Assembly: GCF_003334765.1 (NCBI RefSeq)
Contig: NZ_QOWT01000015.1
DNA: 64,000 nucleotides
Strand: one strand, 5' to 3'
Source of the DNA: Escherichia coli
Lineage (GTDB): Bacteria > Pseudomonadota > Gammaproteobacteria > Enterobacterales > Enterobacteriaceae
Shown here: positions 1 to 64,000 of the stretch, piece by piece
Layout of the letters: each line of letters starts with the position of its first letter
How positions within the stretch are numbered: the stretch's first letter is position 1
Notes under the pieces: generated by a model
What the model was told of the DNA's origin: nothing
What the model saw: only the letters and a program-made list of their open reading frames with translations
The model's database searches: none
Translations under genes and position numbers: made by a program

Positions 1-511
1 CTGTCGGTTCATCGAGAATTAACAAGCGCACCTGTTTATTAAGTGCCTTGGCAATTTCAACCAGTTGTTGTTGCCCAAGCCCTAAATCGCCAACGCGGGT
101 ATCAGGTGAAATGGATAAACTGACCTGTGCGAGCAGCTTCTGACAGCGTAGCGTCATCAGGTCATAATCCATAATGCCATTGTGGGTTATTTCGTTACCC
201 AGGAAGATATTTTCCAGCACGGTCAATTCTTTCACCAGGGCCAATTCCTGATGAATGATGGCGATACCTTTGCGTTCGGTATCGCGGATGTGACTCGCCT
301 GAATCTCTTCTCCCGCAAAAATAATTTCGCCTTCGTAGGAGCCATGGGGATAAATACCACACAGCACTTTCATCAGCGTTGATTTACCAGACCCATTTTC
401 CCCACAAAGTGAGACGATTTCGCCAGCATTCAACCGCAAGCAGACGTTATCAATCGCCTTCACACTGCCGAAGGTTTTGGTAATGTTCTTCATTTCAAGT
501 AGATAAGGCAT
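1..511 (-). CDS. xylG: Xylose ABC transporter ATP-binding protein, N-terminal portion; gene continues beyond window start
   Basis: Reverse-strand translation from the ATG at ~509-511 reads [22 protein letters not shown]... with Walker A motif GENGSGKST; no stop before the window edge; lies directly downstream of xylF on the same strand. Absent from ORF track because it is truncated. Confidence 0.85.
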
Positions 512-588
512 AACGACTCCACCTAAGCCAATTCATTCACGCGGCATGGAGAGAAATCACGCCCCCGCTCCGCGCTGGGGCGTAACGC

Positions 589-1581
589 TTACAGCTCGCT
601 CTCTTTGTGGAATCCGTCTTTAATTACCGTATCTTTGATGTTGTTTTTATTCACATCGATCGGTGTCAGGAGGCGGGAGGGGACATCTTTCAGGCCATTA
701 TTCAGTGTGGTATCTGCTTTTGGTTCCTGACCATTGCCCAACTCAACGGCAATTTCTGCGGCAGTATTTGCCAACAACGTAATAGGTTTATACACCGTCA
801 TAGTTTGCGTACCGGCAGCAATACGTTTAATACCTGCGAGATCCGCATCCTGGCCGGAGATTGCTACTTTCCCTGATAAACCTTGCGCGCTTAATGCCTG
901 AATTGCCCCACCTGCGGTGGCATCGTTTGAGGCAACTACAGCATCAATTTTGTTATTATTGGCGGTTAGCGCGTTTTCCATAATTTTCAATGCGTTTTCC
1001 GGTAACCAGCCATCAACCCATTGGTCACCAACGACTTTAATTTTTCCGGAATCAACGTAAGGTTTTAACACTTTCATTTGTCCGGCGCGGAACAGCTTGG
1101 CGTTGTTATCTACCGGCGAGCCGCCCATCAGGAAGTAATTACCTTGCGGAACAATATCGACCAGGGCTTTTGCCTGCAGTTCACCGACTTTTTCGTTATC
1201 GAAAGAAATATAAAAATCGATATCCGCATCGTTAATCATACGGTCGTAAGCTAATACTTTAATGCCTTCTTGTTTGGCTTCTTTTACAACGTTACTTAAT
1301 ACCTGACCGTTATACGGAATAATGACAAGAACATCGACACCCCGGTTTATCATGTTTTCAATCTGCGACATTTGTGTTTCTTCATTGCCATTTGCAGACT
1401 GTACAAATACTTTCGCGCCGAGAGATTCTGCCTTTTTCACAAAGATATCTCGATCTTTTTGCCAGCGTTCAAGACGGAGATCATCAATCGCCATACCTAT
1501 TTTGACTTCTTTGGCGTGTGCAGCAACGTTGGTAAGCAGGAGTGAGGTGCAAAGGGTGAGTAGAATGTTCTTTATTTTCAT
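589..1581 (-). CDS. xylF: D-xylose ABC transporter periplasmic binding protein (330 aa)
   Basis: ORF track 589..1659; internal start MKIKNILLTLCTSLLLTNVAAHA (signal peptide) matches XylF; the upstream 26 codons are treated as a spurious extension. Confidence 0.95.
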   Translation of the reverse strand: MKIKNILLTLCTSLLLTNVAAHAKEVKIGMAIDDLRLERWQKDRDIFVKKAESLGAKVFVQSANGNEETQMSQIENMINRGVDVLVIIPYNGQVLSNVVKEAKQEGIKVLAYDRMINDADIDFYISFDNEKVGELQAKALVDIVPQGNYFLMGGSPVDNNAKLFRAGQMKVLKPYVDSGKIKVVGDQWVDGWLPENALKIMENALTANNNKIDAVVASNDATAGGAIQALSAQGLSGKVAISGQDADLAGIKRIAAGTQTMTVYKPITLLANTAAEIAVELGNGQEPKADTTLNNGLKDVPSRLLTPIDVNKNNIKDTVIKDGFHKESEL

Positions 1582-1946
1582 GGTGTAGGGCCTTCTGTAG
1601 TTAGAGGACAGTTTTAATAAGTAACAATCACCGCGATAAACGTAACCAATTTTTAGCAACTAAACAGGGGAAAACAATTACAGATTTTTATCTTTCGATT
1701 ACGATTTTTGGTTTATTTCTTGATTTATGACCGAGATCTTACTTTTGTTGCGCAATTGTACTTATTGCATTTTTCTCTTCGAGGAATTACCCAGTTTCAT
1801 CATTCCATTTTATTTTGCGAGCGAGCGCACACTTGTGAATTATCTCAATAGCAGTGTGAAATAACATAATTGAGCAACTGAAAGGGAGTGCCCAATATTA
1901 CGACATCATCCATCACCCGCGGCATTACCTGATTATGGAGTTCAAT
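1582..1946. promoter_or_regulatory. Divergent xylF / xylA promoter-operator region (expected XylR and CRP control region)
   Basis: 365 bp AT-rich intergenic region between divergently transcribed xylF and xylA; contains TGTGA-type half-sites (~1835-1860) and GGAG Shine-Dalgarno before the xylA ATG. Exact XylR/CRP sites not resolved by eye. Confidence 0.6.
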
Positions 1947-3269
1947 ATGCAAGCCTATTTTGACCAGCTCGATCGCGTTCGTTATGAAGGCTCAAAATCC
2001 TCAAACCCGTTAGCATTCCGTCACTACAATCCCGACGAACTGGTGTTGGGTAAGCGTATGGAAGAGCACTTGCGTTTTGCCGCCTGCTACTGGCACACCT
2101 TCTGCTGGAACGGGGCGGATATGTTTGGTGTGGGGGCGTTTAATCGTCCGTGGCAGCAGCCTGGTGAGGCACTGGCGTTGGCGAAGCGTAAAGCAGATGT
2201 CGCATTTGAGTTTTTCCACAAGTTACATGTGCCATTTTATTGCTTCCACGATGTGGATGTTTCCCCTGAGGGCGCGTCGTTAAAAGAGTACATCAATAAT
2301 TTTGCGCAAATGGTTGATGTCCTGGCAGGCAAGCAAGAAGAGAGCGGCGTGAAGCTGCTGTGGGGAACCGCCAACTGCTTTACAAACCCTCGCTACGGCG
2401 CGGGTGCGGCGACGAACCCAGATCCTGAAGTCTTCAGCTGGGCGGCAACGCAAGTTGTTACAGCGATGGAAGCAACCCATAAATTGGGCGGTGAAAACTA
2501 TGTCCTGTGGGGCGGTCGTGAAGGTTACGAAACGCTGTTAAATACCGACTTGCGTCAGGAGCGTGAACAACTGGGCCGCTTTATGCAGATGGTGGTTGAG
2601 CATAAACATAAAATCGGTTTCCAGGGCACGTTGCTTATCGAACCGAAACCGCAAGAACCGACCAAACATCAATATGATTACGATGCCGCGACGGTCTATG
2701 GCTTCCTGAAACAGTTTGGTCTGGAAAAAGAGATTAAACTGAACATTGAAGCTAACCACGCGACGCTGGCAGGTCACTCTTTCCATCATGAAATAGCCAC
2801 CGCCATTGCGCTTGGCCTGTTCGGTTCTGTCGACGCCAACCGTGGCGATGCGCAACTGGGCTGGGACACCGACCAGTTCCCGAACAGTGTGGAAGAGAAT
2901 GCGCTGGTGATGTATGAAATTCTCAAAGCAGGCGGTTTCACCACCGGTGGTCTGAACTTCGATGCCAAAGTACGTCGTCAAAGTACTGATAAATATGATC
3001 TGTTTTACGGTCATATCGGCGCGATGGATACGATGGCACTGGCGCTGAAAATTGCAGCGCGCATGATTGAAGATGGCGAGCTGGATAAACGCATCGCGCA
3101 GCGTTATTCCGGCTGGAATAGCGAATTGGGCCAGCAAATCCTGAAAGGCCAAATGTCACTGGCAGATTTAGCCAAATATGCTCAGGAACATCATTTGTCT
3201 CCGGTGCATCAGAGTGGTCGCCAGGAACAACTGGAAAATCTGGTAAACCATTATCTGTTCGACAAATAA
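1947..3269 (+). CDS. xylA: Xylose isomerase (440 aa)
   Basis: ORF track 1935..3269; protein [16 protein letters not shown]... with conserved xylose isomerase sequence throughout; start placed at the second ATG, which has a GGAG SD 7 nt upstream. Confidence 0.95.
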
Positions 3270-3340
3270 CGGCTAACTGTGCAGTCCGTTGGCCCGGTTA
3301 TCGGTAGCGATACCGGGCATTTTTTTAAGGAACGATCGAT

Positions 3341-4795
3341 ATGTATATCGGGATAGATCTTGGCACCTCGGGCGTAAAAGTTATTTTGCTCAACGAGCAG
3401 GGTGAGGTGGTTGCTGCGCAAACGGAAAAGCTGACCGTTTCGCGCCCGCATCCACTCTGGTCGGAACAAGACCCGGAACAGTGGTGGCAGGCAACTGATC
3501 GCGCAATGAAAGCTCTGGGCGATCAGCATTCTCTGCAGGACGTTAAAGCATTGGGTATTGCCGGCCAGATGCACGGAGCAACCTTGCTGGATGCTCAGCA
3601 ACGGGTGTTACGCCCTGCCATTTTGTGGAACGACGGGCGCTGTGCGCAAGAGTGCACTTTGCTGGAAGCGCGAGTTCCGCAATCGCGGGTGATTACCGGC
3701 AACCTGATGATGCCCGGATTTACTGCGCCTAAATTGCTATGGGTTCAGCGGCATGAGCCGGAGATATTCCGTCAAATCGACAAAGTATTATTACCGAAAG
3801 ATTACTTGCGTCTGCGTATGACGGGGGAGTTTGCCAGCGATATGTCTGACGCAGCTGGCACCATGTGGCTGGATGTCGCAAAGCGTGACTGGAGTGACGT
3901 CATGCTGCAGGCTTGCGACTTATCTCGTGACCAGATGCCCGCATTATACGAAGGCAGCGAAATTACTGGTGCTTTGTTACCTGAAGTTGCGAAAGCGTGG
4001 GGTATGGCGACGGTGCCAGTTGTCGCAGGCGGTGGCGACAATGCAGCTGGTGCAGTTGGTGTGGGAATGGTTGATGCTAATCAGGCAATGTTATCGCTGG
4101 GGACGTCGGGGGTCTATTTTGCTGTCAGCGAAGGGTTCTTAAGCAAGCCAGAAAGCGCCGTACATAGCTTTTGCCATGCGCTACCGCAACGTTGGCATTT
4201 AATGTCTGTGATGCTGAGTGCAGCGTCGTGTCTGGATTGGGCCGCGAAATTAACCGGCCTGAGCAATGTCCCAGCTTTAATCGCTGCAGCTCAACAGGCT
4301 GATGAAAGTGCCGAGCCAGTTTGGTTTCTGCCTTATCTTTCCGGCGAGCGTACGCCACACAATAATCCCCAGGCGAAGGGGGTTTTCTTTGGTTTGACTC
4401 ATCAACATGGCCCCAATGAACTGGCGCGAGCAGTGCTGGAAGGCGTGGGTTATGCGCTGGCAGATGGCATGGATGTCGTGCATGCCTGCGGTATTAAACC
4501 GCAAAGTGTTACGTTGATTGGGGGCGGGGCGCGTAGTGAGTACTGGCGTCAGATGCTGGCGGATATCAGCGGTCAGCAGCTCGATTACCGTACGGGGGGG
4601 GATGTGGGGCCAGCACTGGGCGCAGCAAGGCTGGCGCAGATCGCGGCGAATCCAGAGAAATCGCTCATTGAATTGTTGCCGCAACTACCGTTAGAACAGT
4701 CGCATCTACCAGATGCGCAGCGTTATGCCGCTTATCAGCCACGACGAGAAACGTTCCGTCGCCTCTATCAGCAACTTCTGCCATTAATGGCGTAA
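3341..4795 (+). CDS. xylB: Xylulokinase (484 aa)
   Basis: ORF track; MYIGIDLGTSGVKVILL... FGGY-family sugar kinase N-terminus; immediately downstream of xylA. Confidence 0.95.
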   Translation: MYIGIDLGTSGVKVILLNEQGEVVAAQTEKLTVSRPHPLWSEQDPEQWWQATDRAMKALGDQHSLQDVKALGIAGQMHGATLLDAQQRVLRPAILWNDGRCAQECTLLEARVPQSRVITGNLMMPGFTAPKLLWVQRHEPEIFRQIDKVLLPKDYLRLRMTGEFASDMSDAAGTMWLDVAKRDWSDVMLQACDLSRDQMPALYEGSEITGALLPEVAKAWGMATVPVVAGGGDNAAGAVGVGMVDANQAMLSLGTSGVYFAVSEGFLSKPESAVHSFCHALPQRWHLMSVMLSAASCLDWAAKLTGLSNVPALIAAAQQADESAEPVWFLPYLSGERTPHNNPQAKGVFFGLTHQHGPNELARAVLEGVGYALADGMDVVHACGIKPQSVTLIGGGARSEYWRQMLADISGQQLDYRTGGDVGPALGAARLAQIAANPEKSLIELLPQLPLEQSHLPDAQRYAAYQPRRETFRRLYQQLLPLMA

Positions 4796-4963
4796 ACGTT
4801 ATCCCCTGCCTGACCGGGTGGGGGATAATTCACATCTATATATCTCAGTAATTAATTAATATTTAGTATGAATTTATTCTGAAAATCATTTGTTAATGGC
4901 ATTTTTCAGTTTTGTCTTTCGTTGGTTACTCGTAATGTATCGCTGGTAGATATGGAGATCGTT

Positions 4964-5305
4964 ATGAAAACCTCAAAGACTGTGGCAAAACTATTATTTG
5001 TTGTCGGGGCGCTGGTTTATCTGGTTGGGCTATGGATCTCATGCCCATTGTTAAGTGGAAAAGGCTATTTTCTTGGCGTGTTAATGACAGCAACTTTTGG
5101 CAACTATGCATATCTTCGCGCAGAAAAACTCGGGCAACTGGATGATTTTTTTACCCATATCTGCCAGTTAGTTGCGTTAATCACTATCGGTCTCTTGTTT
5201 ATCGGTGTTTTAAACGCACCTATCAATACTTATGAAATGGTGATCTATCCCATCGCCTTTTTTGTCTGCTTGTTTGGTCAAATGCGTTTGTTTCGCTCGG
5301 CATGA
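4964..5305 (+). CDS. yiaB: Inner membrane protein YiaB (113 aa)
   Basis: ORF track 4922..5305; internal Met MKTSKTVAKLLFVVGALVYLVGLW... gives a 113 aa hydrophobic protein, a paralog of the next ORF (shared LxGLW and SxKGxY motifs). Confidence 0.8.
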   Translation: MKTSKTVAKLLFVVGALVYLVGLWISCPLLSGKGYFLGVLMTATFGNYAYLRAEKLGQLDDFFTHICQLVALITIGLLFIGVLNAPINTYEMVIYPIAFFVCLFGQMRLFRSA

Positions 5306-5350
5306 GCAACATAAAGCTCTTACATATTCAGGAATGAAAGGAATACTGTG

Positions 5351-5788
5351 ATGGACAACAAAATATCAACCTATTCACCGGCCTTTAGTATTGTGTCATG
5401 GATAGCTCTCGTTGGTGGTATCGTTACCTATCTGTTAGGGCTATGGAATGCAGAGATGCAGTTAAATGAAAAAGGATATTATTTTGCCGTACTGGTATTA
5501 GGACTGTTTTCTGCGGCGTCTTATCAAAAGACCGTTCGGGACAAGTATGAAGGCATACCGACCACTTCCATTTATTATATGACCTGCCTGACTGTCTTTA
5601 TTATCTCTGTTGCATTACTGATGGTAGGTCTGTGGAATGCGACATTATTACTCAGCGAAAAAGGTTTTTATGGACTGGCTTTCTTCTTAAGCTTGTTTGG
5701 TGCAGTAGCGGTGCAGAAAAATATTCGTGATGCCGGAATAAACCCACCAAAAGAAACACAGGTTACCCAGGAAGAATACAGCGAATAA
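5351..5788 (+). CDS. yiaA: Inner membrane protein YiaA (145 aa)
   Basis: ORF track 5348..5788 (GTG then ATG); [23 protein letters not shown]...; contains two internal repeats of the YiaAB motif. Confidence 0.85.
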
Positions 5789-5795
5789 CTCACGT

Positions 5796-5827
5796 AAGCC
5801 CGGTCAGTCCAATGTGACCGGGCTTTT
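5796..5827. terminator. Bidirectional intrinsic terminator between convergent yiaA and wecH
   Basis: Hairpin AAGCCCGGTCA...TGACCGGGCTT followed by a T-run; lies in the 41 bp gap between the convergent genes. Confidence 0.6.
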
Positions 5828-5829
5828 AC

Positions 5830-6825
5830 TTAACTCACTAATCTGTTTCTGTCGATTCGTTGTACCAGCATAGAAAGTAACAAACTCGCTGCCAACGTCG
5901 CGCAAAAGATCCAAATAATATCCAGTATTGGCCAATTTTTAAGCTCAATTCCCCGGGTGCGCAGCGCATGGATAATCAAGGCGTGGAATCCGTATATACC
6001 CAATGAATGGCGGGAGATTAAGCCAAGTCCGCGAATGGTACGCGTATCCAGCGTGTTTTTAACCAGAGTCAATAGCGCGATTGCGCAGATAAAAACCATC
6101 GGCCCACAGTAAAGATACCAGGTATCGGCAAAATTTCCGCGCCACTGCAATTCATATAATGTCCCGCGAGAGATAATAAAAACCCCCGTCGCAAACAGCG
6201 CGGCGCTCACCCACGACAGTGCTTTATGCTGTGTGTCCATCATCCCTATAGCGCGGCCCAACATGCCATACAGAATGTAGTAAAAAGTATCGCCATTGAT
6301 ATATAAGTTAATTGGCAGCCATTCAAAACCGTCAATTTTCTGCGGCACTGTGTTTGGGTTAGCGATAATGCCAATCACCGCCATTAGCACCAGCAACATT
6401 TTTCCGCCGACGTTCTTCACCTGAATCAGCGGTGAAACCAGATAAATCACCGCAATCGCGAAGAAAAACCACAAGTGGTAAAACACTGGCTTTTGCAGCA
6501 GGTTTTTCAGCGCTAACTCCATATTGATGGAGGTAAACAGCGCAATGTAGAGCAGTGCGATTGCGCTATAAAAAATCAGACATAAGCCGATACGCAAGAA
6601 ATGGCGCGGCTGGGCGCTGCGTTCGCCAAAAAAGAGATAGCCGGAAATCATGAAAAATAGCGGCACGCTGACACGAGAGGCAGAATTCAGAACATTGGCG
6701 ATATCCCATGTGACGGGGCTAACACTATGAGCATTGGTCACATACCAGGTAGTGGTGTGAATCATCACCACCATTAAACACGCTATCCCTCGCAGGTTAT
6801 CAATCCAGTAAATTTTGGGCTGCAT
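5830..6825 (-). CDS. wecH: O-acetyltransferase WecH (YiaH), acyltransferase-3 family membrane protein (331 aa)
   Basis: ORF track; multi-pass hydrophobic protein [25 protein letters not shown]... typical of the acyltransferase-3 family. Confidence 0.9.
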
Positions 6826-6999
6826 CTGTGTCTCTGTATCTGGTTAAAAAAAGTCTGACCGATAAATCATTTGGTTGGCGCACTGGAATAATCTGAGTTT
6901 TATCACTACAGCTTATAGAGGCTTAAGGAAATTCGTAAGATATCAGCCACTATACCGATATAAATAATAAGACTCACCTGCAAACCAGACGGTAATTTA

Positions 7000-7299
7000 A
7001 TGATGATGAACGCTTTCTTTCCGGCAATGGCGCTTATGGTGCTAGTGGGTTGTTCTATACCGTCACCCGTGCAGAAAGCACAACGGGTAAAGGTTGATCC
7101 TCTGCGTTCGTTGAATATGGAAGCGTTATGCAAGGATCAGGCGGCAAAACGTTATAACACCGGCGAGCAAAAAATCGACGTCACCGCCTTCGAACAGTTC
7201 CAGGGAAGCTATGAAATGCGCGGTTATACCTTCCGTAAAGAGCAGTTTGTCTGTTCTTTTGACGCGGATGGCCATTTTTTGCATCTTTCCATGCGTTAA
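7000..7299 (+). CDS. ysaB: Small lipoprotein YsaB (99 aa)
   Basis: ORF track; signal peptide with lipobox LVGC, then a soluble domain; position between wecH and glyQ. Confidence 0.8.
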   Translation: MMMNAFFPAMALMVLVGCSIPSPVQKAQRVKVDPLRSLNMEALCKDQAAKRYNTGEQKIDVTAFEQFQGSYEMRGYTFRKEQFVCSFDADGHFLHLSMR

Positions 7300-7393
7300 G
7301 CCCTGCTTTTTCCCGTTTCGTACTGTATATCTTCCATCCAGCGGGTATACTGATCCCTTCCTTTAAATCCACACGTATCCAGCACGAAATAAT

Positions 7394-8305
7394 ATGCAAA
7401 AGTTTGATACCAGGACCTTCCAGGGCTTGATCCTGACCTTACAGGATTACTGGGCTCGCCAGGGCTGCACCATTGTTCAACCATTGGACATGGAAGTCGG
7501 CGCGGGAACCTCTCACCCAATGACCTGTCTGCGCGCGCTGGGGCCAGAACCGATGGCGGCTGCTTATGTTCAGCCTTCTCGTCGCCCGACCGATGGTCGC
7601 TACGGCGAAAACCCCAACCGTTTACAGCACTACTATCAGTTCCAGGTGGTCATTAAGCCATCGCCGGACAATATTCAGGAGCTGTACCTCGGTTCTCTGA
7701 AAGAGCTGGGCATGGACCCGACTATTCACGACATCCGTTTCGTGGAAGATAACTGGGAAAACCCGACGCTGGGTGCCTGGGGACTGGGCTGGGAAGTGTG
7801 GCTGAACGGCATGGAAGTGACGCAGTTCACTTACTTCCAGCAGGTTGGTGGTCTGGAGTGTAAACCGGTTACCGGCGAGATCACCTACGGTCTGGAACGT
7901 CTGGCCATGTACATTCAGGGCGTAGACAGCGTTTACGACCTGGTCTGGAGCGACGGCCCGCTGGGTAAAACCACCTACGGCGACGTGTTCCATCAGAACG
8001 AAGTGGAGCAGTCCACTTACAACTTCGAATACGCGGATGTGGACTTCCTGTTCACCTGCTTCGAGCAGTACGAGAAAGAAGCGCAGCAGCTGCTGGCGCT
8101 GGAAAATCCGCTGCCGCTGCCAGCCTACGAGCGTATTCTGAAAGCCGCCCACAGCTTCAACCTGCTGGATGCGCGTAAAGCCATCTCCGTCACCGAGCGT
8201 CAGCGCTACATTCTGCGCATTCGCACCCTGACCAAAGCAGTGGCAGAAGCATACTACGCTTCCCGTGAAGCCCTCGGCTTCCCGATGTGCAACAAAGATA
8301 AGTAA
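7394..8305 (+). CDS. glyQ: Glycine--tRNA ligase alpha subunit (303 aa)
   Basis: ORF track; [39 protein letters not shown]... is unmistakably GlyQ. Confidence 0.97.
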
Positions 8306-8314
8306 GAGGCGGCT

Positions 8315-10384
8315 ATGTCTGAGAAAACTTTTCTGGTGGAAATCGGCACTGAAGAGCTGCCACCAAAAGCACTGCGCAGCCTGGCTGAGTCCTTTGCTGC
8401 GAACTTTACTGCGGAGCTGGATAACGCTGGCCTCGCACACGGCACCGTTCAATGGTTTGCTGCTCCGCGTCGTCTGGCGCTGAAAGTAGCTAACCTGGCG
8501 GAAGCGCAACCGGATCGTGAAATCGAAAAACGCGGCCCGGCGATTGCCCAGGCGTTCGACGCTGAAGGCAAACCGAGCAAAGCGGCAGAAGGTTGGGCGC
8601 GTGGTTGCGGTATTACCGTTGACCAGGCTGAGCGTCTGACTACCGATAAAGGCGAATGGCTGCTGTATCGCGCCCATGTGAAGGGCGAAAGCACCGAAGC
8701 ACTGCTGCCGAATATGGTTGCGACTTCTCTGGCGAAACTGCCGATCCCGAAACTGATGCGTTGGGGCGCAAGCGACGTGCACTTCGTGCGTCCGGTGCAC
8801 ACCGTGACCCTGCTGCTGGGCGACAAAGTCATTCCGGCAACCATTCTGGGCATTCAGTCCGATCGCGTGATTCGCGGCCACCGCTTTATGGGCGAGCCGG
8901 AATTCACCATCGATAACGCCGATCAGTATCCGGAAATTCTGCGTGAGCGTGGGAAAGTCATCGCCGATTACGAAGAACGTAAGGCGAAGATTAAAGCCGA
9001 TGCCGAAGAAGCAGCGCGTAAGATTGGCGGTAACGCTGACTTAAGCGAAAGCCTGCTGGAAGAAGTGGCTTCGCTGGTGGAGTGGCCGGTCGTTCTGACC
9101 GCAAAATTCGAAGAGAAATTCCTCGCGGTGCCGGCTGAAGCGCTGGTTTACACCATGAAAGGTGACCAGAAATACTTCCCGGTGTATGCGAACGACGGCA
9201 AACTGCTGCCGAACTTTATCTTCGTTGCCAACATCGAATCGAAAGATCCGCAGCAGATTATCTCCGGTAACGAGAAAGTCGTTCGTCCGCGTCTGGCGGA
9301 TGCCGAGTTCTTCTTCAACACCGACCGTAAAAAACGTCTTGAAGATAACCTGCCGCGCCTGCAAACCGTGTTGTTCCAGCAACAGTTGGGGACGCTGCGC
9401 GACAAAACTGACCGCATCCAGGCGCTGGCTGGCTGGATTGCTGAACAGATTGGCGCTGACGTTAACCACGCTACCCGTGCGGGTCTGCTGTCTAAGTGCG
9501 ACCTGATGACCAACATGGTCTTCGAGTTCACCGACACCCAGGGCGTTATGGGGATGCACTATGCGCGTCACGATGGCGAAGCGGAAGATGTCGCGGTGGC
9601 GCTGAATGAGCAGTATCAGCCGCGTTTTGCTGGTGATGACCTGCCGTCCAACCCAGTAGCTTGTGCGCTGGCGATTGCTGACAAGATGGATACCCTGGCG
9701 GGTATCTTCGGTATCGGTCAGCATCCGAAAGGCGACAAAGACCCGTTTGCGCTGCGTCGTGCCGCGCTTGGCGTGCTGCGAATTATCGTTGAGAAGAACC
9801 TCAACCTTGATCTGCAAACGCTGACCGAAGAAGCGGTGCGTCTGTATGGCGATAAGCTGACTAATGCCAACGTAGTTGATGATGTTATCGACTTTATGCT
9901 CGGTCGCTTCCGCGCCTGGTATCAGGACGAAGGTTATACCGTTGACACCATCCAGGCGGTACTGGCGCGTCGTCCGACTCGTCCGGCTGATTTCGATGCC
10001 CGTATGAAAGCGGTATCGCATTTCCGTACCCTGGATGCAGCTGCTGCACTGGCGGCGGCGAACAAACGTGTATCTAACATTCTGGCGAAATCTGACGAAG
10101 TGCTGAGCGACCGCGTGAATGCCTCTACCCTGAAAGAGCCGGAAGAAATTAAACTGGCGATGCAGGTTGTGGTGCTACGTGACAAGCTGGAGCCGTACTT
10201 TACGGAAGGTCGTTACCAGGATGCGCTGGTCGAACTGGCTGAGCTGCGTGAACCGGTTGATGCTTTCTTCGATAAAGTGATGGTCATGGTTGATGACAAA
10301 GAATTGCGTATCAACCGTCTGACCATGCTGGAGAAACTGCGCGAACTGTTCCTGCGCGTTGCGGATATTTCGCTGTTGCAATAA
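8315..10384 (+). CDS. glyS: Glycine--tRNA ligase beta subunit (689 aa)
   Basis: ORF track; [28 protein letters not shown]...; begins 9 bp after the glyQ stop (operon). Confidence 0.97.
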
Positions 10385-10401
10385 TAACGCCGTTATTAAA
10401 T

Positions 10402-10428
10402 AGCCTGCCATCTGGCAGGCTTTTTTTA
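10402..10428 (+). terminator. Intrinsic terminator of glyQS
   Basis: AGCCTGCC-ATCT-GGCAGGCT hairpin followed by TTTTTTT, 18 bp after the glyS stop. Confidence 0.8.
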
Positions 10429-10539
10429 TCGCTAAATAATACAGCAACCTTTAATAATCTTCTGCTGAATAAAGATTATCTCATATATTAATTTTATGAG
10501 ATTTTTTTAGGATTATATCAAGGAGAAGAAACAAACTTA

Positions 10540-10615
10540 TTAAGCTAGAATAGCCACGGGTGCTTGAGACTGTTTGTCTCAGGTATTCACCGAAAGGCAG
10601 ACAGAGAAAAGCCCC
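10540..10615 (-). ncRNA. sokA: Putative Sok-type antisense RNA of the hokA locus (approximate position)
   Basis: Inferred only from hok/sok architecture: the antisense RNA lies opposite the hok mRNA leader, roughly 50-120 nt upstream of the hok start. The region contains inverted repeats (GCTTGAGACTGTTTGTCTCAGG). Boundaries not determined. Confidence 0.2.
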
Positions 10616-10660
10616 ACCTGACTATAAATCAAAGTTGGAAATCAACACAGGAGGCTGGGA

Positions 10661-10813
10661 ATGCCGCAGAAATATAGATTACTTTCTTTAATAGTGATTT
10701 GTTTCACGCTTTTATTTTTCACCTGGATGATAAGAGATTCACTGTGTGAATTGCATATTAAACAGGAGAGTTATGAGCTGGCGGCGTTTTTAGCCTGCAA
10801 ATTGAAAGAGTAA
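10661..10813 (+). CDS. hokA: Hok-family type I toxin (50 aa)
   Basis: Hand-translated (too short for the ORF track): MPQKYRLLSLIVICFTLLFFTWMIRDSLCELHIKQESYELAAFLACKLKE; GGAGG SD 6-10 nt upstream; single transmembrane helix plus conserved Cys typical of Hok/Gef. Confidence 0.85.
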   Translation: MPQKYRLLSLIVICFTLLFFTWMIRDSLCELHIKQESYELAAFLACKLKE

Positions 10814-10999
10814 GAGTCTTCGGCGGGAAATTATTCCCGCCTTACTTACGGCGTTGCGCATTCTCATTGCACCCAAATTTATTCTTCACAAAAATAATAA
10901 TAGATTTTATTACGCGATCGATTATTTATTTCCTGAAAACAAATAAAAAAATCCCCGCCAAATGGCAGGGATCTTAGATTCTGTGCTTTTAAGCAGAGA

Positions 11000-11212
11000 T
11001 TACAGGCTGGTTACGTTACCAGCTGCCGGGCCTTTAGCGCCGCTTTCGATGGTGAAGGACACTTTCTGACCTTCGTCCAGAGATTTGTAACCATCGTTCT
11101 GGATAGCAGAGAAGTGTACGAACACATCTTTAGAGCCATCGTCAGGAGTGATGAAGCCGAAGCCTTTGTCAGCGTTGAACCATTTTACGATACCAGTCAT
11201 TTTACCGGACAT
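11000..11212 (-). CDS. cspA: Major cold-shock protein CspA (70 aa)
   Basis: ORF track; [38 protein letters not shown]... with the RNP1 motif KGFGFI. Confidence 0.97.
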
Positions 11213-11410
11213 AGTGTATTACCTTTAATAATTAAGTGTGCCTTTCGGCGATATGGCGTGCTTTACAGATTTTGAAGCGTTAAAGGAATGTGCACTACGA
11301 GGGGTATCAACGATAACTCTTGAAGGGACTTGCCTTACTACACTGCTTTAATGGTCTGTACGTCAAACCGTTGATGTGCATTAAGCCACGCATTGGCGGG
11401 TGATGCAACA
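11213..11410 (-). promoter_or_regulatory. cspA long 5' UTR (~159 nt) with cold box, plus core promoter
   Basis: Reverse strand reads ...GGCTTAATGCACATCAACGGTTTGACGTACAGACCATTAAAGCAG...; cold-box element TGACGTACAGA at ~11351-11366; -10 CTTAAT just upstream of the inferred transcript start (~11371). Confidence 0.75.
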
Positions 11411-11492
11411 ATTATTTTTCATATTTATGATTAATCGGTTGGAAAACGGTCCTGTCATCAGGACCGTAAACAGCAATAAAGTGGATAAAAGT

Positions 11493-11783
11493 CTATTCCA
11501 TCAACTGCTTACTTAATGCCGGGTTGGCTTGAATCAAACGCATCAATTTTAGTTCGGCACTTGAAGGCTTCACGCGTCTGGATTCCCATTCCTTTACCAT
11601 GGCGACTGATACGCCCAAAACCCGGGCGAAATCATCGATTTTTAATCCTGTCCCTTTTCGTAACTGCTCAATTTCGGTACAGGACGTTGTTCTGTGCGTC
11701 AGGGTAATTTTCTGCGTTTCATCTTTAAAAACAATCTGTTCCAGGCTGCTCAACAGCTCATGCATTGGATCTTTATATTCCAT
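11493..11783 (-). CDS. yiaG: HTH (XRE/Cro-like) transcriptional regulator YiaG (96 aa)
   Basis: ORF track; MEYKDPMHELLSSLEQIVFKD... with an HTH segment IDDFARVLGVSVAMVKEWE. Confidence 0.9.
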   Translation of the reverse strand: MEYKDPMHELLSSLEQIVFKDETQKITLTHRTTSCTEIEQLRKGTGLKIDDFARVLGVSVAMVKEWESRRVKPSSAELKLMRLIQANPALSKQLME

Positions 11784-12216
11784 TGAAAACTCCTCAAATC
11801 ACACTGCGGGATCGTGAATTGCATCGAAGCTCATTAAGAATAGTCGGGAAAAGCAGACACAGCGGGGTGAAGTCAGGGCATGCTCTGGCTATGATTCGAT
11901 TCAGCCTGTCATTTAGCGTGACTTATAGCCACCTAACGATCTGATAAATGCCGATATATCTCTTACCACTCCTGTTTTGTAAAGATTTCGAAAATCTAAC
12001 CTTCTGCGAAGGCGTAAATCTCTGGCTACAAAAAAGGCAACGGCACTATCATTTTTTAACAATGAAACAACAAATTAACCTTGTTTCATTTTCTCCATGA
12101 TTTTACCAGGAAGATTACGTAGAAAGGGTATCCTGCAAGCCTGTCCTGGACTATCCTTGTCACGTCAGACACGCGTGTGTCGTTGTGCGCTTTTTTTGGG
12201 TGAAAGGAGTAAGAAA

Positions 12217-12927
12217 ATGGCGACAGGAAAGTCCTGCTCTCGCTGGTTTGCGCCTCTTGCGGCGTTATTAATGGTAGTTAGCCTGAGTGGGTGTTTTGAT
12301 AAAGAAGGCGATCAGCGTAAAGCGTTTATCGACTTCCTGCAGAATACAGTGATGCGTAGCGGTGAACGTCTACCAACCCTGACTGCCGATCAGAAAAAAC
12401 AGTTTGGTCCTTTTGTCTCTGATTACGCGATTCTGTATGGTTATTCTCAGCAGGTGAATCAGGCGATGGATTCCGGTCTGCGCCCGGTTGTAGACAGCGT
12501 TAACGCAATTCGCGTACCGCAGGATTACGTTACGCAAAGCGGTCCGCTGCGTGAAATGAACGGTTCGCTGGGTGTGCTGGCGCAACAACTGCAAAATGCG
12601 AAGTTGCAGGCCGATGCTGCGCACTCTGCGCTAAAACAGAGCGATGATTTGAAACCGGTCTTTGATCAGGCATTCACCAAAGTGGTAACGACGCCAGCTG
12701 ATGCATTGCAACCGTTGATTCCGGCGGCACAAACTTTCACGCAACAACTGGTGATGGTTGGAGACTACATTGCTCAGCAAGGTACTCAGGTGAGCTTTGT
12801 CGCAAATGGCATCCAGTTCCCGACTTCACAGCAGGCAAGTGAATATAACAAACTGATTGCGCCATTACCGGCACAGCATCAGGCGTTTAATCAGGCCTGG
12901 ACTACAGCAGTTACTGCAACCCAATAA
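12217..12927 (+). CDS. yiaF: Lipoprotein YiaF, DUF3053 family (236 aa)
   Basis: ORF track 12097..12927; start placed at MATGKSCSRWFAPLAALLMVVSLSGC (lipobox LSGC), which has an AAGGAG SD 8 nt upstream; the 40-codon upstream extension is treated as spurious. Confidence 0.85.
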   Translation: MATGKSCSRWFAPLAALLMVVSLSGCFDKEGDQRKAFIDFLQNTVMRSGERLPTLTADQKKQFGPFVSDYAILYGYSQQVNQAMDSGLRPVVDSVNAIRVPQDYVTQSGPLREMNGSLGVLAQQLQNAKLQADAAHSALKQSDDLKPVFDQAFTKVVTTPADALQPLIPAAQTFTQQLVMVGDYIAQQGTQVSFVANGIQFPTSQQASEYNKLIAPLPAQHQAFNQAWTTAVTATQ

Positions 12928-12933
12928 AGAGTA

Positions 12934-12962
12934 AAAGCCCGAGCGATTATCGGGCTTTACTC
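12934..12962. terminator. Bidirectional terminator between convergent yiaF and ghrB
   Basis: AAAGCCCGA-GCGATTAT-CGGGCTTT hairpin in the 49 bp gap between the two stop codons. Confidence 0.6.
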
Positions 12963-12976
12963 TACGCAGTCGCGGC

Positions 12977-13951
12977 TTAGTCCGCGACGTGCGGATTCAC
13001 ACAGTTCTTCTCAACCTTTCCTTGTAACGCATCAATCAAATTATCCACGGCACAGGCGGCCATGCCATAACGCGTCTCATGGGTGGCAGATCCAATATGC
13101 GGTACTGCGACGACGTTGGCCATTGAGAGCAACGGCGAATCTACGGACAGTGGCTCTTGTTCGAAGACATCCAGCCCGGCAGCGTGAATTTCGCCTTTCT
13201 GCAATGCTGCGATCAGTGCATTTTCGTCAACCACCGGGCCACGTCCGGCATTAATGAAAATGGCGGAGGATTTCATTTTGGCGAATTGTTCTGCGCCAAA
13301 CAGATGATGCGTCTCATCAGTTAACGGCAGGATCAGGCAAACGAAATCTGACTCTTGTAACAGAGTATCCAAATCGCAGTAGCGGGCGTTGAAGCGTTCT
13401 TCTGCTTCTTTATGGTGGCGGCGCGCGTTATAGAGGATGGGCATGTTGAAGCCAAAGTGCGCACGTTGTGCCAGCGCCATGCCGATCCGTCCCATCCCGA
13501 CAATGCCCAGTGTTTTATGGTGAACGTCAGTGCCGTACCAGTCCGGGCCTATGCTCGCGGTCCATTCGCCTGCTTTTACCCGTTCTGCTACCTCCACAAC
13601 CCGACGAGCGGTAGACAACACCAGCGCCATCAGCGTATCGGCGACGGTTTCTGTTAATACGGTTGGCGTGTGCATCAGCAGAATTTTTCGGGCGGTAAGC
13701 GCATCGACATCAAAATTGTCATAGCCGACGGAGATCGTTGATGTGGCACGCAGTTTCGGCATTTTTTCCAGCAATGCGGCATTTACATTCTCGTTTGAAC
13801 CCAGTAAACCTTCAGCTTCGGCAAAAATTGCTGCATTTTGTTCGACGGTTTGTGGGCTGAGGTTTGCCACCTGGTGAACGGTGAAATGCTCTTGCAGGCG
13901 TTGCAGTAAATCATCAGGTAAGGCTTTGTAGAGGATAACGGACGGCTTCAT
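12977..13951 (-). CDS. ghrB: Glyoxylate/hydroxypyruvate reductase B (2-ketogluconate reductase), 324 aa
   Basis: ORF track 12977..13963; start at [16 protein letters not shown]...; D-2-hydroxyacid dehydrogenase with NAD-binding motif GIVGMGRIG. Confidence 0.92.
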
Positions 13952-14054
13952 GCTTCTCTCCATTCACTGATAAGGCGATCACCTTAGCCTGAAATATGAT
14001 GAAGGAAAACTGAAGAATGCCAGGTGATTTCTGCATCACCTGGCATGAAAGGGA

Positions 14055-14714
14055 TTACAGCGGGCTTAAGGTAATTTCTACACGGCGGTTTTGCGCCTTA
14101 CCTTCTGCGGTGCTGTTGCTGGCGATTGGGTTAGCCGGGCCAAGGCCCTGAGTACGGATGCGGCTGGCGTCCACGCCCTGGGTGATCAACGCGCTGGCAA
14201 CGGAATCCGCACGTTGCTGGGAGAGACGCATGTTCAGGTCGTGACCACCCGTGCTGTCGGTATAACCAATCACGTTAACCGCCGTTTTCGGATACTCTTT
14301 CAGTACCATTGCCACGCCGGTCAGGGTGTTAGCGCCCGCCGGTTTCAGGGTCGCGCTGCTGCTGTCGAAGGTCACATTGTTCGGCATATTGAGGATAATG
14401 TTATCCCCGCTGCGGGTTACGCTAACACCAGTGCCGCGCATTTTGTCGCGCAGCTTCGCTTCCTGCACATCCATGTAATAACCAACGCCGCCGCCCAGAG
14501 CTGCGCCTGCTGCTGCGCCAATCAGCGCGCCTTTACCGCGATCTTTCTTCGAAGAAGAGAGCGCACCAATACCCGCGCCCACGAGAGAGCCCAGACCTGC
14601 GCCGATAGCAGATTTACCTGCTTCGCGTTCGCCGGTGTAAGGGTTAGTTGTGCAGCCAGATACCGCCAGAGCGCCACTCACTACGGCGGCAATAAGATAA
14701 ACACGTTTCTTCAT
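14055..14714 (-). CDS. yiaD: OmpA-domain outer-membrane lipoprotein YiaD (219 aa)
   Basis: ORF track; lipobox SGC, Gly-rich linker, C-terminal OmpA-like peptidoglycan-binding domain (...NRRVEITL). Confidence 0.9.
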   Translation of the reverse strand: MKKRVYLIAAVVSGALAVSGCTTNPYTGEREAGKSAIGAGLGSLVGAGIGALSSSKKDRGKGALIGAAAGAALGGGVGYYMDVQEAKLRDKMRGTGVSVTRSGDNIILNMPNNVTFDSSSATLKPAGANTLTGVAMVLKEYPKTAVNVIGYTDSTGGHDLNMRLSQQRADSVASALITQGVDASRIRTQGLGPANPIASNSTAEGKAQNRRVEITLSPL

Positions 14715-14866
14715 TGTTAATCCTTAATAACCTTTTTATTCTTTGCCACGGGTTCCGTGGCGGGAGATTATGCCGCGTGAACATGAAGATTATTCCTGGG
14801 AATACTCGGAAATTTGTAAGTAATATTTAACTGCTCAATACATCTAACCTTTCAGGAGTCTTCGGT

Positions 14867-17200
14867 TTGGCCAACTCATCCTCACGATATTCCGTTCTGA
14901 CTGCCGCCCATTGGGGGCCCATGCTGGTTGAAACCGACGGCGAAACCGTGTTTAGCTCGCGTGGCGCGTTAGCCACAGGAATGGAAAACTCCTTGCAGAG
15001 CGCGGTTCGCGACCAGGTTCACAGCAATACGCGGGTACGATTTCCAATGGTGCGAAAAGGCTTTCTTGCGTCACCGGAAAACCCGCAAGGCATTCGTGGG
15101 CAGGATGAATTTGTTCGCGTGAGTTGGGATGAGGCGCTGGATCTTATTCACCAACAACATAAACGCATTCGTGAGGCTTATGGTCCGGCATCGATTTTTG
15201 CTGGTTCCTACGGCTGGCGTTCAAACGGCGTGCTGCATAAGGCCTCGACATTATTACAACGCTATATGGCGCTGGCAGGCGGTTATACCGGGCATCTGGG
15301 GGATTATTCGACCGGCGCGGCACAGGCGATCATGCCGTATGTCGTGGGTGGTAGTGAAGTTTATCAACAGCAGACCAGTTGGCCGCTGGTGCTGGAACAT
15401 AGCGATGTCGTGGTGCTGTGGAGTGCTAACCCACTCAATACGCTGAAAATTGCGTGGAATGCATCCGATGAGCAGGGGCTTTCTTACTTTTCTGCACTGC
15501 GTGACAGCGGGAAAAAGCTGATCTGCATTGATCCAATGCGATCGGAAACCGTCGATTTCTTTGGCGATAAAATGGAGTGGGTGGCACCGCACATGGGCAC
15601 CGATGTTGCGCTGATGCTGGGGATCGCCCATACGCTGGTGGAAAATGGTTGGCACGACGAAGCGTTTCTGGCGCGTTGCACCACAGGTTATGCCGTCTTC
15701 GCCTCTTATTTGCTGGGCGAGAGTGACGGAATAGCGAAAACCGCCGAATGGGCAGCAGAGATTTGTGGTGTTGGCGCAGCGAAAATCCGCGAGCTGGCGG
15801 CTATTTTCCACCAAAATACCACCATGCTGATGGCAGGCTGGGGAATGCAGCGCCAACAGTTTGGTGAGCAAAAACACTGGATGATCGTCACGCTGGCAGC
15901 AATGTTGGGGCAAATCGGCACACCCGGCGGCGGTTTTGGTCTTTCTTACCATTTTGCCAATGGTGGTAACCCCACGCGGCGTTCTGCGGTGCTCTCTTCC
16001 ATGCAGGGCAGCTTGCCGGGTGGCTGCGATGCGGTGGATAAAATCCCTGTTGCCCGCATTGTTGAAGCACTGGAAAACCCTGGTGGCGCATATCAACACA
16101 ACGGTATGAACCGACATTTCCCGGATATTCGTTTTATCTGGTGGGCGGGCGGTGCCAACTTTACTCATCATCAGGATACCAATCGCCTGATCCGTGCCTG
16201 GCAAAAACCGGAGCTGGTGGTGATCTCTGAATGCTTCTGGACGGCGGCGGCAAAACACGCGGATATCGTTCTGCCTGCGACTACCTCTTTTGAGCGTAAT
16301 GATCTCACCATGACCGGTGATTACAGTAATCAGCATCTGGTGCCGATGAAGCAAGTGGTGCCGCCACGCTATGAAGCGCGTAATGATTTTGATGTTTTTG
16401 CCGAGTTAAGTGAACGCTGGGAGAAGGGCGGTTATGCACGTTTTACGGAAGGAAAAAGTGAGCTGCAATGGCTGGAAACGTTTTATAACGTTGCCCGACA
16501 GCGCGGGGCAAGCCAGCAGGTTGAATTGCCGCCATTTGCTGAGTTCTGGCAAGCCAACCAGTTAATTGAGATGCCGGAAAACCCGGACAGCGAGCGGTTT
16601 ATTCGCTTCGCTGATTTTTGCCGCGATCCGCTGGCGCATCCGTTAAAAACCGCCAGCGGCAAGATTGAAATCTTCTCACAGCGTATTGCCGATTACGGTT
16701 ACCCGGATTGCCCTGGGCATCCAATGTGGCTGGAGCCGGACGAATGGCAGGGCAATGCCGAACCAGAACAGTTGCAGGTACTTTCTGCCCATCCGGCGCA
16801 CCGCCTGCACAGCCAGCTGAATTACAGTTCTCTGCGCGAATTGTACGCGGTGGCAAATCGTGAGCCTGTCACCATTCATCCTGACGATGCCCAGGAGCGC
16901 GGCATACAAGATGGCGATACTGTTCGGTTGTGGAACGCACGCGGGCAAATTCTTGCCGGAGCGGTCATTAGCGAGGGAATTAAACCTGGCGTGATTTGCA
17001 TTCACGAAGGGGCATGGCCGGATCTGGATTTAACCGCTGACGGTATTTGTAAAAACGGCGCAGTGAACGTGCTGACCAAAGATCTCCCCAGCTCGCGGCT
17101 GGGGAATGGCTGTGCGGGTAATACGGCGCTGGCATGGCTGGAAAAATACAACGGTCCGGAACTGACACTTACAGCGTTTGAACCACCGGCCAGCTCATAA
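14867..17200 (+). CDS. bisC: Biotin sulfoxide reductase, molybdopterin oxidoreductase (777 aa)
   Basis: ORF track; DMSO-reductase-family protein without a Tat signal (cytoplasmic); N-terminus [25 protein letters not shown]. Confidence 0.93.
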
Positions 17201-17609
17201 TCCATGTGGGTAGTTGGGTTTCATCCTGCCATGCGCAATCGACAATGTGAAAACCCTGTGCCTGGTAAAAATTTATCGCCGGTTGATTTTTTTGATAAAC
17301 CTCCAGCATCAGGTGGGGATGGCGCTGCTGCACATACTGCATCAGCGCCTTACCAATACCGCGCCTGACGGCCTTCGGTGCGACAAACATCGCTGCCAGA
17401 AATCGGCCTTCCATAATGCTGACAAAACCGAGAAGCTTACCGTCTTCTTCCCAGACCCAGTTTTGCGCGTTGGCAAGATAGGCATCCCGCACCAGCGGAA
17501 TGCAGTCACGCCAGTAATTCGCTTTTATAAAGGGATGCCCCCAGGTTGTACTTTCCAGCCACAGTTCGAGGATCGCGGGGAGTTCTGAACGTTGCGCTTC
17601 CCGAATCAT
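17169..17609 (-). CDS. yiaC: GNAT-family N-acetyltransferase YiaC (146 aa)
   Basis: ORF track; GNAT motifs (...[12 protein letters not shown]...); 3' end overlaps the bisC 3' end by 32 bp (convergent). Confidence 0.88.
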
Positions 17610-18169
17610 GGTTTATTTCCCGGATAGCAACAGCAGCCAACCACATGATCATTCACCAGCCCACATGCCTGCATAAAGGAGTAACAGATTGTGGTGCCGA
17701 CAAACTTAAAACCACGTTTTTTCAGTGCCTTAGATAGGGCGTCGGAGGCGGACGTAGATGTGGGAATTTCGCTCAACGTTGTGGCTTGTGTCACCTGTGG
17801 CTGATGATTTACAAACGACCAGACAAAGTCGACAAACGGTTCGCCGTTCTGTTCCATTTGCAGGTACGCCCGCGCATTACCAATAATTGCCTGAATTTTC
17901 CCTCGATGGCGGATAATCCCGGCGTCCTGTACCAGTCTTTCGACATCCTCTTCCTGCATTGCTGCGACCTTCACCGGATCGAACTGATGAAAGCAGGCGC
18001 GATAGTTTTCGCGTTTTTTGAGGACGGTGATCCACGATAATCCAGCCTGCTGCCCTTCAAGGCAGATCATTTCGAACAGTTTTTTACTGTCAGTTTCAGG
18101 CACGCCCCACTCATTATCATGGTAGGCAATATAAAGCGGGTCCTGACTCACCCAGCCGCAACGTTCCAT
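17606..18169 (-). CDS. tag: DNA-3-methyladenine glycosylase I (187 aa)
   Basis: ORF track 17606..18406; start placed at MERCGWVSQDPLYIAYHDNEWGVPE (canonical Tag N-terminus); the stop overlaps the yiaC start by 4 bp. Confidence 0.92.
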   Translation of the reverse strand: MERCGWVSQDPLYIAYHDNEWGVPETDSKKLFEMICLEGQQAGLSWITVLKKRENYRACFHQFDPVKVAAMQEEDVERLVQDAGIIRHRGKIQAIIGNARAYLQMEQNGEPFVDFVWSFVNHQPQVTQATTLSEIPTSTSASDALSKALKKRGFKFVGTTICYSFMQACGLVNDHVVGCCCYPGNKP

Positions 18170-18326
18170 ACTTTCCCTCGCTATGTACCCGATCGTAAAA
18201 ATTTCAGCCGCTTTTCTTGACGCATCGGTGAAAAAGTCAATATTTAATACAGGGCTACTATGCCCGATATCCTTCATACAATGACAATAATATTGCCGAA
18301 TTCGGCTCTTCCCTGGAGTCGTGTTA

Positions 18327-19025
18327 ATGATCATAAAAAAAAGCGGTGGTCGCTGGCAGCTAAGCCTGCTGGCGAGCGTGGTAATCAGTGCCTTTTTTCT
18401 CAACACAGCTTACGCCTGGCAACAAGAATATATCGTTGATACGCAACCCGGACTTTCCACAGAGCGTTACACCTGGGATAGTGATCATCAACCTGATTAC
18501 AACGATATTTTGTCGCAACGTATTCAAAGTAGCCAAAGGGCGCTGGGACTGGAAGTCAATCTGGCGGAAGAAACCCCTGTGGATGTGACCAGCAGTATGA
18601 GTATGGGCTGGAATTTTCCTTTATATGAACAGGTTACAACCGGCCCGGTCGCGGCATTACATTACGATGGCACAACCACCTCGATGTATAACGAGTTTGG
18701 CGACAGTACTACCACGCTGACCGATCCGTTATGGCATGCCAGCGTGAGTACCTTAGGCTGGCGTGTTGACTCCCGGCTTGGCGATCTCCGACCCTGGGCG
18801 CAAATCAGCTATAACCAGCAATTTGGCGAGAATATCTGGAAGGCGCAATCAGGCCTGAGCCGGATGACGGCGACAAACCAGAACGGCAACTGGCTGGATG
18901 TCACCGTAGGCGCTGATATGTTGCTCAATCAAAATATTGCCGCCTATGCCGCGCTAACTCAGGCAGAAAATACCACTAATAATAGCGACTATCTGTATAC
19001 GATGGGGGTTAGCGCCAGATTTTAA
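18327..19025 (+). CDS. yhjY: YhjY, autotransporter beta-barrel-like protein (~232 aa)
   Basis: ORF track 18321..19025; signal peptide MIIKKSGGRWQLSLLASVVISAFFLNTAYA; C-terminus ends ...YTMGVSARF (aromatic terminal residue typical of outer-membrane beta-barrels). Start could be off by 1-2 codons. Confidence 0.8.
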   Translation: MIIKKSGGRWQLSLLASVVISAFFLNTAYAWQQEYIVDTQPGLSTERYTWDSDHQPDYNDILSQRIQSSQRALGLEVNLAEETPVDVTSSMSMGWNFPLYEQVTTGPVAALHYDGTTTSMYNEFGDSTTTLTDPLWHASVSTLGWRVDSRLGDLRPWAQISYNQQFGENIWKAQSGLSRMTATNQNGNWLDVTVGADMLLNQNIAAYAALTQAENTTNNSDYLYTMGVSARF

Positions 19026-19139
19026 CGTAACAGTCACAATTGAAACCATTAAATAACAATAGTTGTGGCGATAGTGGGTGCTAACTTACCAAATAATAAA
19101 TTTGGTGAATAATTGTCGCGTCATTCATTCCTGAACTAA

Positions 19140-19170
19140 GGCATTTCATTCCGTTCTGATGGCATTTCAT
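19140..19170 (+). promoter_or_regulatory. YpdB (LytTR response regulator) binding site: direct repeat GGCATTTCAT-N11-GGCATTTCAT upstream of yhjX
   Basis: Perfect 10 bp direct repeat with 11 bp spacer (two helical turns), ~85-115 bp upstream of the yhjX start; matches the motif recalled for YpdA/YpdB control of yhjX. Confidence 0.7.
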
Positions 19171-19253
19171 GCCGTTTTTCCCCAGGCATAAAGTGCACTT
19201 CGTTATGGTTGTCGGCAGAGATTTTTCCTTTTTATTACTGCAGGAATACTGCC

Positions 19254-20462
19254 ATGACACCTTCAAATTATCAGCGTACCCGCTGGCTGACACTCATCGG
19301 TACTATCATTACCCAGTTTGCGCTGGGGTCGGTTTATACCTGGAGCCTGTTTAATGGCGCGCTTTCCGCCAAGCTGGATGCGCCGGTAAGCCAGGTCGCT
19401 TTCTCTTTCGGCTTGTTAAGTCTGGGGCTGGCAATTTCGTCTTCTGTTGCGGGCAAATTACAGGAACGTTTTGGCGTTAAACGCGTCACCATGGCTTCCG
19501 GCATTTTGCTGGGATTAGGCTTCTTCCTGACAGCGCATTCTGACAACCTGATGATGCTGTGGTTAAGCGCCGGTGTGCTGGTGGGACTGGCAGATGGCGC
19601 GGGTTATCTGCTGACGCTCTCTAACTGTGTGAAGTGGTTCCCGGAGCGTAAAGGTCTGATCTCCGCGTTCGCTATCGGTTCTTATGGTCTGGGTAGCCTG
19701 GGTTTCAAATTTATCGACACGCAGCTGCTGGAAACGGTCGGTCTGGAAAAAACCTTTGTGATTTGGGGAGCGATTGCGCTGTTGATGATTGTTTTCGGCG
19801 CAACGTTAATGAAAGACGCACCAAAACAGGAAGTGAAAACCAGCAATGGTGTGGTGGAGAAAGATTACACGCTGGCAGAGTCGATGCGTAAACCGCAGTA
19901 CTGGATGTTAGCGGTAATGTTCCTGACCGCCTGCATGAGCGGCCTGTACGTGATTGGGGTAGCGAAAGATATCGCCCAAAGTCTGGCACACCTTGATGTG
20001 GTTTCCGCAGCCAATGCAGTCACTGTTATTTCCATCGCCAACCTTTCAGGTCGTCTGGTGCTGGGTATTCTGTCTGACAAAATCGCCCGTATCCGTGTTA
20101 TTACCATTGGTCAGGTGATATCGCTGGTGGGTATGGCGGCCCTGCTGTTTGCACCATTGAATGCAGTGACGTTCTTTGCAGCGATTGCCTGCGTGGCATT
20201 TAACTTTGGCGGCACTATTACCGTCTTTCCGTCACTGGTCAGTGAGTTCTTTGGCCTCAATAACCTGGCGAAAAACTACGGTGTGATTTATCTCGGTTTC
20301 GGTATCGGTAGCATTTGTGGTTCGATTATCGCCTCACTGTTTGGCGGCTTCTATGTGACCTTCTACGTGATTTTCGCCCTGCTGATTCTGTCATTGGCGC
20401 TTTCTACGACGATTCGTCAGCCAGAGCAGAAAATGTTGCGTGAGGCGCATGGCTCCCTTTAA
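19254..20462 (+). CDS. yhjX: MFS transporter YhjX (oxalate/formate antiporter family), pyruvate-inducible (402 aa)
   Basis: ORF track 19209..20462; start at MTPSNYQRTRWLTLIGTIITQFALGSVYTW...; 12 predicted TM segments. Confidence 0.9.
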   Translation: MTPSNYQRTRWLTLIGTIITQFALGSVYTWSLFNGALSAKLDAPVSQVAFSFGLLSLGLAISSSVAGKLQERFGVKRVTMASGILLGLGFFLTAHSDNLMMLWLSAGVLVGLADGAGYLLTLSNCVKWFPERKGLISAFAIGSYGLGSLGFKFIDTQLLETVGLEKTFVIWGAIALLMIVFGATLMKDAPKQEVKTSNGVVEKDYTLAESMRKPQYWMLAVMFLTACMSGLYVIGVAKDIAQSLAHLDVVSAANAVTVISIANLSGRLVLGILSDKIARIRVITIGQVISLVGMAALLFAPLNAVTFFAAIACVAFNFGGTITVFPSLVSEFFGLNNLAKNYGVIYLGFGIGSICGSIIASLFGGFYVTFYVIFALLILSLALSTTIRQPEQKMLREAHGSL

Positions 20463-20785
20463 TGCTCAGCCGCGAGCTACTGGGCTTCAGCTTCCGTGTG
20501 CATCAAACGCATCAACGAAATGTATAAACAATGACTCGTAAAATTTGGGCCAATTAACTGGCCCTTTTTACTGCTTTTTGTAACGCTAAAGTCTCTTTTC
20601 AAACTTGCATTTTTGTAAATTTGTGCTTCATGCACACTCTTTCCCCACACTTTTTCCCTTTGCTGTGGTCTACTTATTCGCGCGTGTAGATTTTACTTAT
20701 CTGACTACCTCCGCACTTTTTCCCTGCCGGGCCTGAAAAGCCACTAAGCAGGGTGTTATCACCTGTTTGTCCAGGGTTTGTTTGC

Positions 20786-22477
20786 ATGAGATACATCAAA
20801 TCGATTACACAGCAGAAGCTGAGCTTTTTGCTTGCAATCTATATTGGCCTTTTTATGAATGGCGCGGTTTTTTACCGCCGCTTCGGCAGCTATGCGCACG
20901 ATTTTACCGTCTGGAAAGGCATTTCTGCTGTTGTTGAACTGGCCGCCACCGTACTGGTGACCTTCTTTTTACTACGTCTTCTTTCGCTGTTTGGCCGCCG
21001 CAGCTGGCGTATTCTGGCATCGCTGGTGGTGCTCTTTTCCGCAGGTGCCAGCTATTACATGACCTTCCTTAATGTGGTCATTGGTTATGGCATCATCGCT
21101 TCCGTCATGACCACCGATATCGACCTGTCAAAAGAAGTTGTTGGTCTGAACTTTATTCTCTGGTTAATCGCCGTTAGTGCATTGCCTCTTATCCTTATCT
21201 GGAATAACCGCTGTCGCTACACCTTGCTCCGACAACTGCGAACCCCAGGGCAGCGTATTCGCAGCCTGGCGGTCGTCGTACTGGCGGGTATTATGGTTTG
21301 GGCACCGATTCGTTTGCTGGATATCCAGCAGAAGAAAGTGGAGAGGGCGACCGGCGTTGATTTGCCGAGTTATGGCGGTGTCGTAGCGAACTCTTATCTG
21401 CCATCAAACTGGCTTTCTGCGTTGGGGCTGTATGCCTGGGCGCGGGTCGATGAATCTTCCGATAATAATTCATTGCTTAATCCGGCGAAGAAATTCACTT
21501 ATCAGGCACCGCAAAACGTTGATGACACTTATGTCGTGTTTATCATCGGTGAAACCACGCGTTGGGACCATATGGGTATTTTCGGCTATGAGCGTAATAC
21601 CACGCCGAAACTGGCCCAGGAGAAAAATCTGGCGGCGTTCCGTGGTTACTCCTGTGATACCGCAACCAAACTCTCACTGCGTTGCATGTTTGTACGTCAG
21701 GGGGGCGCGGAAGATAATCCGCAGCGCACATTAAAAGAACAGAACATTTTCGCGGTTCTGAAGCAGTTAGGATTCAGTTCTGACCTCTACGCTATGCAGA
21801 GCGAAATGTGGTTCTACAGCAACACGATGGCGGACAACATTGCTTATCGTGAGCAGATTGGTGCGGAGCCACGTAATCGTGGCAAGCCGGTAGATGATAT
21901 GTTGCTGGTAGACGAAATGCAGCAATCGCTAGGGCGCAACCCGGATGGTAAGCATCTGATCATTCTGCATACCAAAGGTTCGCATTTTAACTACACCCAG
22001 CGTTATCCGCGTAGCTTCGCGCAGTGGAAGCCGGAATGTATTGGTGTTGATAGCGGCTGTACCAAAGCGCAGATGATCAACTCCTATGACAACTCGGTGA
22101 CCTATGTGGATCACTTTATCTCCAGCGTGATTGATCAGGTTCGCGATAAGAAAGCGATTGTGTTCTACGCAGCTGACCACGGTGAGTCAATTAATGAACG
22201 CGAGCACCTGCACGGCACGCCGCGTGAACTGGCACCGCCGGAGCAGTTCCGCGTACCGATGATGGTCTGGATGTCAGATAAATATCTGGAAAATCCGGCC
22301 AATGCGCAGGCGTTTGCGCAGCTGAAAAAAGAAGCCGACATGAAAGTGCCACGCCGTCACGTAGAGCTGTACGATACCATCATGGGTTGTCTTGGCTATA
22401 CTTCACCGGATGGTGGAATTAACGAAAACAACAACTGGTGTCACATCCCGCAGGCAAAAGAGGCAGCGGCTAACTAA
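20786..22477 (+). CDS. eptB: Kdo2-lipid A phosphoethanolamine transferase EptB (563 aa)
   Basis: ORF track 20753..22477; start at [16 protein letters not shown]...; N-terminal TM helices plus C-terminal sulfatase-like domain. Confidence 0.9.
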
Positions 22478-22568
22478 GCGGCCTGCTGACTTTCTCGCCG
22501 ATCAAAAGGCATTTTGCTATTAAGGGATTGACGAGGGCGTATCTGCGCAGTAAGATGCGCCCCGCATT

Positions 22569-22902
<334 letters not shown>

Positions 22903-22990
22903 CGTAGGCCTGATAAGACGCGTCAGCGTCGCATCAGGCAAATGTGCCGGCCATTGTCGGATGCGGCGCGACCGCCTTATTCGACCTACA
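22903..22990. repeat. REP / BIME palindromic element pair
   Basis: AGGCCTGATAAGACGCGTCAGCGTCGCATCAGGC and CGGATGCGGCGCGACCGCCTTATTCGACCTAC match the E. coli REP consensus family. Confidence 0.75.
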
Positions 22991-23555
22991 CGACACACAT
23001 TTCCCTGCCAAATTTGCGCCCCATATCTCACTATCCATTAACGGATTTGTGACAGAAACCATTGTCTTTTTTTATATTTGCTTAAATCTTTTTTTGCGTT
23101 ACTTATGGCTGGCCCTGGCATTTTCCGCTGTGCGTTTTAGCGTTCATGGTATTAATCGCTCAGATATCCACCTTTTCCTCAGATTTTTTTCATTAAATGC
23201 ATAAAACTTAATCACCAAATGTTGCTAAATATTAAGCTGATTGTTCTGGTCATGTTGGAGTAGCACAAATTTCTCTGCTGCAAATAGCTGTTTGAAGTTT
23301 TTTTAATCTTTGTTTGTGGATTCTCACCGTTGGTGTAAATCCCGGTTGGCTGTATTGACGTTTTCACATTCTGTTGACAGATTGTAGGTCACGAGGGGCA
23401 TTTTATGGAGGATCCGCACTGTTACACTGATGTTAATTAGTACGGCATCCCCACCTCATAACGTTGACCCGACCGGGCAAAAAACAAAAAAGGTCAGGCA
23501 GCGACAACCCACTGCAAAGGGTTAAAACAACAAACATCACAATTGGAGCAGAATA

Positions 23556-25163
23556 ATGCGTATTTCCTTGAAAAAGTCAGGGATGCTGAAGCTTGGTCTC
23601 AGCCTGGTGGCTATGACCGTCGCAGCAAGTGTTCAGGCTAAAACTCTGGTTTATTGCTCAGAAGGATCTCCGGAAGGGTTTAACCCGCAGCTGTTTACCT
23701 CCGGCACCACCTATGACGCCTCTTCCGTCCCGCTTTATAACCGTCTGGTTGAATTTAAAATCGGCACCACCGAAGTGATCCCGGGCCTCGCTGAAAAGTG
23801 GGAAGTCAGCGAAGACGGTAAAACCTATACCTTCCATCTGCGTAAAGGTGTGAAGTGGCACGACAATAAAGAATTCAAACCGACGCGTGAACTGAACGCC
23901 GATGATGTGGTGTTCTCGTTCGATCGTCAGAAAAACGCGCAAAACCCGTACCATAAAGTTTCTGGCGGCAGCTACGAATACTTCGAAGGCATGGGCTTGC
24001 CAGAGCTGATCAGTGAAGTGAAAAAGGTGGACGACAACACCGTTCAGTTTGTGCTGACTCGCCCGGAAGCGCCGTTCCTCGCTGACCTGGCAATGGACTT
24101 CGCCTCTATTCTGTCAAAAGAATATGCTGATGCGATGATGAAAGCCGGTACACCGGAAAAACTGGACCTCAACCCAATCGGAACCGGTCCGTTCCAGTTA
24201 CAGCAGTATCAAAAAGATTCCCGTATCCGCTACAAAGCGTTTGATGGCTACTGGGGCACCAAACCGCAGATCGATACGCTGGTTTTCTCTATTACCCCTG
24301 ACGCTTCCGTGCGTTACGCGAAATTGCAGAAGAATGAATGCCAGGTGATGCCGTACCCGAACCCGGCAGATATCGCTCGCATGAAGCAGGATAAATCCAT
24401 CAATCTGATGGAAATGCCGGGGCTGAACGTCGGTTATCTCTCGTATAACGTGCAGAAAAAACCACTCGATGACGTGAAAGTTCGCCAGGCTCTGACCTAC
24501 GCGGTGAACAAAGACGCGATCATCAAAGCGGTTTATCAGGGCGCGGGCGTATCAGCGAAAAACCTGATCCCGCCAACCATGTGGGGCTATAACGACGACG
24601 TTCAGGACTACACCTACGATCCTGAAAAAGCGAAAGCCTTGCTGAAAGAAGCGGGTCTGGAAAAAGGTTTCTCCATCGACCTGTGGGCGATGCCGGTACA
24701 ACGTCCGTATAACCCGAACGCTCGCCGCATGGCGGAGATGATTCAGGCAGACTGGGCGAAAGTCGGCGTGCAGGCCAAAATTGTCACCTACGAATGGGGT
24801 GAGTACCTCAAGCGTGCGAAAGATGGCGAGCACCAGACGGTAATGATGGGCTGGACTGGCGATAACGGGGATCCGGATAACTTCTTCGCCACCCTGTTCA
24901 GCTGCGCCGCCTCTGAACAAGGCTCCAACTACTCAAAATGGTGCTACAAACCGTTTGAAGATCTGATTCAACCGGCGCGTGCTACCGACGACCACAATAA
25001 ACGCGTTGAACTGTACAAACAAGCGCAGGTGGTGATGCACGATCAGGCTCCGGCACTGATCATCGCTCACTCCACCGTGTTTGAACCGGTACGTAAAGAA
25101 GTTAAAGGCTATGTGGTTGATCCATTAGGCAAACATCACTTCGAAAACGTCTCTATCGAATAA
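23556..25163 (+). CDS. dppA: Dipeptide ABC transporter periplasmic binding protein (535 aa)
   Basis: ORF track; MRISLKKSGMLKLGLSLVAMTVAASVQAKTLVYCSEGSPEGFNPQLF... is canonical DppA; long untranslated leader upstream. Confidence 0.97.
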   Translation: MRISLKKSGMLKLGLSLVAMTVAASVQAKTLVYCSEGSPEGFNPQLFTSGTTYDASSVPLYNRLVEFKIGTTEVIPGLAEKWEVSEDGKTYTFHLRKGVKWHDNKEFKPTRELNADDVVFSFDRQKNAQNPYHKVSGGSYEYFEGMGLPELISEVKKVDDNTVQFVLTRPEAPFLADLAMDFASILSKEYADAMMKAGTPEKLDLNPIGTGPFQLQQYQKDSRIRYKAFDGYWGTKPQIDTLVFSITPDASVRYAKLQKNECQVMPYPNPADIARMKQDKSINLMEMPGLNVGYLSYNVQKKPLDDVKVRQALTYAVNKDAIIKAVYQGAGVSAKNLIPPTMWGYNDDVQDYTYDPEKAKALLKEAGLEKGFSIDLWAMPVQRPYNPNARRMAEMIQADWAKVGVQAKIVTYEWGEYLKRAKDGEHQTVMMGWTGDNGDPDNFFATLFSCAASEQGSNYSKWCYKPFEDLIQPARATDDHNKRVELYKQAQVVMHDQAPALIIAHSTVFEPVRKEVKGYVVDPLGKHHFENVSIE

Positions 25164-25200
25164 TTAAAAGCCATACAAGACTGATGGCAAAGGCAAAAAT

Positions 25201-25300
25201 GCCTGATGCGCTCCGCTTATCAGGCCTACGAAAATTCTGCAATGTATTGAATTTGCACGATTTTGTAGGCCGGATAAGGCGTTAACGCCGCATCCGGCAT
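25201..25300. repeat. REP / BIME element in the dppA-dppB intergenic region
   Basis: GCCTGATGCGCTCCGCTTATCAGGCCTAC ... GTAGGCCGGATAAGGCGTTAACGCCGCATCCGGC: inverted REP pair. Confidence 0.8.
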
Positions 25301-25470
25301 AAACAAAGCGCACTTTGTCAACAATCTGTATACCCGGTGGCGCTGTGCCTCTGCGTGCAGCGCCATCCGGCAGCAATACTTCATTCCCTGTCCGATAAGG
25401 GCGGGAATTGATTTGTGAGCAATACAGACACGCAGTTCCAGGCTGCGGGTCACTATAGAGAATCCGGGTT

Positions 25471-26490
25471 ATGTTGCAGTTTATTCTCCGACGTTTGGGA
25501 CTCGTCATCCCCACGTTTATCGGTATTACCCTTCTCACATTTGCCTTTGTCCACATGATCCCGGGCGATCCGGTGATGATCATGGCGGGCGAACGTGGGA
25601 TCTCCCCAGAGCGTCACGCGCAGCTGCTGGCTGAACTCGGCTTAGATAAACCGATGTGGCAGCAGTATCTCCATTACATTTGGGGCGTTATGCATGGCGA
25701 TCTAGGCATTTCAATGAAAAGCCGCATCCCGGTTTGGGAAGAGTTCGTGCCGCGCTTCCAGGCCACGCTGGAACTTGGCGTCTGCGCGATGATTTTTGCT
25801 ACGGCAGTCGGTATTCCGGTCGGCGTGCTGGCTGCGGTTAAACGCGGTTCCATTTTCGATCACACAGCGGTTGGCCTGGCGCTGACAGGTTATTCAATGC
25901 CTATCTTCTGGTGGGGCATGATGCTGATCATGCTGGTTTCGGTGCACTGGAACCTGACGCCCGTCTCCGGTCGCGTGAGCGATATGGTGTTCCTCGATGA
26001 CTCCAATCCGTTAACCGGTTTTATGCTAATCGACACCGCCATCTGGGGTGAAGACGGCAACTTTATCGATGCCGTCGCCCATATGATCTTGCCTGCCATT
26101 GTGCTGGGTACTATTCCGCTGGCGGTCATTGTGCGTATGACACGCTCCTCGATGCTGGAAGTGCTGGGCGAGGATTACATCCGCACCGCGCGCGCCAAAG
26201 GGCTAACCCGCATGCGGGTGATTATCGTCCATGCGCTGCGTAACGCGATGCTGCCGGTGGTGACCGTTATCGGCCTGCAGGTGGGAACATTGCTGGCGGG
26301 GGCGATTCTGACCGAAACCATCTTCTCGTGGCCCGGTCTGGGACGCTGGTTGATTGACGCACTGCAACGCCGCGACTATCCGGTAGTGCAGGGCGGCGTA
26401 TTGCTGGTGGCGACGATGATTATCCTCGTCAACTTGCTGGTCGATCTGCTGTACGGCGTGGTGAACCCGCGTATTCGTCATAAGAAGTAA
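25471..26490 (+). CDS. dppB: Dipeptide ABC transporter permease (339 aa)
   Basis: ORF track; MLQFILRRLGLVIPTFIGITLLTFAFVHMIPGDP...; ABC permease signature region present. Confidence 0.96.
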   Translation: MLQFILRRLGLVIPTFIGITLLTFAFVHMIPGDPVMIMAGERGISPERHAQLLAELGLDKPMWQQYLHYIWGVMHGDLGISMKSRIPVWEEFVPRFQATLELGVCAMIFATAVGIPVGVLAAVKRGSIFDHTAVGLALTGYSMPIFWWGMMLIMLVSVHWNLTPVSGRVSDMVFLDDSNPLTGFMLIDTAIWGEDGNFIDAVAHMILPAIVLGTIPLAVIVRMTRSSMLEVLGEDYIRTARAKGLTRMRVIIVHALRNAMLPVVTVIGLQVGTLLAGAILTETIFSWPGLGRWLIDALQRRDYPVVQGGVLLVATMIILVNLLVDLLYGVVNPRIRHKK

Positions 26491-26499
26491 GGGGACATC

Positions 26500-27402
26500 A
26501 TGTCACAGGTTACTGAAAATAAAGTGATTAGCGCACCGGTGCCGATGACCCCGTTACAGGAGTTCTGGCACTATTTTAAACGCAACAAAGGCGCGGTCGT
26601 CGGGCTGGTTTACGTCGTCATCGTGCTGTTCATCGCGATCTTTGCCAACTGGATTGCACCCTATAACCCGGCGGAACAGTTCCGCGATGCACTGCTCGCC
26701 CCGCCAGCCTGGCAGGAAGGCGGCAGCATGGCGCACTTGCTGGGCACCGATGACGTAGGCCGTGATGTGCTGTCGCGCCTGATGTACGGTGCGCGCCTGT
26801 CGCTGCTGGTTGGCTGTCTGGTAGTTGTGTTATCGCTGATTATGGGCGTTATTCTCGGCCTGATCGCCGGTTACTTTGGCGGCCTGGTCGATAACATCAT
26901 TATGCGCGTGGTCGATATCATGCTGGCGCTGCCAAGTCTGCTGCTGGCGCTGGTGCTGGTGGCAATTTTCGGCCCGTCGATTGGTAACGCCGCGCTGGCA
27001 CTGACCTTCGTTGCCTTGCCGCACTATGTGCGCTTAACCCGCGCCGCCGTGCTGGTGGAAGTTAACCGCGATTACGTCACCGCGTCTCGCGTGGCGGGTG
27101 CCGGGGCGATGCGTCAGATGTTTATTAACATCTTCCCGAACTGCCTTGCGCCGCTGATTGTTCAGGCGTCGCTCGGTTTCTCTAACGCCATTCTCGATAT
27201 GGCTGCTCTTGGTTTCCTCGGCATGGGGGCACAGCCGCCAACGCCTGAGTGGGGCACCATGCTCTCCGACGTGTTGCAGTTCGCGCAAAGCGCCTGGTGG
27301 GTCGTGACCTTCCCGGGTCTGGCGATCCTGCTGACGGTGCTGGCATTTAACCTGATGGGTGACGGTCTGCGTGACGCGCTCGATCCCAAACTGAAGCAGT
27401 AA
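26500..27402 (+). CDS. dppC: Dipeptide ABC transporter permease (300 aa)
   Basis: ORF track; second permease of the operon, begins 9 bp after dppB. Confidence 0.96.
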
Positions 27403-27412
27403 GAGGTTCGAG

Positions 27413-28396
27413 ATGGCGTTATTAAATGTAGATAAATTATCGGTGCATTTCGGCGACGAAAGCGCGCCGTTCCGCGCCGTAGACCGCATCAGCTACAGCG
27501 TAAAACAGGGCGAAGTGGTCGGGATTGTGGGTGAGTCCGGCTCCGGTAAGTCGGTCAGTTCACTGGCGATTATGGGGCTGATTGATTATCCGGGCCGCGT
27601 AATGGCAGAAAAACTGGAGTTTAACGGCCAGGATTTGCAGCGTATCTCAGAAAAAGAGCGCCGCAACCTGGTGGGTGCCGAAGTGGCGATGATCTTCCAG
27701 GACCCGATGACCAGCCTTAACCCGTGCTACACCGTGGGTTTCCAGATTATGGAAGCGATTAAGGTGCATCAGGGCGGCAACAAAAGTACCCGCCGTCAGC
27801 GAGCGATTGACCTGCTGAATCAGGTCGGTATTCCCGATCCGGCATCGCGTCTGGATGTTTACCCGCATCAGCTTTCCGGCGGCATGAGCCAGCGCGTGAT
27901 GATCGCCATGGCGATTGCCTGTCGGCCAAAACTGCTGATTGCCGATGAACCGACCACCGCGCTGGACGTGACCATTCAGGCGCAAATCATCGAACTACTG
28001 CTGGAGCTACAGCAGAAAGAGAACATGGCGCTGGTGTTAATTACCCATGACCTGGCGCTGGTGGCGGAAGCGGCACATAAAATCATCGTGATGTATGCAG
28101 GCCAGGTGGTGGAAACCGGTGATGCGCACGCCATCTTCCATGCGCCGCGTCACCCGTATACTCAGGCATTGCTGCGTGCGCTGCCAGAATTTGCTCAGGA
28201 CAAAGAACGTCTGGCGTCGTTGCCAGGTGTCGTTCCCGGCAAGTACGACCGCCCGAACGGCTGCCTGCTTAACCCGCGCTGCCCCTATGCCACTGACAGA
28301 TGTCGCGCTGAAGAACCGGCGCTGAATATGCTCGCTGACGGGCGTCAGTCCAAATGCCATTACCCACTTGATGATGCCGGGAGGCCGACACTATGA
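27413..28396 (+). CDS. dppD: Dipeptide ABC transporter ATP-binding protein (327 aa)
   Basis: ORF track; Walker A GESGSGKS, signature LSGGMSQR, Walker [13 protein letters not shown]. Confidence 0.96.
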
Positions 28397-29397
28397 GTAC
28401 GCAAGAGGCCACCCTGCAACAACCGCTGTTGCAGGCTATCGACCTGAAAAAACATTATCCGGTGAAGAAAGGCATGTTCGCGCCGGAACGTCTGGTTAAA
28501 GCGCTGGATGGCGTTTCGTTTAACCTTGAACGTGGCAAAACGCTGGCAGTAGTGGGCGAATCTGGCTGCGGTAAATCGACCCTCGGTCGGTTGCTGACGA
28601 TGATTGAAATGCCCACCGGTGGCGAGCTGTATTACCAGGGGCAGGATCTGCTTAAGCACGATCCGCAGGCGCAGAAGCTGCGTCGGCAGAAAATCCAGAT
28701 CGTCTTCCAGAACCCTTACGGTTCGCTGAATCCGCGTAAAAAAGTCGGGCAAATTCTTGAAGAGCCGCTGCTGATCAACACCAGCTTAAGCAAAGAACAG
28801 CGTCGGGAAAAAGCCCTGTCGATGATGGCGAAAGTCGGCCTGAAAACCGAGCACTATGACCGCTATCCGCATATGTTCTCCGGCGGTCAGCGTCAGCGTA
28901 TCGCCATCGCCCGTGGTCTGATGCTCGACCCGGATGTGGTGATTGCCGATGAACCGGTTTCCGCGCTGGATGTTTCAGTGCGCGCGCAGGTGCTGAATCT
29001 GATGATGGATTTGCAGCAGGAGTTGGGGCTGTCTTATGTCTTTATCTCCCACGACCTGTCGGTGGTGGAGCACATTGCTGATGAAGTGATGGTGATGTAC
29101 CTGGGCCGCTGCGTGGAGAAGGGAACGAAAGACCAAATCTTCAATAACCCGCGCCATCCGTACACTCAGGCGCTACTTTCCGCGACGCCGCGCCTGAACC
29201 CGGACGATCGCCGCGAGCGCATCAAGCTCAGCGGTGAACTACCAAGCCCACTGAATCCACCGCCGGGTTGCGCCTTCAACGCCCGCTGTCGTCGGCGCTT
29301 CGGCCCCTGCACCCAGTTGCAGCCGCAGCTAAAAGACTACGGCGGTCAACTGGTAGCTTGTTTTGCTGTTGATCAGGATGAAAATCCGCAGCGTTAA
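28393..29397 (+). CDS. dppF: Dipeptide ABC transporter ATP-binding protein (334 aa)
   Basis: ORF track; Walker [10 protein letters not shown], signature FSGGQRQR; 4 bp ATGA overlap with the dppD stop. Confidence 0.96.
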
Positions 29398-29426
29398 CTC
29401 ACAAAACCGGGGCCATGCGCTCCGGT

Positions 29427-30698
29427 TTACTCAATCAGCTTCAACAGTGGCGACAAGCATAGCAAAATGCCGTACAGCAGAATCAGCCAGGCTTTAAATC
29501 CGCGAAGTTTTTCCAGTTGTGCGACTTTATAGATCAGGAAAAACGGAATGAGGCACGACACAATACCATATAACGGGCTTCCCAACTGAAAGAACACCAG
29601 CACCGATACACGAAACGAAACCCAAATCGTCAACGTAATGACGATAAAAGCGCAGATCGCTAGAGTCAGCACGCGTGAGTTAATTTTCTTGGTATCAATA
29701 ATTCGGCTTAACAGATTGAGAATAATGCCTTTAATGGCCTCGTGGAAACCGAGATAAATGCCAAAGAATGCGGTCAGTACGGCAAAGATATTAAGCACCG
29801 TAGAGGTGATATGAATGATATGCCCAGGGATCACCTGCGCGGCCAGCGCCAGTGCTGAGATATTTTGTTCAAAGGCAGAAACGGCTTCTTCGTGGCTAAT
29901 TGAGAAGGTAAACGAAAAGGCAAAAAACAGGATCACCGCGATGAGCGTGATATAACTAATTCGGTGGGTACGCAGCGCGAGCCGGGTTGCCAGTACTTTA
30001 TCCGCTTCCCGTTTACGATAGGCAATATTCATTGGGTTAAGTACCTGAATAAATACTGCAGAAAAGAAGCAAAATGGAATGGTAAGCAAGACATCGCGGA
30101 AAAAGACGGAGGCTTGCGGGAAGGCGGTTATATTGGCGAAATTCCAGTGCGGGATCATCGCAAAACCGAACACGACAATAATCCCTACTTTGACCACCAC
30201 CATTGGCCCGGAAATCTTAAACAGTAATCGTTCACCACCAGACGCAATCGCCACCAGTACGGCGAAAATAGCGACTTTATAAAGTAGAGATTGTGAAAGA
30301 TCGGCATCGGTTAAACCGAAGGTTTTCAGGTACGAGGCGCTGTCGAAAACCACGGAGAGAGAGTAGATAAAAATCCCGTGGATAATCATCAAAAAGTAGA
30401 TAACCCCGAGGAAAATTCCCCAGTTCTTCCCCAGGTAATGACTGATAATATCGGTGTAGTCATTACAGGAATCGCTTTCAGAAAGGGTTTTTAAATAAAT
30501 GTCCTGCACTACCCAGGTGGCAGGATAAGCAATGATCGCTGCGGTAATAAATACCCAAATTCCCTTCAAGCCAATTTGTACTGGCATCAGCACGGTTCCG
30601 GCACCAATCGCCATGCCTATGCATAATAAAACCCAGCCGAAGTCGTAGCGTGTAAACGGCAATTTCTGATTGTGTTTCGATAGTGTGTTGTGCTGCAT
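29427..30698 (-). CDS. yhjV: Amino-acid permease-family inner membrane transporter YhjV (423 aa)
   Basis: ORF track 29427..30761; start placed at [34 protein letters not shown]...; HAAAP/serine-threonine permease-like fold. Confidence 0.88.
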
Positions 30699-31057
30699 AA
30701 AGTCCTGTCCAGAAAGAAGTCGGCCTCGCAAAAATGAATAAACCCAGTTTCTCTTGCGCAACAGGTGGAGAAGTCGAATACGCAGTATGTAAAAAATGAG
30801 GCAACAGATTCACTGGGGAGGTCGCGAGGAGGCGCAATTCTACAAAATTGCGCATTTCACTACCAGTCTGGAGTCAGCCCGGATATGAACTGCAACTATT
30901 GCAAATAAAGAAATTAAGCTGGAAGGCATCGCGCAATGAGGAAGATTGCCGGGTGCTGACAGTAAAAAGCAATCGTAGAATCAGCGGCAAGCCGGAAAGG
31001 TTCCGGTGAGGCGCAATGTTGCGGGGGCTTTATCCCTGGTGGCATTGGTTGCTGGAG

Positions 31058-31125
31058 AGAGAAAACCCCCGCACGTTGCAGGTATGCACCTGACAACACC
31101 ACGGGGGCTAATCTTGACTCTAGAC
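31058..31125 (-). ncRNA. rdlD: Rdl-type antisense regulatory RNA opposite the ldrD leader (approximate boundaries)
   Basis: Reverse strand reads GTCTAGAGTCAAGATTAGCCCCCGTGGTGTTGTCAGGTGCATACCTGCAACGTGCGGGGGTTTTCTCTC: a GC-rich hairpin plus U-run terminator ending ~31058, about 50 nt upstream of the ldrD ATG, as expected for ldr/rdl loci. Confidence 0.45.
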
Positions 31126-31173
31126 CACTCAAGAATAGCCGCGAAACGTTGTCATTACAACACAGGCGGCTAT

Positions 31174-31281
31174 ATGACGTTCGCAGAGCTGGGCATGGCC
31201 TTCTGGCATGATTTAGCGGCTCCGGTCATTGCTGGCATTCTTGCCAGTATGATCGTGAACTGGCTGAACAAGCGGAAGTAA
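31174..31281 (+). CDS. ldrD: Type I toxin LdrD (35 aa)
   Basis: C-terminal 35 codons of ORF-track 31006..31281 read MTFAELGMAFWHDLAAPVIAGILASMIVNWLNKRK, the Ldr small hydrophobic toxin. Confidence 0.85.
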   Translation: MTFAELGMAFWHDLAAPVIAGILASMIVNWLNKRK

Positions 31282-31367
31282 CGTGTCATGCGGGCGTCAG
31301 GCTGCCGTAATGGCAATTTGCGCCCGGACCAGGCCGCAGGGGGGAAACTCTGCGGCCTTTTTCGTTC

Positions 31368-33047
31368 TTACTGCGGGTAAGGCACCCAGTCGCCGCCGTT
31401 CAGGCGAACGTACGGTTTATCCTGGTATTGAATAACTACTGCATTTGAGTTCTCGGAGACCGGTGCTGTTTGTGGCAACCCACTGGTGAGTTTTTTCCAG
31501 TCAACATTGTCTTCGGTGAAAATCTTGCCATCGAGAACGCGAACCACCAGATCGGAGATAGCCAGGAAGCTGCTCGGTTGTTCGATGACAATCGGTGCCC
31601 CCTGATGCGGTGCCTTCATGCCGAAGAATTTCACCCCAACGGGGACGTCGGTGATAGACGGGCTAGGGATATCACGTAGGCCAGATACCTGCATTCTGTC
31701 GCCCTTCAGCGCGCCGCCGTGTTCCGGCACCACGACCACCATCACTTTACGACCCGATTTCTCAAGTTCAGTAAAGAAGGCGTCCAGTTCATCAAAGAAT
31801 TTCTGCGCCCGCGCTTTGTAATCCGCTGTTTTGCTGACCCCCGGATAATGGTTGCCGTCATGCAGTGGAAGCGTGTTGTAGAACGTGGCACTACGGCTGT
31901 TTTTATCTTTTTCGGTAACGTCCAGCCAGCGGTTAAGCACAGCGGTATCGTCATAAACCGGCGAACCATCAAAGCCCAGCAAAATAACCGGCAGATTTGT
32001 TTGATCCATCAATTCGCTCTGCATGCCGCCATTTTCGCGAACTTCTTTCAAAAAACCGCCGAACTGGCCGTTATGTCCCATCATCAGGTGCTGGGTAAAG
32101 CCCAGTTTCGAAAGGTTATCAAACAGATAGCAGTCGTTATTTGCCGGTTGATACAGATTAGTGTGCGAAGTCTGCCCGCAGCTGGCGCGCAGTAAACGGA
32201 TCGCCGCCGGGCCACTGTAGGAGGTGGCGGAGTTAAAGTTCTTGAACTCAATATCGAAATGCGACCACAGTGGATGCGACATCAACCCGGCGGCTTCTAT
32301 ATCCGACCAGGAAAGCGAACAGATGTTAATCACCAGTAGTTCAAATGGCTGAGCATCAGCGGGCAGCGAAGACGGGAAGGTCGATTTACGTTTCGCCTCC
32401 GCGTTATAGAAATTATTCAGCCAGGCGTTAAGGTTCGCCGTTGTTGGCGGTGCAGTTTGTGCGGGCATATCACCCACTACCGGTGCGCCACCCGTCGCCG
32501 CAACGGTTGCCGCTGCGTTACCACCCGTCGTTGTTACAGTGGTCGTCGGTTGTCCGGCTGGCCACAAGGAGAAACTTGGTCCCGCCAGGGTAAGTACGTT
32601 CAGCCATAGCAGTATGGCAACCACAAAAACGGTAATGCGAATCCATTGTGACAGGAATAACCAGGCCACTAATAAAACAAAAATGGCCCCAATCATCTGC
32701 CAGTTAATAAAGCGTGTGACAAGGTCGATTAAATAATCGGTACTGAACCCCGCCACCTGCGAACCCTGGCTCATTATGCTTTCCGGGCCAGGCAACCAGG
32801 TGTCATGCCAGAACAAAGCAAAGCCGATCGGCAGGGCAATCCAGTGGCGCAAGCGATGCAGGCTGTAGCGCGGAAGGGGCATCAGCAGAAACGCGGCAAA
32901 CACCAAATTGAGGAGCGGATGGAAGTTAAGATATCCCGCCCACAACAGGCCGAACTTAACCAGAAAATAGAAGTTCCAGCCGGAAAGGCCGCGCCAGTAT
33001 TGCCAGAGGGAAGAAGGCATGGCGGTATTTTGCGTAAATTGAGTCAT
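31368..33047 (-). CDS. bcsG: Cellulose biosynthesis protein BcsG, phosphoethanolamine transferase (559 aa)
   Basis: ORF track; N-terminal TM region plus C-terminal alkaline-phosphatase-like domain; last gene of bcsEFG. Confidence 0.93.
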
Positions 33048-33235
33048 TTTTTGGTTGCCCTGGCTTTTTCCGTGCGGCGTAACGTCCCGGCCGGTTTAAC
33101 ATAACGAGGTTTAGCAAAGAACAAACGTAAGGTGTCGCGAATGCGTCGCAAAGAGTGCCGCGCCAGATAGCCCAGCGGGAAAAATATCAGTGCGCAAACG
33201 ACAATAATTTCAATGATATCGCTGATGGTCATCAT
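33044..33235 (-). CDS. bcsF: Cellulose biosynthesis small membrane protein BcsF (63 aa)
   Basis: ORF track; [36 protein letters not shown]...; 4 bp overlaps with both bcsE and bcsG. Confidence 0.9.
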
Positions 33236-34803
33236 GATGAGCGCTCCACAGCATCATCTAACAGTCGCATGGGTTCTGGTATTCGTCGCCAGTGGCGACC
33301 ATCGTGCTCGGCATTGATGACCGGTTTAGAACTTTGCGTTAAAGGCAGCGGCATGCCCCATTGTTCTGGGGCAAGCAAGCGCATCTGCACCAGCTCGGCA
33401 CTGATTTGATCATCTTCAAACCAGACCATACGGTTTGAGAAAATGTCGCCAGTAGGCAATGGGAAAATATGATTCAACGCGGTATCCAGATCGTTAATCC
33501 GACAGAATGAGAGAAACAGCACCAGCCGATTACCGCCAATGGTCATGATATCGCCGGTACGGTTAGGGCGACACAGCGTCAGGGCTTGTTCAACGCGGAT
33601 ACCCGGTACCGGACGTAGGGCAACCAGAACGCCTTTACCGTGGGCAGGTAATAGAGGGTTATTCATCATGTTGTTGACGGCATTACAGAACACATCCCAC
33701 TTCTGGAAACCACGCAGTTTGAGCGGCTGGGTCATTGACAGCAAGGTAGTGATATCTTCCGGCACATAGCGACTAAACTTCTGCCCTTGCACGCTTTCGA
33801 TCATCGTCAGACAACGGGAGAGTGGCGCATTCCACGGAATAACCATATTTGCACCGCAGGCCAATAACAAACGTTCATCGGTGGCGCGCAGGCTAGCGGT
33901 ATTTTCCCGCACGAGGATTTTCATCGCACTACCGCGCTGGCGACGCAGGGTATGAATGCTGCGGGCCAGTGGCTCGATTTGCGCATTTTGCTGTAAAGAA
34001 AAGACCACCGTCGCCGCCTGAGCGGTACGGGCTTCATTGAACAGGACTTCGTTATTGTTGAACAGTTGCCAGTGTTCCGATAGCGGCGGCGCACCTTCCA
34101 GTACAGCAACATTACTCAGAATGCGTTTTTCGTCGCTGCGTGGTTGGATCTCCGCCTCTTCGCTTTGAACTAATGTCCAGATACCATTTTGTTGCTGAAC
34201 GCTAAGCTGCTGACGGGCGCTGACCCCTTTTTCGTTGCACCAGAAGGCAATATCCAGCAAATGTTGGTCACCCTGAAAACGCAAACTGGCAAGACCAAAA
34301 AGTGAACGGTATTCCTCAAGCAACAATGAAAATTGTTTATCGTTATTATTTCCGGGATTAATTACCAAAAGCGAACAATGGTTTAACCTGCTCCATTTAT
34401 TCATTTTATCCAACCATGAGCGAAGCCGCTCGGCAGGAATGTTTTGCCATGCGTTATTTGCGCAAACAAGAATAAAAAGGTAATTATGGGGATCAATAGA
34501 ACACTGCAAATCACGGGTCAAATAGTATAGACCTTTTTCATGATTTAGCATTGAAAATAATTTTATTTTTTCCGGCCCTTGAGAATCATCTAATTGAAAG
34601 ATTTTCGCCGGATCGCTGTCCATGCTAATGACCGCGACGTGTGCGGTTTCAGCCTGGGATGCAATTGTTTGATTCGCCAGACTGATAGCATCTTCATGGC
34701 GATCGACGTTAAACCACCAGACGCCGCCTGCTGGCATATGTCGCAGCTCATCCCATAATGATGAGATACCGATAGAGAATACAGGGTCCACAATGTCCCT
34801 CAT
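33232..34803 (-). CDS. bcsE: Cellulose biosynthesis c-di-GMP-binding protein BcsE (523 aa)
   Basis: ORF track; [35 protein letters not shown]...; first gene of the divergent bcsEFG operon. Confidence 0.93.
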
Positions 34804-35075
34804 GTCACCATTTTGTCTGATTATCAGTTTACTAGCGAAAGCTAAGAAATAAACCTACCATTGAAATTAAAACTTATCAGATTTAGCATGTGAATCAATT
34901 TAGAAGGTCACAAGACGTGTGATTTTAGTCTTTTCGTTTTTAACTTTTTCTGTTGCGTAACGGAAAGTCAAAAAGTGAGCAAATTCCCGTCTCGCCGTAA
35001 ACAATAAACCGGCGAAATGCTCACGGTTAGAATTGTCTCATGAACGGTACGGTTATTTCATAGGGATCAAGCAAA

Positions 35076-35264
35076 ATGAATAACAATGAACCAGATACTC
35101 TGCCTGATCCCGCGATAGGCTATATCTTCCAGAATGATATTGTGGCGTTAAAGCAGGCATTTTCACTGCCTGATATTGATTATGCCGATATTTCCCAACG
35201 CGAACAGTTGGCCGCGGCATTAAAACGCTGGCCGTTGCTGGCAGAGTTTGCGCAACAAAAGTAG
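35076..35264 (+). CDS. bcsR: Cellulose biosynthesis protein BcsR (YhjR), 62 aa
   Basis: ORF track; MNNNEPDTLPDPAIGYIFQNDIVALKQAFSLPDIDYADISQREQLAAALKRWPLLAEFAQQK. Confidence 0.9.
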   Translation: MNNNEPDTLPDPAIGYIFQNDIVALKQAFSLPDIDYADISQREQLAAALKRWPLLAEFAQQK

Positions 35265-35275
35265 GGGATTGGTGA

Positions 35276-36028
35276 ATGGCCGTACTGGGATTGCAGGGGG
35301 TGCGGGGAGGCGTGGGGACAACAACCATCACCGCCGCATTAGCCTGGTCATTACAAATGTTGGGAGAAAATGTCCTGGTGGTCGATGCCTGCCCGGACAA
35401 CTTGTTGCGCCTGTCATTTAATGTTGATTTTACCCACCGTCAGGGCTGGGCCAGAGCGATGCTGGATGGCCAGGACTGGCGTGACGCTGGGTTGCGCTAC
35501 ACCTCGCAGCTCGATTTGCTGCCTTTTGGTCAGTTATCCATTGAAGAACAAGAAAATCCACAGCACTGGCAAACCCGGCTGAGCGATATTTGCTCCGGCT
35601 TACAGCAACTAAAAGCCAGCGGGCGTTACCAGTGGATTTTAATCGACTTACCGCGTGATGCCTCGCAGATAACCCACCAGCTGCTGAGTTTGTGCGATCA
35701 CTCGCTGGCAATCGTCAATGTGGATGCCAACTGCCATATCCGACTGCATCAGCAAGCGCTGCCGGATGGCGCACATATTTTGATTAATGACTTCCGTATT
35801 GGCAGTCAGGTTCAGGACGATATTTACCAGCTTTGGTTGCAAAGCCAGCGCCGATTACTGCCGATGCTCATTCATCGTGATGAAGCGATGGCTGAATGCC
35901 TGGCGGCTAAGCAACCAGTAGGTGAATATCGCAGTGATGCGCTGGCGGCTGAAGAGATACTGACGCTGGCGAACTGGTGCCTGTTGAACTACTCCGGGCT
36001 GAAAACGCCAGTCGGGAGTGCATCATGA
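35276..36028 (+). CDS. bcsQ: Cellulose biosynthesis ParA/MinD-like ATPase BcsQ, full length (250 aa)
   Basis: ORF track; MAVLGLQGVRGGVGTTTITAALAWSLQ...; deviant Walker A present; codon 6 is TTG (Leu) and the frame is open throughout. Confidence 0.93.
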   Translation: MAVLGLQGVRGGVGTTTITAALAWSLQMLGENVLVVDACPDNLLRLSFNVDFTHRQGWARAMLDGQDWRDAGLRYTSQLDLLPFGQLSIEEQENPQHWQTRLSDICSGLQQLKASGRYQWILIDLPRDASQITHQLLSLCDHSLAIVNVDANCHIRLHQQALPDGAHILINDFRIGSQVQDDIYQLWLQSQRRLLPMLIHRDEAMAECLAAKQPVGEYRSDALAAEEILTLANWCLLNYSGLKTPVGSAS

Positions 36029-38643
36029 GTATCCTGACCCGGTGGTTGCTTATCCCGCCGGTCAACGCGCGGCTTATCGGGCGTTATCGCGATTATCGTC
36101 GTCACGGTGCGTCGGCTTTCAGCGCGACGCTCGGCTGTTTCTGGATGATCCTGGCCTGGATTTTTATTCCGCTGGAGCACCCGCGCTGGCAGCGTATTCG
36201 CGCAGAACATAAAAACCTGTATCCGCATATCAACGCCTCGCGTCCGCGTCCGCTGGACCCGGTCCGTTATCTCATTCAAACATGCTGGTTATTGATCGGT
36301 GCATCGCGCAAAGAAACGCCGAAACCGCGCAGGCGGGCATTTTCAGGTCTGCAAAATATTCGTGGACGTTACCATCAATGGATGAACGAGCTGCCTGAGC
36401 GCGTTAGCCATAAAACACAGCATCTGGATGAGAAAAAAGAGCTCGGTCATTTGAGTGCCGGGGCGCGGCGGTTGATCCTCGGTATCATCGTCACCTTCTC
36501 GCTGATTCTGGCGTTAATCTGCGTTACTCAGCCGTTTAACCCGCTGGCGCAGTTTATCTTCCTGATGCTGCTGTGGGGGGTAGCGCTGATCGTACGGCGG
36601 ATGCCGGGGCGCTTCTCGGCGCTAATGTTGATTGTGCTGTCGCTGACCGTTTCTTGCCGTTATATCTGGTGGCGTTACACCTCTACGCTGAACTGGGACG
36701 ATCCGGTCAGCCTGGTGTGCGGGCTTATTCTGCTCTTCGCTGAAACGTACGCGTGGATTGTGCTGGTGCTCGGCTACTTCCAGGTAGTATGGCCGCTGAA
36801 TCGTCAGCCGGTGCCATTGCCGAAAGATATGTCGCTGTGGCCGTCGGTGGATATCTTTGTCCCGACTTACAACGAAGATCTCAACGTGGTGAAAAATACC
36901 ATTTACGCCTCGCTGGGTATCGACTGGCCGAAAGATAAGCTGAATATCTGGATCCTTGATGACGGCGGCAGGGAAGAGTTTCGCCAGTTTGCGCAAAACG
37001 TGGGGGTGAAATATATCGCCCGCACCACTCATGAACATGCGAAAGCAGGCAACATCAACAATGCGCTGAAATATGCCAAAGGCGAGTTCGTGTCGATTTT
37101 CGACTGCGACCACGTACCAACGCGATCGTTCTTGCAAATGACCATGGGCTGGTTCCTGAAAGAAAAACAGCTGGCGATGATGCAGACGCCGCACCACTTC
37201 TTCTCACCGGACCCGTTTGAACGCAACCTGGGGCGTTTCCGTAAAACGCCGAACGAAGGCACGCTGTTCTATGGTCTGGTGCAGGATGGCAACGATATGT
37301 GGGACGCCACTTTCTTCTGCGGTTCCTGTGCGGTGATTCGTCGTAAGCCGCTGGATGAAATTGGCGGCATTGCTGTCGAAACCGTGACTGAAGATGCGCA
37401 TACTTCTCTGCGGTTGCACCGTCGTGGCTATACCTCCGCGTATATGCGTATTCCGCAGGCGGCGGGGCTGGCGACCGAAAGTCTGTCGGCGCATATCGGT
37501 CAGCGTATTCGCTGGGCGCGCGGGATGGTACAAATCTTCCGTCTCGATAACCCGCTCACCGGTAAAGGGCTGAAGTTTGCTCAGCGGCTATGTTACGTCA
37601 ACGCCATGTTCCACTTCTTGTCGGGCATTCCACGGCTGATCTTCCTGACTGCGCCGCTGGCGTTCCTGCTGCTTCATGCCTACATCATCTATGCGCCAGC
37701 GTTGATGATCGCCCTATTCGTGCTGCCGCATATGATCCATGCCAGCCTGACCAACTCCAAGATCCAGGGCAAATATCGCCACTCTTTCTGGAGTGAAATC
37801 TACGAAACGGTGCTGGCGTGGTATATCGCACCACCGACGCTGGTGGCGCTGATTAACCCGCACAAAGGCAAATTTAACGTCACCGCCAAAGGTGGACTGG
37901 TGGAAGAAGAGTACGTCGACTGGGTGATCTCGCGGCCCTACATCTTCCTTGTCCTGCTCAACCTGGTGGGCGTTGCGGTAGGCATCTGGCGCTACTTCTA
38001 TGGCCCGCCAACCGAGATGCTCACCGTGGTCGTCAGTATGGTGTGGGTGTTCTACAACCTGATTGTTCTTGGCGGCGCAGTTGCGGTATCGGTAGAAAGC
38101 AAACAGGTACGCCGATCGCACCGCGTGGAGATGACGATGCCCGCGGCAATTGCCCGCGAAGATGGTCACCTCTTCTCGTGTACCGTTCAGGATTTCTCCG
38201 ACGGTGGTTTGGGGATCAAGATCAACGGTCAGGCGCAGATTCTGGAAGGGCAGAAAGTGAATCTGTTGCTTAAACGCGGTCAGCAGGAATACGTCTTCCC
38301 GACCCAGGTGGCGCGCGTGATGGGTAATGAAGTTGGGCTGAAATTAATGCCGCTCACCACCCAGCAACATATCGATTTTGTGCAGTGTACGTTTGCCCGT
38401 GCGGATACATGGGCGCTCTGGCAGGACAGCTACCCGGAAGATAAGCCGCTGGAAAGTCTGCTGGATATTCTGAAGCTCGGCTTCCGTGGCTACCGCCATC
38501 TGGCGGAGTTTGCGCCTTCTTCGGTGAAGGGCATATTCCGTGTGCTGACTTCTCTGGTTTCCTGGGTTGTATCGTTTATTCCGCGCCGCCCGGAGCGGAG
38601 CGAAACGGCACAACCATCGGATCAGGCTTTGGCTCAACAATGA
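36025..38643 (+). CDS. bcsA: Cellulose synthase catalytic subunit BcsA (872 aa)
   Basis: ORF track 35977..38643; start at MSILTRWLLIPPVNARLIGRYRDYRRHG... (ATGA overlap with the bcsQ stop); GT2 motifs including QTPH and QRIRWARG; C-terminal PilZ domain. Confidence 0.95.
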   Translation: MSILTRWLLIPPVNARLIGRYRDYRRHGASAFSATLGCFWMILAWIFIPLEHPRWQRIRAEHKNLYPHINASRPRPLDPVRYLIQTCWLLIGASRKETPKPRRRAFSGLQNIRGRYHQWMNELPERVSHKTQHLDEKKELGHLSAGARRLILGIIVTFSLILALICVTQPFNPLAQFIFLMLLWGVALIVRRMPGRFSALMLIVLSLTVSCRYIWWRYTSTLNWDDPVSLVCGLILLFAETYAWIVLVLGYFQVVWPLNRQPVPLPKDMSLWPSVDIFVPTYNEDLNVVKNTIYASLGIDWPKDKLNIWILDDGGREEFRQFAQNVGVKYIARTTHEHAKAGNINNALKYAKGEFVSIFDCDHVPTRSFLQMTMGWFLKEKQLAMMQTPHHFFSPDPFERNLGRFRKTPNEGTLFYGLVQDGNDMWDATFFCGSCAVIRRKPLDEIGGIAVETVTEDAHTSLRLHRRGYTSAYMRIPQAAGLATESLSAHIGQRIRWARGMVQIFRLDNPLTGKGLKFAQRLCYVNAMFHFLSGIPRLIFLTAPLAFLLLHAYIIYAPALMIALFVLPHMIHASLTNSKIQGKYRHSFWSEIYETVLAWYIAPPTLVALINPHKGKFNVTAKGGLVEEEYVDWVISRPYIFLVLLNLVGVAVGIWRYFYGPPTEMLTVVVSMVWVFYNLIVLGGAVAVSVESKQVRRSHRVEMTMPAAIAREDGHLFSCTVQDFSDGGLGIKINGQAQILEGQKVNLLLKRGQQEYVFPTQVARVMGNEVGLKLMPLTTQQHIDFVQCTFARADTWALWQDSYPEDKPLESLLDILKLGFRGYRHLAEFAPSSVKGIFRVLTSLVSWVVSFIPRRPERSETAQPSDQALAQQ

Positions 38644-38653
38644 TGATAACGCG

Positions 38654-40993
38654 ATGAAAAGAAAACTATTCTGGATTTGTGCAGTGGCTATGGGGATGAG
38701 TGCGTTCCCCTCTTTCATGACGCAGGCGACGCCAGCAACGCAACCACTGATCAATGCTGAGCCAGCTGTAGCCGCCCAGACGGAACAAAATCCGCAGGTG
38801 GGGCAAGTGATGCCGGGCGTGCAGGGCGCTGATGCGCCAGTCGTGGCGCAGAACGGTCCTTCGCGTGATGTGAAGCTGACCTTTGCGCAAATTGCACCGC
38901 CGCCGGGCAGCATGGTGCTACGTGGCATTAACCCGAACGGCAGCATTGAGTTTGGTATGCGCAGCGATGAAGTGGTGACGAAGGCGATGCTCAACCTCGA
39001 ATACACCCCATCGCCATCGTTACTGCCTGTCCAGTCGCAGTTAAAGGTTTATCTCAATGATGAACTGATGGGCGTGCTGCCAGTGACCAAAGAACAGTTG
39101 GGTAAAAAAACGCTGGCGCAAATGCCCATTAACCCACTGTTTATTACCGACTTCAACCGTGTACGGCTGGAGTTTGTCGGCCATTATCAGGACGTGTGCG
39201 AAAACCCGGCCAGCACCACGCTTTGGCTGGATGTTGGGCGGAGCAGTGGACTGGATCTGACCTATCAGACCCTGAATGTGAAGAATGACCTGTCACACTT
39301 CCCGGTGCCATTCTTTGACCCGCGCGATAACCGCACCAACACCTTGCCGATGGTCTTTGCGGGTGCGCCGGATGTTGGGCTGCAACAAGCCTCTGCCATT
39401 GTCGCCTCGTGGTTTGGTTCGCGTTCTGGCTGGCGTGGGCAGAACTTCCCGGTACTCTATAACCAACTGCCGGATCGCAATGCCATTGTCTTTGCAACCA
39501 ACGACAAACGGCCGGACTTCCTGCGCGATCATCCGGCGGTAAAAGCCCCGGTGATTGAGATGATTAACCATCCGCAGAATCCTTACGTCAAACTGCTGGT
39601 GGTGTTTGGTCGTGACGACAAAGACCTGTTGCAGGCAGCGAAAGGTATCGCTCAGGGTAACATTCTGTTCCGTGGTGAAAGCGTGGTAGTGAATGAAGTG
39701 AAACCGCTGCTACCGCGTAAGCCGTACGATGCGCCGAACTGGGTACGTACCGATCGTCCGGTCACATTTGGCGAACTGAAAACCTATGAAGAACAGTTAC
39801 AATCCAGCGGTCTTGAGCCAGCAGCGATTAACGTTTCGCTAAACCTGCCGCCGGATCTCTACCTGATGCGCAGTACCGGCATTGATATGGATATTAATTA
39901 CCGCTACACCATGCCGCCGGTGAAAGACAGTTCGCGGATGGATATCAGCCTGAATAACCAGTTCCTGCAATCCTTCAACCTGAGCAGCAAACAGGAGGCG
40001 AACCGCCTGCTGCTGCGGATTCCGGTATTACAAGGTTTGCTGGATGGCAAAACAGATGTCTCTATTCCGGCGCTGAAACTGGGCGCGACCAACCAGCTGC
40101 GCTTCGACTTTGAGTATATGAACCCGATGCCGGGCGGTTCGGTGGATAACTGTATTACCTTCCAGCCGGTGCAGAATCATGTGGTGATTGGTGACGACTC
40201 CACCATCGACTTCTCGAAGTATTACCACTTCATCCCGATGCCGGATCTACGCGCCTTTGCTAACGCGGGCTTCCCATTCAGCCGGATGGCGGATCTGTCG
40301 CAAACCATCACCGTGATGCCGAAAGCGCCTAACGAAGCACAGATGGAAACGTTGCTGAATACTGTTGGTTTTATCGGCGCACAGACGGGCTTCCCGGCGA
40401 TTAATCTGACGGTGACCGATGATGGCAGCACCATTCAGGGCAAAGATGCCGACATCATGATCATCGGTGGTATCCCGGACAAACTGAAAGACGATAAGCA
40501 GATCGACCTATTGGTGCAGGCGACCGAAAGCTGGGTGAAAACACCGATGCGCCAGACCCCGTTCCCCGGCATTGTGCCGGACGAGAGCGATCGCGCGGCA
40601 GAAACCCGGTCAACGCTGACCTCTTCCGGTGCGATGGCGGCGGTGATTGGCTTCCAGTCGCCGTATAACGACCAGCGCAGCGTGATTGCGCTGTTGGCAG
40701 ATAGCCCACGCGGTTATGAAATGCTTAACGATGCGGTGAACGATAGCGGCAAACGCGCCACCATGTTCGGTTCGGTCGCGGTGATCCGCGAGTCCGGTAT
40801 CAACAGCCTACGTGTTGGCGACGTTTATTACGTAGGTCATCTGCCGTGGTTCGAGCGCGTGTGGTATGCGCTGGCAAACCATCCGATTCTGCTGGCGGTG
40901 CTGGCGGCTATCAGTGTGATATTGCTGGCATGGGTACTGTGGCGTCTGCTGCGAATTATTAGTCGTCGTCGTCTTAACCCGGATAACGAGTAA
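38654..40993 (+). CDS. bcsB: Cellulose synthase periplasmic subunit BcsB (779 aa)
   Basis: ORF track 38567..40993; start at MKRKLFWICAVAMGMSAFPSFMTQA (signal peptide); C-terminal TM anchor. Confidence 0.94.
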   Translation: MKRKLFWICAVAMGMSAFPSFMTQATPATQPLINAEPAVAAQTEQNPQVGQVMPGVQGADAPVVAQNGPSRDVKLTFAQIAPPPGSMVLRGINPNGSIEFGMRSDEVVTKAMLNLEYTPSPSLLPVQSQLKVYLNDELMGVLPVTKEQLGKKTLAQMPINPLFITDFNRVRLEFVGHYQDVCENPASTTLWLDVGRSSGLDLTYQTLNVKNDLSHFPVPFFDPRDNRTNTLPMVFAGAPDVGLQQASAIVASWFGSRSGWRGQNFPVLYNQLPDRNAIVFATNDKRPDFLRDHPAVKAPVIEMINHPQNPYVKLLVVFGRDDKDLLQAAKGIAQGNILFRGESVVVNEVKPLLPRKPYDAPNWVRTDRPVTFGELKTYEEQLQSSGLEPAAINVSLNLPPDLYLMRSTGIDMDINYRYTMPPVKDSSRMDISLNNQFLQSFNLSSKQEANRLLLRIPVLQGLLDGKTDVSIPALKLGATNQLRFDFEYMNPMPGGSVDNCITFQPVQNHVVIGDDSTIDFSKYYHFIPMPDLRAFANAGFPFSRMADLSQTITVMPKAPNEAQMETLLNTVGFIGAQTGFPAINLTVTDDGSTIQGKDADIMIIGGIPDKLKDDKQIDLLVQATESWVKTPMRQTPFPGIVPDESDRAAETRSTLTSSGAMAAVIGFQSPYNDQRSVIALLADSPRGYEMLNDAVNDSGKRATMFGSVAVIRESGINSLRVGDVYYVGHLPWFERVWYALANHPILLAVLAAISVILLAWVLWRLLRIISRRRLNPDNE

Positions 40994-40999
40994 TTGAAG

Positions 41000-42106
41000 A
41001 TGAATGTGTTGCGTAGTGGAATCGTGACGATGCTGCTGCTGGCTGCCTTTAGTGTTCAGGCAGCCTGTACCTGGCCTGCCTGGGAGCAGTTTAAAAAGGA
41101 TTACATCAGTCAGGAAGGGCGCGTCATCGACCCCAGCGACGCGCGCAAAATCACCACCTCCGAAGGGCAAAGTTACGGCATGTTCTCTGCCCTGGCGGCT
41201 AACGACCGTGCAGCTTTCGATAATATTCTCGACTGGACGCAGAACAATCTCGCTCAGGGTTCTTTAAAAGAACGTTTGCCCGCCTGGCTGTGGGGCAAGA
41301 AAGAGAACAGTAAGTGGGAAGTGCTGGACAGCAATTCGGCCTCCGATGGTGATGTCTGGATGGCCTGGTCGTTGCTGGAGGCGGGGCGTTTGTGGAAAGA
41401 GCAGCGTTATACCGACATCGGCAGCGCGTTGCTAAAACGTATCGCGCGGGAGGAAGTGGTGACGGTGCCTGGGCTGGGTTCCATGTTGTTACCGGGCAAA
41501 GTGGGTTTTGCTGAGGATAACAGCTGGCGTTTTAACCCCAGCTACCTGCCGCCGACGCTGGCGCAGTATTTCACCCGCTTTGGCGCGCCGTGGACCACGC
41601 TGCGCGAAACCAATCAACGTTTATTGCTGGAAACCGCCCCGAAAGGTTTTTCGCCAGACTGGGTGCGCTATGAGAAAGACAAAGGCTGGCAGCTAAAAGC
41701 CGAAAAAACATTGATCAGCAGCTACGACGCTATCCGCGTTTACATGTGGGTAGGCATGATGCCTGACAGCGATCCGCAAAAAGCGCGGATGCTCAACCGG
41801 TTTAAACCGATGGCGACATTCACTGAGAAAAACGGTTATCCGCCGGAAAAAGTGGATGTGGCTACGGGGAAAGCGCAGGGTAAAGGACCAGTCGGTTTTT
41901 CTGCCGCCATGCTGCCCTTTTTACAAAACCGCGATGCGCAGGCCGTTCAGCGCCAGCGCGTGGCCGATAACTTTCCCGGCAGCGATGCCTATTACAACTA
42001 TGTGCTGACCCTGTTTGGACAAGGCTGGGATCAACACCGTTTCCGCTTCTCGACAAAAGGTGAGTTATTACCTGACTGGGGCCAGGAATGCGCAAATTCA
42101 CACTAA
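41000..42106 (+). CDS. bcsZ: Endo-1,4-beta-glucanase BcsZ, GH8 (368 aa)
   Basis: ORF track 40994..42106; [31 protein letters not shown]...; GH8-like region SEGQSYGMF. Confidence 0.94.
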
Positions 42107-45100
42107 ACATATTCACGCTTTCCCTCGGTCTGGCCGTCATGCCGATGGTCGAGGCAGCACCAACCGCTCAGCAACAGTTGCTGGAGCAAGTTCGGTTAGG
42201 CGAAGCGACCCATCGTGAAGATCTGGTGCAACAGTCGTTATATCGGCTGGAACTTATTGATCCGAATAACCCGGACGTCGTTGCCGCCCGTTTCCGTTCT
42301 TTGTTACGTCAGGGCGATATTGATGGCGCGCAAAAACAGCTCGATCGGCTGTCGCAGTTAGCGCCGAGTTCAAATGCGTATAAATCGTCGCGGACTACGA
42401 TGCTACTTTCCACGCCGGATGGTCGTCAGGCACTGCAACAGGCACGATTGCAGGCGACGACCGGTCATGCAGAAGAAGCTGTGGCGAGTTACAACAAACT
42501 GTTCAACGGTGCGCCGCCGGAAGGTGACATTGCTGTCGAGTACTGGAGTACGGTGGCGAAAATTCCGGCTCGCCGTGGCGAAGCGATTAATCAGTTAAAA
42601 CGCATCAATGCGGATGCACCGGGCAATACGGGCCTGCAAAACAATCTGGCGCTATTGCTGTTTAGTAGCGATCGCCGTGACGAAGGTTTTGCCGTCCTGG
42701 AACAGATGGCAAAATCGAACGCCGGGCGCGAAGGGGCCTCTAAAATCTGGTACGGGCAGATTAAAGACATGCCCGTCAGTGATGCCAGTGTGTCGGCGCT
42801 GAAAAAATATCTCTCGATCTTTAGTGATGGCGATAGCGTGGCGGCTGCGCAATCGCAACTGGCAGAACAGCAAAAACAGCTGGCCGATCCTGCTTTCCGC
42901 GCTCGTGCGCAAGGTTTAGCGGCGGTGGACTCTGGTATGGCGGGTAAAGCCATTCCCGAACTACAACAGGCGGTGCGGGCGAACCCGAAAGACAGTGAAG
43001 CTCTGGGGGCGCTGGGCCAGGCGTATTCTCAGAAAGGCGATCGCGCCAATGCAGTGGCGAATCTGGAAAAAGCCCTCGCACTGGACCCGCACAGCAGCAA
43101 CAACGACAAATGGAACAGTCTGCTGAAAGTAAACCGCTACTGGCTGGCGATCCAGCAGGGCGATGCTGCGCTGAAAGCCAATAATCCTGACCGGGCAGAA
43201 CGCCTGTTCCAGCAGGCGCGTAATGTCGATAACACCGACAGTTATGCAGTGCTGGGGCTGGGCGATGTGGCGATGGCGCGAAAAGATTATCCCGCCGCCG
43301 AACGTTATTATCAGCAGACCTTGCGTATGGACAGCGGCAACACTAACGCCGTGCGCGGGCTGGCAAATATTTACCGCCAGCAATCGCCAGAAAAAGCTGA
43401 AGCGTTTATCGCCTCGCTCTCTGCCAGTCAGCGGCGTAGCATTGATGATATCGAACGCAGCCTGCAAAACGACCGTCTGGCACAGCAGGCAGAGGCACTG
43501 GAAAACCAGGGCAAATGGGCGCAGGCGGCAGCACTTCAGCGGCAACGACTGGCGCTGGACCCCGGCAGCGTATGGATTACTTACCGACTTTCGCAGGATC
43601 TCTGGCAGGCCGGACAACGCAGCCAGGCCGATACGTTAATGCGCAATCTGGCGCAGCAGAAGTCGAACGACCCGGAGCAGGTTTACGCTTACGGGCTGTA
43701 CCTCTCTGGTCATGACCAGGACAGAGCGGCGCTGGCGCATATCAACAGCCTGCCGCGTGCGCAGTGGAACAGCAATATTCAGGAGCTGGTTAATCGACTG
43801 CAAAGCGATCAGGTGCTGGAAACCGCTAACCGCCTGCGAGAAAGCGGCAAAGAGGCAGAAGCGGAAGCGATGCTGCGCCAGCAACCACCTTCCACGCGTA
43901 TTGACCTCACGCTGGCTGACTGGGCGCAACAACGACGTGATTACACCGCCGCCCGCGCTGCATATCAGAATGTCCTGACGCGGGAGCCAGCTAACGCCGA
44001 CGCCATTCTTGGTCTGACGGAAGTGGATATTGCTGCCGGTGACAAAGCGGCGGCACGTAGCCAGCTGGCGAAACTGCCCGCTACCGATAACGCCTCGCTG
44101 AACACACAGCGGCGCGTGGCGCTGGCACAGGCGCAGCTTGGCGATACCGCAGCAGCGCAGCGGACGTTTAATAAGTTGATCCCGCAGGCAAAATCTCAGC
44201 CACCGTCGATGGAAAGCGCGATGGTGCTGCGTGATGGTGCGAAGTTTGAAGCGCAGGCGGGCGATCCAACGCAGGCGCTGGAAACCTACAAAGACGCCAT
44301 GGTCGCATCCGGTGTGACTACGACGCGTCCGCAGGATAACGACACCTTTACCCGACTGACCCGTAACGACGAGAAAGATGACTGGCTGAAACGTGGCGTG
44401 CGCAGCGATGCGGCGGACCTCTATCGCCAGCAGGATCTTAACGTCACCCTTGAGCACGATTACTGGGGTTCGAGCGGCACCGGTGGTTACTCCGATCTGA
44501 AAGCGCACACTACCATGTTGCAGGTGGATGCGCCGTATTCTGACGGGCGGATGTTCTTTCGCAGTGATTTCGTCAATATGAACGTCGGCAGTTTCTCCAC
44601 TAATGCCGATGGCAAATGGGATGACAACTGGGGCACCTGTACATTACAGGACTGTAGCGGCAACCGCAGCCAGTCGGATTCCGGTGCCAGCGTGGCGGTC
44701 GGCTGGCGAAATGACGTCTGGAGCTGGGATATCGGTACCACGCCGATGGGCTTCAACGTGGTGGATGTGGTCGGCGGCATCAGTTACAGCGATGATATCG
44801 GGCCGCTGGGTTACACCGTTAACGCCCACCGTCGGCCCATCTCCAGTTCTTTGCTGGCCTTTGGTGGGCAAAAAGACTCCCCGAGCAATACCGGGAAAAA
44901 ATGGGGTGGCGTACGTGCCGACGGTGTGGGGCTAAGTCTGAGCTACGATAAAGGTGAAGCAAACGGCGTCTGGGCATCGCTTAGTGGCGACCAGTTAACC
45001 GGTAAAAATGTCGAAGATAACTGGCGCGTGCGCTGGATGACGGGCTATTACTATAAGGTCATTAACCAGAACAATCGCCGCGTCACAATCGGCCTGAACA

Positions 45101-45561
45101 ACATGATCTGGCATTACGACAAAGATCTGAGTGGCTACTCACTCGGTCAGGGCGGTTACTACAGTCCGCAGGAATACCTGTCGTTTGCCATACCGGTGAT
45201 GTGGCGGGAGCGCACGGAAAACTGGTCGTGGGAGCTGGGTGCGTCTGGCTCGTGGTCGCATTCACGCACCAAAACCATGCCGCGTTATCCGCTGATGAAT
45301 CTGATCCCGACCGACTGGCAGGAAGAAGCTGCGCGGCAATCCAACGATGGCGGCAGCAGTCAGGGCTTCGGCTACACGGCGCGGGCATTACTTGAACGAC
45401 GTGTTACTTCCAACTGGTTTGTTGGCACGGCAATTGATATCCAGCAGGCGAAAGATTACGCACCCAGCCATTTCCTGCTCTACGTACGTTATTCCGCCGC
45501 CGGATGGCAGGGTGACATGGATTTACCGCCGCAGCCGCTGATACCTTACGCCGACTGGTAA
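42088..45561 (+). CDS. bcsC: Cellulose synthase outer-membrane subunit BcsC, TPR-rich (1157 aa)
   Basis: ORF track; signal peptide, long TPR region, C-terminal beta-barrel; overlaps the bcsZ 3' end by 19 bp. Confidence 0.95.
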
Positions 45562-45642
45562 GTTTTCAGATAGCGCCTCTCTTAATGCCGCTGCGATCGG
45601 GTATACTCGGGCGGCAATCTGGGATTTCCGGGGGGAGACAAT

Positions 45643-47631
45643 TTGCGCGTAAGTCGCTCGTTAACAATCAAGCAGATGGCAATGGTGGCAGCCGTTGTCC
45701 TGGTGTTCGTTTTTATTTTTTGCACCGTTTTGCTGTTCCATCTGGTCCAGCAGAATCGCTATAACACGGCTACGCAACTGGAAAGCATTGCTCGCTCTGT
45801 CCGCGAACCCTTATCTTCAGCTATTTTGAAAGGCGATATTCCCGAAGCGGAAGCTATTCTTGCCAGCATTAAACCGGCAGGCGTGGTCAGCCGTGCCGAT
45901 GTAGTGCTGCCTAACCAGTTCCAGGCGCTGCGTAAAAGTTTTATTCCAGAGCGCCCGGTGCCGGTAATGGTTACTCGCCTGTTTGAGCTACCGGTTCAAA
46001 TCTCGCTGGGCGTTTACTCGCTCGAACGTCCGGCAAACCCGCAGCCAATTGCCTATCTGGTACTACAGGCGGATTCCTTCCGTATGTATAAGTTCGTGAT
46101 GAGCACCCTCTCAACGTTAGTGACCATTTACTTACTTTTGTCGCTTATCCTGACCGTCGCCATCAGCTGGTGCATTAACCGCCTGATTTTGCATCCGTTA
46201 CGCAATATTGCTCGCGAACTTAACGCCATCCCAGCCAAGGAGCTTGTTGGTCACCAACTGGCATTACCGCGTCTGCATCAGGACGATGAAATCGGTATGT
46301 TGGTGCGCAGTTACAACCTCAACCAGCAATTGCTGCAGCGCCATTATGAAGAACAGAACGAAAATGCGATGCGCTTCCCGGTGTCGGATTTGCCGAACAA
46401 AGCCTTGCTGATGGAGATGCTGGAGCAGGTTGTCGCGCGTAAACAAACCACCGCGCTGATGATCATCACCTGTGAAACCCTGCGTGATACTGCGGGCGTG
46501 CTGAAAGAGGCGCAACGAGAAATTCTGCTGCTGACGCTGGTGGAAAAACTCAAATCGGTACTGTCGCCACGTATGATCCTCGCGCAGATTAGCGGTTATG
46601 ACTTTGCTGTCATTGCCAACGGTGTACAGGAACCGTGGCACGCAATCACCTTAGGTCAGCAAGTGCTCACTATCATGAGCGAGCGCCTGCCGATTGAACG
46701 TATTCAACTCCGTCCGCACTGTAGCATTGGCGTGGCGATGTTCTACGGCGATCTCACCGCCGAACAGCTTTACAGTCGCGCTATTTCTGCGGCATTTACC
46801 GCTCGCCATAAAGGCAAGAATCAGATTCAGTTCTTTGATCCGCAGCAGATGGAAGCCGCCCAGAAGCGGTTGACGGAAGAGAGCGATATCCTTAATGCAC
46901 TGGAAAATCATCAGTTTGCTATTTGGTTACAGCCACAGGTCGAGATGACCAGCGGTAAACTGGTCAGTGCGGAAGTGTTACTGCGTATCCAGCAACCGGA
47001 TGGCAGTTGGGACCTGCCGGATGGCTTAATCGATCGCATTGAGTGCTGTGGGCTGATGGTTACCGTCGGTCACTGGGTGCTGGAAGAGTCCTGTCGATTG
47101 CTTGCAGCCTGGCAAGAGCGCGGCATTATGCTGCCCTTGTCGGTAAACCTCTCTGCGCTGCAACTGATGCACCCGAATATGGTGGCGGATATGCTGGAAC
47201 TGTTAACCCGCTATCGCATTCAGCCGGGAACACTGATTCTGGAAGTGACAGAAAGCCGACGTATTGACGACCCTCATGCTGCGGTGGCAATCCTCCGTCC
47301 GCTGCGCAATGCCGGAGTTCGGGTGGCGCTGGATGATTTCGGCATGGGCTACGCAGGGCTGCGTCAGCTGCAGCATATGAAATCGTTGCCAATCGACGTA
47401 CTGAAAATCGACAAAATGTTTGTTGAAGGCTTGCCGGGAGATAGCAGCATGATTGCTGCAATTATCATGCTGGCGCAGAGCCTGAACTTACAAATGATTG
47501 CCGAAGGCGTGGAGACTGAAGCACAACGCGACTGGCTGGCAAAAGCGGGCGTTGGTATTGCCCAGGGCTTCCTTTTTGCTCGCCCACTCCCTATTGAAAT
47601 CTTCGAAGAGAGTTACCTGGAAGAAAAGTAG
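45643..47631 (+). CDS. pdeK: c-di-GMP phosphodiesterase PdeK (YhjK): HAMP, degenerate GGDEF and EAL domains (up to 662 aa)
   Basis: ORF track; N-terminal TM/HAMP region; EAL-domain motifs in the C-terminus (...[10 protein letters not shown]..., ...[10 protein letters not shown]). Exact start uncertain. Confidence 0.88.
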
Positions 47632-47777
47632 CTACCCCAAACTGATTACAAAACTTTAAAAAGTGCTGGTTTGTGCGAGCCAGCTCAAACTTTTTAACCT
47701 TTTTGTTTCAATTATGATCCAGGTACATTTCTGTGATGTTGTCTGGGTGTTATTTTAAGGCCGCAGGTACCCCATAA

Positions 47778-49100
<1,323 letters not shown>

Positions 49101-49320
49101 TCTCATCACTTATGCCCGCACTCCCTTCCCCGAGTGCGGGTGTTTGCGCATAATTGACCCCTGTGCCTGAACTTACCACCTGGGTGAGTTCAGGTTTATT
49201 TCACTTCTTCCGTGACATTTTCATGTTCTTGCGGTCTAACACGAAGTGTTTTTAACGTCATTTAGACTGACCGACAACGGGCAGTTTTTTTATTACCAGG
49301 ATAGTTGATCAGGGGTTCAC

Positions 49321-50817
49321 ATGCAGGGCACAAAAATTCGACTTTTAGCGGGCGGTTTGCTGATGATGGCCACTGCTGGCTATGTGCAGGCAGATGCGCT
49401 CCAGCCTGATCCAGCATGGCAACAGGGGACGCTTTCCAACGGTTTACAGTGGCAAGTGCTGACCACCCCCCAGCGTCCCAGCGATCGTGTTGAAATTCGC
49501 CTGCTGGTTAATACCGGTTCGCTCGCCGAAAGTACACAACAGAGCGGTTACAGTCACGCCATCCCTCGTATTGCGCTAACGCAAAGCGGTGGCCTTGACG
49601 CAGCACAGGCGCGTTCATTGTGGCAGCAGGGGATCGACCCTAAACGCCCGATGCCGCCGGTAATTGTCTCTTATGACACCACGCTGTTTAATCTGAGTTT
49701 GCCCAATAACCGTAACGATTTGCTGAAAGAAGCGCTCTCTTATCTGGCAAATGCCACTGGCAAATTGACCATCACACCAGAAACCATCAACCACGCGCTG
49801 CAAAGTCAGGACATGGTGGCAACCTGGCCTGCCGATACTAAAGAGGGCTGGTGGCGCTATCGTCTGAAAGGGTCAACCTTGTTAGGTCACGATCCTGCCG
49901 ATCCGCTGAAACAACCCGTTGAAGCGGAAAAAATTAAAGATTTCTATCAGAAATGGTACACCCCGGATGCAATGACGCTACTGGTGGTGGGAAACGTGGA
50001 TGCGCGCTCGGTTGTCGACCAAATAAACAAAACGTTTGGCGAACTGAAAGGCAAACGTGAAACGCCAGCTCCGGTGCCGACGCTTTCTCCGCTGCGTGCG
50101 GAAGCGGTGAGTATTATGACTGACGCGGTGCGTCAGGACCGGTTATCTATCATGTGGGATACGCCGTGGCAGCCGATTCGTGAATCAGCCGCACTGCTGC
50201 GCTACTGGCGTGCGGACCTGGCCCGCGAGGCGCTGTTCTGGCATGTTCAGCAAGCGTTAAGTGCCAGTAACAGCAAAGACATCGGTCTTGGATTTGACTG
50301 CCGTGTGCTGTATCTGCGTGCGCAGTGTGCCATCAACATCGAATCACCAAACGACAAGCTGAACAGCAACCTTAATCTGGTGGCGCGTGAACTGGCGAAG
50401 GTTCGCGATAAAGGTCTGCCGGAAGAAGAGTTCAATGCGTTAGTGGCGCAAAAGAAACTGGAGCTGCAGAAACTGTTTGCCGCCTATGCACGAGCTGATA
50501 CCGATATTCTGATGGGTCAGCGGATGCGTTCGTTGCAAAATCAGGTTGTCGATATCGCGCCGGAGCAATATCAGAAACTGCGGCAGGATTTCCTTAATAG
50601 CCTGACGGTAGAGATGTTAAATCAGGATCTGCGTCAACAGTTGTCGAATGATATGGCGTTAATACTGCTGCAGCCGAAAGGCGAGCCGGAATTTAACATG
50701 AAAGCGTTGCAGGCGGTCTGGGATCAAATCATGGCCCCATCTACCGCCGCTGCGACCACCTCTGTCGCCACGGATGACGTACATCCTGAAGTGACGGATA
50801 TTCCACCTGCACAGTAA
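49321..50817 (+). CDS. yhjJ: Periplasmic M16-family (pitrilysin-like) protein YhjJ, probably non-catalytic (498 aa)
   Basis: ORF track; signal peptide MQGTKIRLLAGGLLMMATAGYVQA; M16-like fold with no obvious HxxEH zinc motif in the N-terminal part. Confidence 0.88.
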   Translation: MQGTKIRLLAGGLLMMATAGYVQADALQPDPAWQQGTLSNGLQWQVLTTPQRPSDRVEIRLLVNTGSLAESTQQSGYSHAIPRIALTQSGGLDAAQARSLWQQGIDPKRPMPPVIVSYDTTLFNLSLPNNRNDLLKEALSYLANATGKLTITPETINHALQSQDMVATWPADTKEGWWRYRLKGSTLLGHDPADPLKQPVEAEKIKDFYQKWYTPDAMTLLVVGNVDARSVVDQINKTFGELKGKRETPAPVPTLSPLRAEAVSIMTDAVRQDRLSIMWDTPWQPIRESAALLRYWRADLAREALFWHVQQALSASNSKDIGLGFDCRVLYLRAQCAINIESPNDKLNSNLNLVARELAKVRDKGLPEEEFNALVAQKKLELQKLFAAYARADTDILMGQRMRSLQNQVVDIAPEQYQKLRQDFLNSLTVEMLNQDLRQQLSNDMALILLQPKGEPEFNMKALQAVWDQIMAPSTAAATTSVATDDVHPEVTDIPPAQ

Positions 50818-50912
50818 TGCCTGATGGTGATGAGTTAGCACAACCATCAGGTATTTATGGATGAGCTGGATAGAGGGGTAACACTTTATCCAGCCTTTTG
50901 CATATGCTGCGT

Positions 50913-51842
50913 TTATGCTGGCATCGCCTCACGCGGGATAATCGCGCCGCGATACTGAATAACGGTACTTGCGGTCAGGTGCCCACGTTTCGCCGCGTCT
51001 TCCGCGCTGCCGCCTGTCAGACGTACCGCCAGATAACCGGCACTGAAAGAGTCGCCAGCTGCGGTGGTATCGATCACTTTTTCTTTCGGCAGTTTCACCG
51101 CCGGAACATCCACTAACCCTTCGCCAGCAATGGACACCAGGCAAGAATCCGCCCCGCGTTTCACCACCACTTCTTTCACGCCCGCGTTATGGGTGCGCGC
51201 AATGACGTCTTCCACCGGCTGTTGACCCCACAGCGCGTCTTCGTCGTCCAGCGTCAGGAAGGCGATATCCGTGCATTCCAGCATTTGTTGGTACACCTGC
51301 TGTGTCTCTTCTTTGCTGGCCCACAGGCGCGGACGATAGTTATTGTCGAAAATCACTTTTCCGCCGTTGGCGCGGCATTCGCGCAGCAGGGAAAGCAGCT
51401 TTTCGCGGCTGGTCGGGCTTAAGATCGCCAGGCTAATCCCGCTCAGGTAGAGATAATCGAAATTCGCCAGCTCTTCGCAAATCGCCGCAGACTGCTCACT
51501 CTCCAGCCAGAATTTGGCGGCGGCTTCGTTCCGCCAGTAGTAGAACGTACGCTCGCCGGTGCTGTCGGTTTCAATGTAGTAAAGGCCCGGTAGACGGTTT
51601 TCCATCCGTTGGGTCAGGGAAGTATCAACGTTCTCGCCGTGCCAGGCGTCCAGCATCTGCTGGCTAAAACTGTCCGTTCCCAGCGCCGTTACGTAATGAA
51701 CGGTTAATGCCGCAGGATCGACCTGACGGGCGATATAGACGGAAGTGTTCAGGGTATCGCCGCCGAAACCGCGCTTAACGTCCGCGCCTTTCTCGGAAAG
51801 CTCAATCATGCATTCGCCAATCACGGCAATCTTTTTGGACAT
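50913..51842 (-). CDS. kdgK: 2-dehydro-3-deoxygluconokinase (309 aa)
   Basis: ORF track 50913..52190; start placed at MSKKIAVIGECMIELSEKG... (PfkB ribokinase-family N-terminus); the 116-codon upstream extension is treated as spurious because it spans the divergent promoter region. Confidence 0.92.
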   Translation of the reverse strand: MSKKIAVIGECMIELSEKGADVKRGFGGDTLNTSVYIARQVDPAALTVHYVTALGTDSFSQQMLDAWHGENVDTSLTQRMENRLPGLYYIETDSTGERTFYYWRNEAAAKFWLESEQSAAICEELANFDYLYLSGISLAILSPTSREKLLSLLRECRANGGKVIFDNNYRPRLWASKEETQQVYQQMLECTDIAFLTLDDEDALWGQQPVEDVIARTHNAGVKEVVVKRGADSCLVSIAGEGLVDVPAVKLPKEKVIDTTAAGDSFSAGYLAVRLTGGSAEDAAKRGHLTASTVIQYRGAIIPREAMPA

Positions 51843-51909
51843 AGTCGTGAACCTGATCTGTAAAAAATTAGCGTTAGTTTGCGCTGTGGTGGTTTGCTGG
51901 TCAACCATA

Positions 51910-51928
51910 TTAAAACAGTGTTCCATTA
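51910..51928. promoter_or_regulatory. Putative KdgR operator (TTAAAACAGTGTTCCATTA) upstream of kdgK
   Basis: Imperfect palindrome resembling the KdgR box (AAAACA-N-TGTTTCATT), ~70-85 bp upstream of the kdgK ATG. Confidence 0.4.
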
Positions 51929-51998
51929 TTTTTTTGAGCCAGAACGTATTCCTGAAAGATTCCGTTGTGGAGTGAGGAAATTTACCCCGGCCAGGCGG

Positions 51999-52025
51999 TA
52001 AAGTTCTGCCCTTACGCGCCGATAA
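51999..52025 (+). promoter_or_regulatory. Sigma-28 (FliA) promoter of pdeH: TAAAGTTC-N11-GCCGATAA
   Basis: Near-perfect match to the flagellar class 3 consensus TAAAGTTT-N11-GCCGATAA, ~50 bp upstream of the pdeH ATG. Confidence 0.75.
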
Positions 52026-52073
52026 TCTTTGTCGAGTCCGGGCAGCATCACTTTTAAACACAGGACATCTTTG

Positions 52074-52841
52074 ATGATAAGGCAGGTTATCCAGCGAATA
52101 AGCAACCCTGAAGCAAGCATCGAGAGCTTGCAGGAACGGCGTTTTTGGTTGCAGTGTGAGCGTGCTTACACCTGGCAGCCGATCTATCAAACATGCGGGC
52201 GGTTAATGGCCGTGGAGCTATTAACGGTGGTCACGCATCCCTTGAACCCTTCGCAACGCCTGCCGCCGGATCGCTATTTTACTGAAATCACCGTCAGCCA
52301 TCGGATGGAGGTTGTGAAAGAGCAGATTGATTTGCTGGCGCAAAAAGCCGACTTCTTTATAGAGCACGGCCTGCTGGCATCGGTCAATATTGATGGCCCT
52401 ACGCTCATCGCCCTGCGTCAGCAACCAAAAATCCTGCGCCAGATTGAGCGTCTTCCCTGGCTGCGTTTCGAACTGGTGGAGCATATCCGTCTGCCGAAAG
52501 ATTCAACCTTTGCCTCGATGTGTGAATTTGGCCCGCTGTGGCTGGATGATTTTGGTACCGGGATGGCAAATTTCTCTGCGCTAAGTGAAGTGCGTTATGA
52601 CTACATCAAAATCGCGCGAGAACTGTTTGTGATGCTGCGTCAGTCGCCGGAAGGACGCACACTCTTTTCTCAGCTTTTACATCTAATGAATCGCTATTGT
52701 CGCGGGGTGATTGTCGAGGGCGTAGAAACGCCGGAAGAGTGGCGTGATGTTCAGAACTCGCCCGCATTCGCCGCACAAGGCTGGTTTCTTTCACGCCCGG
52801 CACCGATAGAAACGCTGAATACGGCGGTTCTGGCGCTATAA
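52074..52841 (+). CDS. pdeH: c-di-GMP phosphodiesterase PdeH (YhjH), stand-alone EAL domain (255 aa)
   Basis: ORF track 52029..52841; start at MIRQVIQRISNPEASIESLQERRFWLQ...; EAL-domain motifs (ELLTVV, DDFGTG). Confidence 0.92.
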   Translation: MIRQVIQRISNPEASIESLQERRFWLQCERAYTWQPIYQTCGRLMAVELLTVVTHPLNPSQRLPPDRYFTEITVSHRMEVVKEQIDLLAQKADFFIEHGLLASVNIDGPTLIALRQQPKILRQIERLPWLRFELVEHIRLPKDSTFASMCEFGPLWLDDFGTGMANFSALSEVRYDYIKIARELFVMLRQSPEGRTLFSQLLHLMNRYCRGVIVEGVETPEEWRDVQNSPAFAAQGWFLSRPAPIETLNTAVLAL

Positions 52842-52910
52842 GCTGCCTCATTTTCCGCCTGGCTGGACTATCTTTAGGACTGGCACAGGAAGAATATGAG
52901 GAAGCGAACG

Positions 52911-54971
52911 ATGAGCAAGGCAGGCAAAATAACCGCTGCGATTTCAGGGGCTTTCTTGTTGTTGATTGTCGTGGCGATCATTTTGATTGCAACTTTTGAC
53001 TGGAATCGACTCAAACCGACTATCAACCAGAAAGTCTCTGCGGAGTTGAATCGTCCGTTCGCTATCCGTGGCGATCTGGGCGTGGTGTGGGAGCGGCAAA
53101 AACAAGAAACTGGCTGGCGCAGCTGGGTGCCGTGGCCCCATGTACACGCGGAAGACATCATTCTTGGCAATCCACCGGATATTCCCGAAGTCACGATGGT
53201 GCATTTGCCACGCGTAGAGGCAACGCTGGCCCCGCTGGCGCTGCTGACCAAAACGGTCTGGCTGCCGTGGATCAAGCTCGAAAAGCCCGACGCGCGCCTG
53301 ATTCGCCTCTCTGAAAAGAACAATAACTGGACGTTTAATCTTGCCAACGATGATAACAAAGACGCGAATGCAAAGCCGTCGGCATGGTCGTTTCGGCTGG
53401 ATAATATTCTTTTCGATCAAGGGCGGATCGCCATTGATGACAAAGTAAGCAAAGCGGATCTGGAGATTTTTGTTGATCCCTTAGGCAAGCCGCTGCCGTT
53501 CAGCGAAGTTACTGGATCGAAAGGTAAAGCGGATAAAGAAAAGGTGGGCGATTACGTTTTTGGCCTGAAGGCGCAGGGACGATATAACGGTGAACCGCTC
53601 ACGGGTACGGGAAAAATAGGCGGTATGCTGGCGCTGCGTGGCGAAGGGACGCCGTTTCCGGTACAGGCTGATTTCCGCTCTGGTAACACCCGTGTTGCTT
53701 TTGATGGCGTCGTGAATGACCCAATGAAGATGGGCGGTGTCGATTTACGGCTTAAATTTTCTGGCGATTCACTGGGTGATCTCTATGAACTGACGGGCGT
53801 TCTGCTGCCCGATACCCCGCCGTTTGAAACGGATGGTCGGCTGGTAGCGAAAATCGACACTGAAAAATCGTCGGTCTTTGATTATCGCGGTTTTAATGGG
53901 CGAATTGGTGATAGCGATATCCACGGTTCTCTGGTCTACACCACCGGAAAGCCACGACCAAAACTGGAAGGTGATGTCGAGTCGCGGCAATTGCGGCTGG
54001 CGGACCTGGGACCGTTGATTGGCGTTGATTCCGGGAAAGGGGCAGAAAAGTCGAAACGGTCTGAACAGAAGAAGGGCGAAAAAAGCGTTCAGCCTGCGGG
54101 CAAAGTGCTGCCTTATGACCGCTTCGAAACCGATAAATGGGACGTTATGGATGCCGATGTTCGCTTCAAAGGGCGGCGCATTGAGCATGGCAGTAGCCTG
54201 CCGATTAGCGATCTTTCTACTCATATCATCCTCAAAAATGCTGACCTGCGCCTGCAACCGCTGAAATTTGGCATGGCGGGCGGCAGCATTGCGGCGAATA
54301 TTCATCTGGAAGGCGATAAAAAGCCGATGCAGGGGCGGGCAGATATTCAGGCTCGTCGACTGAAACTGAAAGAACTGATGCCCGATGTGGAACTGATGCA
54401 GAAGACGCTGGGGGAAATGAACGGTGACGCGGAACTACGCGGTAGCGGTAACTCGGTGGCGGCACTTTTAGGCAACAGTAACGGCAACCTGAAACTGTTG
54501 ATGAATGACGGGCTGGTGAGCCGCAACCTGATGGAGATTGTTGGGCTGAATGTCGGCAACTACATTGTCGGTGCGATATTTGGTGATGATGAGGTGCGGG
54601 TGAACTGCGCGGCGGCGAATCTGAATATTGCCAACGGCGTGGCGCGCCCGCAGATTTTTGCTTTCGATACTGAGAACGCGTTGATTAATGTTACCGGCAC
54701 GGCAAGTTTTGCTTCGGAACAGCTGGATTTGACTATTGATCCGGAGAGTAAAGGAATTCGGATTATCACACTGCGTTCGCCGCTGTATGTGCGGGGGACG
54801 TTTAAAAATCCGCAGGCTGGGGTGAAAGCCGGACCGCTGATTGCCCGTGGTGCTGTTGCTGCGGCACTGGCAACGCTGGTAACACCGGCGGCGGCGTTAC
54901 TGGCACTGATCTCACCTTCCGAAGGGGAGGCTAATCAGTGTCGGACGATTTTGTCGCAGATGAAGAAGTGA
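52911..54971 (+). CDS. yhjG: AsmA-family inner-membrane-anchored periplasmic protein YhjG (686 aa)
   Basis: ORF track 52896..54971; start at MSKAGKITAAISGAFLLLIVVAIILIATFDWN (N-terminal TM anchor). Confidence 0.88.
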   Translation: MSKAGKITAAISGAFLLLIVVAIILIATFDWNRLKPTINQKVSAELNRPFAIRGDLGVVWERQKQETGWRSWVPWPHVHAEDIILGNPPDIPEVTMVHLPRVEATLAPLALLTKTVWLPWIKLEKPDARLIRLSEKNNNWTFNLANDDNKDANAKPSAWSFRLDNILFDQGRIAIDDKVSKADLEIFVDPLGKPLPFSEVTGSKGKADKEKVGDYVFGLKAQGRYNGEPLTGTGKIGGMLALRGEGTPFPVQADFRSGNTRVAFDGVVNDPMKMGGVDLRLKFSGDSLGDLYELTGVLLPDTPPFETDGRLVAKIDTEKSSVFDYRGFNGRIGDSDIHGSLVYTTGKPRPKLEGDVESRQLRLADLGPLIGVDSGKGAEKSKRSEQKKGEKSVQPAGKVLPYDRFETDKWDVMDADVRFKGRRIEHGSSLPISDLSTHIILKNADLRLQPLKFGMAGGSIAANIHLEGDKKPMQGRADIQARRLKLKELMPDVELMQKTLGEMNGDAELRGSGNSVAALLGNSNGNLKLLMNDGLVSRNLMEIVGLNVGNYIVGAIFGDDEVRVNCAAANLNIANGVARPQIFAFDTENALINVTGTASFASEQLDLTIDPESKGIRIITLRSPLYVRGTFKNPQAGVKAGPLIARGAVAAALATLVTPAAALLALISPSEGEANQCRTILSQMKK

Positions 54972-55042
54972 TGATAATTGCCGGATGTCTGACATCCGGC
55001 AATTAAACAGATTTAGATTGTTGGCAAAGTGTGCTTTGTTCA

Positions 55043-55140
55043 TGCCGGATGCGGCGTGAACGCCTTATCCGGCCTACAAATCCTTGCGAATTCAATATAT
55101 TGTATGGAAATTCAGGCCTGATAAGCGTAGCGCATCAGGC
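55043..55140. repeat. REP / BIME element between convergent yhjG and yhjE
   Basis: GCCGGATGCGGCGTGAACGCCTTATCCGGCCTAC ... AGGCCTGATAAGCGTAGCGCATCAGGC; a further small hairpin GCCGGATGTCTGACATCCGGC lies at ~54980-55000. Confidence 0.8.
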
Positions 55141-55152
55141 TTTTCACTCTTA

Positions 55153-56475
55153 TTACAACGACTGATGTCGCGTCTCATGGGTCAGCAGCAGGGCGATTAA
55201 CGTCAAGCCAGCCATCGCCGCCAGATATAACCCCACCGCACCTAGCCCGTAGTTAGTCTGCAACCAGGCTGCGATATATGGCGCAACGGAAGCCCCGAGA
55301 ATCGACGCTACGTTGTAAGAGAACGATGCTCCGGTGTAACGCACTTCTGTCGGAAACAGCTCTGGTAACAGCGCACCCATTGGCCCGAAGGTCAGACCCA
55401 TCAGACTTAACCCCAGCAGCAGGAAGGCAAAAACCAGAATCGGGTTGCCAGAACCGAGCAGTGGGTTAAAGGCGAACAGCGCGAACAGGATGATCAGCGT
55501 GGTGATGATTACCATGCTTTTACGGCGACCAAAGGCATCAGCCAGTAATCCAGCGACTGGCACCATCACGCCAAAACCAATAACTGCCATCATCAACATC
55601 CACAACACTTCGTTACGCGGCAGGCCAAGCCCAACTGGCGCGGCGGCGGTACTAAAGGTCATAGAGTAGACCGTCATGATGTAAAACAGCGTATAGGTTG
55701 CCAGCATAATGAACGTACCCAGTACGGTTACGCGAACATGTTTGGTCAGCAGCGTACCCAGCGGGATCTTCACCTGTTTTTTCGCTTTAGCGACTTTCTC
55801 AAACACCGGCGACTCATGCAGCGACACGCGAACATACAGGCCGATAATGACCAGCACCGCCGAGAAGATAAATGGCACACGCCAGCCCCAGCTCATAAAC
55901 TGCTCGTCGGTCAGTAGCCAGGAAAGCAGCAAGAAAGTGCCATTGGCAAAGAAGAAGCCAATCGGTGCGCCCAGCTGCGGAAAGGAGCCATACAGTGCAC
56001 GTTTGCGCGGTGGGGCGTTTTCAGTCGCCAGCAGCGCCGCGCCGCCCCATTCACCGCCTAAGCCCAGACCCTGACCAAATCGAGCCAGCGCCAGCAGCAG
56101 CGGGGCGAAAATACCAATCGTGGCATAGCCCGGCAGCAGACCAATCACCACGGTCGAAATCCCCATCGTTAGCAACGAGGCGACCAGCGTCGCTTTACGC
56201 CCAACGCGATCGCCAAAATGACCAAAAACGGCAGAGCCAATGGGGCGCGCGACGAAGGCGATGGCGAAGGTGGCGAGCGACTGTAGCGTTGCTGCCGTAG
56301 GATCGCCCTGCGGGAAGAAGATATGCGGAAACACAATAACGGCCGCAGTGGCGTAAATGTAAAAGTCGAAGAACTCAATGGCTGTGCCAATGAGAGAGGC
56401 GACAAGGACTTTATTACGCGAGTTGATCGGCGTGTATTCTTGCTCGTGGTCGAGTGTTGTGGCTGTTGCTTGCAT
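55153..56475 (-). CDS. yhjE: MFS transporter YhjE (metabolite:H+ symporter family), 440 aa
   Basis: ORF track; 12 predicted TM segments; MQATATTLDHEQEYTPINSRNKVLVASLIGTAIEFFDFYIY... Confidence 0.9.
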   Translation of the reverse strand: MQATATTLDHEQEYTPINSRNKVLVASLIGTAIEFFDFYIYATAAVIVFPHIFFPQGDPTAATLQSLATFAIAFVARPIGSAVFGHFGDRVGRKATLVASLLTMGISTVVIGLLPGYATIGIFAPLLLALARFGQGLGLGGEWGGAALLATENAPPRKRALYGSFPQLGAPIGFFFANGTFLLLSWLLTDEQFMSWGWRVPFIFSAVLVIIGLYVRVSLHESPVFEKVAKAKKQVKIPLGTLLTKHVRVTVLGTFIMLATYTLFYIMTVYSMTFSTAAAPVGLGLPRNEVLWMLMMAVIGFGVMVPVAGLLADAFGRRKSMVIITTLIILFALFAFNPLLGSGNPILVFAFLLLGLSLMGLTFGPMGALLPELFPTEVRYTGASFSYNVASILGASVAPYIAAWLQTNYGLGAVGLYLAAMAGLTLIALLLTHETRHQSL

Positions 56476-56786
56476 AATCTTTTCTTATTTTTTGGCTAAC
56501 GAATAGCCATATTACGCACAGCAAAAGTGATATTTCAATGTGTAACAAATCGCGGAAATGGTCAAAAATCAGGCAAAAAGGGGATAATGTTTAGGCCAGT
56601 GATTTTTCTTCTATGAAATGCTTCACATAATTTTATAAATAGTGGATAAAACTGGTTTCAGGTTAAATAAAAGTTACCAACTGGATTTATATGCTGGGGT
56701 TATGAGTTGGAATGAAATTGTTTGCTCCCAAATAGATGGCTGAAGAGGCTCTGGGGACGAGTTTCAAGAGGTTATGTGCGCATTAT

Positions 56787-56885
56787 AGCCGGATGCGATG
56801 CTGGCGCATCTTATCCGGCCTACGGGGAGCCAGGCCGAATAAAATCGTATGCCGGATAAGGCGTTTACGCCGCATCCGGCCTATT
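56787..56885. repeat. REP / BIME element between yhjE and yhjD
   Basis: GCCGGATGCGATGCTGGCGCATCTTATCCGGCCTAC ... GCCGGATAAGGCGTTTACGCCGCATCCGGCC; abuts the yhjD stop codon. Confidence 0.8.
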
Positions 56886-57899
56886 TTAAGGCTGCGTTTT
56901 CCCCGGCATTCGCGGGTCGTCTTTATATTCGGCGGTGGCAATCCACGCCGCGCAAAACAGCGTCAAACGGGCGAAGAAGTAGAAAAATGCCATCAGCCCC
57001 AGCACGGAACCAAATGCTGCGCCAGAGGGGGATTTCATCAACGATGGCAGGGTGTAGGTCATCACGATTTTAATCACTTCAAAACCAATAGCAGCCAGAA
57101 ATGTTCCGCGAATCAGGGCTTTTTTGCGCGGACGGTGGCGCGGCAACCGCCAGAAGATCCAGAAGAAAAGCAGATAGTTGGCGAAGATGGAAATCGCCAG
57201 GCCAATCAATCGCCACGTCGGTTTCAGCCACTCAATGCTGTTCAGGTGCAGGGCGCTAATAATCATTTGCTGCGCCGAACCGGCAACCGAGGTGATCGAA
57301 AGCGTCACAATCAGCGCAATCAACAAACCAATCAGCGAAATAAAATCTCGCAGATATTTTACCCAGAACTTCTCCTGATCTTGCGGCGAGCGTTCCCAGA
57401 CATCGCGCGACTGGGCACGAATCGCTTCACGCAGGTTACCCATCCAGTTGATGCCGGAATAAAGTGCCACCGCCAGGCCGACAAGCCCTACAGTCGTACG
57501 CTGCTGAACGGCGGTGTTGATGGTGTTTTTCAACGTGGCGGCTAGCGTCGGATCGCTGATGTTTTGCAGAATTTTGTCGAAGATATCCTGTAGCAACATC
57601 GGATGGGAGGCCAGCACAAAGCCCCCTGCGGCAAACGACACCATCAAAATTGGTATCATCGACAAAAATGAGAAATAGGTGATAGCCGCACCAAACTGGT
57701 TACCCAGCCGATCGTTAAAGCGTTCTGTCGCGCGAATCAGGTGCGCAATAACCGGTTGGCGTTGGACTTTTTCGGCAGTGGTGGTGACGGTTTCCAGCGC
57801 CTGGCTAACTTTGCTGCCTTTCTCGCTATTATCCAACGGCTTAATCGGCTCGTGCTCCAGATCCTGGATGGGACGTTTGATCTCGTTTTCCTGCGTCAT
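56886..57899 (-). CDS. yhjD: Inner membrane protein YhjD, YihY/virulence-factor BrkB family (337 aa)
   Basis: ORF track; MTQENEIKRPIQDLEHEPIKPL..., then a polytopic membrane domain. Confidence 0.88.
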   Translation of the reverse strand: MTQENEIKRPIQDLEHEPIKPLDNSEKGSKVSQALETVTTTAEKVQRQPVIAHLIRATERFNDRLGNQFGAAITYFSFLSMIPILMVSFAAGGFVLASHPMLLQDIFDKILQNISDPTLAATLKNTINTAVQQRTTVGLVGLAVALYSGINWMGNLREAIRAQSRDVWERSPQDQEKFWVKYLRDFISLIGLLIALIVTLSITSVAGSAQQMIISALHLNSIEWLKPTWRLIGLAISIFANYLLFFWIFWRLPRHRPRKKALIRGTFLAAIGFEVIKIVMTYTLPSLMKSPSGAAFGSVLGLMAFFYFFARLTLFCAAWIATAEYKDDPRMPGKTQP

Positions 57900-57947
57900 C
57901 CGCTCTTTTGTCCTTCTGTCGTGGTCATTCTTAAAAAGTATAGTCGG

Positions 57948-58847
57948 TCAGTCCAGGTACTCTTTCATTACGCCAGCCAGCCACTGCATAAACAGGTTTA
58001 CACGCCGGGAAAGCTCCCGACGCTGCGGATAAACCAGCGAAAGGGAGAGCGGCTCGGCACGGTAGCCAGGTAATACTTCAATAAGCCGCCCGGCACGCAG
58101 GGCTTCGCGCACGGCAATGCGCGGGATCTGAATAATCCCCAGACCGGCAAGACCGGCGGTGAGATAGTTTTCGCTACTGTTTACCGTCAACATGCCGCCA
58201 GACTTAAACCACTGGACGCCATTAACGCTGGCAACCTCAAAACCTAACGGATGTACACCCAGGTGCGGTGTATAACGCACTATTGCGTGTGAAGTCAGAT
58301 CATCGGGGCTTTGCGGATAACCAAAGCGCGTCAGATAGTGCGGACTGGCACAGTTGACCATGGTCAGTTTGCCGAGGGGACGGGCGATAACGCCATCTTC
58401 CGGTAACGCGCCAGTGCGTATCACGCAATCAAAACCATCATGAAGAATATCTACCGGACGGTCATGGCTACTCAGTTCCAGCTCAATTCCCGGATGCAGA
58501 TAGAGAAATTCCGACAGGCGCGGCAGTAACAGGCTTTTCGCGATTCCTGGCGGGATGTCGATGCGTAATTTACCGCTGATACTGGTGGCATCCTGTTGAA
58601 ACAGACCGTCCAGTTCGCTGAGATTACTCAACACATCTTTTGCTCGTTGATAATAGGTCATGCCTTCTGGCGTGAGTTTGACCCGTCGCGTGGTGCGCTG
58701 GAGAAGCTGGGTGCCAAGTTGATGTTCCAGTGCCTGTATCTGGCGCGAAACACTTCCCTTTGGCAAAGCAAAGAAATCCGCTGCGCGGGAAAAACTTTCC
58801 AGCTCCGCGACTTTGATGAACAACTGCATTGCGTGAATTTTATCCAT
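57948..58847 (-). CDS. yhjC: LysR-family transcriptional regulator YhjC (299 aa)
   Basis: ORF track 57948..58919; start at MDKIHAMQLFIKVAELESFSRAADFFALPKGSVSRQIQALE (LysR HTH); the upstream 24 codons are treated as spurious. Confidence 0.9.
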   Translation of the reverse strand: MDKIHAMQLFIKVAELESFSRAADFFALPKGSVSRQIQALEHQLGTQLLQRTTRRVKLTPEGMTYYQRAKDVLSNLSELDGLFQQDATSISGKLRIDIPPGIAKSLLLPRLSEFLYLHPGIELELSSHDRPVDILHDGFDCVIRTGALPEDGVIARPLGKLTMVNCASPHYLTRFGYPQSPDDLTSHAIVRYTPHLGVHPLGFEVASVNGVQWFKSGGMLTVNSSENYLTAGLAGLGIIQIPRIAVREALRAGRLIEVLPGYRAEPLSLSLVYPQRRELSRRVNLFMQWLAGVMKEYLD

Positions 58848-59366
58848 TTCTTTGACCGATTGTTGTTCACAGCGAAACAGTAACGCGCATATCGCATTGT
58901 TTATTGTTTTTTCTAACATCTAATGCCGGGTTTCACAATGTTGTCATGCCGAATGTGGCGATTTCTCAGCAGGAAAAGGGCGGAATAGCTTTCTGAGAAA
59001 GGTGAATCCCCTTAAACAGAGCGTATTTTTCAGCGATTCCCTTTAAAGTGAACAGAGGACGTGTTGGCTATTTGTGCTTATTTTTGTCTCCTTGCCGTTT
59101 GTTATTTTGGCTTGTGGTCGCGGAATTTCATTTTTAATTGCATGCGTACTAACCACCAATATAAGGAAATCCTCAAAATTGTTTTAAATAGTGCCCTCGA
59201 CATGTAATTTCAGGCGTTTAGCTGTAACTATTTATATCGGTAACTATTTTCTACACGTCATCTCTGTAGAATGGCCACCGCCAAATGGCGAATTCTTATT
59301 TTTTCTCGCGGGTAATACCCTTCCACTACTTAAGTCTTTTTAACGTATTCAGGTGGAGATTCAGTT

Positions 59367-59969
59367 ATGCAAATAGTCATGTTTGACAGGCAGTCAATAT
59401 TTATTCATGGAATGAAAATCAGTTTACAGCAGCGTATTCCAGGAGTGAGTATTCAGGGGGCCAGTCAGGCAGACGAGTTATGGCAAAAGCTGGAAAGTTA
59501 CCCTGAAGCCTTAGTTATGCTCGATGGCGATCTGGATGGTGAGTTTTGCTACTGGTTGCTGCAAAAAACCGTGGTGCAATTTCCTGAGGTTAAGGTGTTA
59601 ATTACGGCGACGGATTGCAATAAACGGTGGTTACAGGAAGTTATCCATTTTAATGTGCTGGCCATTGTGCCTCGTGATTCAACCGTCGAGACATTTGCGT
59701 TGGCGGTAAATAGTGCGGCGATGGGGATGATGTTTCTGCCTGGAGACTGGCGGACGACGCCGGAAAAGGACATTAAAGATCTCAAATCGTTAAGCGCCCG
59801 CCAGCGGGAGATTTTAACCATGTTAGCGGCGGGCGAATCAAATAAGGAGATCGGCAGAGCGCTGAATATCAGTACCGGAACGGTAAAAGCGCATCTGGAA
59901 TCCCTGTATCGCCGTCTGGAAGTGAAAAATCGCACCCAGGCGGCAATGATGTTAAATATCTCCTCCTGA
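59367..59969 (+). CDS. yhjB: LuxR/FixJ-family putative response regulator YhjB (200 aa)
   Basis: ORF track; C-terminal LuxR HTH (LSARQREILTMLAAGESNKEIGRALNISTGTVKAHL); N-terminal receiver-like domain with an atypical acidic pocket. Confidence 0.9.
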   Translation: MQIVMFDRQSIFIHGMKISLQQRIPGVSIQGASQADELWQKLESYPEALVMLDGDLDGEFCYWLLQKTVVQFPEVKVLITATDCNKRWLQEVIHFNVLAIVPRDSTVETFALAVNSAAMGMMFLPGDWRTTPEKDIKDLKSLSARQREILTMLAAGESNKEIGRALNISTGTVKAHLESLYRRLEVKNRTQAAMMLNISS

Positions 59970-59977
59970 AGAGGATA

Positions 59978-60017
59978 ATTTTACAGCCAGCAGGAAGTTA
60001 GCGGCTGGCTGTAAAAA
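59978..60017. terminator. Bidirectional terminator between convergent yhjB and treF
   Basis: TTTTACAGCCAGC-AGGAAGTTA-GCGGCTGGCTGTAAAAA: 9 bp stem flanked by T- and A-runs. Confidence 0.7.
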
Positions 60018-60019
60018 TA

Positions 60020-61699
<1,680 letters not shown>

Positions 61700-61951
61700 T
61701 TATCGGCTTTTCTTTAAGGGTAGTCATTCGCTCCGCCTGGTGGGCGACAAAGCGTGCGGTGGATCACGTTTATTAACCTGTCAAAAAATATAACGCACTA
61801 ATATCAATGGAATTTATAAAAATACCGATTTGGTGTTGTTTTTCATTTTCAGAACATTCAATCCTGCTCTCGCCGCAATCATGATATGCCATTCCTGATC
61901 TGGGTAATAGGCACAGGCTATCTTATTGATAGTTTATATTCATGTAATTGA

Positions 61952-61965
61952 TTGATTCCTATCAA
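61952..61965 (+). promoter_or_regulatory. FNR binding site TTGATTCCTATCAA upstream of ccp
   Basis: Perfect match to the FNR consensus TTGAT-N4-ATCAA, centred ~115 bp upstream of the ccp ATG. Confidence 0.7.
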
Positions 61966-62072
61966 AAAGCGTATCTCCCTGTTTTTTATGATGGCTTTGT
62001 CTCGCAGAGACGTTTGCAGCATTCTGGAAAATTTTCTGGGTCACAATAACTCACCACCGTGAGGGAAGAATA

Positions 62073-63470
62073 ATGAAAATGGTCTCACGTATTACCGCGA
62101 TCGGCCTGGCTGGCGTCGCGATTTGCTATTTAGGGTTATCTGGTTATGTGTGGTACCACGATAATAAACGCAGTAAACAGGCCGATGTTCAGGCATCTGC
62201 TGTCAGTGAAAATAATAAGGTTTTAGGCTTTCTCCGCGAAAAAGGATGCGACTATTGCCACACGCCTTCGGCAGAATTACCCGCCTATTATTATATTCCT
62301 GGCGCGAAACAGTTGATGGATTACGACATTAAGCTTGGATATAAATCTTTTAACCTTGAGGCCGTGCGTGCGGCACTGCTGGCTGATAAACCCGTTTCGC
62401 AAAGCGATTTGAATAAGATTGAATGGGTGATGCAGTATGAAACTATGCCACCAACGCGTTATACCGCGCTACACTGGGCGGGTAAGGTGAGTGATGAAGA
62501 GCGGGCGGAAATACTGGCCTGGATTGCAAAACAGCGCGCGGAATATTACGCCAGCAATGATACTGCTCCGGAACATCGCAATGAACCGGTGCAGCCCATC
62601 CCGCAAAAACTGCCTACCGATGCGCAAAAAGTGGCGTTGGGTTTTGCGCTGTATCACGATCCCCGTTTATCGGCTGATAGCACCATTTCATGCGCTCATT
62701 GCCATGCGTTGAATGCGGGGGGCGTCGATGGCAGAAAAACATCGATTGGTGTTGGTGGCGCAGTTGGGCCGATTAACGCGCCGACGGTATTTAACTCAGT
62801 ATTTAACGTTGAGCAGTTCTGGGATGGTCGTGCGGCAACATTGCAGGATCAGGCTGGTGGACCGCCGTTGAACCCGATTGAAATGGCGTCGAAATCCTGG
62901 GACGAAATTATTGCTAAGCTGGAAAAAGATCCGCAGCTTAAAACGCAGTTCCTCGAAGTCTATCCGCAAGGTTTCAGTGGCGAAAATATTACTGATGCCA
63001 TTGCTGAATTTGAGAAAACATTAATTACGCCGGATTCCCCATTTGATAAATGGTTGCGCGGAGATGAAAATGCGCTGACGGCGCAACAGAAAAAAGGCTA
63101 TCAATTATTTAAAGATAATAAATGTGCAACTTGTCATGGTGGTATTATTCTCGGCGGACGTTCCTTTGAACCGTTGGGGCTGAAAAAAGACTTTAACTTT
63201 GGGGAAATTACGGCGGCGGATATTGGTCGTATGAATGTGACTAAAGAAGAGCGTGATAAATTGCGTCAGAAAGTACCCGGTTTACGTAACGTTGCTTTAA
63301 CGGCACCGTACTTCCATCGCGGTGACGTGCCGACGCTGGACGGGGCGGTGAAACTGATGCTGCGCTATCAGGTAGGCAAAGAGCTGCCGCAGGAGGATGT
63401 GGATGATATCGTAGCTTTCCTGCACAGTCTGAACGGGGTGTACACGCCGTATATGCAGGATAAACAATAA
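62073..63470 (+). CDS. ccp: Cytochrome c peroxidase (YhjA), di/tri-heme, membrane-anchored (465 aa)
   Basis: ORF track; N-terminal TM anchor; three CxxCH heme motifs (CDYCH, CAHCH, CATCH). Confidence 0.93.
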   Translation: MKMVSRITAIGLAGVAICYLGLSGYVWYHDNKRSKQADVQASAVSENNKVLGFLREKGCDYCHTPSAELPAYYYIPGAKQLMDYDIKLGYKSFNLEAVRAALLADKPVSQSDLNKIEWVMQYETMPPTRYTALHWAGKVSDEERAEILAWIAKQRAEYYASNDTAPEHRNEPVQPIPQKLPTDAQKVALGFALYHDPRLSADSTISCAHCHALNAGGVDGRKTSIGVGGAVGPINAPTVFNSVFNVEQFWDGRAATLQDQAGGPPLNPIEMASKSWDEIIAKLEKDPQLKTQFLEVYPQGFSGENITDAIAEFEKTLITPDSPFDKWLRGDENALTAQQKKGYQLFKDNKCATCHGGIILGGRSFEPLGLKKDFNFGEITAADIGRMNVTKEERDKLRQKVPGLRNVALTAPYFHRGDVPTLDGAVKLMLRYQVGKELPQEDVDDIVAFLHSLNGVYTPYMQDKQ

Positions 63471-63478
63471 TTAATTTG

Positions 63479-63512
63479 ATCGCCCGAACAGCAATGTTTG
63501 GGCGATTTTTAT
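63479..63512 (+). terminator. Intrinsic terminator of ccp
   Basis: CGCCCGAACA-GCAA-TGTTTGGGCG hairpin followed by ATTTTTATT. Confidence 0.7.
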
Positions 63513-63581
63513 TACGATAATAAAGTCTGTTTTTAATATTATCATGTTAAATGTTTATATTATAAAAAGTCGTTTTTCTGC

Positions 63582-63601
63582 TTAGGATTTTGTTATTTAA
63601 A
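63582..63601 (+). promoter_or_regulatory. GAD box (GadE/RcsB site) TTAGGATTTTGTTATTTAAA in the gadA promoter
   Basis: 20 bp element ~80-100 bp upstream of the gadA ATG; matches the conserved gad box of gadA/gadBC promoters. Confidence 0.75.
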
Positions 63602-63680
63602 TTAAGCCTGTAATGCCTTGCTTCCATTGCGGATAAATCCTACTTTTTTATTGCCTTCAAATAAATTTAAGGAGTTCGAA

Positions 63681-64000
63681 ATGGACCAGAAGCTGTTAAC
63701 GGATTTCCGCTCAGAACTACTCGATTCACGTTTTGGCGCAAAGGCCATTTCTACTATCGCGGAGTCAAAACGATTTCCGCTGCACGAAATGCGCGATGAT
63801 GTCGCATTTCAGATTATCAATGATGAATTATATCTTGATGGCAACGCTCGTCAGAACCTGGCCACTTTCTGCCAGACCTGGGACGACGAAAACGTCCATA
63901 AATTGATGGATTTGTCGATCAATAAAAACTGGATCGACAAAGAAGAATATCCGCAATCCGCAGCCATCGACCTGCGTTGCGTAAATATGGTTGCCGATCT
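63681..64000 (+). CDS. gadA: Glutamate decarboxylase alpha, N-terminal portion; gene continues past window end
   Basis: Hand-translated: [92 protein letters not shown]...; AGGAG SD upstream. Confidence 0.93.

Follow-up and report, generated by a model that had tools for sequence, protein, structure and literature searches.

The closest described system is PdeK (YhjK, b3529) of Escherichia coli K-12, the cytoplasmic part of which is an active c-di-GMP phosphodiesterase in vitro (Richter et al. 2020, PMC7397504). The activity depends on E611, which is E624 in the numbering of the 662-residue protein used below, and on the EAL motif, the AAL and E611A mutants being inactive (PMC7397504). BcsB and DgcC have been identified as interaction partners, and PdeK antagonises DgcC as a local sink of c-di-GMP (PMC7397504). 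Deletion of pdeK has a weak cellulose phenotype in vivo, which is reproduced by active-site point mutants and which is dependent on DgcC, being gone when DgcC is absent (PMC7397504). HmsP of Yersinia pestis resembles PdeK in being a membrane-bound phosphodiesterase of the EAL type; it lowers c-di-GMP and inhibits an exopolysaccharide system that c-di-GMP activates, and its gene is transcribed from its own promoter, the one promoter mapped by primer extension (PMC4381331). In Salmonella Typhimurium, STM3615 (YhjK) is reported, in work cited in PMC13304067, to link the status of DsbA/DsbB to curli and biofilm formation.

Identity and domain architecture of PdeK

The window analysed here is a stretch of 64,000 nucleotides of E. 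coli DNA, and all features described below lie on its + strand. The open reading frame at 45643–47631 has 662 codons, with a TTG start and a TAG stop. It directly follows bcsC (42088–45561, with the TAA stop codon checked at 45559–45561), with which the bcsRQABZC cellulose operon ends according to the list of open reading frames and to the RefSeq annotation of the corresponding part of MG1655, and it precedes dctA, a synteny that is the same in E. coli K-12. In K-12 MG1655, as in approximately 5,424 of 5,426 complete E. coli genomes, this open reading frame has the annotation hmsP/pdeK and immediately follows bcsC, and PGAP uses the name hmsP for the gene in the window. Its product scores 781 bits against the NCBIfam HmsP equivalog NF008807 (cut-off 733 bits), with residues 2–659 aligned to profile positions 1–663 of 670, which places it within this family. 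The gene at 45643–47631 is pdeK (yhjK, the orthologue of Yersinia hmsP), coding for an inner-membrane c-di-GMP phosphodiesterase. The sequence-only reading, which had assigned a HAMP-GGDEF-EAL protein PdeK to this position directly after bcsC, is in agreement with both the annotation and the Pfam domains.

The Pfam and hydropathy data give the order TM1, periplasmic GAPES3 domain, TM2, HAMP linker, degenerate GGDEF domain and EAL domain, which is the architecture of the family. TM1 covers residues ~14–35 (hydrophobic centre ~14–29) and TM2 residues ~148–175 (hydrophobic centre ~159–175), as seen from the hydropathy. The GAPES3 sensor comprises residues 36–155 (45748–46107; PF17154, 5.9e-46) and the HAMP linker residues 178–231 (46174–46335; PF00672, 3.5e-4). 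The periplasmic sensor and the two transmembrane helices were not mentioned in the sequence-only reading. When 80 orthologues are compared, GAPES3 is the most conserved domain, with a mean column conservation of 0.90 versus 0.82 for the EAL domain; this most constrained part of the protein is a pointer to the site where the signal acts.

The GGDEF domain (residues 247–394; 46381–46824) is detected as a weak Pfam match (1e-10). When it is aligned with the GGDEF domain of PDB entry 5m3c, the motif position is occupied by SGYDF (residues 317–321; 46591–46605), a motif of PdeK that is also cited in PMC13320778. In the same alignment, SPRM is found instead of the RxxD I-site and TCETLR instead of DLDRFK at the DxDxFK position, such that the metal- and GTP-binding residues are lost. 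The features of an active diguanylate cyclase (GG(D/E)EF, RxxD and the DxD-FK and N-D residues) are therefore not present in PdeK, and GG(D/E)EF is found in 0 of 80 orthologues. Judged from these residues, the GGDEF domain of PdeK is degenerate and catalytically dead; its probable degeneracy had been proposed from the apparent lack of the motif, and SGYDF at the motif position and the missing RxxD I-site bear this out.

The EAL domain (residues 415–648; 46885–47586; Pfam 3.5e-59) has the complete set of signature residues, being E444-V-L-x-R, N502, E534/E537, D564-D565, K588/D590, E621/E624 and Q641. These residues lie in the motifs EVLLR (444–448), SVNLS (500–504), LEVTES (533–538), DDFG (564–567), KIDK (588–591), EGVETE (621–626) and AQGF (640–643). 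The canonical EAL loop-6 motif is DFG(T/A)GYSS. In PdeK, this loop reads DFGMGYAG, the same deviation being conserved among the orthologues, and the published in vitro activity indicates that it is tolerated. All catalytic residues are conserved in 76 of the 80 orthologues, and in four of 80 the catalytic glutamate of the EAL motif is lost. This loss would fit with PdeK acting mainly as a non-catalytic scaffold or trigger, through its degenerate GGDEF domain and its membrane contacts, as would the interaction of this GGDEF domain with several diguanylate cyclases in two-hybrid assays (PMC5635695); a related alternative is that PdeK is a global rather than a local phosphodiesterase, and a raised c-di-GMP reporter signal has been described for a pdeK deletion in Shigella (preprint PMC13320778). 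However, active-site point mutants have the phenotype of the deletion and this phenotype is absent without DgcC (PMC7397504), and the EAL catalytic residues are all intact in E. coli and in the large majority of orthologues. Both forms of this alternative are considered very unlikely.

The preferred mode of action is that of a conditional local sink. GAPES3, positioned between the two transmembrane helices, would sense the signal, and the HAMP linker would couple this sensor to the dead GGDEF and the active EAL domains. As published, PdeK docks on two partners, the cellulose synthase (via BcsB) and the diguanylate cyclase DgcC, and the docked enzyme hydrolyzes the c-di-GMP that is made beside BcsA, resulting in less pEtN-cellulose. 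The periplasmic and membrane part probably keeps the enzyme off until the signal arrives, as suggested by the authors of PMC7397504, and this fits with how strongly the sensor is conserved among the orthologues compared here. Local control of the cellulose synthase, which had been suggested from the position of the gene, is supported, and it is already in print (active phosphodiesterase, contact with BcsB and DgcC, local sink; PMC7397504); this role beside the synthase is known and is an ordinary finding. PdeK, DgcC and BcsB are a textbook case of local c-di-GMP signaling, and it is for this reason that the gene matters.

The bcsC–pdeK spacer and the transcription of pdeK

The spacer between bcsC and pdeK is 81 nt long (45562–45642), one more than the 80 bp given previously; the accompanying remark that no terminator hairpin is obvious in it stands, as a search of the gap with the terminator consensus gave no intrinsic terminator. 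The inverted repeat TGCCGC/GCGGCA (45586–45616) can fold into a hairpin of −16.1 kcal/mol (z = −1.8), and it is followed by AATCTGGGATTT, which is not a U-tract. Across species, 56% of the cells are paired in this hairpin, compared with 24–43% in controls with a slid partner, and compensatory changes are few. With no U-tract it is not an intrinsic terminator, and with pairing that is modestly above the slid controls it is a doubtful candidate for a conserved RNA structure; a scan of 45300–47900 gave no Rfam match at E ≤ 1.

What is conserved in the spacer is a block of promoter-like geometry. The repeat flanks the −10-like hexamer TATACT (45602–45607), which is contained in a near-palindrome, CGGGTATACTCG (45598–45609), and precedes the TTG start by 35 nt. 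In 77 of 81 enterobacterial loci, TATACT or TATAAT is found at a distance of 34–95 nt before the start codon. The orthologue alignment also shows a conserved block, TCTCTTAA (45578–45585), which occupies the −35 position and is separated from TATACT by 16 bp. When 50 distinct orthologous sequences are compared with TATACT as the anchor, the conservation of each position of TCTCTTAA is 68–92%; around the hexamer, A(−6) and C(+6) never vary, and the values for T(−5), G(−1) and G(+8) are 96–98%. In approximately 20 loci, pdeK and the spacer block are both present although the gene upstream is not bcsC; at such loci the upstream neighbor is, for example, a divergent methionine gamma-lyase (Citrobacter youngae), a divergent pgaA (Atlantibacter) or murB-birA (Leclercia). 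In Salmonella arizonae and in some Citrobacter species, a REP-like insert lies between bcsC and the block.

Since the promoter-like block persists at loci that have another gene in place of bcsC, pdeK probably forms a transcription unit of its own, expressed mainly from its own promoter. In this proposal, transcription would be driven by the spacer block, with TCTCTTAA at −35 and TATACT at −10 within the near-palindrome. As a strict scan for sigma-70 consensus promoters gave none in 45000–48200, the proposal is an argument from conservation. TCTCTTAA agrees with TTGACA at 2 of 6 positions and does not resemble the −35 consensus, so that the putative promoter would need sigma-S or an activator. 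Alternatively, the conserved block may function as an operator or as a 5′-UTR element. A unit of its own is further supported by the fixed spacing at which the block is conserved, by the primer-extension-mapped promoter of the orthologue hmsP in Y. pestis (PMC4381331) and by the end of the gene, where a hairpin after the pdeK stop codon (47656–47697; −16.2 kcal/mol, z = −2.96) is followed by T-rich sequence. This hairpin overlaps a conserved CRP-like sequence, TGTGCGAGCCAGCTCA (47672–47687), in the pdeK–dctA spacer, and the 3′ part of this region is conserved across genera. There is no entry for yhjK, pdeK or bcsC in the supplementary data of the SMRT-Cappable-seq, Adams 2021, two Salmonella dRNA-seq and Kim 2012 studies.

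In an alternative reading, pdeK would in effect be a seventh bcs gene, with most of its transcripts starting at the bcsR promoter and reading through from bcsC. This reading draws on the short gap between two genes on the same strand, on the adjacency of bcsC and pdeK in most Enterobacteriaceae sampled, and on the missing terminator (the spacer hairpin has no U-tract), which makes a bcs–pdeK read-through transcript plausible. Against this, the gap varies from 80 to 613 nt among species, in some with the REP-like inserts, the −10-like hexamer is conserved within it, and there are the loci with pdeK and the block and with no bcsC upstream; the literature also places pdeK adjoining or downstream of the bcs operon and not inside it. 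Read-through as the main route is unlikely, although read-through from bcsC may add to pdeK expression, since no intrinsic terminator intervenes.

A route through bcsC itself has also been considered. The sense strand of bcsC carries a sigma-54-type motif, TTGGCACGGCAATTGAT (45422–45438), ~190–200 nt upstream of pdeK, which was published as the weak sigma-54 ChIP-seq site IS44 (FAT = 1; PMC4591121) and was predicted independently by computation (PMC3162934). The motif, TGGCAC-N5-TTGA in the 3′ end of bcsC, has the −24 element TGGCAC, with TTGA instead of TTGC as the −12 element. Transcription of pdeK from this site, with a 5′ UTR of ~190 nt, would have a parallel in other intragenic sigma-54 sites that have been validated as promoters of the downstream gene. 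However, the ChIP peak is at the threshold, the −12 element deviates, no enhancer-binding protein is known for this site, and those bases of the motif that fall on third codon positions differ freely from one orthologue to the next, also inside the genus Escherichia. Most other Escherichia representatives have CGGCAC, and in other genera the motif is lost altogether. Conservation therefore does not extend beyond the coding constraint, and a sigma-54 promoter is rejected as the main route to pdeK and is regarded as extremely improbable.

The own-promoter reading can be extended. A(−6), T(−5), G(−1), C(+6) and G(+8) vary little or not at all, a stronger constraint than a simple promoter would require. 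A tentative and rather unlikely reading is that the spacer acts as a control region of deep conservation, as opposed to neutral sequence, where an uncharacterised regulator or an unusual sigma factor or activator would set PdeK levels independently of bcs. The consensus sequences of PmrA, RcsB, CsgD, MlrA and LexA, compared by eye with the conserved block, gave no convincing fit. If such a control region exists, then, together with the weak TTG start and the cytoplasmic tail of 13 residues, the dosage and the N-terminus of PdeK would be tightly controlled. Whichever its nature, the probable own promoter or operator provides a handle on the conditions and on the regulator that switch the sink on.

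Start codon and N-terminus

The TTG start is invariant in 81 of 81 loci. It is preceded, at a distance of 5 nt, by the Shine-Dalgarno sequence GGAG (45634–45637), which is found upstream of the start in almost all of the 81 loci, with GGGAAG in one of them (L039). In codons 2–13 the amino acids are invariant among the orthologues and the third positions are freely variable, with synonymous changes only. The invariance of TTG and of the first 13 residues in all orthologues supports the 662-residue protein over the 649-residue numbering of the literature, from which it is offset by 13. Translation from the invariant TTG would be of low efficiency and would yield the 662-residue PdeK. The choice of start codon affects residue numbering and construct design, as constructs based on the 649-residue protein would lack 13 invariant residues. 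Taken together, the explanation that is best in agreement with the data, and which we hold to be likely, is that PdeK is a membrane phosphodiesterase acting as a local sink, expressed from its own promoter in the spacer and translated from a TTG start.

Comparison with related systems

The window is from a non-K-12 E. coli: a comparison of 26.4 kb with MG1655 gives 8 differing positions, and over 17 kb there is 100% identity to numerous natural isolates. There are zero differences from MG1655 in pdeK and the spacer DNA, so that the K-12 protein shares its gene, spacer, neighbors (bcsC and dctA), domains and published function (PMC7397504) with the PdeK described here. The two strains differ at codon 6 of bcsQ, which is TTG (intact) in the window and TAG in K-12.

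Salmonella Typhimurium STM3615 is the orthologue of PdeK. In S. enterica subsp. arizonae (L013, the one Salmonella sampled), the protein is 84% identical, and the neighbors, the TTG start and the spacer block are shared; the bcsC–yhjK gap is 159 nt with a REP-like insert, compared with 81 nt here. Y. pestis HmsP belongs to the same NCBIfam equivalog family as PdeK, and the targets differ, being the Hms system (poly-GlcNAc, PgaABCD-like) for HmsP and cellulose for PdeK. The Atlantibacter orthologue, divergent to pgaA, hints that this family can pair with either polysaccharide system.

LapD of Pseudomonas fluorescens has the same layout of a transmembrane helix, periplasmic domain, second transmembrane helix, HAMP, degenerate GGDEF and EAL. 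Its EAL domain lacks activity and serves as a receptor to which c-di-GMP binds. PdeK matches the LapD NCBIfam profile weakly over its full length (121 bits, far under the cut-off of 1020) and, unlike LapD, it has kept all catalytic residues and is active; its periplasmic domain is GAPES3, which differs from that of LapD.

Over the GGDEF-EAL tandem, the best structure matches are MucR (5m3c) and MorA (4rnh) of P. aeruginosa and DosP of E. coli, with E-values of 2e-66 to 7e-52. These proteins share the EAL catalytic motifs with PdeK. They differ from it in that MucR, MorA and DosP have canonical or near-canonical GGDEF motifs and other sensor modules, whereas PdeK has SGYDF and a GAPES3-HAMP input.

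Identity and setting of pdeK

The open reading frame at 45643-47631 (+), which has 662 codons and a TTG start, is the same as the one annotated as hmsP in K-12 MG1655, where it follows bcsR-bcsQ-bcsA-bcsB-bcsZ-bcsC and is itself followed by dctA. Its product belongs to the NCBIfam HmsP equivalog family (781 bits, with a cut-off of 733). This agrees with the sequence-only reading, in which the gene was named pdeK and placed directly downstream of bcsC; this adjacency stands, but the gap, given there as 80 bp, is 81 nt, as counted from the bcsC stop codon at 45559-45561. Of 5,426 complete E. coli genomes, 5,424 match a 2.4-kb query around pdeK with a coverage of 80% or more, many of them at 100%. 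In the pig isolate E. coli HNSQ2209 (genome match H1, NZ_CP137737.1, 252533-255997), an IS5-family transposase interrupts the pdeK region, which shows that natural inactivation of pdeK occasionally occurs.

There are 8 differences between the window and MG1655 over 26.4 kb, all outside pdeK and the spacer, and many natural isolates are 100% identical to the window over 17 kb. Codon 6 of bcsQ (codons 1-6, 35276-35293) is TTG (Leu) instead of the TAG of MG1655 (SNP at 35292), which identifies the source as an E. coli other than K-12, with bcsQ intact. The window should encode full-length BcsQ, and on this expectation the source strain is probably cellulose-proficient. The gene of a second EAL phosphodiesterase, pdeH/yhjH, is found at 52074-52841, about 4.4 kb downstream of pdeK.

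Domains, active sites and N terminus of PdeK

The Pfam matches of PdeK are GAPES3 (residues 36-155, E = 5.9e-46), bounded on each side by a hydrophobic segment in the hydropathy profile, HAMP (residues 178-231, E = 3.5e-4), a weakly matching GGDEF domain (residues 247-394, E = 1.1e-10) and EAL (residues 415-648, E = 3.5e-59). When aligned with the GGDEF-EAL tandem of PDB entry 5m3c, PdeK has SGYDF (317-321) at the position of the GGDEF motif, SPRM at the position of the RxxD I-site and TCETLR in place of the DLDRFK metal/substrate stretch. Judged from these residues, the GGDEF domain is degenerate, as the sequence-only reading had proposed. Comparison was made with 80 orthologous loci from Enterobacteriaceae species representatives (65-97% protein identity; 81 loci with that of K-12); a canonical GGDEF motif is present in none of the 80 orthologues, which indicates an ancestral degeneracy.

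The EAL signature is complete (EVLLR 444-448, N502, E534/E537, DD 564-565, K588/D590, EGVE 621-624 and Q641) and its residues are kept in 76 of the 80 orthologues; loop 6 is DFGMGYAG, unlike the canonical DFG(T/A)GYSS. The catalytic glutamate of the EAL motif is lost at four orthologous loci (L056, L064, L076 and L077, listed as Kosakonia arachidis, Enterobacter sp. JUb54, Enterobacter sp. Bisph1 and Klebsiella indica), for which the altered motifs KALLR, KVLLR, HALLR and KVHLR are listed; the L076 protein also lacks the ExxE, KxD and EGVE residues. It is possible that PdeK of these four species is doubly degenerate.

The layout GAPES3-HAMP-GGDEF(degenerate)-EAL is also that of Richter et al. 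2020 (PMC7397504), who found that the cytoplasmic part of PdeK is an active phosphodiesterase requiring the EAL motif and E611, that BcsB is contacted by both PdeK and DgcC, which also contact each other, and that deletion of pdeK weakly increases wrinkling, an effect that is gone without DgcC. The same authors note that pdeK adjoins the cellulose operon in many species, and they propose that the enzyme is held in check by its membrane/periplasmic part, pending an unknown signal. SGYDF also appears in a 2026 preprint (PMC13320778). The identity of PdeK, its degenerate GGDEF domain and the idea of local control of cellulose synthesis are right but already published.

The TTG start is present in 81/81 loci, and nearly all loci have a GGAG Shine-Dalgarno sequence 5-7 nt ahead of it. 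In 75 distinct sequences, codons 2-13 are invariant as amino acids and variable at third positions, showing that this region is translated and that PdeK has 662 residues; across the 80 orthologues the N-terminal 13 residues (codons 1-13, 45643-45681) are 100% invariant, with synonymous changes only. Richter et al. number PdeK as a protein of 649 residues (E431/V432, E611, fragment 148-649; PMC7397504), an offset of 13 (E444/V445 and E624 here); the published numbering begins at codon 14 and leaves out the invariant tail. Of the domains, the periplasmic GAPES3 is the most strongly conserved (mean column conservation 0.90, compared with 0.82 for EAL; 80 orthologues). Small, testable additions made here are the invariance of the TTG start and of the N-terminal tail, the strong constraint on the periplasmic sensor and a conserved block in the spacer.

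The bcsC-pdeK spacer and flanking elements

No intrinsic terminator is detected between bcsC and pdeK by a consensus scan, in line with the earlier impression that none was obvious, and the spacer hairpin (TGCCGC/GCGGCA, 45586-45616, -16.1 kcal/mol, z = -1.8) has no U-tract; read-through from bcsC may contribute to pdeK transcription. No strict sigma-70 consensus site is found in 45000-48200, and the spacer has no Rfam match. It contains the block TCTCTTAA (45578-45585) upstream of a -10-like hexamer, TATACT (45602-45607), inside the near-palindrome CGGGTATACTCG. The hairpin arms flanking this hexamer are paired in 56% of cells, compared with 24-43% after a shift of the partner by 1-3 positions, and compensatory changes are few. 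The hairpin is strong in Escherichia, Citrobacter amalonaticus-like species and Pseudescherichia (a perfect 12-bp stem) and weak elsewhere; it may be an operator, an RNA 3'-end structure or a chance feature.

Downstream of pdeK, a hairpin with a T-rich tail (47656-47697, z = -2.96) overlaps the conserved CRP-like TGTGCGAGCCAGCTCA of the dctA upstream region (47672-47687); its 3' part is conserved across genera and its 5' arm differs.

Sigma-54 control of yhjK (pdeK) was predicted by Francke et al. 2011 (PMC3162934), and the ChIP-seq site IS44, TTGGCACGGCAATTGAT, lies inside bcsC, oriented towards yhjK, with occupancy at threshold (FAT = 1; Bonocora et al. 2015, PMC4591121). In the window this motif is at 45422-45438. 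Its -12 element is TTGA, and those of its bases that fall on codon third positions vary freely among orthologues; most other Escherichia representatives have CGGCAC there, and the motif is lost in other genera. Given the TTGA, the threshold occupancy and the lack of conservation, IS44 is regarded as a fortuitous weak binding site. A second TGGCAC-N5-TTGM match, TGGCACAGCCATTGA, lies inside yhjE (56375-56389, -); finding two matches in 64 kb is compatible with chance (two or more in 10 of 100 shuffles).

A promoter-like block retained across Enterobacteriaceae

The pdeK-dctA linkage is essentially universal among the sampled loci. Directly upstream of pdeK, bcsC is found in most loci, with a gap of 80 to 613 nt; it is missing there in about 20, for example in Citrobacter youngae (divergent methionine gamma-lyase and Ser/Thr transporter genes), Leclercia (murB-birA) and Atlantibacter (divergent pgaA, for the poly-GlcNAc export porin), and in these three the conserved block is retained. 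In 77/81 loci the start is preceded, at a distance of 34-95 nt, by TATACT or, in the Klebsiella, Kluyvera and Pluralibacter clades, by TATAAT. When counted over 50 distinct TATACT-bearing sequences, the TCTCTTAA block is 68-92% conserved per position, at a fixed distance of 16 bp from TATACT; no variation is seen at A-6 and C+6, and conservation at T-5, G-1 and G+8 is 96-98%. REP-like inserts separate bcsC from this block in Salmonella arizonae and some Citrobacter. For hmsP, the pdeK orthologue of Y. pestis, primer extension mapped a single promoter (PMC4381331); no experimental start site of E. coli pdeK was found in the published transcriptome/start-site data searched. From the block, the loci without bcsC, the REP-like inserts, the hmsP promoter and the 3' hairpin, pdeK looks like a separate transcription unit, and this comparative evidence favours an independent promoter over co-transcription with bcs.

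Some loci differ in detail. At L009, L012, L013 and L030 (Citrobacter amalonaticus/sedlakii, Salmonella arizonae), the GC-rich palindromic REP-like insert, which lies between the bcsC stop and the promoter-like block, brings the gap to 92-164 nt. Enterobacter, Lelliottia and Leclercia loci (L020, L022, L026-L029, L031, L032, L043, L055, L073 and others) have about 25 nt inserted downstream of the -10-like hexamer and upstream of the Shine-Dalgarno sequence. Within the predicted 5' UTR this insert forms a perfect, GC-rich hairpin, such as GCACCAGG-N7-CCTGGTGC or TAGGGTAAC-N5-GTTACCCTA; the arms vary by genus, and E. coli has no such insert. Just downstream of the hexamer, L075, L079 and L080 (Cedecea, Buttiauxella) have TAAGAATAT(N)CC, which resembles an RcsB-box half-site and is absent from E. 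coli at that position. The loci with pdeK divergent to pgaA, and not downstream of bcsC, are L066, L069, L070 and L072 (about 2460-6000 of the locus), which are Atlantibacter and one record labelled C. freundii M-21. This arrangement recalls Yersinia, where HmsP controls the Pga-like Hms system.

Follow-up and report, generated by a model that had tools for sequence, protein, structure and literature searches.

The kdgK–pdeH spacer of Escherichia coli: a conserved KdgR/PlaR-type operator and a FliA promoter between divergent genes

The divergent kdgK–pdeH locus

The window analyzed in this study is a stretch of 64 kb from the E. coli chromosome, and the region of interest within it is the spacer of 231 bp at 51843-52073, which is identical in sequence to its counterpart in K-12 MG1655 and separates two divergently transcribed genes:

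50913..51842, minus strand: kdgK, 2-dehydro-3-deoxygluconokinase, 309 aa (NCBIfam equivalog NF052444, score 528 bits, cutoff 400; RefSeq agrees)
52074..52841, plus strand: pdeH (yhjH), EAL-domain c-di-GMP phosphodiesterase, 255 aa (NCBIfam equivalog NF008617, score 461.9 bits, cutoff 190; Pfam PF00563; RefSeq agrees)

The equivalog matches and the concordant RefSeq annotation establish that both genes had been correctly identified in the initial annotation, and the kdgK start codon (51842..51840, minus strand) and the pdeH ATG (52074, plus strand) bound exactly the segment that it had described as a divergent control region. In MG1655 this spacer corresponds to 3679188-3679418 (NC_000913.3), a window position being equal to 3731261 minus the genome coordinate. 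A query of 601 bases around the spacer was recovered at no less than 95% identity from 5417 of 5426 complete E. coli genomes, always from the chromosome, while 3 of the 5426 lacked any match to it. In E. coli NBRC 3301 (NZ_CP048439.1) only 52 of the 601 query bases match, and the adjoining gene is annotated as a sensor domain-containing phosphodiesterase, which suggests that a deletion or rearrangement took out the kdgK–pdeH spacer in this strain.

For the comparative analysis, species-representative genomes were scanned with a PdeH alignment, yielding 43 orthologous loci. In 40 of these kdgK is the divergent neighbor with its start on the contig; together with the window and a separately added Salmonella locus these make up the 42 sequences compared below. 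A 41st locus, that of Kluyvera genomosp. 3, was excluded because both gene matches are truncated. Here the pdeH match begins at residue 57 and the kdgK match extends to residue 207, and the locus may carry frameshifts or pseudogenes. The divergent kdgK–pdeH pair, with a spacer of about 206-292 bp, is retained in all 41 related genomes examined, which belong to two families, the Enterobacteriaceae and the Erwiniaceae.

The FliA promoter of pdeH

The part of the spacer that lies toward pdeH contains the elements of a promoter for the flagellar sigma factor FliA:

51999..52006, plus strand: FliA (sigma-28) -35 element TAAAGTTC, supported by consensus match, matrix score and conservation
52007..52017, plus strand: 11-nt FliA promoter spacer, fixed in length and variable in sequence across species
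52018..52025, plus strand: FliA -10 element GCCGATAA, invariant in 37 Enterobacteriaceae, where it ends 47-57 nt before the pdeH ATG

A near-consensus FliA promoter had been proposed at 51999-52025, and both of its boxes are present as described: TAAAGTTC-N11-GCCGATAA differs from the FliA consensus TAAAGTTT-N11-GCCGATAA by a single mismatch, with agreement at 15 of the 16 specified positions and a spacer of exactly 11 nt. It faces pdeH, with 48 nt between the end of the -10 element and the ATG, and is the sole match to the consensus with at most one mismatch in the 64 kb, where shuffled sequences predict 0.02 such matches. When scored with a position weight matrix derived from the stronger FliA ChIP-seq sites in Fitzgerald et al. 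2014 (24 sites, yhjH left out), the site attains 23.0 bits, the top value in the window, followed by a runner-up at 15.9 bits and set against a background of -21.6 +/- 8.4. The training sites themselves span 8.7 to 29.6 bits, and 23.0 bits falls in the upper third of the 24. The next-best sites in the window, at 3297-3324 (minus strand, 15.9 bits) and 26266-26293 (minus strand, 14.3 bits), score in the range of weak ChIP-seq sites; neither of the two, when converted to MG1655 coordinates, has a counterpart in the published FliA table.

This promoter has already been characterized experimentally. The exact sequence TAAAGTTCTGCCCTTACGCGCCGATAAT is given by Fitzgerald et al. 2014 (PLoS Genet, PMC4183435, Table 2) as the FliA ChIP-seq site for yhjH, with a score 67-fold above threshold, and in the same study yhjH RNA stands at 511 in the wild type and drops to 2 once fliA is deleted. 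Their motif centre converts to the site in the window, and their ChIP-seq peak centre to about position 52042, approximately 29 nt downstream of the motif centre and close to the median offset of 25 nt for polymerase-bound FliA (PMC4183435). A decrease of yhjH by 9.6-fold in a sigma-F deletion was also reported by Zhao et al. 2007 (PMC1935009). The proposal that pdeH is driven by FliA is thus upheld by published occupancy at the exact motif together with the loss of its RNA in the fliA deletion. Likewise, the coupling of c-di-GMP degradation to the flagellar cascade through this promoter, also put forward in the initial annotation, is in line with reviews that list yhjH as a class 3 flagellar gene and link it to low c-di-GMP within that cascade (PMC4238805). 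The pdeH promoter serves as a standard reporter of sigma-FliA activity (PMC6119863).

TAAAGTT[CA]T and GCCGATAA[CT] are invariant in 37 of 37 Enterobacteriaceae, including Salmonella, and the 11 nt between them as well as the flanks vary freely, as would be expected of a functional promoter with two boxes. Within E. coli, the 51-mer around the promoter is the same as that of K-12 in 2514 complete genomes and differs from it by one or two bases in 2891. Three variants of this kind were sampled: all carry G at an A/G polymorphism at 52014 in the FliA spacer, and apart from this they depart from K-12 only within the spacer or the flank upstream, leaving the two boxes untouched. Beyond the Enterobacteriaceae the picture changes: in the 4 Erwiniaceae sampled, which represent Mixta, Pantoea and Erwinia, nothing upstream of pdeH scores more than 9.1 bits as a FliA site. 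In one of these, Erwinia persicina, a degenerate TAACGTTC-N11-GCCAATAC occupies the position homologous to the FliA promoter.

From the usual spacing of FliA promoters, transcription of pdeH is predicted to start at about 52032-52034, some 7-9 nt past GCCGATAA, which would give a 5' UTR of approximately 41 nt. The Cappable-seq supplements hold no entry at the expected coordinates for the 5' ends of pdeH and kdgK, those of Kim 2012 likewise hold none, and the SMRT-Cappable-seq supplements give for b3526 just a count with no start position. No stable fold was detected in the pdeH 5' UTR (z = +1.33), and an Rfam search of 51500-52500 at E <= 1 returned no RNA family. Immediately after the -10 element, at 52031-52039, there is a further block, GACGAGT[CT]C (GACGAGTCC), conserved in at least 80% of the 37 Enterobacteriaceae, which covers the predicted pdeH start and the first transcribed bases.

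The KdgR/PlaR-type operator

The second element of the spacer lies on the side of kdgK:

51909..51927, no strand: KdgR/PlaR-type operator ATTAAAACAGTGTTCCATT, an imperfect palindrome centred on G51918 (23.8 bits; conserved in 42 sequences)

A KdgR-like palindrome had been placed at about 51910-51928. The string quoted for it, TTAAAACAGTGTTCCATTA, is indeed found at 51910-51928, scores highly and is conserved; however, its symmetry axis is G51918, so that the symmetric 19-mer is 51909-51927, with the true centre one base to the left, and with 6 of the 9 arm pairs complementary the palindrome is an imperfect one. Compared with the KdgR operator consensus AATGAAACANTGTTTCATT (of the type AATRAAAYRNYRTTTYATT, an imperfect palindrome of ~17-19 bp), it shows 3 mismatches over 18 specified positions, a quality of match expected 0.07 times per window. 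For scoring we used a symmetric matrix built from four boxes upstream of other E. coli genes reported to be KdgR-responsive, namely kdgT (AATAAAACAGCGTTTCAAT), kduI (two boxes, AATGAAACATTGTTTTATT and AACGAAACAGTGTTTCACT) and eda (TTTGAAACACCGGTCCAAT, inside edd). With this matrix the operator attains 23.8 bits, a value reached in 0 of 200 shuffles, and the next site in the window 12.1 bits, a test that is partly circular in that the four training boxes were chosen by matching the same consensus. Matrix scoring, which the initial annotation had suggested as a check on both sites, places each of them at the head of the window.

The centre of the operator and the kdgK ATG are 76 nt apart. No second KdgR-type box was found in the spacer, the next best in the Salmonella spacer scoring 5.8 bits, and there is no CRP-like site in the spacer either. 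A CRP-like sequence, TGTGAGCGTGCTTACA, with one mismatch to TGTGA-N6-TCACA, is present at 52155-52170 inside the pdeH coding region, and the window-wide count of such sequences is that expected by chance. On the side of the operator away from kdgK, a block at 51929-51939 made up of seven consecutive T and then GAGC is conserved across the Enterobacteriaceae and could be an extended repressor footprint or an upstream promoter element.

Each of the 42 sequences, including those from Mixta, Pantoea and Erwinia, has a KdgR-type box at a distance of 70-89 nt from the ATG of kdgK, with scores of 11.7-23.8 bits. The 4 Erwiniaceae in which no FliA site above 9.1 bits was detected have retained, at about 2500-3150 of their loci, the divergent pair along with a KdgR box of 15.8-20.6 bits and the predicted kdgK promoter described below. 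This distribution points to the KdgR box as the older and more widespread of the two elements among the sampled genomes, the sample being small, with 4 Erwiniaceae.

A predicted sigma-70 promoter for kdgK

Adjacent to the operator, the alignment of the spacers contains a further invariant block, GGTCAA at 51899-51904, which on the kdgK strand reads TTGACC. This block and a second, less constant hexamer have the arrangement of a sigma-70 promoter directed toward kdgK:

51899..51904, minus strand: predicted kdgK sigma-70 -35 hexamer TTGACC (GTCAA unchanged throughout the 37 aligned sequences; in 40 of 41 loci the distance to the operator arm stays at 11-13 nt)
51876..51881, minus strand: predicted kdgK sigma-70 -10 hexamer CAAACT (NANA[CA]T follows TTGAC[CTA] at a distance of exactly 17 nt, both in 40 of 41 loci and in Salmonella)

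The forms seen at the -10 position are CAAACT, CACACT, GAGACT, GAGAAT, GACAAT and CAGACT, all of which have A as the second and T as the sixth base, and the stretch between the two hexamers is fixed in length at 17 nt and varies in sequence. Given that the promoter-like form persists where the hexamer sequence changes, we infer that TTGACC-17-CAAACT is the sigma-70 promoter of kdgK, a placement added by the present analysis. Transcription from it would start near 51869, with a predicted 5' UTR of ~27 nt. A generic scan of 51700-52250 for sigma-70 promoters and terminators found nothing, and it missed this candidate because the predicted -10 hexamer matches only 3 of 6 positions. The operator ends 4 bp upstream of the predicted -35 hexamer, which would put it at about -40 to -58 relative to the predicted start, an unusual place for the operator of a repressor.

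An alternative that deserves consideration in this regard is that KdgR represses kdgK via another promoter, with an extended -10 element, TGTTTTAAT, on the minus strand at ~51917-51909 inside the operator, in which case TTGACC-17-CAAACT would be a second promoter or none at all. TGnTTTAAT is a good extended -10 element, repressor boxes often overlap the -10 region, and promoter-like features within an invariant box would be conserved by default. Nevertheless, many species have CG for TG at the extended -10 position (ATTAAAACGACG) and no -35 element is evident for such a promoter, whereas the downstream TTGAC[CTA]-17-NANA[CA]T retains the form of a promoter despite changes of sequence (GAGAAT, GACAAT, GAGACT), which would be difficult to account for if it were not a functional promoter. 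Hence, we regard repression through a promoter embedded in the operator as unlikely, even if it is the strongest of the alternatives considered here.

KdgR and PlaR as probable regulators at the kdgK operator

Published evidence for the control of kdgK by KdgR comes from Northern blots in two organisms. In E. coli kdgK mRNA was found to be raised in a kdgR mutant (PMC6958661), and in Salmonella kdgK is induced by KDG and becomes constitutive upon deletion of kdgR (PMC4784465); KdgR is also the described repressor of kdgT and kdgK (PMC6892915). These mutant phenotypes bear out the control of kdgK by KdgR implied in the initial annotation, and the searched literature yielded neither a footprint nor a gel shift for E. 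coli KdgR at the kdgK operator. The kdgK region has also been recovered among the genomic SELEX targets of PlaR (YiaJ), an IclR paralogue (Shimada et al. 2019, PMC6958661). Since PlaR binds the kdgK region in vitro as well and has a near-identical box, "KdgR-like" was the right wording for the palindrome, and the operator is probably common to KdgR and PlaR.

One could go further and suppose that the palindrome is mainly a PlaR operator, with KdgR acting on kdgK indirectly, for instance via the expression of plaR. The recovery of the kdgK region in the PlaR SELEX and the similarity of the PlaR box ATnTGAAACnnnGTTCAnTT to the operator would fit this proposal, and so would the rise of plaR mRNA in a kdgR mutant (PMC6958661). 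However, were KdgR to act via plaR alone, its loss should result in more PlaR and less kdgK, yet kdgK rose (PMC6958661). Moreover, kdgK is not named in the text of that paper among the genes raised in a plaR mutant, the induction of Salmonella kdgK by KDG needs kdgR (PMC4784465), and a KdgR-type box is kept beside this gene of the KDG pathway in 42 of 42 sequences. A palindrome devoted mainly to PlaR therefore appears distinctly improbable, and binding by both KdgR and PlaR is more likely than binding by PlaR alone.

Evidence for and against interaction of the two controls

According to the initial annotation the control region "combines" the operator with the FliA promoter. This is apt in that the two lie side by side in one spacer, but we found no evidence of an interaction or of an influence of either site on the other gene. 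The operator is centred 81 bp upstream of the FliA -35 element and ~115 bp upstream of the predicted pdeH start, and the approximately 60 bp of central spacer between the operator and the FliA promoter are its least conserved part. Published data are consistent with this picture, as pdeH is not included among the genes reported to be overexpressed upon a deletion that removes kdgR (PMC6892915) and kdgK is not mentioned in the FliA study (PMC4183435).

The retention of the divergent pair in all 41 related genomes could nonetheless be read as reflecting real cross-talk, with KdgR/PlaR or the transcription of kdgK tuning pdeH. We consider this very improbable; if it were true, plant-derived sugar acids would feed into the level of c-di-GMP and motility. 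A weaker version of the idea is that a lineage-specific FliA promoter was superimposed on an older gene pair. Since the FliA promoter is present in 37 of 37 Enterobacteriaceae and absent from the 4 of 4 Erwiniaceae sampled, pdeH may have joined the flagellar regulon, or dropped out of it, in the Enterobacteriaceae or the Erwiniaceae lineage.

Slighter still is the chance that the spacer is an integrated bidirectional switch, in which operator-bound KdgR/PlaR also modulates pdeH or the FliA polymerase interferes with kdgK, an arrangement that would link the sensing of plant-derived sugar acids to c-di-GMP and motility. Apart from the conserved pairing, two additional conserved blocks could be counted in its favour, T7-GAGC on the side of the operator away from kdgK and GACGAGTCC after the FliA -10 element. 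Against it stand the distance of the operator from the predicted pdeH start, the poor conservation of the central 60 bp, and the published deletion and FliA data, in which pdeH is not reported to rise and kdgK is not reported to be FliA-dependent. Furthermore, the Erwiniaceae have the gene pair and the KdgR box without the FliA promoter, and therefore the two elements are separable in evolution.

Finally, that both motifs are mere chance matches in an AT-rich spacer is hardly conceivable, for although weak consensus matches are common (0.49 FliA-like matches are expected per window when 3 mismatches are allowed), the chance expectations at the observed match quality are those given above, the matrix leads over the next best site are 7 bits (FliA) and 12 bits (KdgR), and a chance origin is ruled out by the invariance of both motifs across genera with diverging flanks and by the published ChIP-seq and mutant data.

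Two probably independent promoters and their significance

Taken together, these observations are best explained by a spacer that holds two back-to-back promoters working independently of each other, a reading in which we have high confidence. FliA occupancy at the motif, the FliA dependence of pdeH and the KdgR dependence of kdgK come from the literature, and the strength of the motifs and their deep conservation from the present analysis. On the plus strand, FliA-RNA polymerase would recognize TAAAGTTC-N11-GCCGATAA and probably initiate pdeH near 52033. As a consequence PdeH, the main c-di-GMP phosphodiesterase, would be made only while the FlhDC -> FliA cascade is on, and in motile cells its FliA-timed synthesis would keep the level of c-di-GMP low. 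On the minus strand, the sigma-70 promoter predicted above would drive kdgK, with the IclR-family repressor KdgR, and probably also its paralogue PlaR, sitting on the palindrome just upstream of the -35 hexamer. From this position the bound repressor would most likely block polymerase contacts at the -35 and upstream region, an IclR-type oligomer being expected to hinder the contacts of sigma region 4 and alpha-CTD, and 2-keto-3-deoxygluconate would free the repressor from the site.

The operator and the FliA promoter are accordingly real and conserved, and both were already known from published work. The region explains why c-di-GMP is low in motile E. coli, as it places the gene of the main phosphodiesterase under the flagellar sigma factor; this FliA-pdeH circuit is a textbook one whose promoter is a standard reporter, and confirming it adds no new biology. 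What our analysis adds is the position of the kdgK sigma-70 promoter with respect to the KdgR box, as predicted from conservation, and the wider spread of this box than of the FliA promoter in the sampled genomes. It also serves as a reminder that the KdgR box may be common to PlaR.

Comparison with known systems

The kdgK operator belongs to the same AAT-RAAAC-N3-GTTTY-ATT type of imperfect palindrome as the KdgR boxes of E. coli kdgT, kduI and eda and those of the regulon in Dickeya and other gamma-proteobacteria (Rodionov et al. 2004, cited in PMC6958661). As with those boxes, it precedes a gene of the same pathway that responds to deletion of kdgR. It differs from them in that its right arm reads GTTCC, not GTTTC, in Escherichia, Citrobacter and Enterobacter, and in that it would abut the predicted -35 hexamer rather than overlap it. 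The published PlaR box is the other close relative, with a near-identical consensus and recovery of the kdgK region by SELEX; the two regulators differ in that an effect on kdgK mRNA is reported for KdgR and none for PlaR in the text of that paper (PMC6958661).

On the other side of the spacer, the site is the same as the yhjH FliA promoter of Fitzgerald et al. 2014, with the same 28-nt sequence, spacer, gene and orientation and no difference between them. A c-di-GMP phosphodiesterase under the control of the flagellar sigma factor is likewise known from Pseudomonas putida, namely bifA, with an unrelated gene and promoter context and with FliA control that is partial according to the title of the paper (PMC5300878). 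With the canonical class 3 promoters (tar, fliC, tsr, motA, ycgR) the pdeH promoter has in common the two-box TAAAGTTT-N11-GCCGATAA architecture and the strong FliA dependence. It stands apart from these in serving a signalling enzyme rather than a flagellar or chemotaxis component and in sharing its spacer with an unrelated catabolic gene.

Follow-up and report, generated by a model that had tools for sequence, protein, structure and literature searches.

The palindromic repeats that bracket yhjE are very probably unexceptional E. coli repeats of the REP/BIME family, one a BIME-1 and one a BIME-2-like pair, each located where a transcription unit ends, with repeat turnover that leaves yhjE unrearranged and with presumed roles at mRNA 3′ ends. 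The repeat content of both spacers varies widely among strains and the order of the genes around them is nearly constant.

Repeat elements beside yhjE

The analyzed window is a 64-kb stretch (64,000 nucleotides) of E. coli K-12 DNA. The following features are discussed (positions in the window):

52896-54971, plus strand: yhjG, AsmA-family protein, stop TGA at 54969-54971 (open reading frame list and RefSeq annotation of identical K-12 records)
54975-55005, no strand: perfect palindrome with 15-bp arms, TAATTGCCGGATGTC-T-GACATCCGGCAATTA, with the REP-like arm GCCGGATG (inverted repeat; fold -20.9 kcal/mol, z -6.1)
55011-55142, minus strand: whole unit assigned to BIME-1 (RIP/RIB), about 130 bp including a flank of about 30 nt (recurs at other loci with 86-89% identity, the matches spanning positions 60-191 of a query made from 54952-55172)
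55044-55078, plus strand: REP A, y type, CTAC foot intact at 55075-55078 (hairpin -21.3 kcal/mol)
55079-55110, no strand: L linker of the BIME-1, 32 nt, with the IHF-like site ATTCAATATATTG at 55090-55102 (alignment with the dppA BIME-1; sub-threshold Rfam ES036/CssrF match at 55078-55119)
55111-55140, minus strand: REP B, short, z1-like, 30 nt (regular-expression match; fold -13.4 kcal/mol)
55153-56475, minus strand: yhjE, MFS transporter of 440 aa, tandem stops TAATAA (open reading frame list and RefSeq annotation)
56476-56787, minus strand: spacer between yhjD and yhjE outside the repeats, with the promoter and 5′ region of yhjE (cross-genus comparison; CRP-like site at 56613-56628 read from the sequence)
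56788-56824, plus strand: REP C, z2 type, CTAC foot intact at 56821-56824 (regular-expression match; fold -23.2 kcal/mol)
56825-56845, no strand: short S-type linker, 21 nt (inverted repeat; BIME-2 definition from PMC3333891)
56846-56880, minus strand: REP D, y type, two mismatches to the y consensus (32/34), foot GTAT where GTAG is expected
56886-57899, minus strand: yhjD, inner-membrane protein, stop at 56886-56888 (open reading frame list and RefSeq annotation)

With yhjG on the plus strand and yhjE and yhjD on the minus strand, one REP pair lies 3′ of yhjE and is common to the convergent yhjG, and the other lies 5′ of yhjE, directly 3′ of yhjD. The original prediction of four REPs, two on each side of yhjE, was confirmed at the positions given, by consensus and regular-expression matches, by folding and by copy number. 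REPs A to D are each placed between annotated genes, and all four give bulged hairpins of -13 to -23 kcal/mol (z-scores -3.5 to -4.6). A strict REP regular expression detected seven REPs in the 64 kb (14 matches over both strands), compared with 0.01 in shuffled sequence. REP A agrees with the y consensus at 34/34 positions, for which 0.00 matches are expected from shuffles. REPs are imperfect palindromes of 30-40 nt that fit the y, z1 or z2 consensus, with a conserved GTAG/CTAC tetranucleotide at the hairpin foot. The REP types follow PMC3333891. These sequences belong to a dispersed family: a 2.5-kb query of the locus matched a median of at least 39 places per genome, and an 81-nt REP D query a median of 22.

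Being GC-rich hairpins at the 3′ ends of genes, the palindromes might be read as intrinsic terminators that only resemble REPs. We consider this reading to have practically no chance of being correct, because none of the hairpins is followed by a T-run, a terminator scan reports none, the REP consensus is matched at 32-34 of 34 positions, and there are dozens of copies per genome, with the full 130-bp BIME-1 unit recurring elsewhere; copy number and consensus identity rule out mere terminators. A simple promoter/terminator scan likewise found nothing at the REPs, and its total number of matches was no higher than in shuffles. In Rfam all matches stayed below threshold; they were to families derived from REPs, naRNA4 for the REPs themselves and ES036 for the BIME-1 linker. 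The RefSeq feature table of MG1655 holds no repeat features.

The yhjG/yhjE unit has the composition predicted for a BIME-1: y and z1 REPs in inverse (tail to tail) orientation, in one copy, separated by a long L linker. The L linker with an IHF site is part of the BIME-1 definition (PMC3333891). The IHF-like site ATTCAATATATTG fits 12 of the 13 positions of WATCAANNNNTTR, and an end-to-end alignment of the unit with the dppA BIME-1 showed the site to be common to both. On DNA the L linker would be expected to bind IHF. The unit resembles the published BIME-1/RIP/RIB elements (Bachellier et al. 1994; Boccard & Prentki 1993; Oppenheim et al. 1993, as summarized in PMC3333891) in its inverse y and z1-type REPs, its single copy and its linker of about 32 nt with an IHF-type site. 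It differs in the z1 copy, REP B, which at 30 nt is below the length of the z1 consensus and has a degenerate foot (TCAG for GTAG), and its IHF site is a predicted one. The perfect palindrome between yhjG and this unit is probably the "REPt" terminator that was named for the locus in PMC2892488; it is kept in a hairpin-only allele of the spacer described below and in E. albertii (alignment and E. albertii sequence).

On the other side, REP C and REP D form a z2 and y pair after the yhjD stop, 310 bp upstream of yhjE; the non-repeat region between this pair and yhjE is conserved across Enterobacteriaceae genera. Inverse y and z2 REPs with a short S linker are the arrangement of BIME-2, the gyrase-binding class (Espeli & Boccard 1997, as summarized in PMC3333891), and REP C and REP D have it, with the 21-nt linker. 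BIME-2 typically occurs as tandem copies (PMC3333891); only a single unit is present in K-12, and we therefore call it BIME-2-like. BIME-2 is bound and cleaved by gyrase, and by analogy the pair on DNA would be a putative gyrase site. It differs from BIME-2 in the single unit and in the GTAT of REP D in place of GTAG.

REPs occur elsewhere in the window. The original prediction also named dppA and proK. After dppA a second BIME-1 is located (25201-25230 and 25264-25298); after proK there are a good REP of z1 type (22903-22939) and a degenerate REP (about 22956-22992). In total, eight REPs at four loci, one of them degenerate, were found in the 64 kb, an average density for K-12, for which 584 REPs have been reported (PMC3333891) and 355 annotated REP loci are given in PMC4550694. 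The bracketing of yhjE by REPs is unsurprising, since about 8% of spacers bear one and, by our estimate, about 30 genes per genome would be bracketed by chance.

Spacer alleles among E. coli genomes

We classified both spacers in 5,426 complete E. coli genomes by megablast with an 80% coverage cut-off, which left 133 genomes unclassified at the yhjG/yhjE spacer and 56 at the yhjD/yhjE spacer. The yhjG/yhjE spacer holds the BIME-1 in 3,578 genomes, a boxC/TMECO pair instead in 1,493 and the hairpin only in 222. At the yhjD/yhjE spacer, two full REPs are present in 3,548 genomes, an 18-bp deletion that takes out the left arm of REP D in 1,221, and a boxC-containing replacement in 601. Identical REP content in all strains, which the original prediction had named as its refutation, was not observed: the content differs in about one third of the genomes at each spacer. 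Slippage between direct repeats was not upheld as the origin of the 18-bp deletion. The linker does contain a stretch that resembles a REP arm, at an offset of 17 nt where 18 would be needed, and the certain microhomology amounts to 2 nt (TA).

The replacing sequences fit the published pattern of the boxC/PIT/TMECO intrastrand-triplex repeats (PMC4666352). The boxC pattern taken from that work, CCCTCNCCC-N3-6-GGGNGAGGG-N3-GGGNGAGGG, has two inverted matches in each of the strain loci L004 and L009 and one match in each spacer of L008, and no match in the K-12 window, where boxC is relevant only as the replacement of the BIMEs in other strains. The alternative yhjG/yhjE allele is an inverted pair made up of one type A copy and one copy with a CTG second loop. 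BoxC/TMECO loci are reported to be unusually variable (PMC4666352).

A mobile element was detected in one REP. In strain SK1402, the TAC loop of REP D harbors an IS1397 insertion accompanied by a duplication of 3 bp, in agreement with the known targeting of REP loops by IS1397 (Clement et al. 1999; PMC1525189); the insertion differs in being a singleton here (1 of 5,426 genomes) and in its target, the 18-bp-deleted REP form. IS1397 as a common occupant of REP D was rejected, the other 24 matches with at least 80% coverage being copies next to similar REPs elsewhere.

Gene order and exchange of the spacers

The REP clusters could in principle serve as recombination substrates through which the yhjE segment would readily invert, be deleted or be mobilized as a cassette. 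REP A and REP D, 1,769 nt apart, form an inverted repeat of 34 nt with 94% complementarity, REP A and REP C have a 14-nt direct repeat in common, REP-REP recombination has been documented at other loci (cited in PMC1525189), and both spacers are hypervariable. We regard this explanation as very improbable. A probe for the junction predicted from a REP-REP inversion, in which window 54930-55077 runs into 56700-56846 in reverse complement, was covered to 80% or more by none of 5,426 genomes, and inversion was rejected; yhjG′-yhjE-yhjD′ is colinear on one strand in 5,421 of them. A colinear yhjE copy is thus missing in at most five genomes, and loss or major rearrangement of yhjE was rejected. 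The gene order is also the same in Citrobacter, Enterobacter, Serratia, Rahnella and others, with other repeats or none. The variation is limited to the spacers: it is repeat turnover inside them and not variation of the bracketed yhjE segment.

Exchange between strains has a different basis, namely ordinary homologous recombination in the flanking genes, by which the spacer alleles have been reassorted. Among the strains compared, the common alleles of one spacer occur with those of the other in all four possible combinations. The hairpin-only allele sits in a patch of about 1 kb (in strain N58, the equivalent of window 54583-55650) with 79-93% identity to K-12, surrounded by flanks of 97-100% identity, and was therefore imported by homologous recombination; the same patch led us to reject an ancestral empty site or a precise excision. 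The patch is as distant from other E. coli as E. albertii is, and, among the candidate donors compared, E. albertii, Citrobacter and cryptic Escherichia (L011) are no closer to it. The original prediction of a recombination-prone segment is thus borne out for homologous recombination among strains, as seen in the divergent patch and the allele combinations, but fails for yhjE itself, with gene order intact and the inversion absent.

The order yhjD-yhjE-yhjG is also preserved in genera without E. coli REPs. In these genera a non-REP hairpin follows yhjD, and the yhjG/yhjE spacer measures 36-130 bp and holds a hairpin, the species' own REPs or boxC; E. albertii has three REPs at the yhjD-side spacer. 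The repeats are late, dispensable colonists of the two spacers, which in other genera contain a plain terminator-like hairpin, and within E. coli they have been gained, lost, trimmed or swapped for boxC/TMECO.

A more speculative hypothesis, which we put forward as possible though doubtful, is that the spacers beside yhjE are landing pads, at which unrelated small repeat families have been inserted recurrently and independently, beside or in place of the native 3′-end hairpin. The families seen there are the E. coli REP/BIME, the species-specific REPs of Citrobacter, Enterobacter and Cedecea, and boxC/TMECO, and the hypothesis is drawn from the pattern over 29 Enterobacteriaceae loci and from the three-way polymorphism within E. 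coli. If true, it would point to a shared hairpin- or terminator-directed mechanism of insertion or replacement, boxC included. Alternatively, spacers between converging genes or after terminating genes may tolerate insertions better, so that repeats build up by survival and not by targeting.

Proposed 3′-end roles and significance

The functions attributed to these elements by the original prediction (stabilizing mRNA, binding gyrase or IHF, and serving as targets of Y1 REP-associated transposases) agree with the literature summary in PMC3333891. We infer the functional steps at the yhjE locus from the behavior of the REP family. Transcripts of yhjD, yhjE and yhjG would include the REPs at their 3′ ends, where the hairpins would block 3′-to-5′ exonucleases and attenuate read-through; such attenuation could limit antisense transcription between yhjG and yhjE, as well as yhjD read-through into yhjE. 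REPs within 15 nt of a stop codon are reported to make terminating ribosomes stall, so that the gene before them is translated less (Liang et al. 2015, as summarized in PMC12306157). The stems begin 5 nt past the yhjD stop (REP D), 12 nt past the yhjE stop (REP B) and 3 nt past the yhjG stop (the 54975-55005 palindrome), which places all three inside this range. The Y1 transposase (TnpA-REP/RAYT) binds and cleaves REP hairpins that have a GTAG guide on the 5′ side; the tetranucleotide is kept in two of the four REPs here, and no tnpA-REP gene adjoins the yhjE locus.

A stronger proposal is that the REPs regulate yhjD and yhjE in a selected, locus-specific manner, for example as translation dampers acting through hairpins close to the stop codon or as an IHF-dependent insulator, and that the alleles reflect adaptive regulatory divergence between lineages. 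It is in line with the hairpin found 3-12 nt past the stop in all three genes and with the presence of some hairpin at these positions in every genus examined; regulatory divergence at the locus was suggested in PMC2892488, and the 15-nt rule for translational effects (PMC12306157) is favorable to it. We nevertheless find it unlikely, because structurally unrelated sequences (REP, boxC and plain hairpin) stand in for each other at high frequency within one species, so that the conserved need looks like "a hairpin" and not "a REP". For ordinary REP/BIME elements, which we prefer, any regulatory effect should be small or replaceable, given that one third of the strains do without these REPs.

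The locus as such was already known. Darling, Mau & Perna described it in 2010 (progressiveMauve, Fig. 9; PMC2892488) as hypervariable REP/RIP spacers and inferred recombination among strains. On the yhjD side they reported a REP element, and on the yhjG side a RIP that carries an IHF site, together with the REPt terminator; in E24377A unrelated sequence takes the place of the RIP. The genes, elements, hypervariability and recombination among strains are identical in the two analyses; theirs was a qualitative comparison of 23 genomes, and ours provides counts in 5,426. Our results additionally identify the replacement as boxC/TMECO, place the hairpin-only allele in a divergent patch of about 1 kb, and include the negative REP-REP inversion test and a comparison with what other genera have in these spacers.

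As REP/BIME elements of E. coli are textbook knowledge and the locus had already served as a published example of hypervariable REP-bearing spacers, the finding matters little beyond bookkeeping. The general point is that REPs bracketing a gene do not destabilize the gene; it is the repeat content of the spacers that turns over, including swaps between REP and boxC. The yhjE locus, with BIME, boxC and bare hairpin in near-identical contexts, could serve as a natural allele series for testing the role of REPs in 3′-end processing and in translation of the upstream gene.

REP elements and BIME architecture at yhjE

The 2.5-kb query around the locus is 100% identical to K-12 derivatives (e.g., BW25113), and the window is the reverse complement of MG1655, approximately 3,667,261-3,731,260. 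The spacer between the convergent yhjG and yhjE genes is 181 bp long, and the yhjE start codon lies 410 bp downstream of the yhjD end.

Features of the yhjE locus (window coordinates)
52896-54971, + strand: yhjG, AsmA family
54975-55005: perfect palindrome with 15-bp arms (-20.9 kcal/mol), 3 nt past the yhjG stop, opening the yhjG/yhjE spacer
55044-55078, + strand: REP A, y
55111-55140, - strand: REP B, short z1-like
55153-56475, - strand: yhjE, MFS transporter
56788-56824, + strand: REP C, z2
56846-56880, - strand: REP D, y
56886-57899, - strand: yhjD

The elements flanking yhjE are ordinary, annotated-type REP/BIMEs. The REP pairs noted originally on both sides of yhjE were confirmed by consensus, regex and hairpin folds. 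The y-type consensus matches perfectly at 55044-55077 and with 2 mismatches at 56847-56880, and a third copy sits after dppA (0.00 matches expected from dinucleotide shuffles); a stricter arm-loop-arm regex detected 7 REPs in the 64 kb, versus 0.01 in shuffles. A bulged REP hairpin is predicted for each of REP A-D (-13 to -23 kcal/mol, z -3.5 to -4.6), and REP A and REP C keep an intact GTAG/CTAC foot, which has degenerated in the other two. Rfam gave sub-threshold matches only, to the REP-derived families naRNA4 (REPs) and ES036 (linker). The pair expected after dppA was located at 25201-25230 and 25264-25298, while of the two REPs after proK one is good and the other degenerate. Just ahead of the proK-side REPs we detected a direct duplication of ~105 bp (22620-22735 and 22797-22903), containing the proK 3' end, its terminator and downstream sequence, which looks like a remnant of integration or of attachment-site duplication.

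Beyond the palindrome, the yhjG/yhjE spacer is one BIME-1, composed of REP y, a 32-nt AT-rich linker and an inverted short z1, and it fits the definition of this class (y + z1, single copy, long L linker, often with an IHF site; PMC3333891). The linker holds ATTCAATATATTG (55090-55102), a candidate IHF site matching the consensus at 12/13 positions. The unit aligns along its whole length with the dppA BIME-1, the IHF-like site being common to both, and further copies of the ~130-bp unit, 86-89% identical, occur at other places in E. coli genomes. On the yhjD side the z2 and y REPs are separated by 21 nt; the composition is that of BIME-2, but with one unit in place of the tandem copies usual for BIME-2 we call it BIME-2-like.

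REPs on both sides of yhjE are not unusual. The flanking REPs are dispersed repeats, present in tens of places per genome; K-12 carries 584 REPs (PMC3333891), with 355 annotated REP loci according to PMC4550694, and at 8 REPs over 4 loci, counting one degenerate copy, the window is close to average for the genome. At ~8% spacer occupancy, we estimate that ~30 genes per genome are bracketed by REPs through chance.

Spacer alleles and recombination among E. coli strains

We compared 5,426 complete E. coli genomes, counting a genome as colinear when it held 80% or more of the 2.5-kb query in colinear order; alleles were defined from alignments of representatives and counted with allele-specific queries. 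Gene order was essentially invariant (5,421/5,426 genomes colinear).

Spacer alleles in 5,426 complete E. coli genomes
yhjG/yhjE, BIME-1 as in K-12: 3,578 genomes
yhjG/yhjE, wholly replaced by unrelated 233-bp or 172-bp sequence: 1,493 genomes
yhjG/yhjE, 40 bp, hairpin only (type strain ATCC 11775 among carriers): 222 genomes
yhjG/yhjE, unclassified (e.g., strain 100117): ~133 genomes
yhjD/yhjE, both REPs complete: 3,548 genomes
yhjD/yhjE, one REP D arm lost to an 18-bp deletion: 1,221 genomes
yhjD/yhjE, BIME replaced by other sequence: 601 genomes
yhjD/yhjE, unclassified: ~56 genomes

The replacement sequences contain boxC/PIT/TMECO motifs fitting the published pattern exactly (PMC4666352); the yhjG/yhjE allele has two of them, inverted, and the yhjD/yhjE allele has one. 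A pattern search found no boxC motif in the K-12 window. In strain 100117 (L091, 2494-2610) the 117-bp yhjG/yhjE spacer retains BIME-1, the REP-like hairpin and pre-BIME-1 stretch are deleted, and the y REP begins 8 nt past the yhjG stop.

The locus is already known. In the progressiveMauve paper (PMC2892488), Figure 9 shows yhjE with a REP element on one side and, on the other, a RIP element bearing an IHF site plus a REPt terminator; that study termed the spacers hypervariable, inferred recombination from indel patterns against taxonomy, and noted RIP swapped for unrelated sequence in E24377A, whose spacer we found identical to the boxC allele of yhjG/yhjE (233/233). BIME polymorphism and IS1397 targeting have also long been known (PMC3333891, PMC1525189).

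REP A and REP D are inverted repeats, 94% complementary. Their recombination (inversion) junction was detected in 0/5,426 genomes and deletion can explain at most 5; the idea that the REPs destabilise the bracketed segment fails. Ordinary homologous recombination among strains is evident at the locus, and every combination of the common alleles of the two spacers was present among ten strains. Thus, of the proposed recombination-prone segment, hypervariable spacers with reassorting alleles stand, but yhjE itself is stable, with no REP-mediated rearrangement.

The hairpin-only allele lies within a patch (~54583-55650) having 79-93% identity to K-12, with flanks at 97-100%. Its precise excision was rejected, since the spacer is embedded in this ~1-kb divergent patch; the patch is an import. 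Its distance to other E. coli equals that of E. albertii, none of the relatives compared was closer to it, and its REP-free spacer is present in 222/5,426 genomes. In strain N58 (L007/L092) the patch, which has the 79-93% identity to other E. coli as well, covers the yhjG 3' end, the REP-free spacer and the final ~440-500 nt of yhjE. No extra flank divergence was detected around the boxC allele.

The REP-specific IS1397 was found in the REP D loop, with a 3-bp TAC duplication, in strain SK1402 (L002, 3139-4581), the 1 genome with this insertion. Its target was the allele already without the other REP D arm through the 18-bp deletion; there, the arm that is left, ATCCGGCC, can base-pair with linker GGCCGGAT, and therefore a REP-like hairpin may persist. 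In another single genome, 23CRST030 (L003, ~2729-3510), IS1A is inserted within the first ~50 nt of the yhjE coding region (777 bp extra, IS1 plus a 9-bp duplication), leaving the annotated yhjE truncated and having no relation to REPs.

Putative functions at the locus

By membership of the REP family, the 3' hairpins would protect mRNA and attenuate read-through, and IHF and gyrase may bind these REP/BIMEs. No T-run follows any REP in the locus sequence, and the terminator scan called no REP. REP stems begin 5 nt past the yhjD stop and 12 nt past the yhjE stop, both within the 15-nt range for which ribosome stalling and lower translation of the upstream gene were reported (Liang et al. 2015, as summarised in PMC12306157), and translational damping is possible from what is known of the family.

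The yhjE upstream region (56480-56700) shows strong conservation between genera of Enterobacteriaceae. Within it lie TGTGAAGCATTTCATA (56613-56628, - strand), a near-consensus candidate CRP site (TGTGA-N6-TCAtA) suggesting potential CRP control of yhjE, and the conserved block GTAACTTTTATTTAACC..AAACCAGTTTTAT.

The spacers in other species

The yhjD-yhjE-yhjG synteny extends through Enterobacteriaceae, reaching Serratia and Rahnella. Insertions of 0.3-1.2 kb between yhjE and yhjG were detected at six loci (L013, L017, L018, L024, L026, L033), in Citrobacter sp. R56, Escherichia sp. ESNIH1, Pseudescherichia vulneris, Superficieibacter and two Enterobacter. E. albertii NBRC 107761 (L012, 3324-4167) is without yhjG, and yhjE converges on pdeH (90% identity to K-12 PdeH) across a 31-bp spacer with just the REP-like hairpin TTGCCGGATGCCTGGCATCCGGCAA. 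No similar hairpin follows pdeH in K-12, so a hairpin-hairpin event is no obvious explanation for the loss of yhjG.

In Enterobacter spp. and Kosakonia (L021, L034, L052), minimal yhjG/yhjE spacers of 36-38 bp consist of the palindrome CCCTCTCCC...GGGAGAGGG, which corresponds to blocks one and two of the boxC/TMECO motif, and in related genera complete boxC copies occupy this position. This hints that boxC could originate from hairpins of this type or target them.

In most genera yhjD is followed by a conserved non-REP hairpin (CGGGCTGA...TCAGCCCG), and the spacer measures 252-274 bp. In place of this hairpin, Escherichia, several Citrobacter and Cedecea carry REPs of their own, and Buttiauxella a pair of boxC elements. 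Between yhjG and yhjE the spacer is 36-130 bp long for the majority of genera and contains a plain hairpin, REPs specific to the species, or boxC. Some hairpin always occupies these positions, which the REPs therefore colonised late.

Follow-up and report, generated by a model that had tools for sequence, protein, structure and literature searches.

The FNR box of the FNR/OxyR co-activated ccp (yhjA) promoter of Escherichia coli: a well-conserved site in a well-conserved promoter geometry

The palindrome TTGATTCCTATCAA at positions 61952–61965 of the window (the whole 64 kb stretch of Escherichia coli DNA under analysis) is very probably the FNR operator of the ccp (yhjA) promoter, a predicted class II promoter that OxyR would co-activate, with the two regulators together forming an AND gate. 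That an FNR site serves an FNR/OxyR co-activated ccp promoter is already known and published, and the site itself is ordinary and well conserved. The present analysis adds that, across the Enterobacterales, the OxyR–FNR–(−10) geometry is conserved with base-pair precision, and brings together conflicting data on occupancy in vivo; in addition, the leader may carry a conserved 5′-terminal hairpin. The relevant features are, in order of their coordinates:

60020–61669, − strand: treF, the divergent neighbour, a 549-aa ORF (NCBIfam NF009773 TreF, 1216 bits)
61907–61943, + strand: OxyR-type array ATAGGCACAGGCTATCTTATTGATAGTTTATATTCAT, of the form ATAG-N7-CTAT-N7-ATAG-N7-tCAT, with 14 of 16 consensus positions matched and its centre at 61925 (about −74)
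61945–61957, − strand: candidate IHF-core match AATCAATCAATTA (WATCAR-N4-TTR), overlapping the left FNR half-site
61952–61965, no strand: FNR box TTGATTCCTATCAA, with a perfect palindromic core and a predicted centre at −40.5/−41.5; conserved
61987–61992, + strand: −10 hexamer TATGAT, 5/6 against TATAAT, 21 bp downstream of the FNR box
61999–62000, + strand: predicted transcription start, from the position of the −10 hexamer, giving a leader of about 74 nt
61999–62011, + strand: candidate 5′-terminal mRNA hairpin GTCTC-GCA-GAGAC, beginning at the predicted +1
62050–62063, + strand: candidate hairpin CTCAC-N4-GTGAG, its 3′ arm lying over the Shine–Dalgarno sequence GAGGG (62061–62065)
62073–63470, + strand: ccp (yhjA), the regulated gene, 465 aa (RefSeq 'ccp: cytochrome c peroxidase')

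The product of ccp is a membrane-anchored tri-haem cytochrome c (quinol) peroxidase; it contains the Pfam domains Haem_bd, CCP_MauG and Cytochrom_C, which constitute the tri-haem YhjA/Ccp architecture. This identity is based on Pfam and on the RefSeq annotation, given that a comparison with NCBIfam yielded only MauG/MbnH-type matches below cutoff. The RefSeq start codon of ccp is the same ATG as used here. The ORF coordinates leave a divergent treF–ccp spacer of 403 bp, the length given in the initial annotation, and this spacer is rich in A+T, with a GC fraction of 0.40 where the window as a whole has 0.515. Of 5426 complete E. coli genomes, 5423 contain the 601 bp surrounding the FNR box, at 95–100% identity, and the flanking genes in the matching genomes are annotated as treF and ccp. 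In E. coli strain 600055 (NZ_CM129037.1 3219334–3221310), an IS1 element is inserted in the treF–ccp spacer. It lies where this spacer has its highest AT content, upstream of the OxyR array, with the end of its transposase CDS 341 bp upstream of the ccp ATG; the ccp promoter module of this strain appears to be intact despite the insertion.

The FNR box agrees with TTGAT-N4-ATCAA at 10/10 core positions. Read directly from the letters, it is the perfect palindrome that the initial annotation had reported, and its distance from ccp, put there at some 115 bp, is likewise correct; measured from its centre (61958.5), the box is 114.5 bp upstream of the first base of the ccp start codon. It is the sole perfect copy on either strand of the window. 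Dinucleotide shuffles contain such a sequence with a mean of 0.12 per window (at least one copy in 12 of 100 shuffles), and about 0.001 sites are expected in the treF–ccp spacer from the base composition of the 403 bp themselves. Judged from sequence comparison, the box is far beyond chance, and the basis for this is its conservation across species. The same ccp site was predicted by Myers et al. 2013 (PMC3688515), whose Table S6 gives it as site 3667319, TTGATAGGAATCAA, yhjA/treF, with a PatSer score of 14.16, above the threshold of that study.

Downstream of the box, the −10 hexamer follows after a gap of 21 bp in Escherichia, Citrobacter and Trabulsiella, and of 22 bp in most other genera. 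The sequence at 61964–61969 (AAAAAG), 17 bp upstream of the hexamer, has 1/6 matches to TTGACA, and a scan with the sigma-70 consensus found no promoter on the + strand. The missing −35 element and the lack of a sigma-70 promoter on this strand both fit an activator-dependent promoter. If the hexamer is taken as −12 to −7, the transcription start falls at 61999 and the centre of the FNR box at −40.5; a start at 62000 would give −41.5. The exact start, which we infer in this way, is also weakly backed by the hairpin beginning at 61999, a position at which hairpins begin in many orthologues. Partridge et al. are said to have placed the FNR site at −40.5. With the predicted start, the ccp promoter would fit a class II architecture.

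The initial annotation had also supposed that the remaining spacing leaves room for an additional activator site, and this room is indeed taken up by the conserved OxyR-type array at 61907–61943. In the window, it is the only match to the OxyR consensus at up to two mismatches (0.01 expected by chance). Across 25 distinct promoters, the orthologous arrays score 12–15 of 16; array and box are 33.5 bp apart, centre to centre, in 24 of these promoters and 44.5 bp apart in one. The exception is Providencia burhodogranariea (L017:2301–2503), in which 11 bp are inserted between the array and the box; this adds one helical turn and keeps the helical face. When the spacer was scanned for sites of other regulators, neither NarL/NarP heptamers (TACYYMT) nor any perfect CRP site turned up.

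The present analysis itself shows the FNR site, the OxyR array and the −10 hexamer, and also that their spacings are fixed and that they are conserved. A scan of one genome per species gave 41 loci encoding Ccp relatives, 40 of which were scanned for the box. It is found at the homologous position in 35 of the 40, with 0–2 mismatches; the core is perfect in 26 of these loci, has one mismatch in six, and two in three. The box-bearing genera are Escherichia, Citrobacter, Providencia, Pluralibacter, Trabulsiella, Hafnia, Buttiauxella, Enterobacillus, Entomohabitans and Yersinia. In the scanned loci, the box usually lies 86–121 bp upstream of the ccp ATG. It is absent from the second Entomohabitans copy and from the non-Enterobacterales Saezia, Lachnospiraceae and Chloracidobacterium. 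An alignment of 17 promoters from 10 genera (A1) has a mean column identity of 48%, and its invariant columns cluster in three blocks, namely the OxyR array, the FNR box and the −10 hexamer. The ATAG/CTAT/ATAG block at 61907–61932, corresponding to the first three OxyR elements, is invariant or nearly so. The invariant bases of the FNR box are T61952, T61953, G61954, A61955, C61963, A61964 and A61965, and those of the hexamer are A61988, A61991 and T61992.

Individual loci have features of their own. In Escherichia albertii (L003, about 2380–2430), the box departs from the consensus at one position (TTGATTCCTGTCAA), and the gap between box and −10 hexamer has been widened by two bases to 23 bp; the ccp promoter of this species may be weakened. 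Some Citrobacter spacers contain a second FNR-like site, TTTATGCTTATCAA or ATGATAACCATCAA, towards treF, about 306 bp upstream of ccp in two loci (L007, L009) and about 266 bp in another (L035). In Providencia heimbachae (L022), the FNR box is 226 bp upstream of ccp, and the predicted leader has about 185 nt, compared with 66–75 nt in four other Providencia species; this suggests an insertion. Entomohabitans teleogrylli has two ccp copies (L023, L024), only one of which has kept the OxyR/FNR module. The betaproteobacterium Saezia sanguinis (L026) encodes a Ccp with 73% identity in a locus that lacks the module, an indication that the gene was transferred horizontally and its promoter logic was not.

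The leader offers two candidate RNA structures. In 15 of 22 distinct orthologue leaders, a hairpin starts from the seventh nucleotide after the −10 hexamer, with sequences that differ from one another. In an Escherichia/Citrobacter alignment anchored on the −10 hexamer (A3), the pairing of this 5′ hairpin holds in 88% of cells, against 30–48% with shifted partners. In two of the pairs, both bases have changed, one pair going from U-A to C-G and the other from C-G to U-A. Within a small and closely related set of sequences, this suggests that 61999–62011 may form a 5′-terminal stem-loop of the mRNA-stabilising kind. MAFFT/RNAalifold applied to the whole leader missed this hairpin, as gaps were placed inside it. 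The second candidate, at 62050–62063, has an invariant stem and a variable loop in 17 Escherichia, Citrobacter and Pluralibacter leaders, and was also picked as a stem by a terminator scan. There are no compensatory changes in the 17 leaders, and it is therefore regarded as a conserved palindrome only; the stem could modulate translation, or could simply be conserved sequence. The whole ccp leader folds no better than shuffles (z = −0.75), and an Rfam search of 61600–62200 gave no credible match (the best was speF, with E = 0.92 and 12.5 bits, against a gathering threshold of 37).

In the proposed mechanism, dimeric [4Fe-4S]-FNR would bind the box under anoxia, at about −40.5/−41.5 and thus over the missing −35 element, and, as a class II activator, the bound FNR would bring RNA polymerase to the −10 hexamer TATGAT. 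On the four-element array, 33.5 bp further upstream (about −74), a tetramer of oxidised OxyR would provide a second activating contact; we infer that RNA polymerase is contacted by both activators. The promoter would then operate as an AND gate whose two conditions for firing are the lack of O2 and the presence of H2O2, and the periplasm-facing, quinol-linked peroxidase could use H2O2 as a respiratory electron acceptor. By this switch, the biology of which is already published, E. coli and its relatives restrict production of the peroxidase to oxic/anoxic interfaces, for example the gut epithelium, where H2O2 can be respired.

The dependence of ccp on FNR and OxyR, and the binding of FNR in vivo, are taken from the literature. 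Partridge, Poole & Green (Microbiology 2007;153:1499) are cited in the literature for the activation of yhjA by OxyR and, under anaerobiosis, by FNR; in a RegulonDB-linked curation paper, both proteins are listed as activators of yhjA, FNR for anaerobic conditions. Binding of FNR at yhjA and treF in vivo was found by ChIP-qPCR (Lemmens et al., PMC2690998). Papers of the Imlay group state that Ccp is induced by OxyR, in the presence of H2O2 and the absence of oxygen, and that it enables the respiratory chain to take H2O2 as its terminal acceptor. The genome-wide data of Myers et al. (PMC3688515) conflict with the ChIP-qPCR result: in anaerobic glucose medium without H2O2, site 3667319 has no FNR ChIP-seq peak, and ChIP-chip enrichment of both H-NS and IHF overlaps it (Table S6). 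Predicted sites of this peakless kind are read in that study as masked by nucleoid proteins, and its treF data hint that H-NS masks oxygen-responsive regulation across the shared treF–ccp spacer. In Table S12 of the same paper, the value for yhjA is 0.50. Since the values for dmsA (0.018) and narG (0.02) are low and that for cyoA (36) is high, they behave as +O2/−O2 ratios; by this reading, the absence of oxygen raises yhjA only some 2-fold when no peroxide is present.

A consensus core is no guarantee that FNR occupies a site in vivo, and FNR alone neither clearly occupies nor strongly activates the ccp promoter. The anaerobic induction foreseen in the initial annotation covers half of the logic only: without peroxide, anaerobic expression of yhjA was about 2-fold higher, and the site had no ChIP-seq peak. 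The present data together with the literature fit an AND gate: ccp expression needs FNR, but FNR by itself is not enough.

FNR-like sites with one mismatch are over-represented in the window (7, against 2.45 expected; 0 of 100 shuffles reach 7). One of these, TTGATGTGCATTAA at 11371–11384, lies upstream of cspA (11000–11212, − strand) and corresponds, by coordinate mapping, to the 'cspA' site 3717900 of Myers et al.; unlike the perfect ccp site, it has an FNR ChIP-seq peak. Another, at 29369–29382, corresponds by the same mapping to the silent site of Myers et al. within dppF.

It is conceivable, though we would rather doubt it, that array and box make up a composite element of rigid spacing, in which oxidised OxyR is needed for FNR to occupy a consensus site otherwise masked by H-NS/IHF. 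The help given by OxyR to FNR might, just as tentatively, consist in direct or RNA-polymerase-bridged cooperativity, or in anti-silencing. If true, OxyR-dependent binding of FNR would explain why there is no peak at the perfect core of ccp without H2O2 and a peak at the one-mismatch site of cspA, and the AND gate would act at the level of FNR binding, not only at that of RNA polymerase recruitment.

In principle, the box might also be bidirectional, or serve chiefly the divergent treF. The ChIP-qPCR signal reported at both genes does not bear this out, as ChIP-qPCR cannot tell apart two genes that share a 403 bp spacer. At 289.5 bp upstream of the treF start codon, and some 265 bp from the one promoter-like element found on the treF strand, the centre of the box is too far away for class I or class II activation. 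In addition, treF adjoins ccp only in Escherichia and Citrobacter; in the other genera, the FNR/OxyR/−10 module is found at its fixed distance from ccp. Since the module accompanies ccp even where this gene has a neighbour other than treF, ccp is its target, and treF is probably not a conserved target of the box; a role chiefly or equally for treF is improbable.

More improbable still is a high-scoring but silent FNR motif that is permanently occluded by H-NS/IHF, with the oxygen regulation of ccp being indirect. The missing ChIP-seq peak and the enrichment of H-NS and IHF over the site (PMC3688515) would agree with such a motif, as would the AT-rich spacer and the IHF-core match over the left half-site, a match that is kept in E. 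coli, most Citrobacter and Pluralibacter and not in more distant genera. Myers et al., however, carried out their assays without H2O2, when OxyR is inactive, and fnr dependence (Partridge et al. 2007, as cited in the literature) as well as ChIP-qPCR occupancy (PMC2690998) has been published. Moreover, half-sites that are invariant across some ten genera, at fixed spacings to the −10 hexamer and the OxyR array, would be unexpected if the motif had no function.

Binding of CRP in place of FNR can be given next to no weight: the sites of the two proteins are related inverted repeats with the same centre, and the palindrome matches 7/10 core positions in the CRP register, but the half-sites invariably read TTGA/TCAA (not GTGA/TCAC), which excludes a CRP site; their first T·A pair, the established discriminator between FNR and CRP, occupies invariant columns in all 17 aligned orthologous promoters, and the treF–ccp spacer contains no TGTGA-N6-TCACA.

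Taken as an FNR operator with an OxyR array upstream, the site can be compared with several known systems. The E. coli K-12 yhjA promoter (Partridge et al. 2007) is the same locus with the same sequence, 100% identical to many E. coli genomes, and has the same regulators, FNR and OxyR; as far as locus, sequence and regulators are concerned, nothing differs in substance. The addition made here is the comparative conservation of box, array, hexamer and spacings across the Enterobacterales. Like the class II promoters of nirB and narG, in which FNR at −41.5 is combined with NarL/NarP upstream, the ccp promoter has its box over the −35 region and its −10 hexamer some 21–22 bp downstream, with a second, signal-specific activator upstream that would provide AND logic. 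Co-activation has been described as a category of FNR promoters by Myers et al. (PMC3688515). Unlike in nirB and narG, the co-activator of ccp is the LysR-type peroxide sensor OxyR, with a 37 bp, four-element site, and not a nitrate response regulator. The two inputs of ccp are also physiologically opposed, being the absence of O2 and the presence of an oxygen-derived oxidant, which is not the case for nirB and narG.

Like katG, ahpC and oxyS, ccp has an array of the ATAG-N7-CTAT-N7-ATAG-N7-CTAT type upstream of its core promoter. In the katG, ahpC and oxyS promoters, OxyR abuts the −35 region directly; in contrast, the FNR dimer would be located between OxyR and RNA polymerase at ccp, with the OxyR centre at about −74. 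In the literature of the Imlay group, ccp is listed in the OxyR regulon, and katG has an FNR site with a ChIP-seq peak (Myers et al., PMC3688515, Table S6). Finally, the ccp site differs from the silent FNR sites of Myers et al. 2013 (PMC3688515): it is not among the set of five there, and it has independent evidence of function from genetics (Partridge et al. 2007, as cited in the literature) and from ChIP-qPCR, together with strong phylogenetic conservation.
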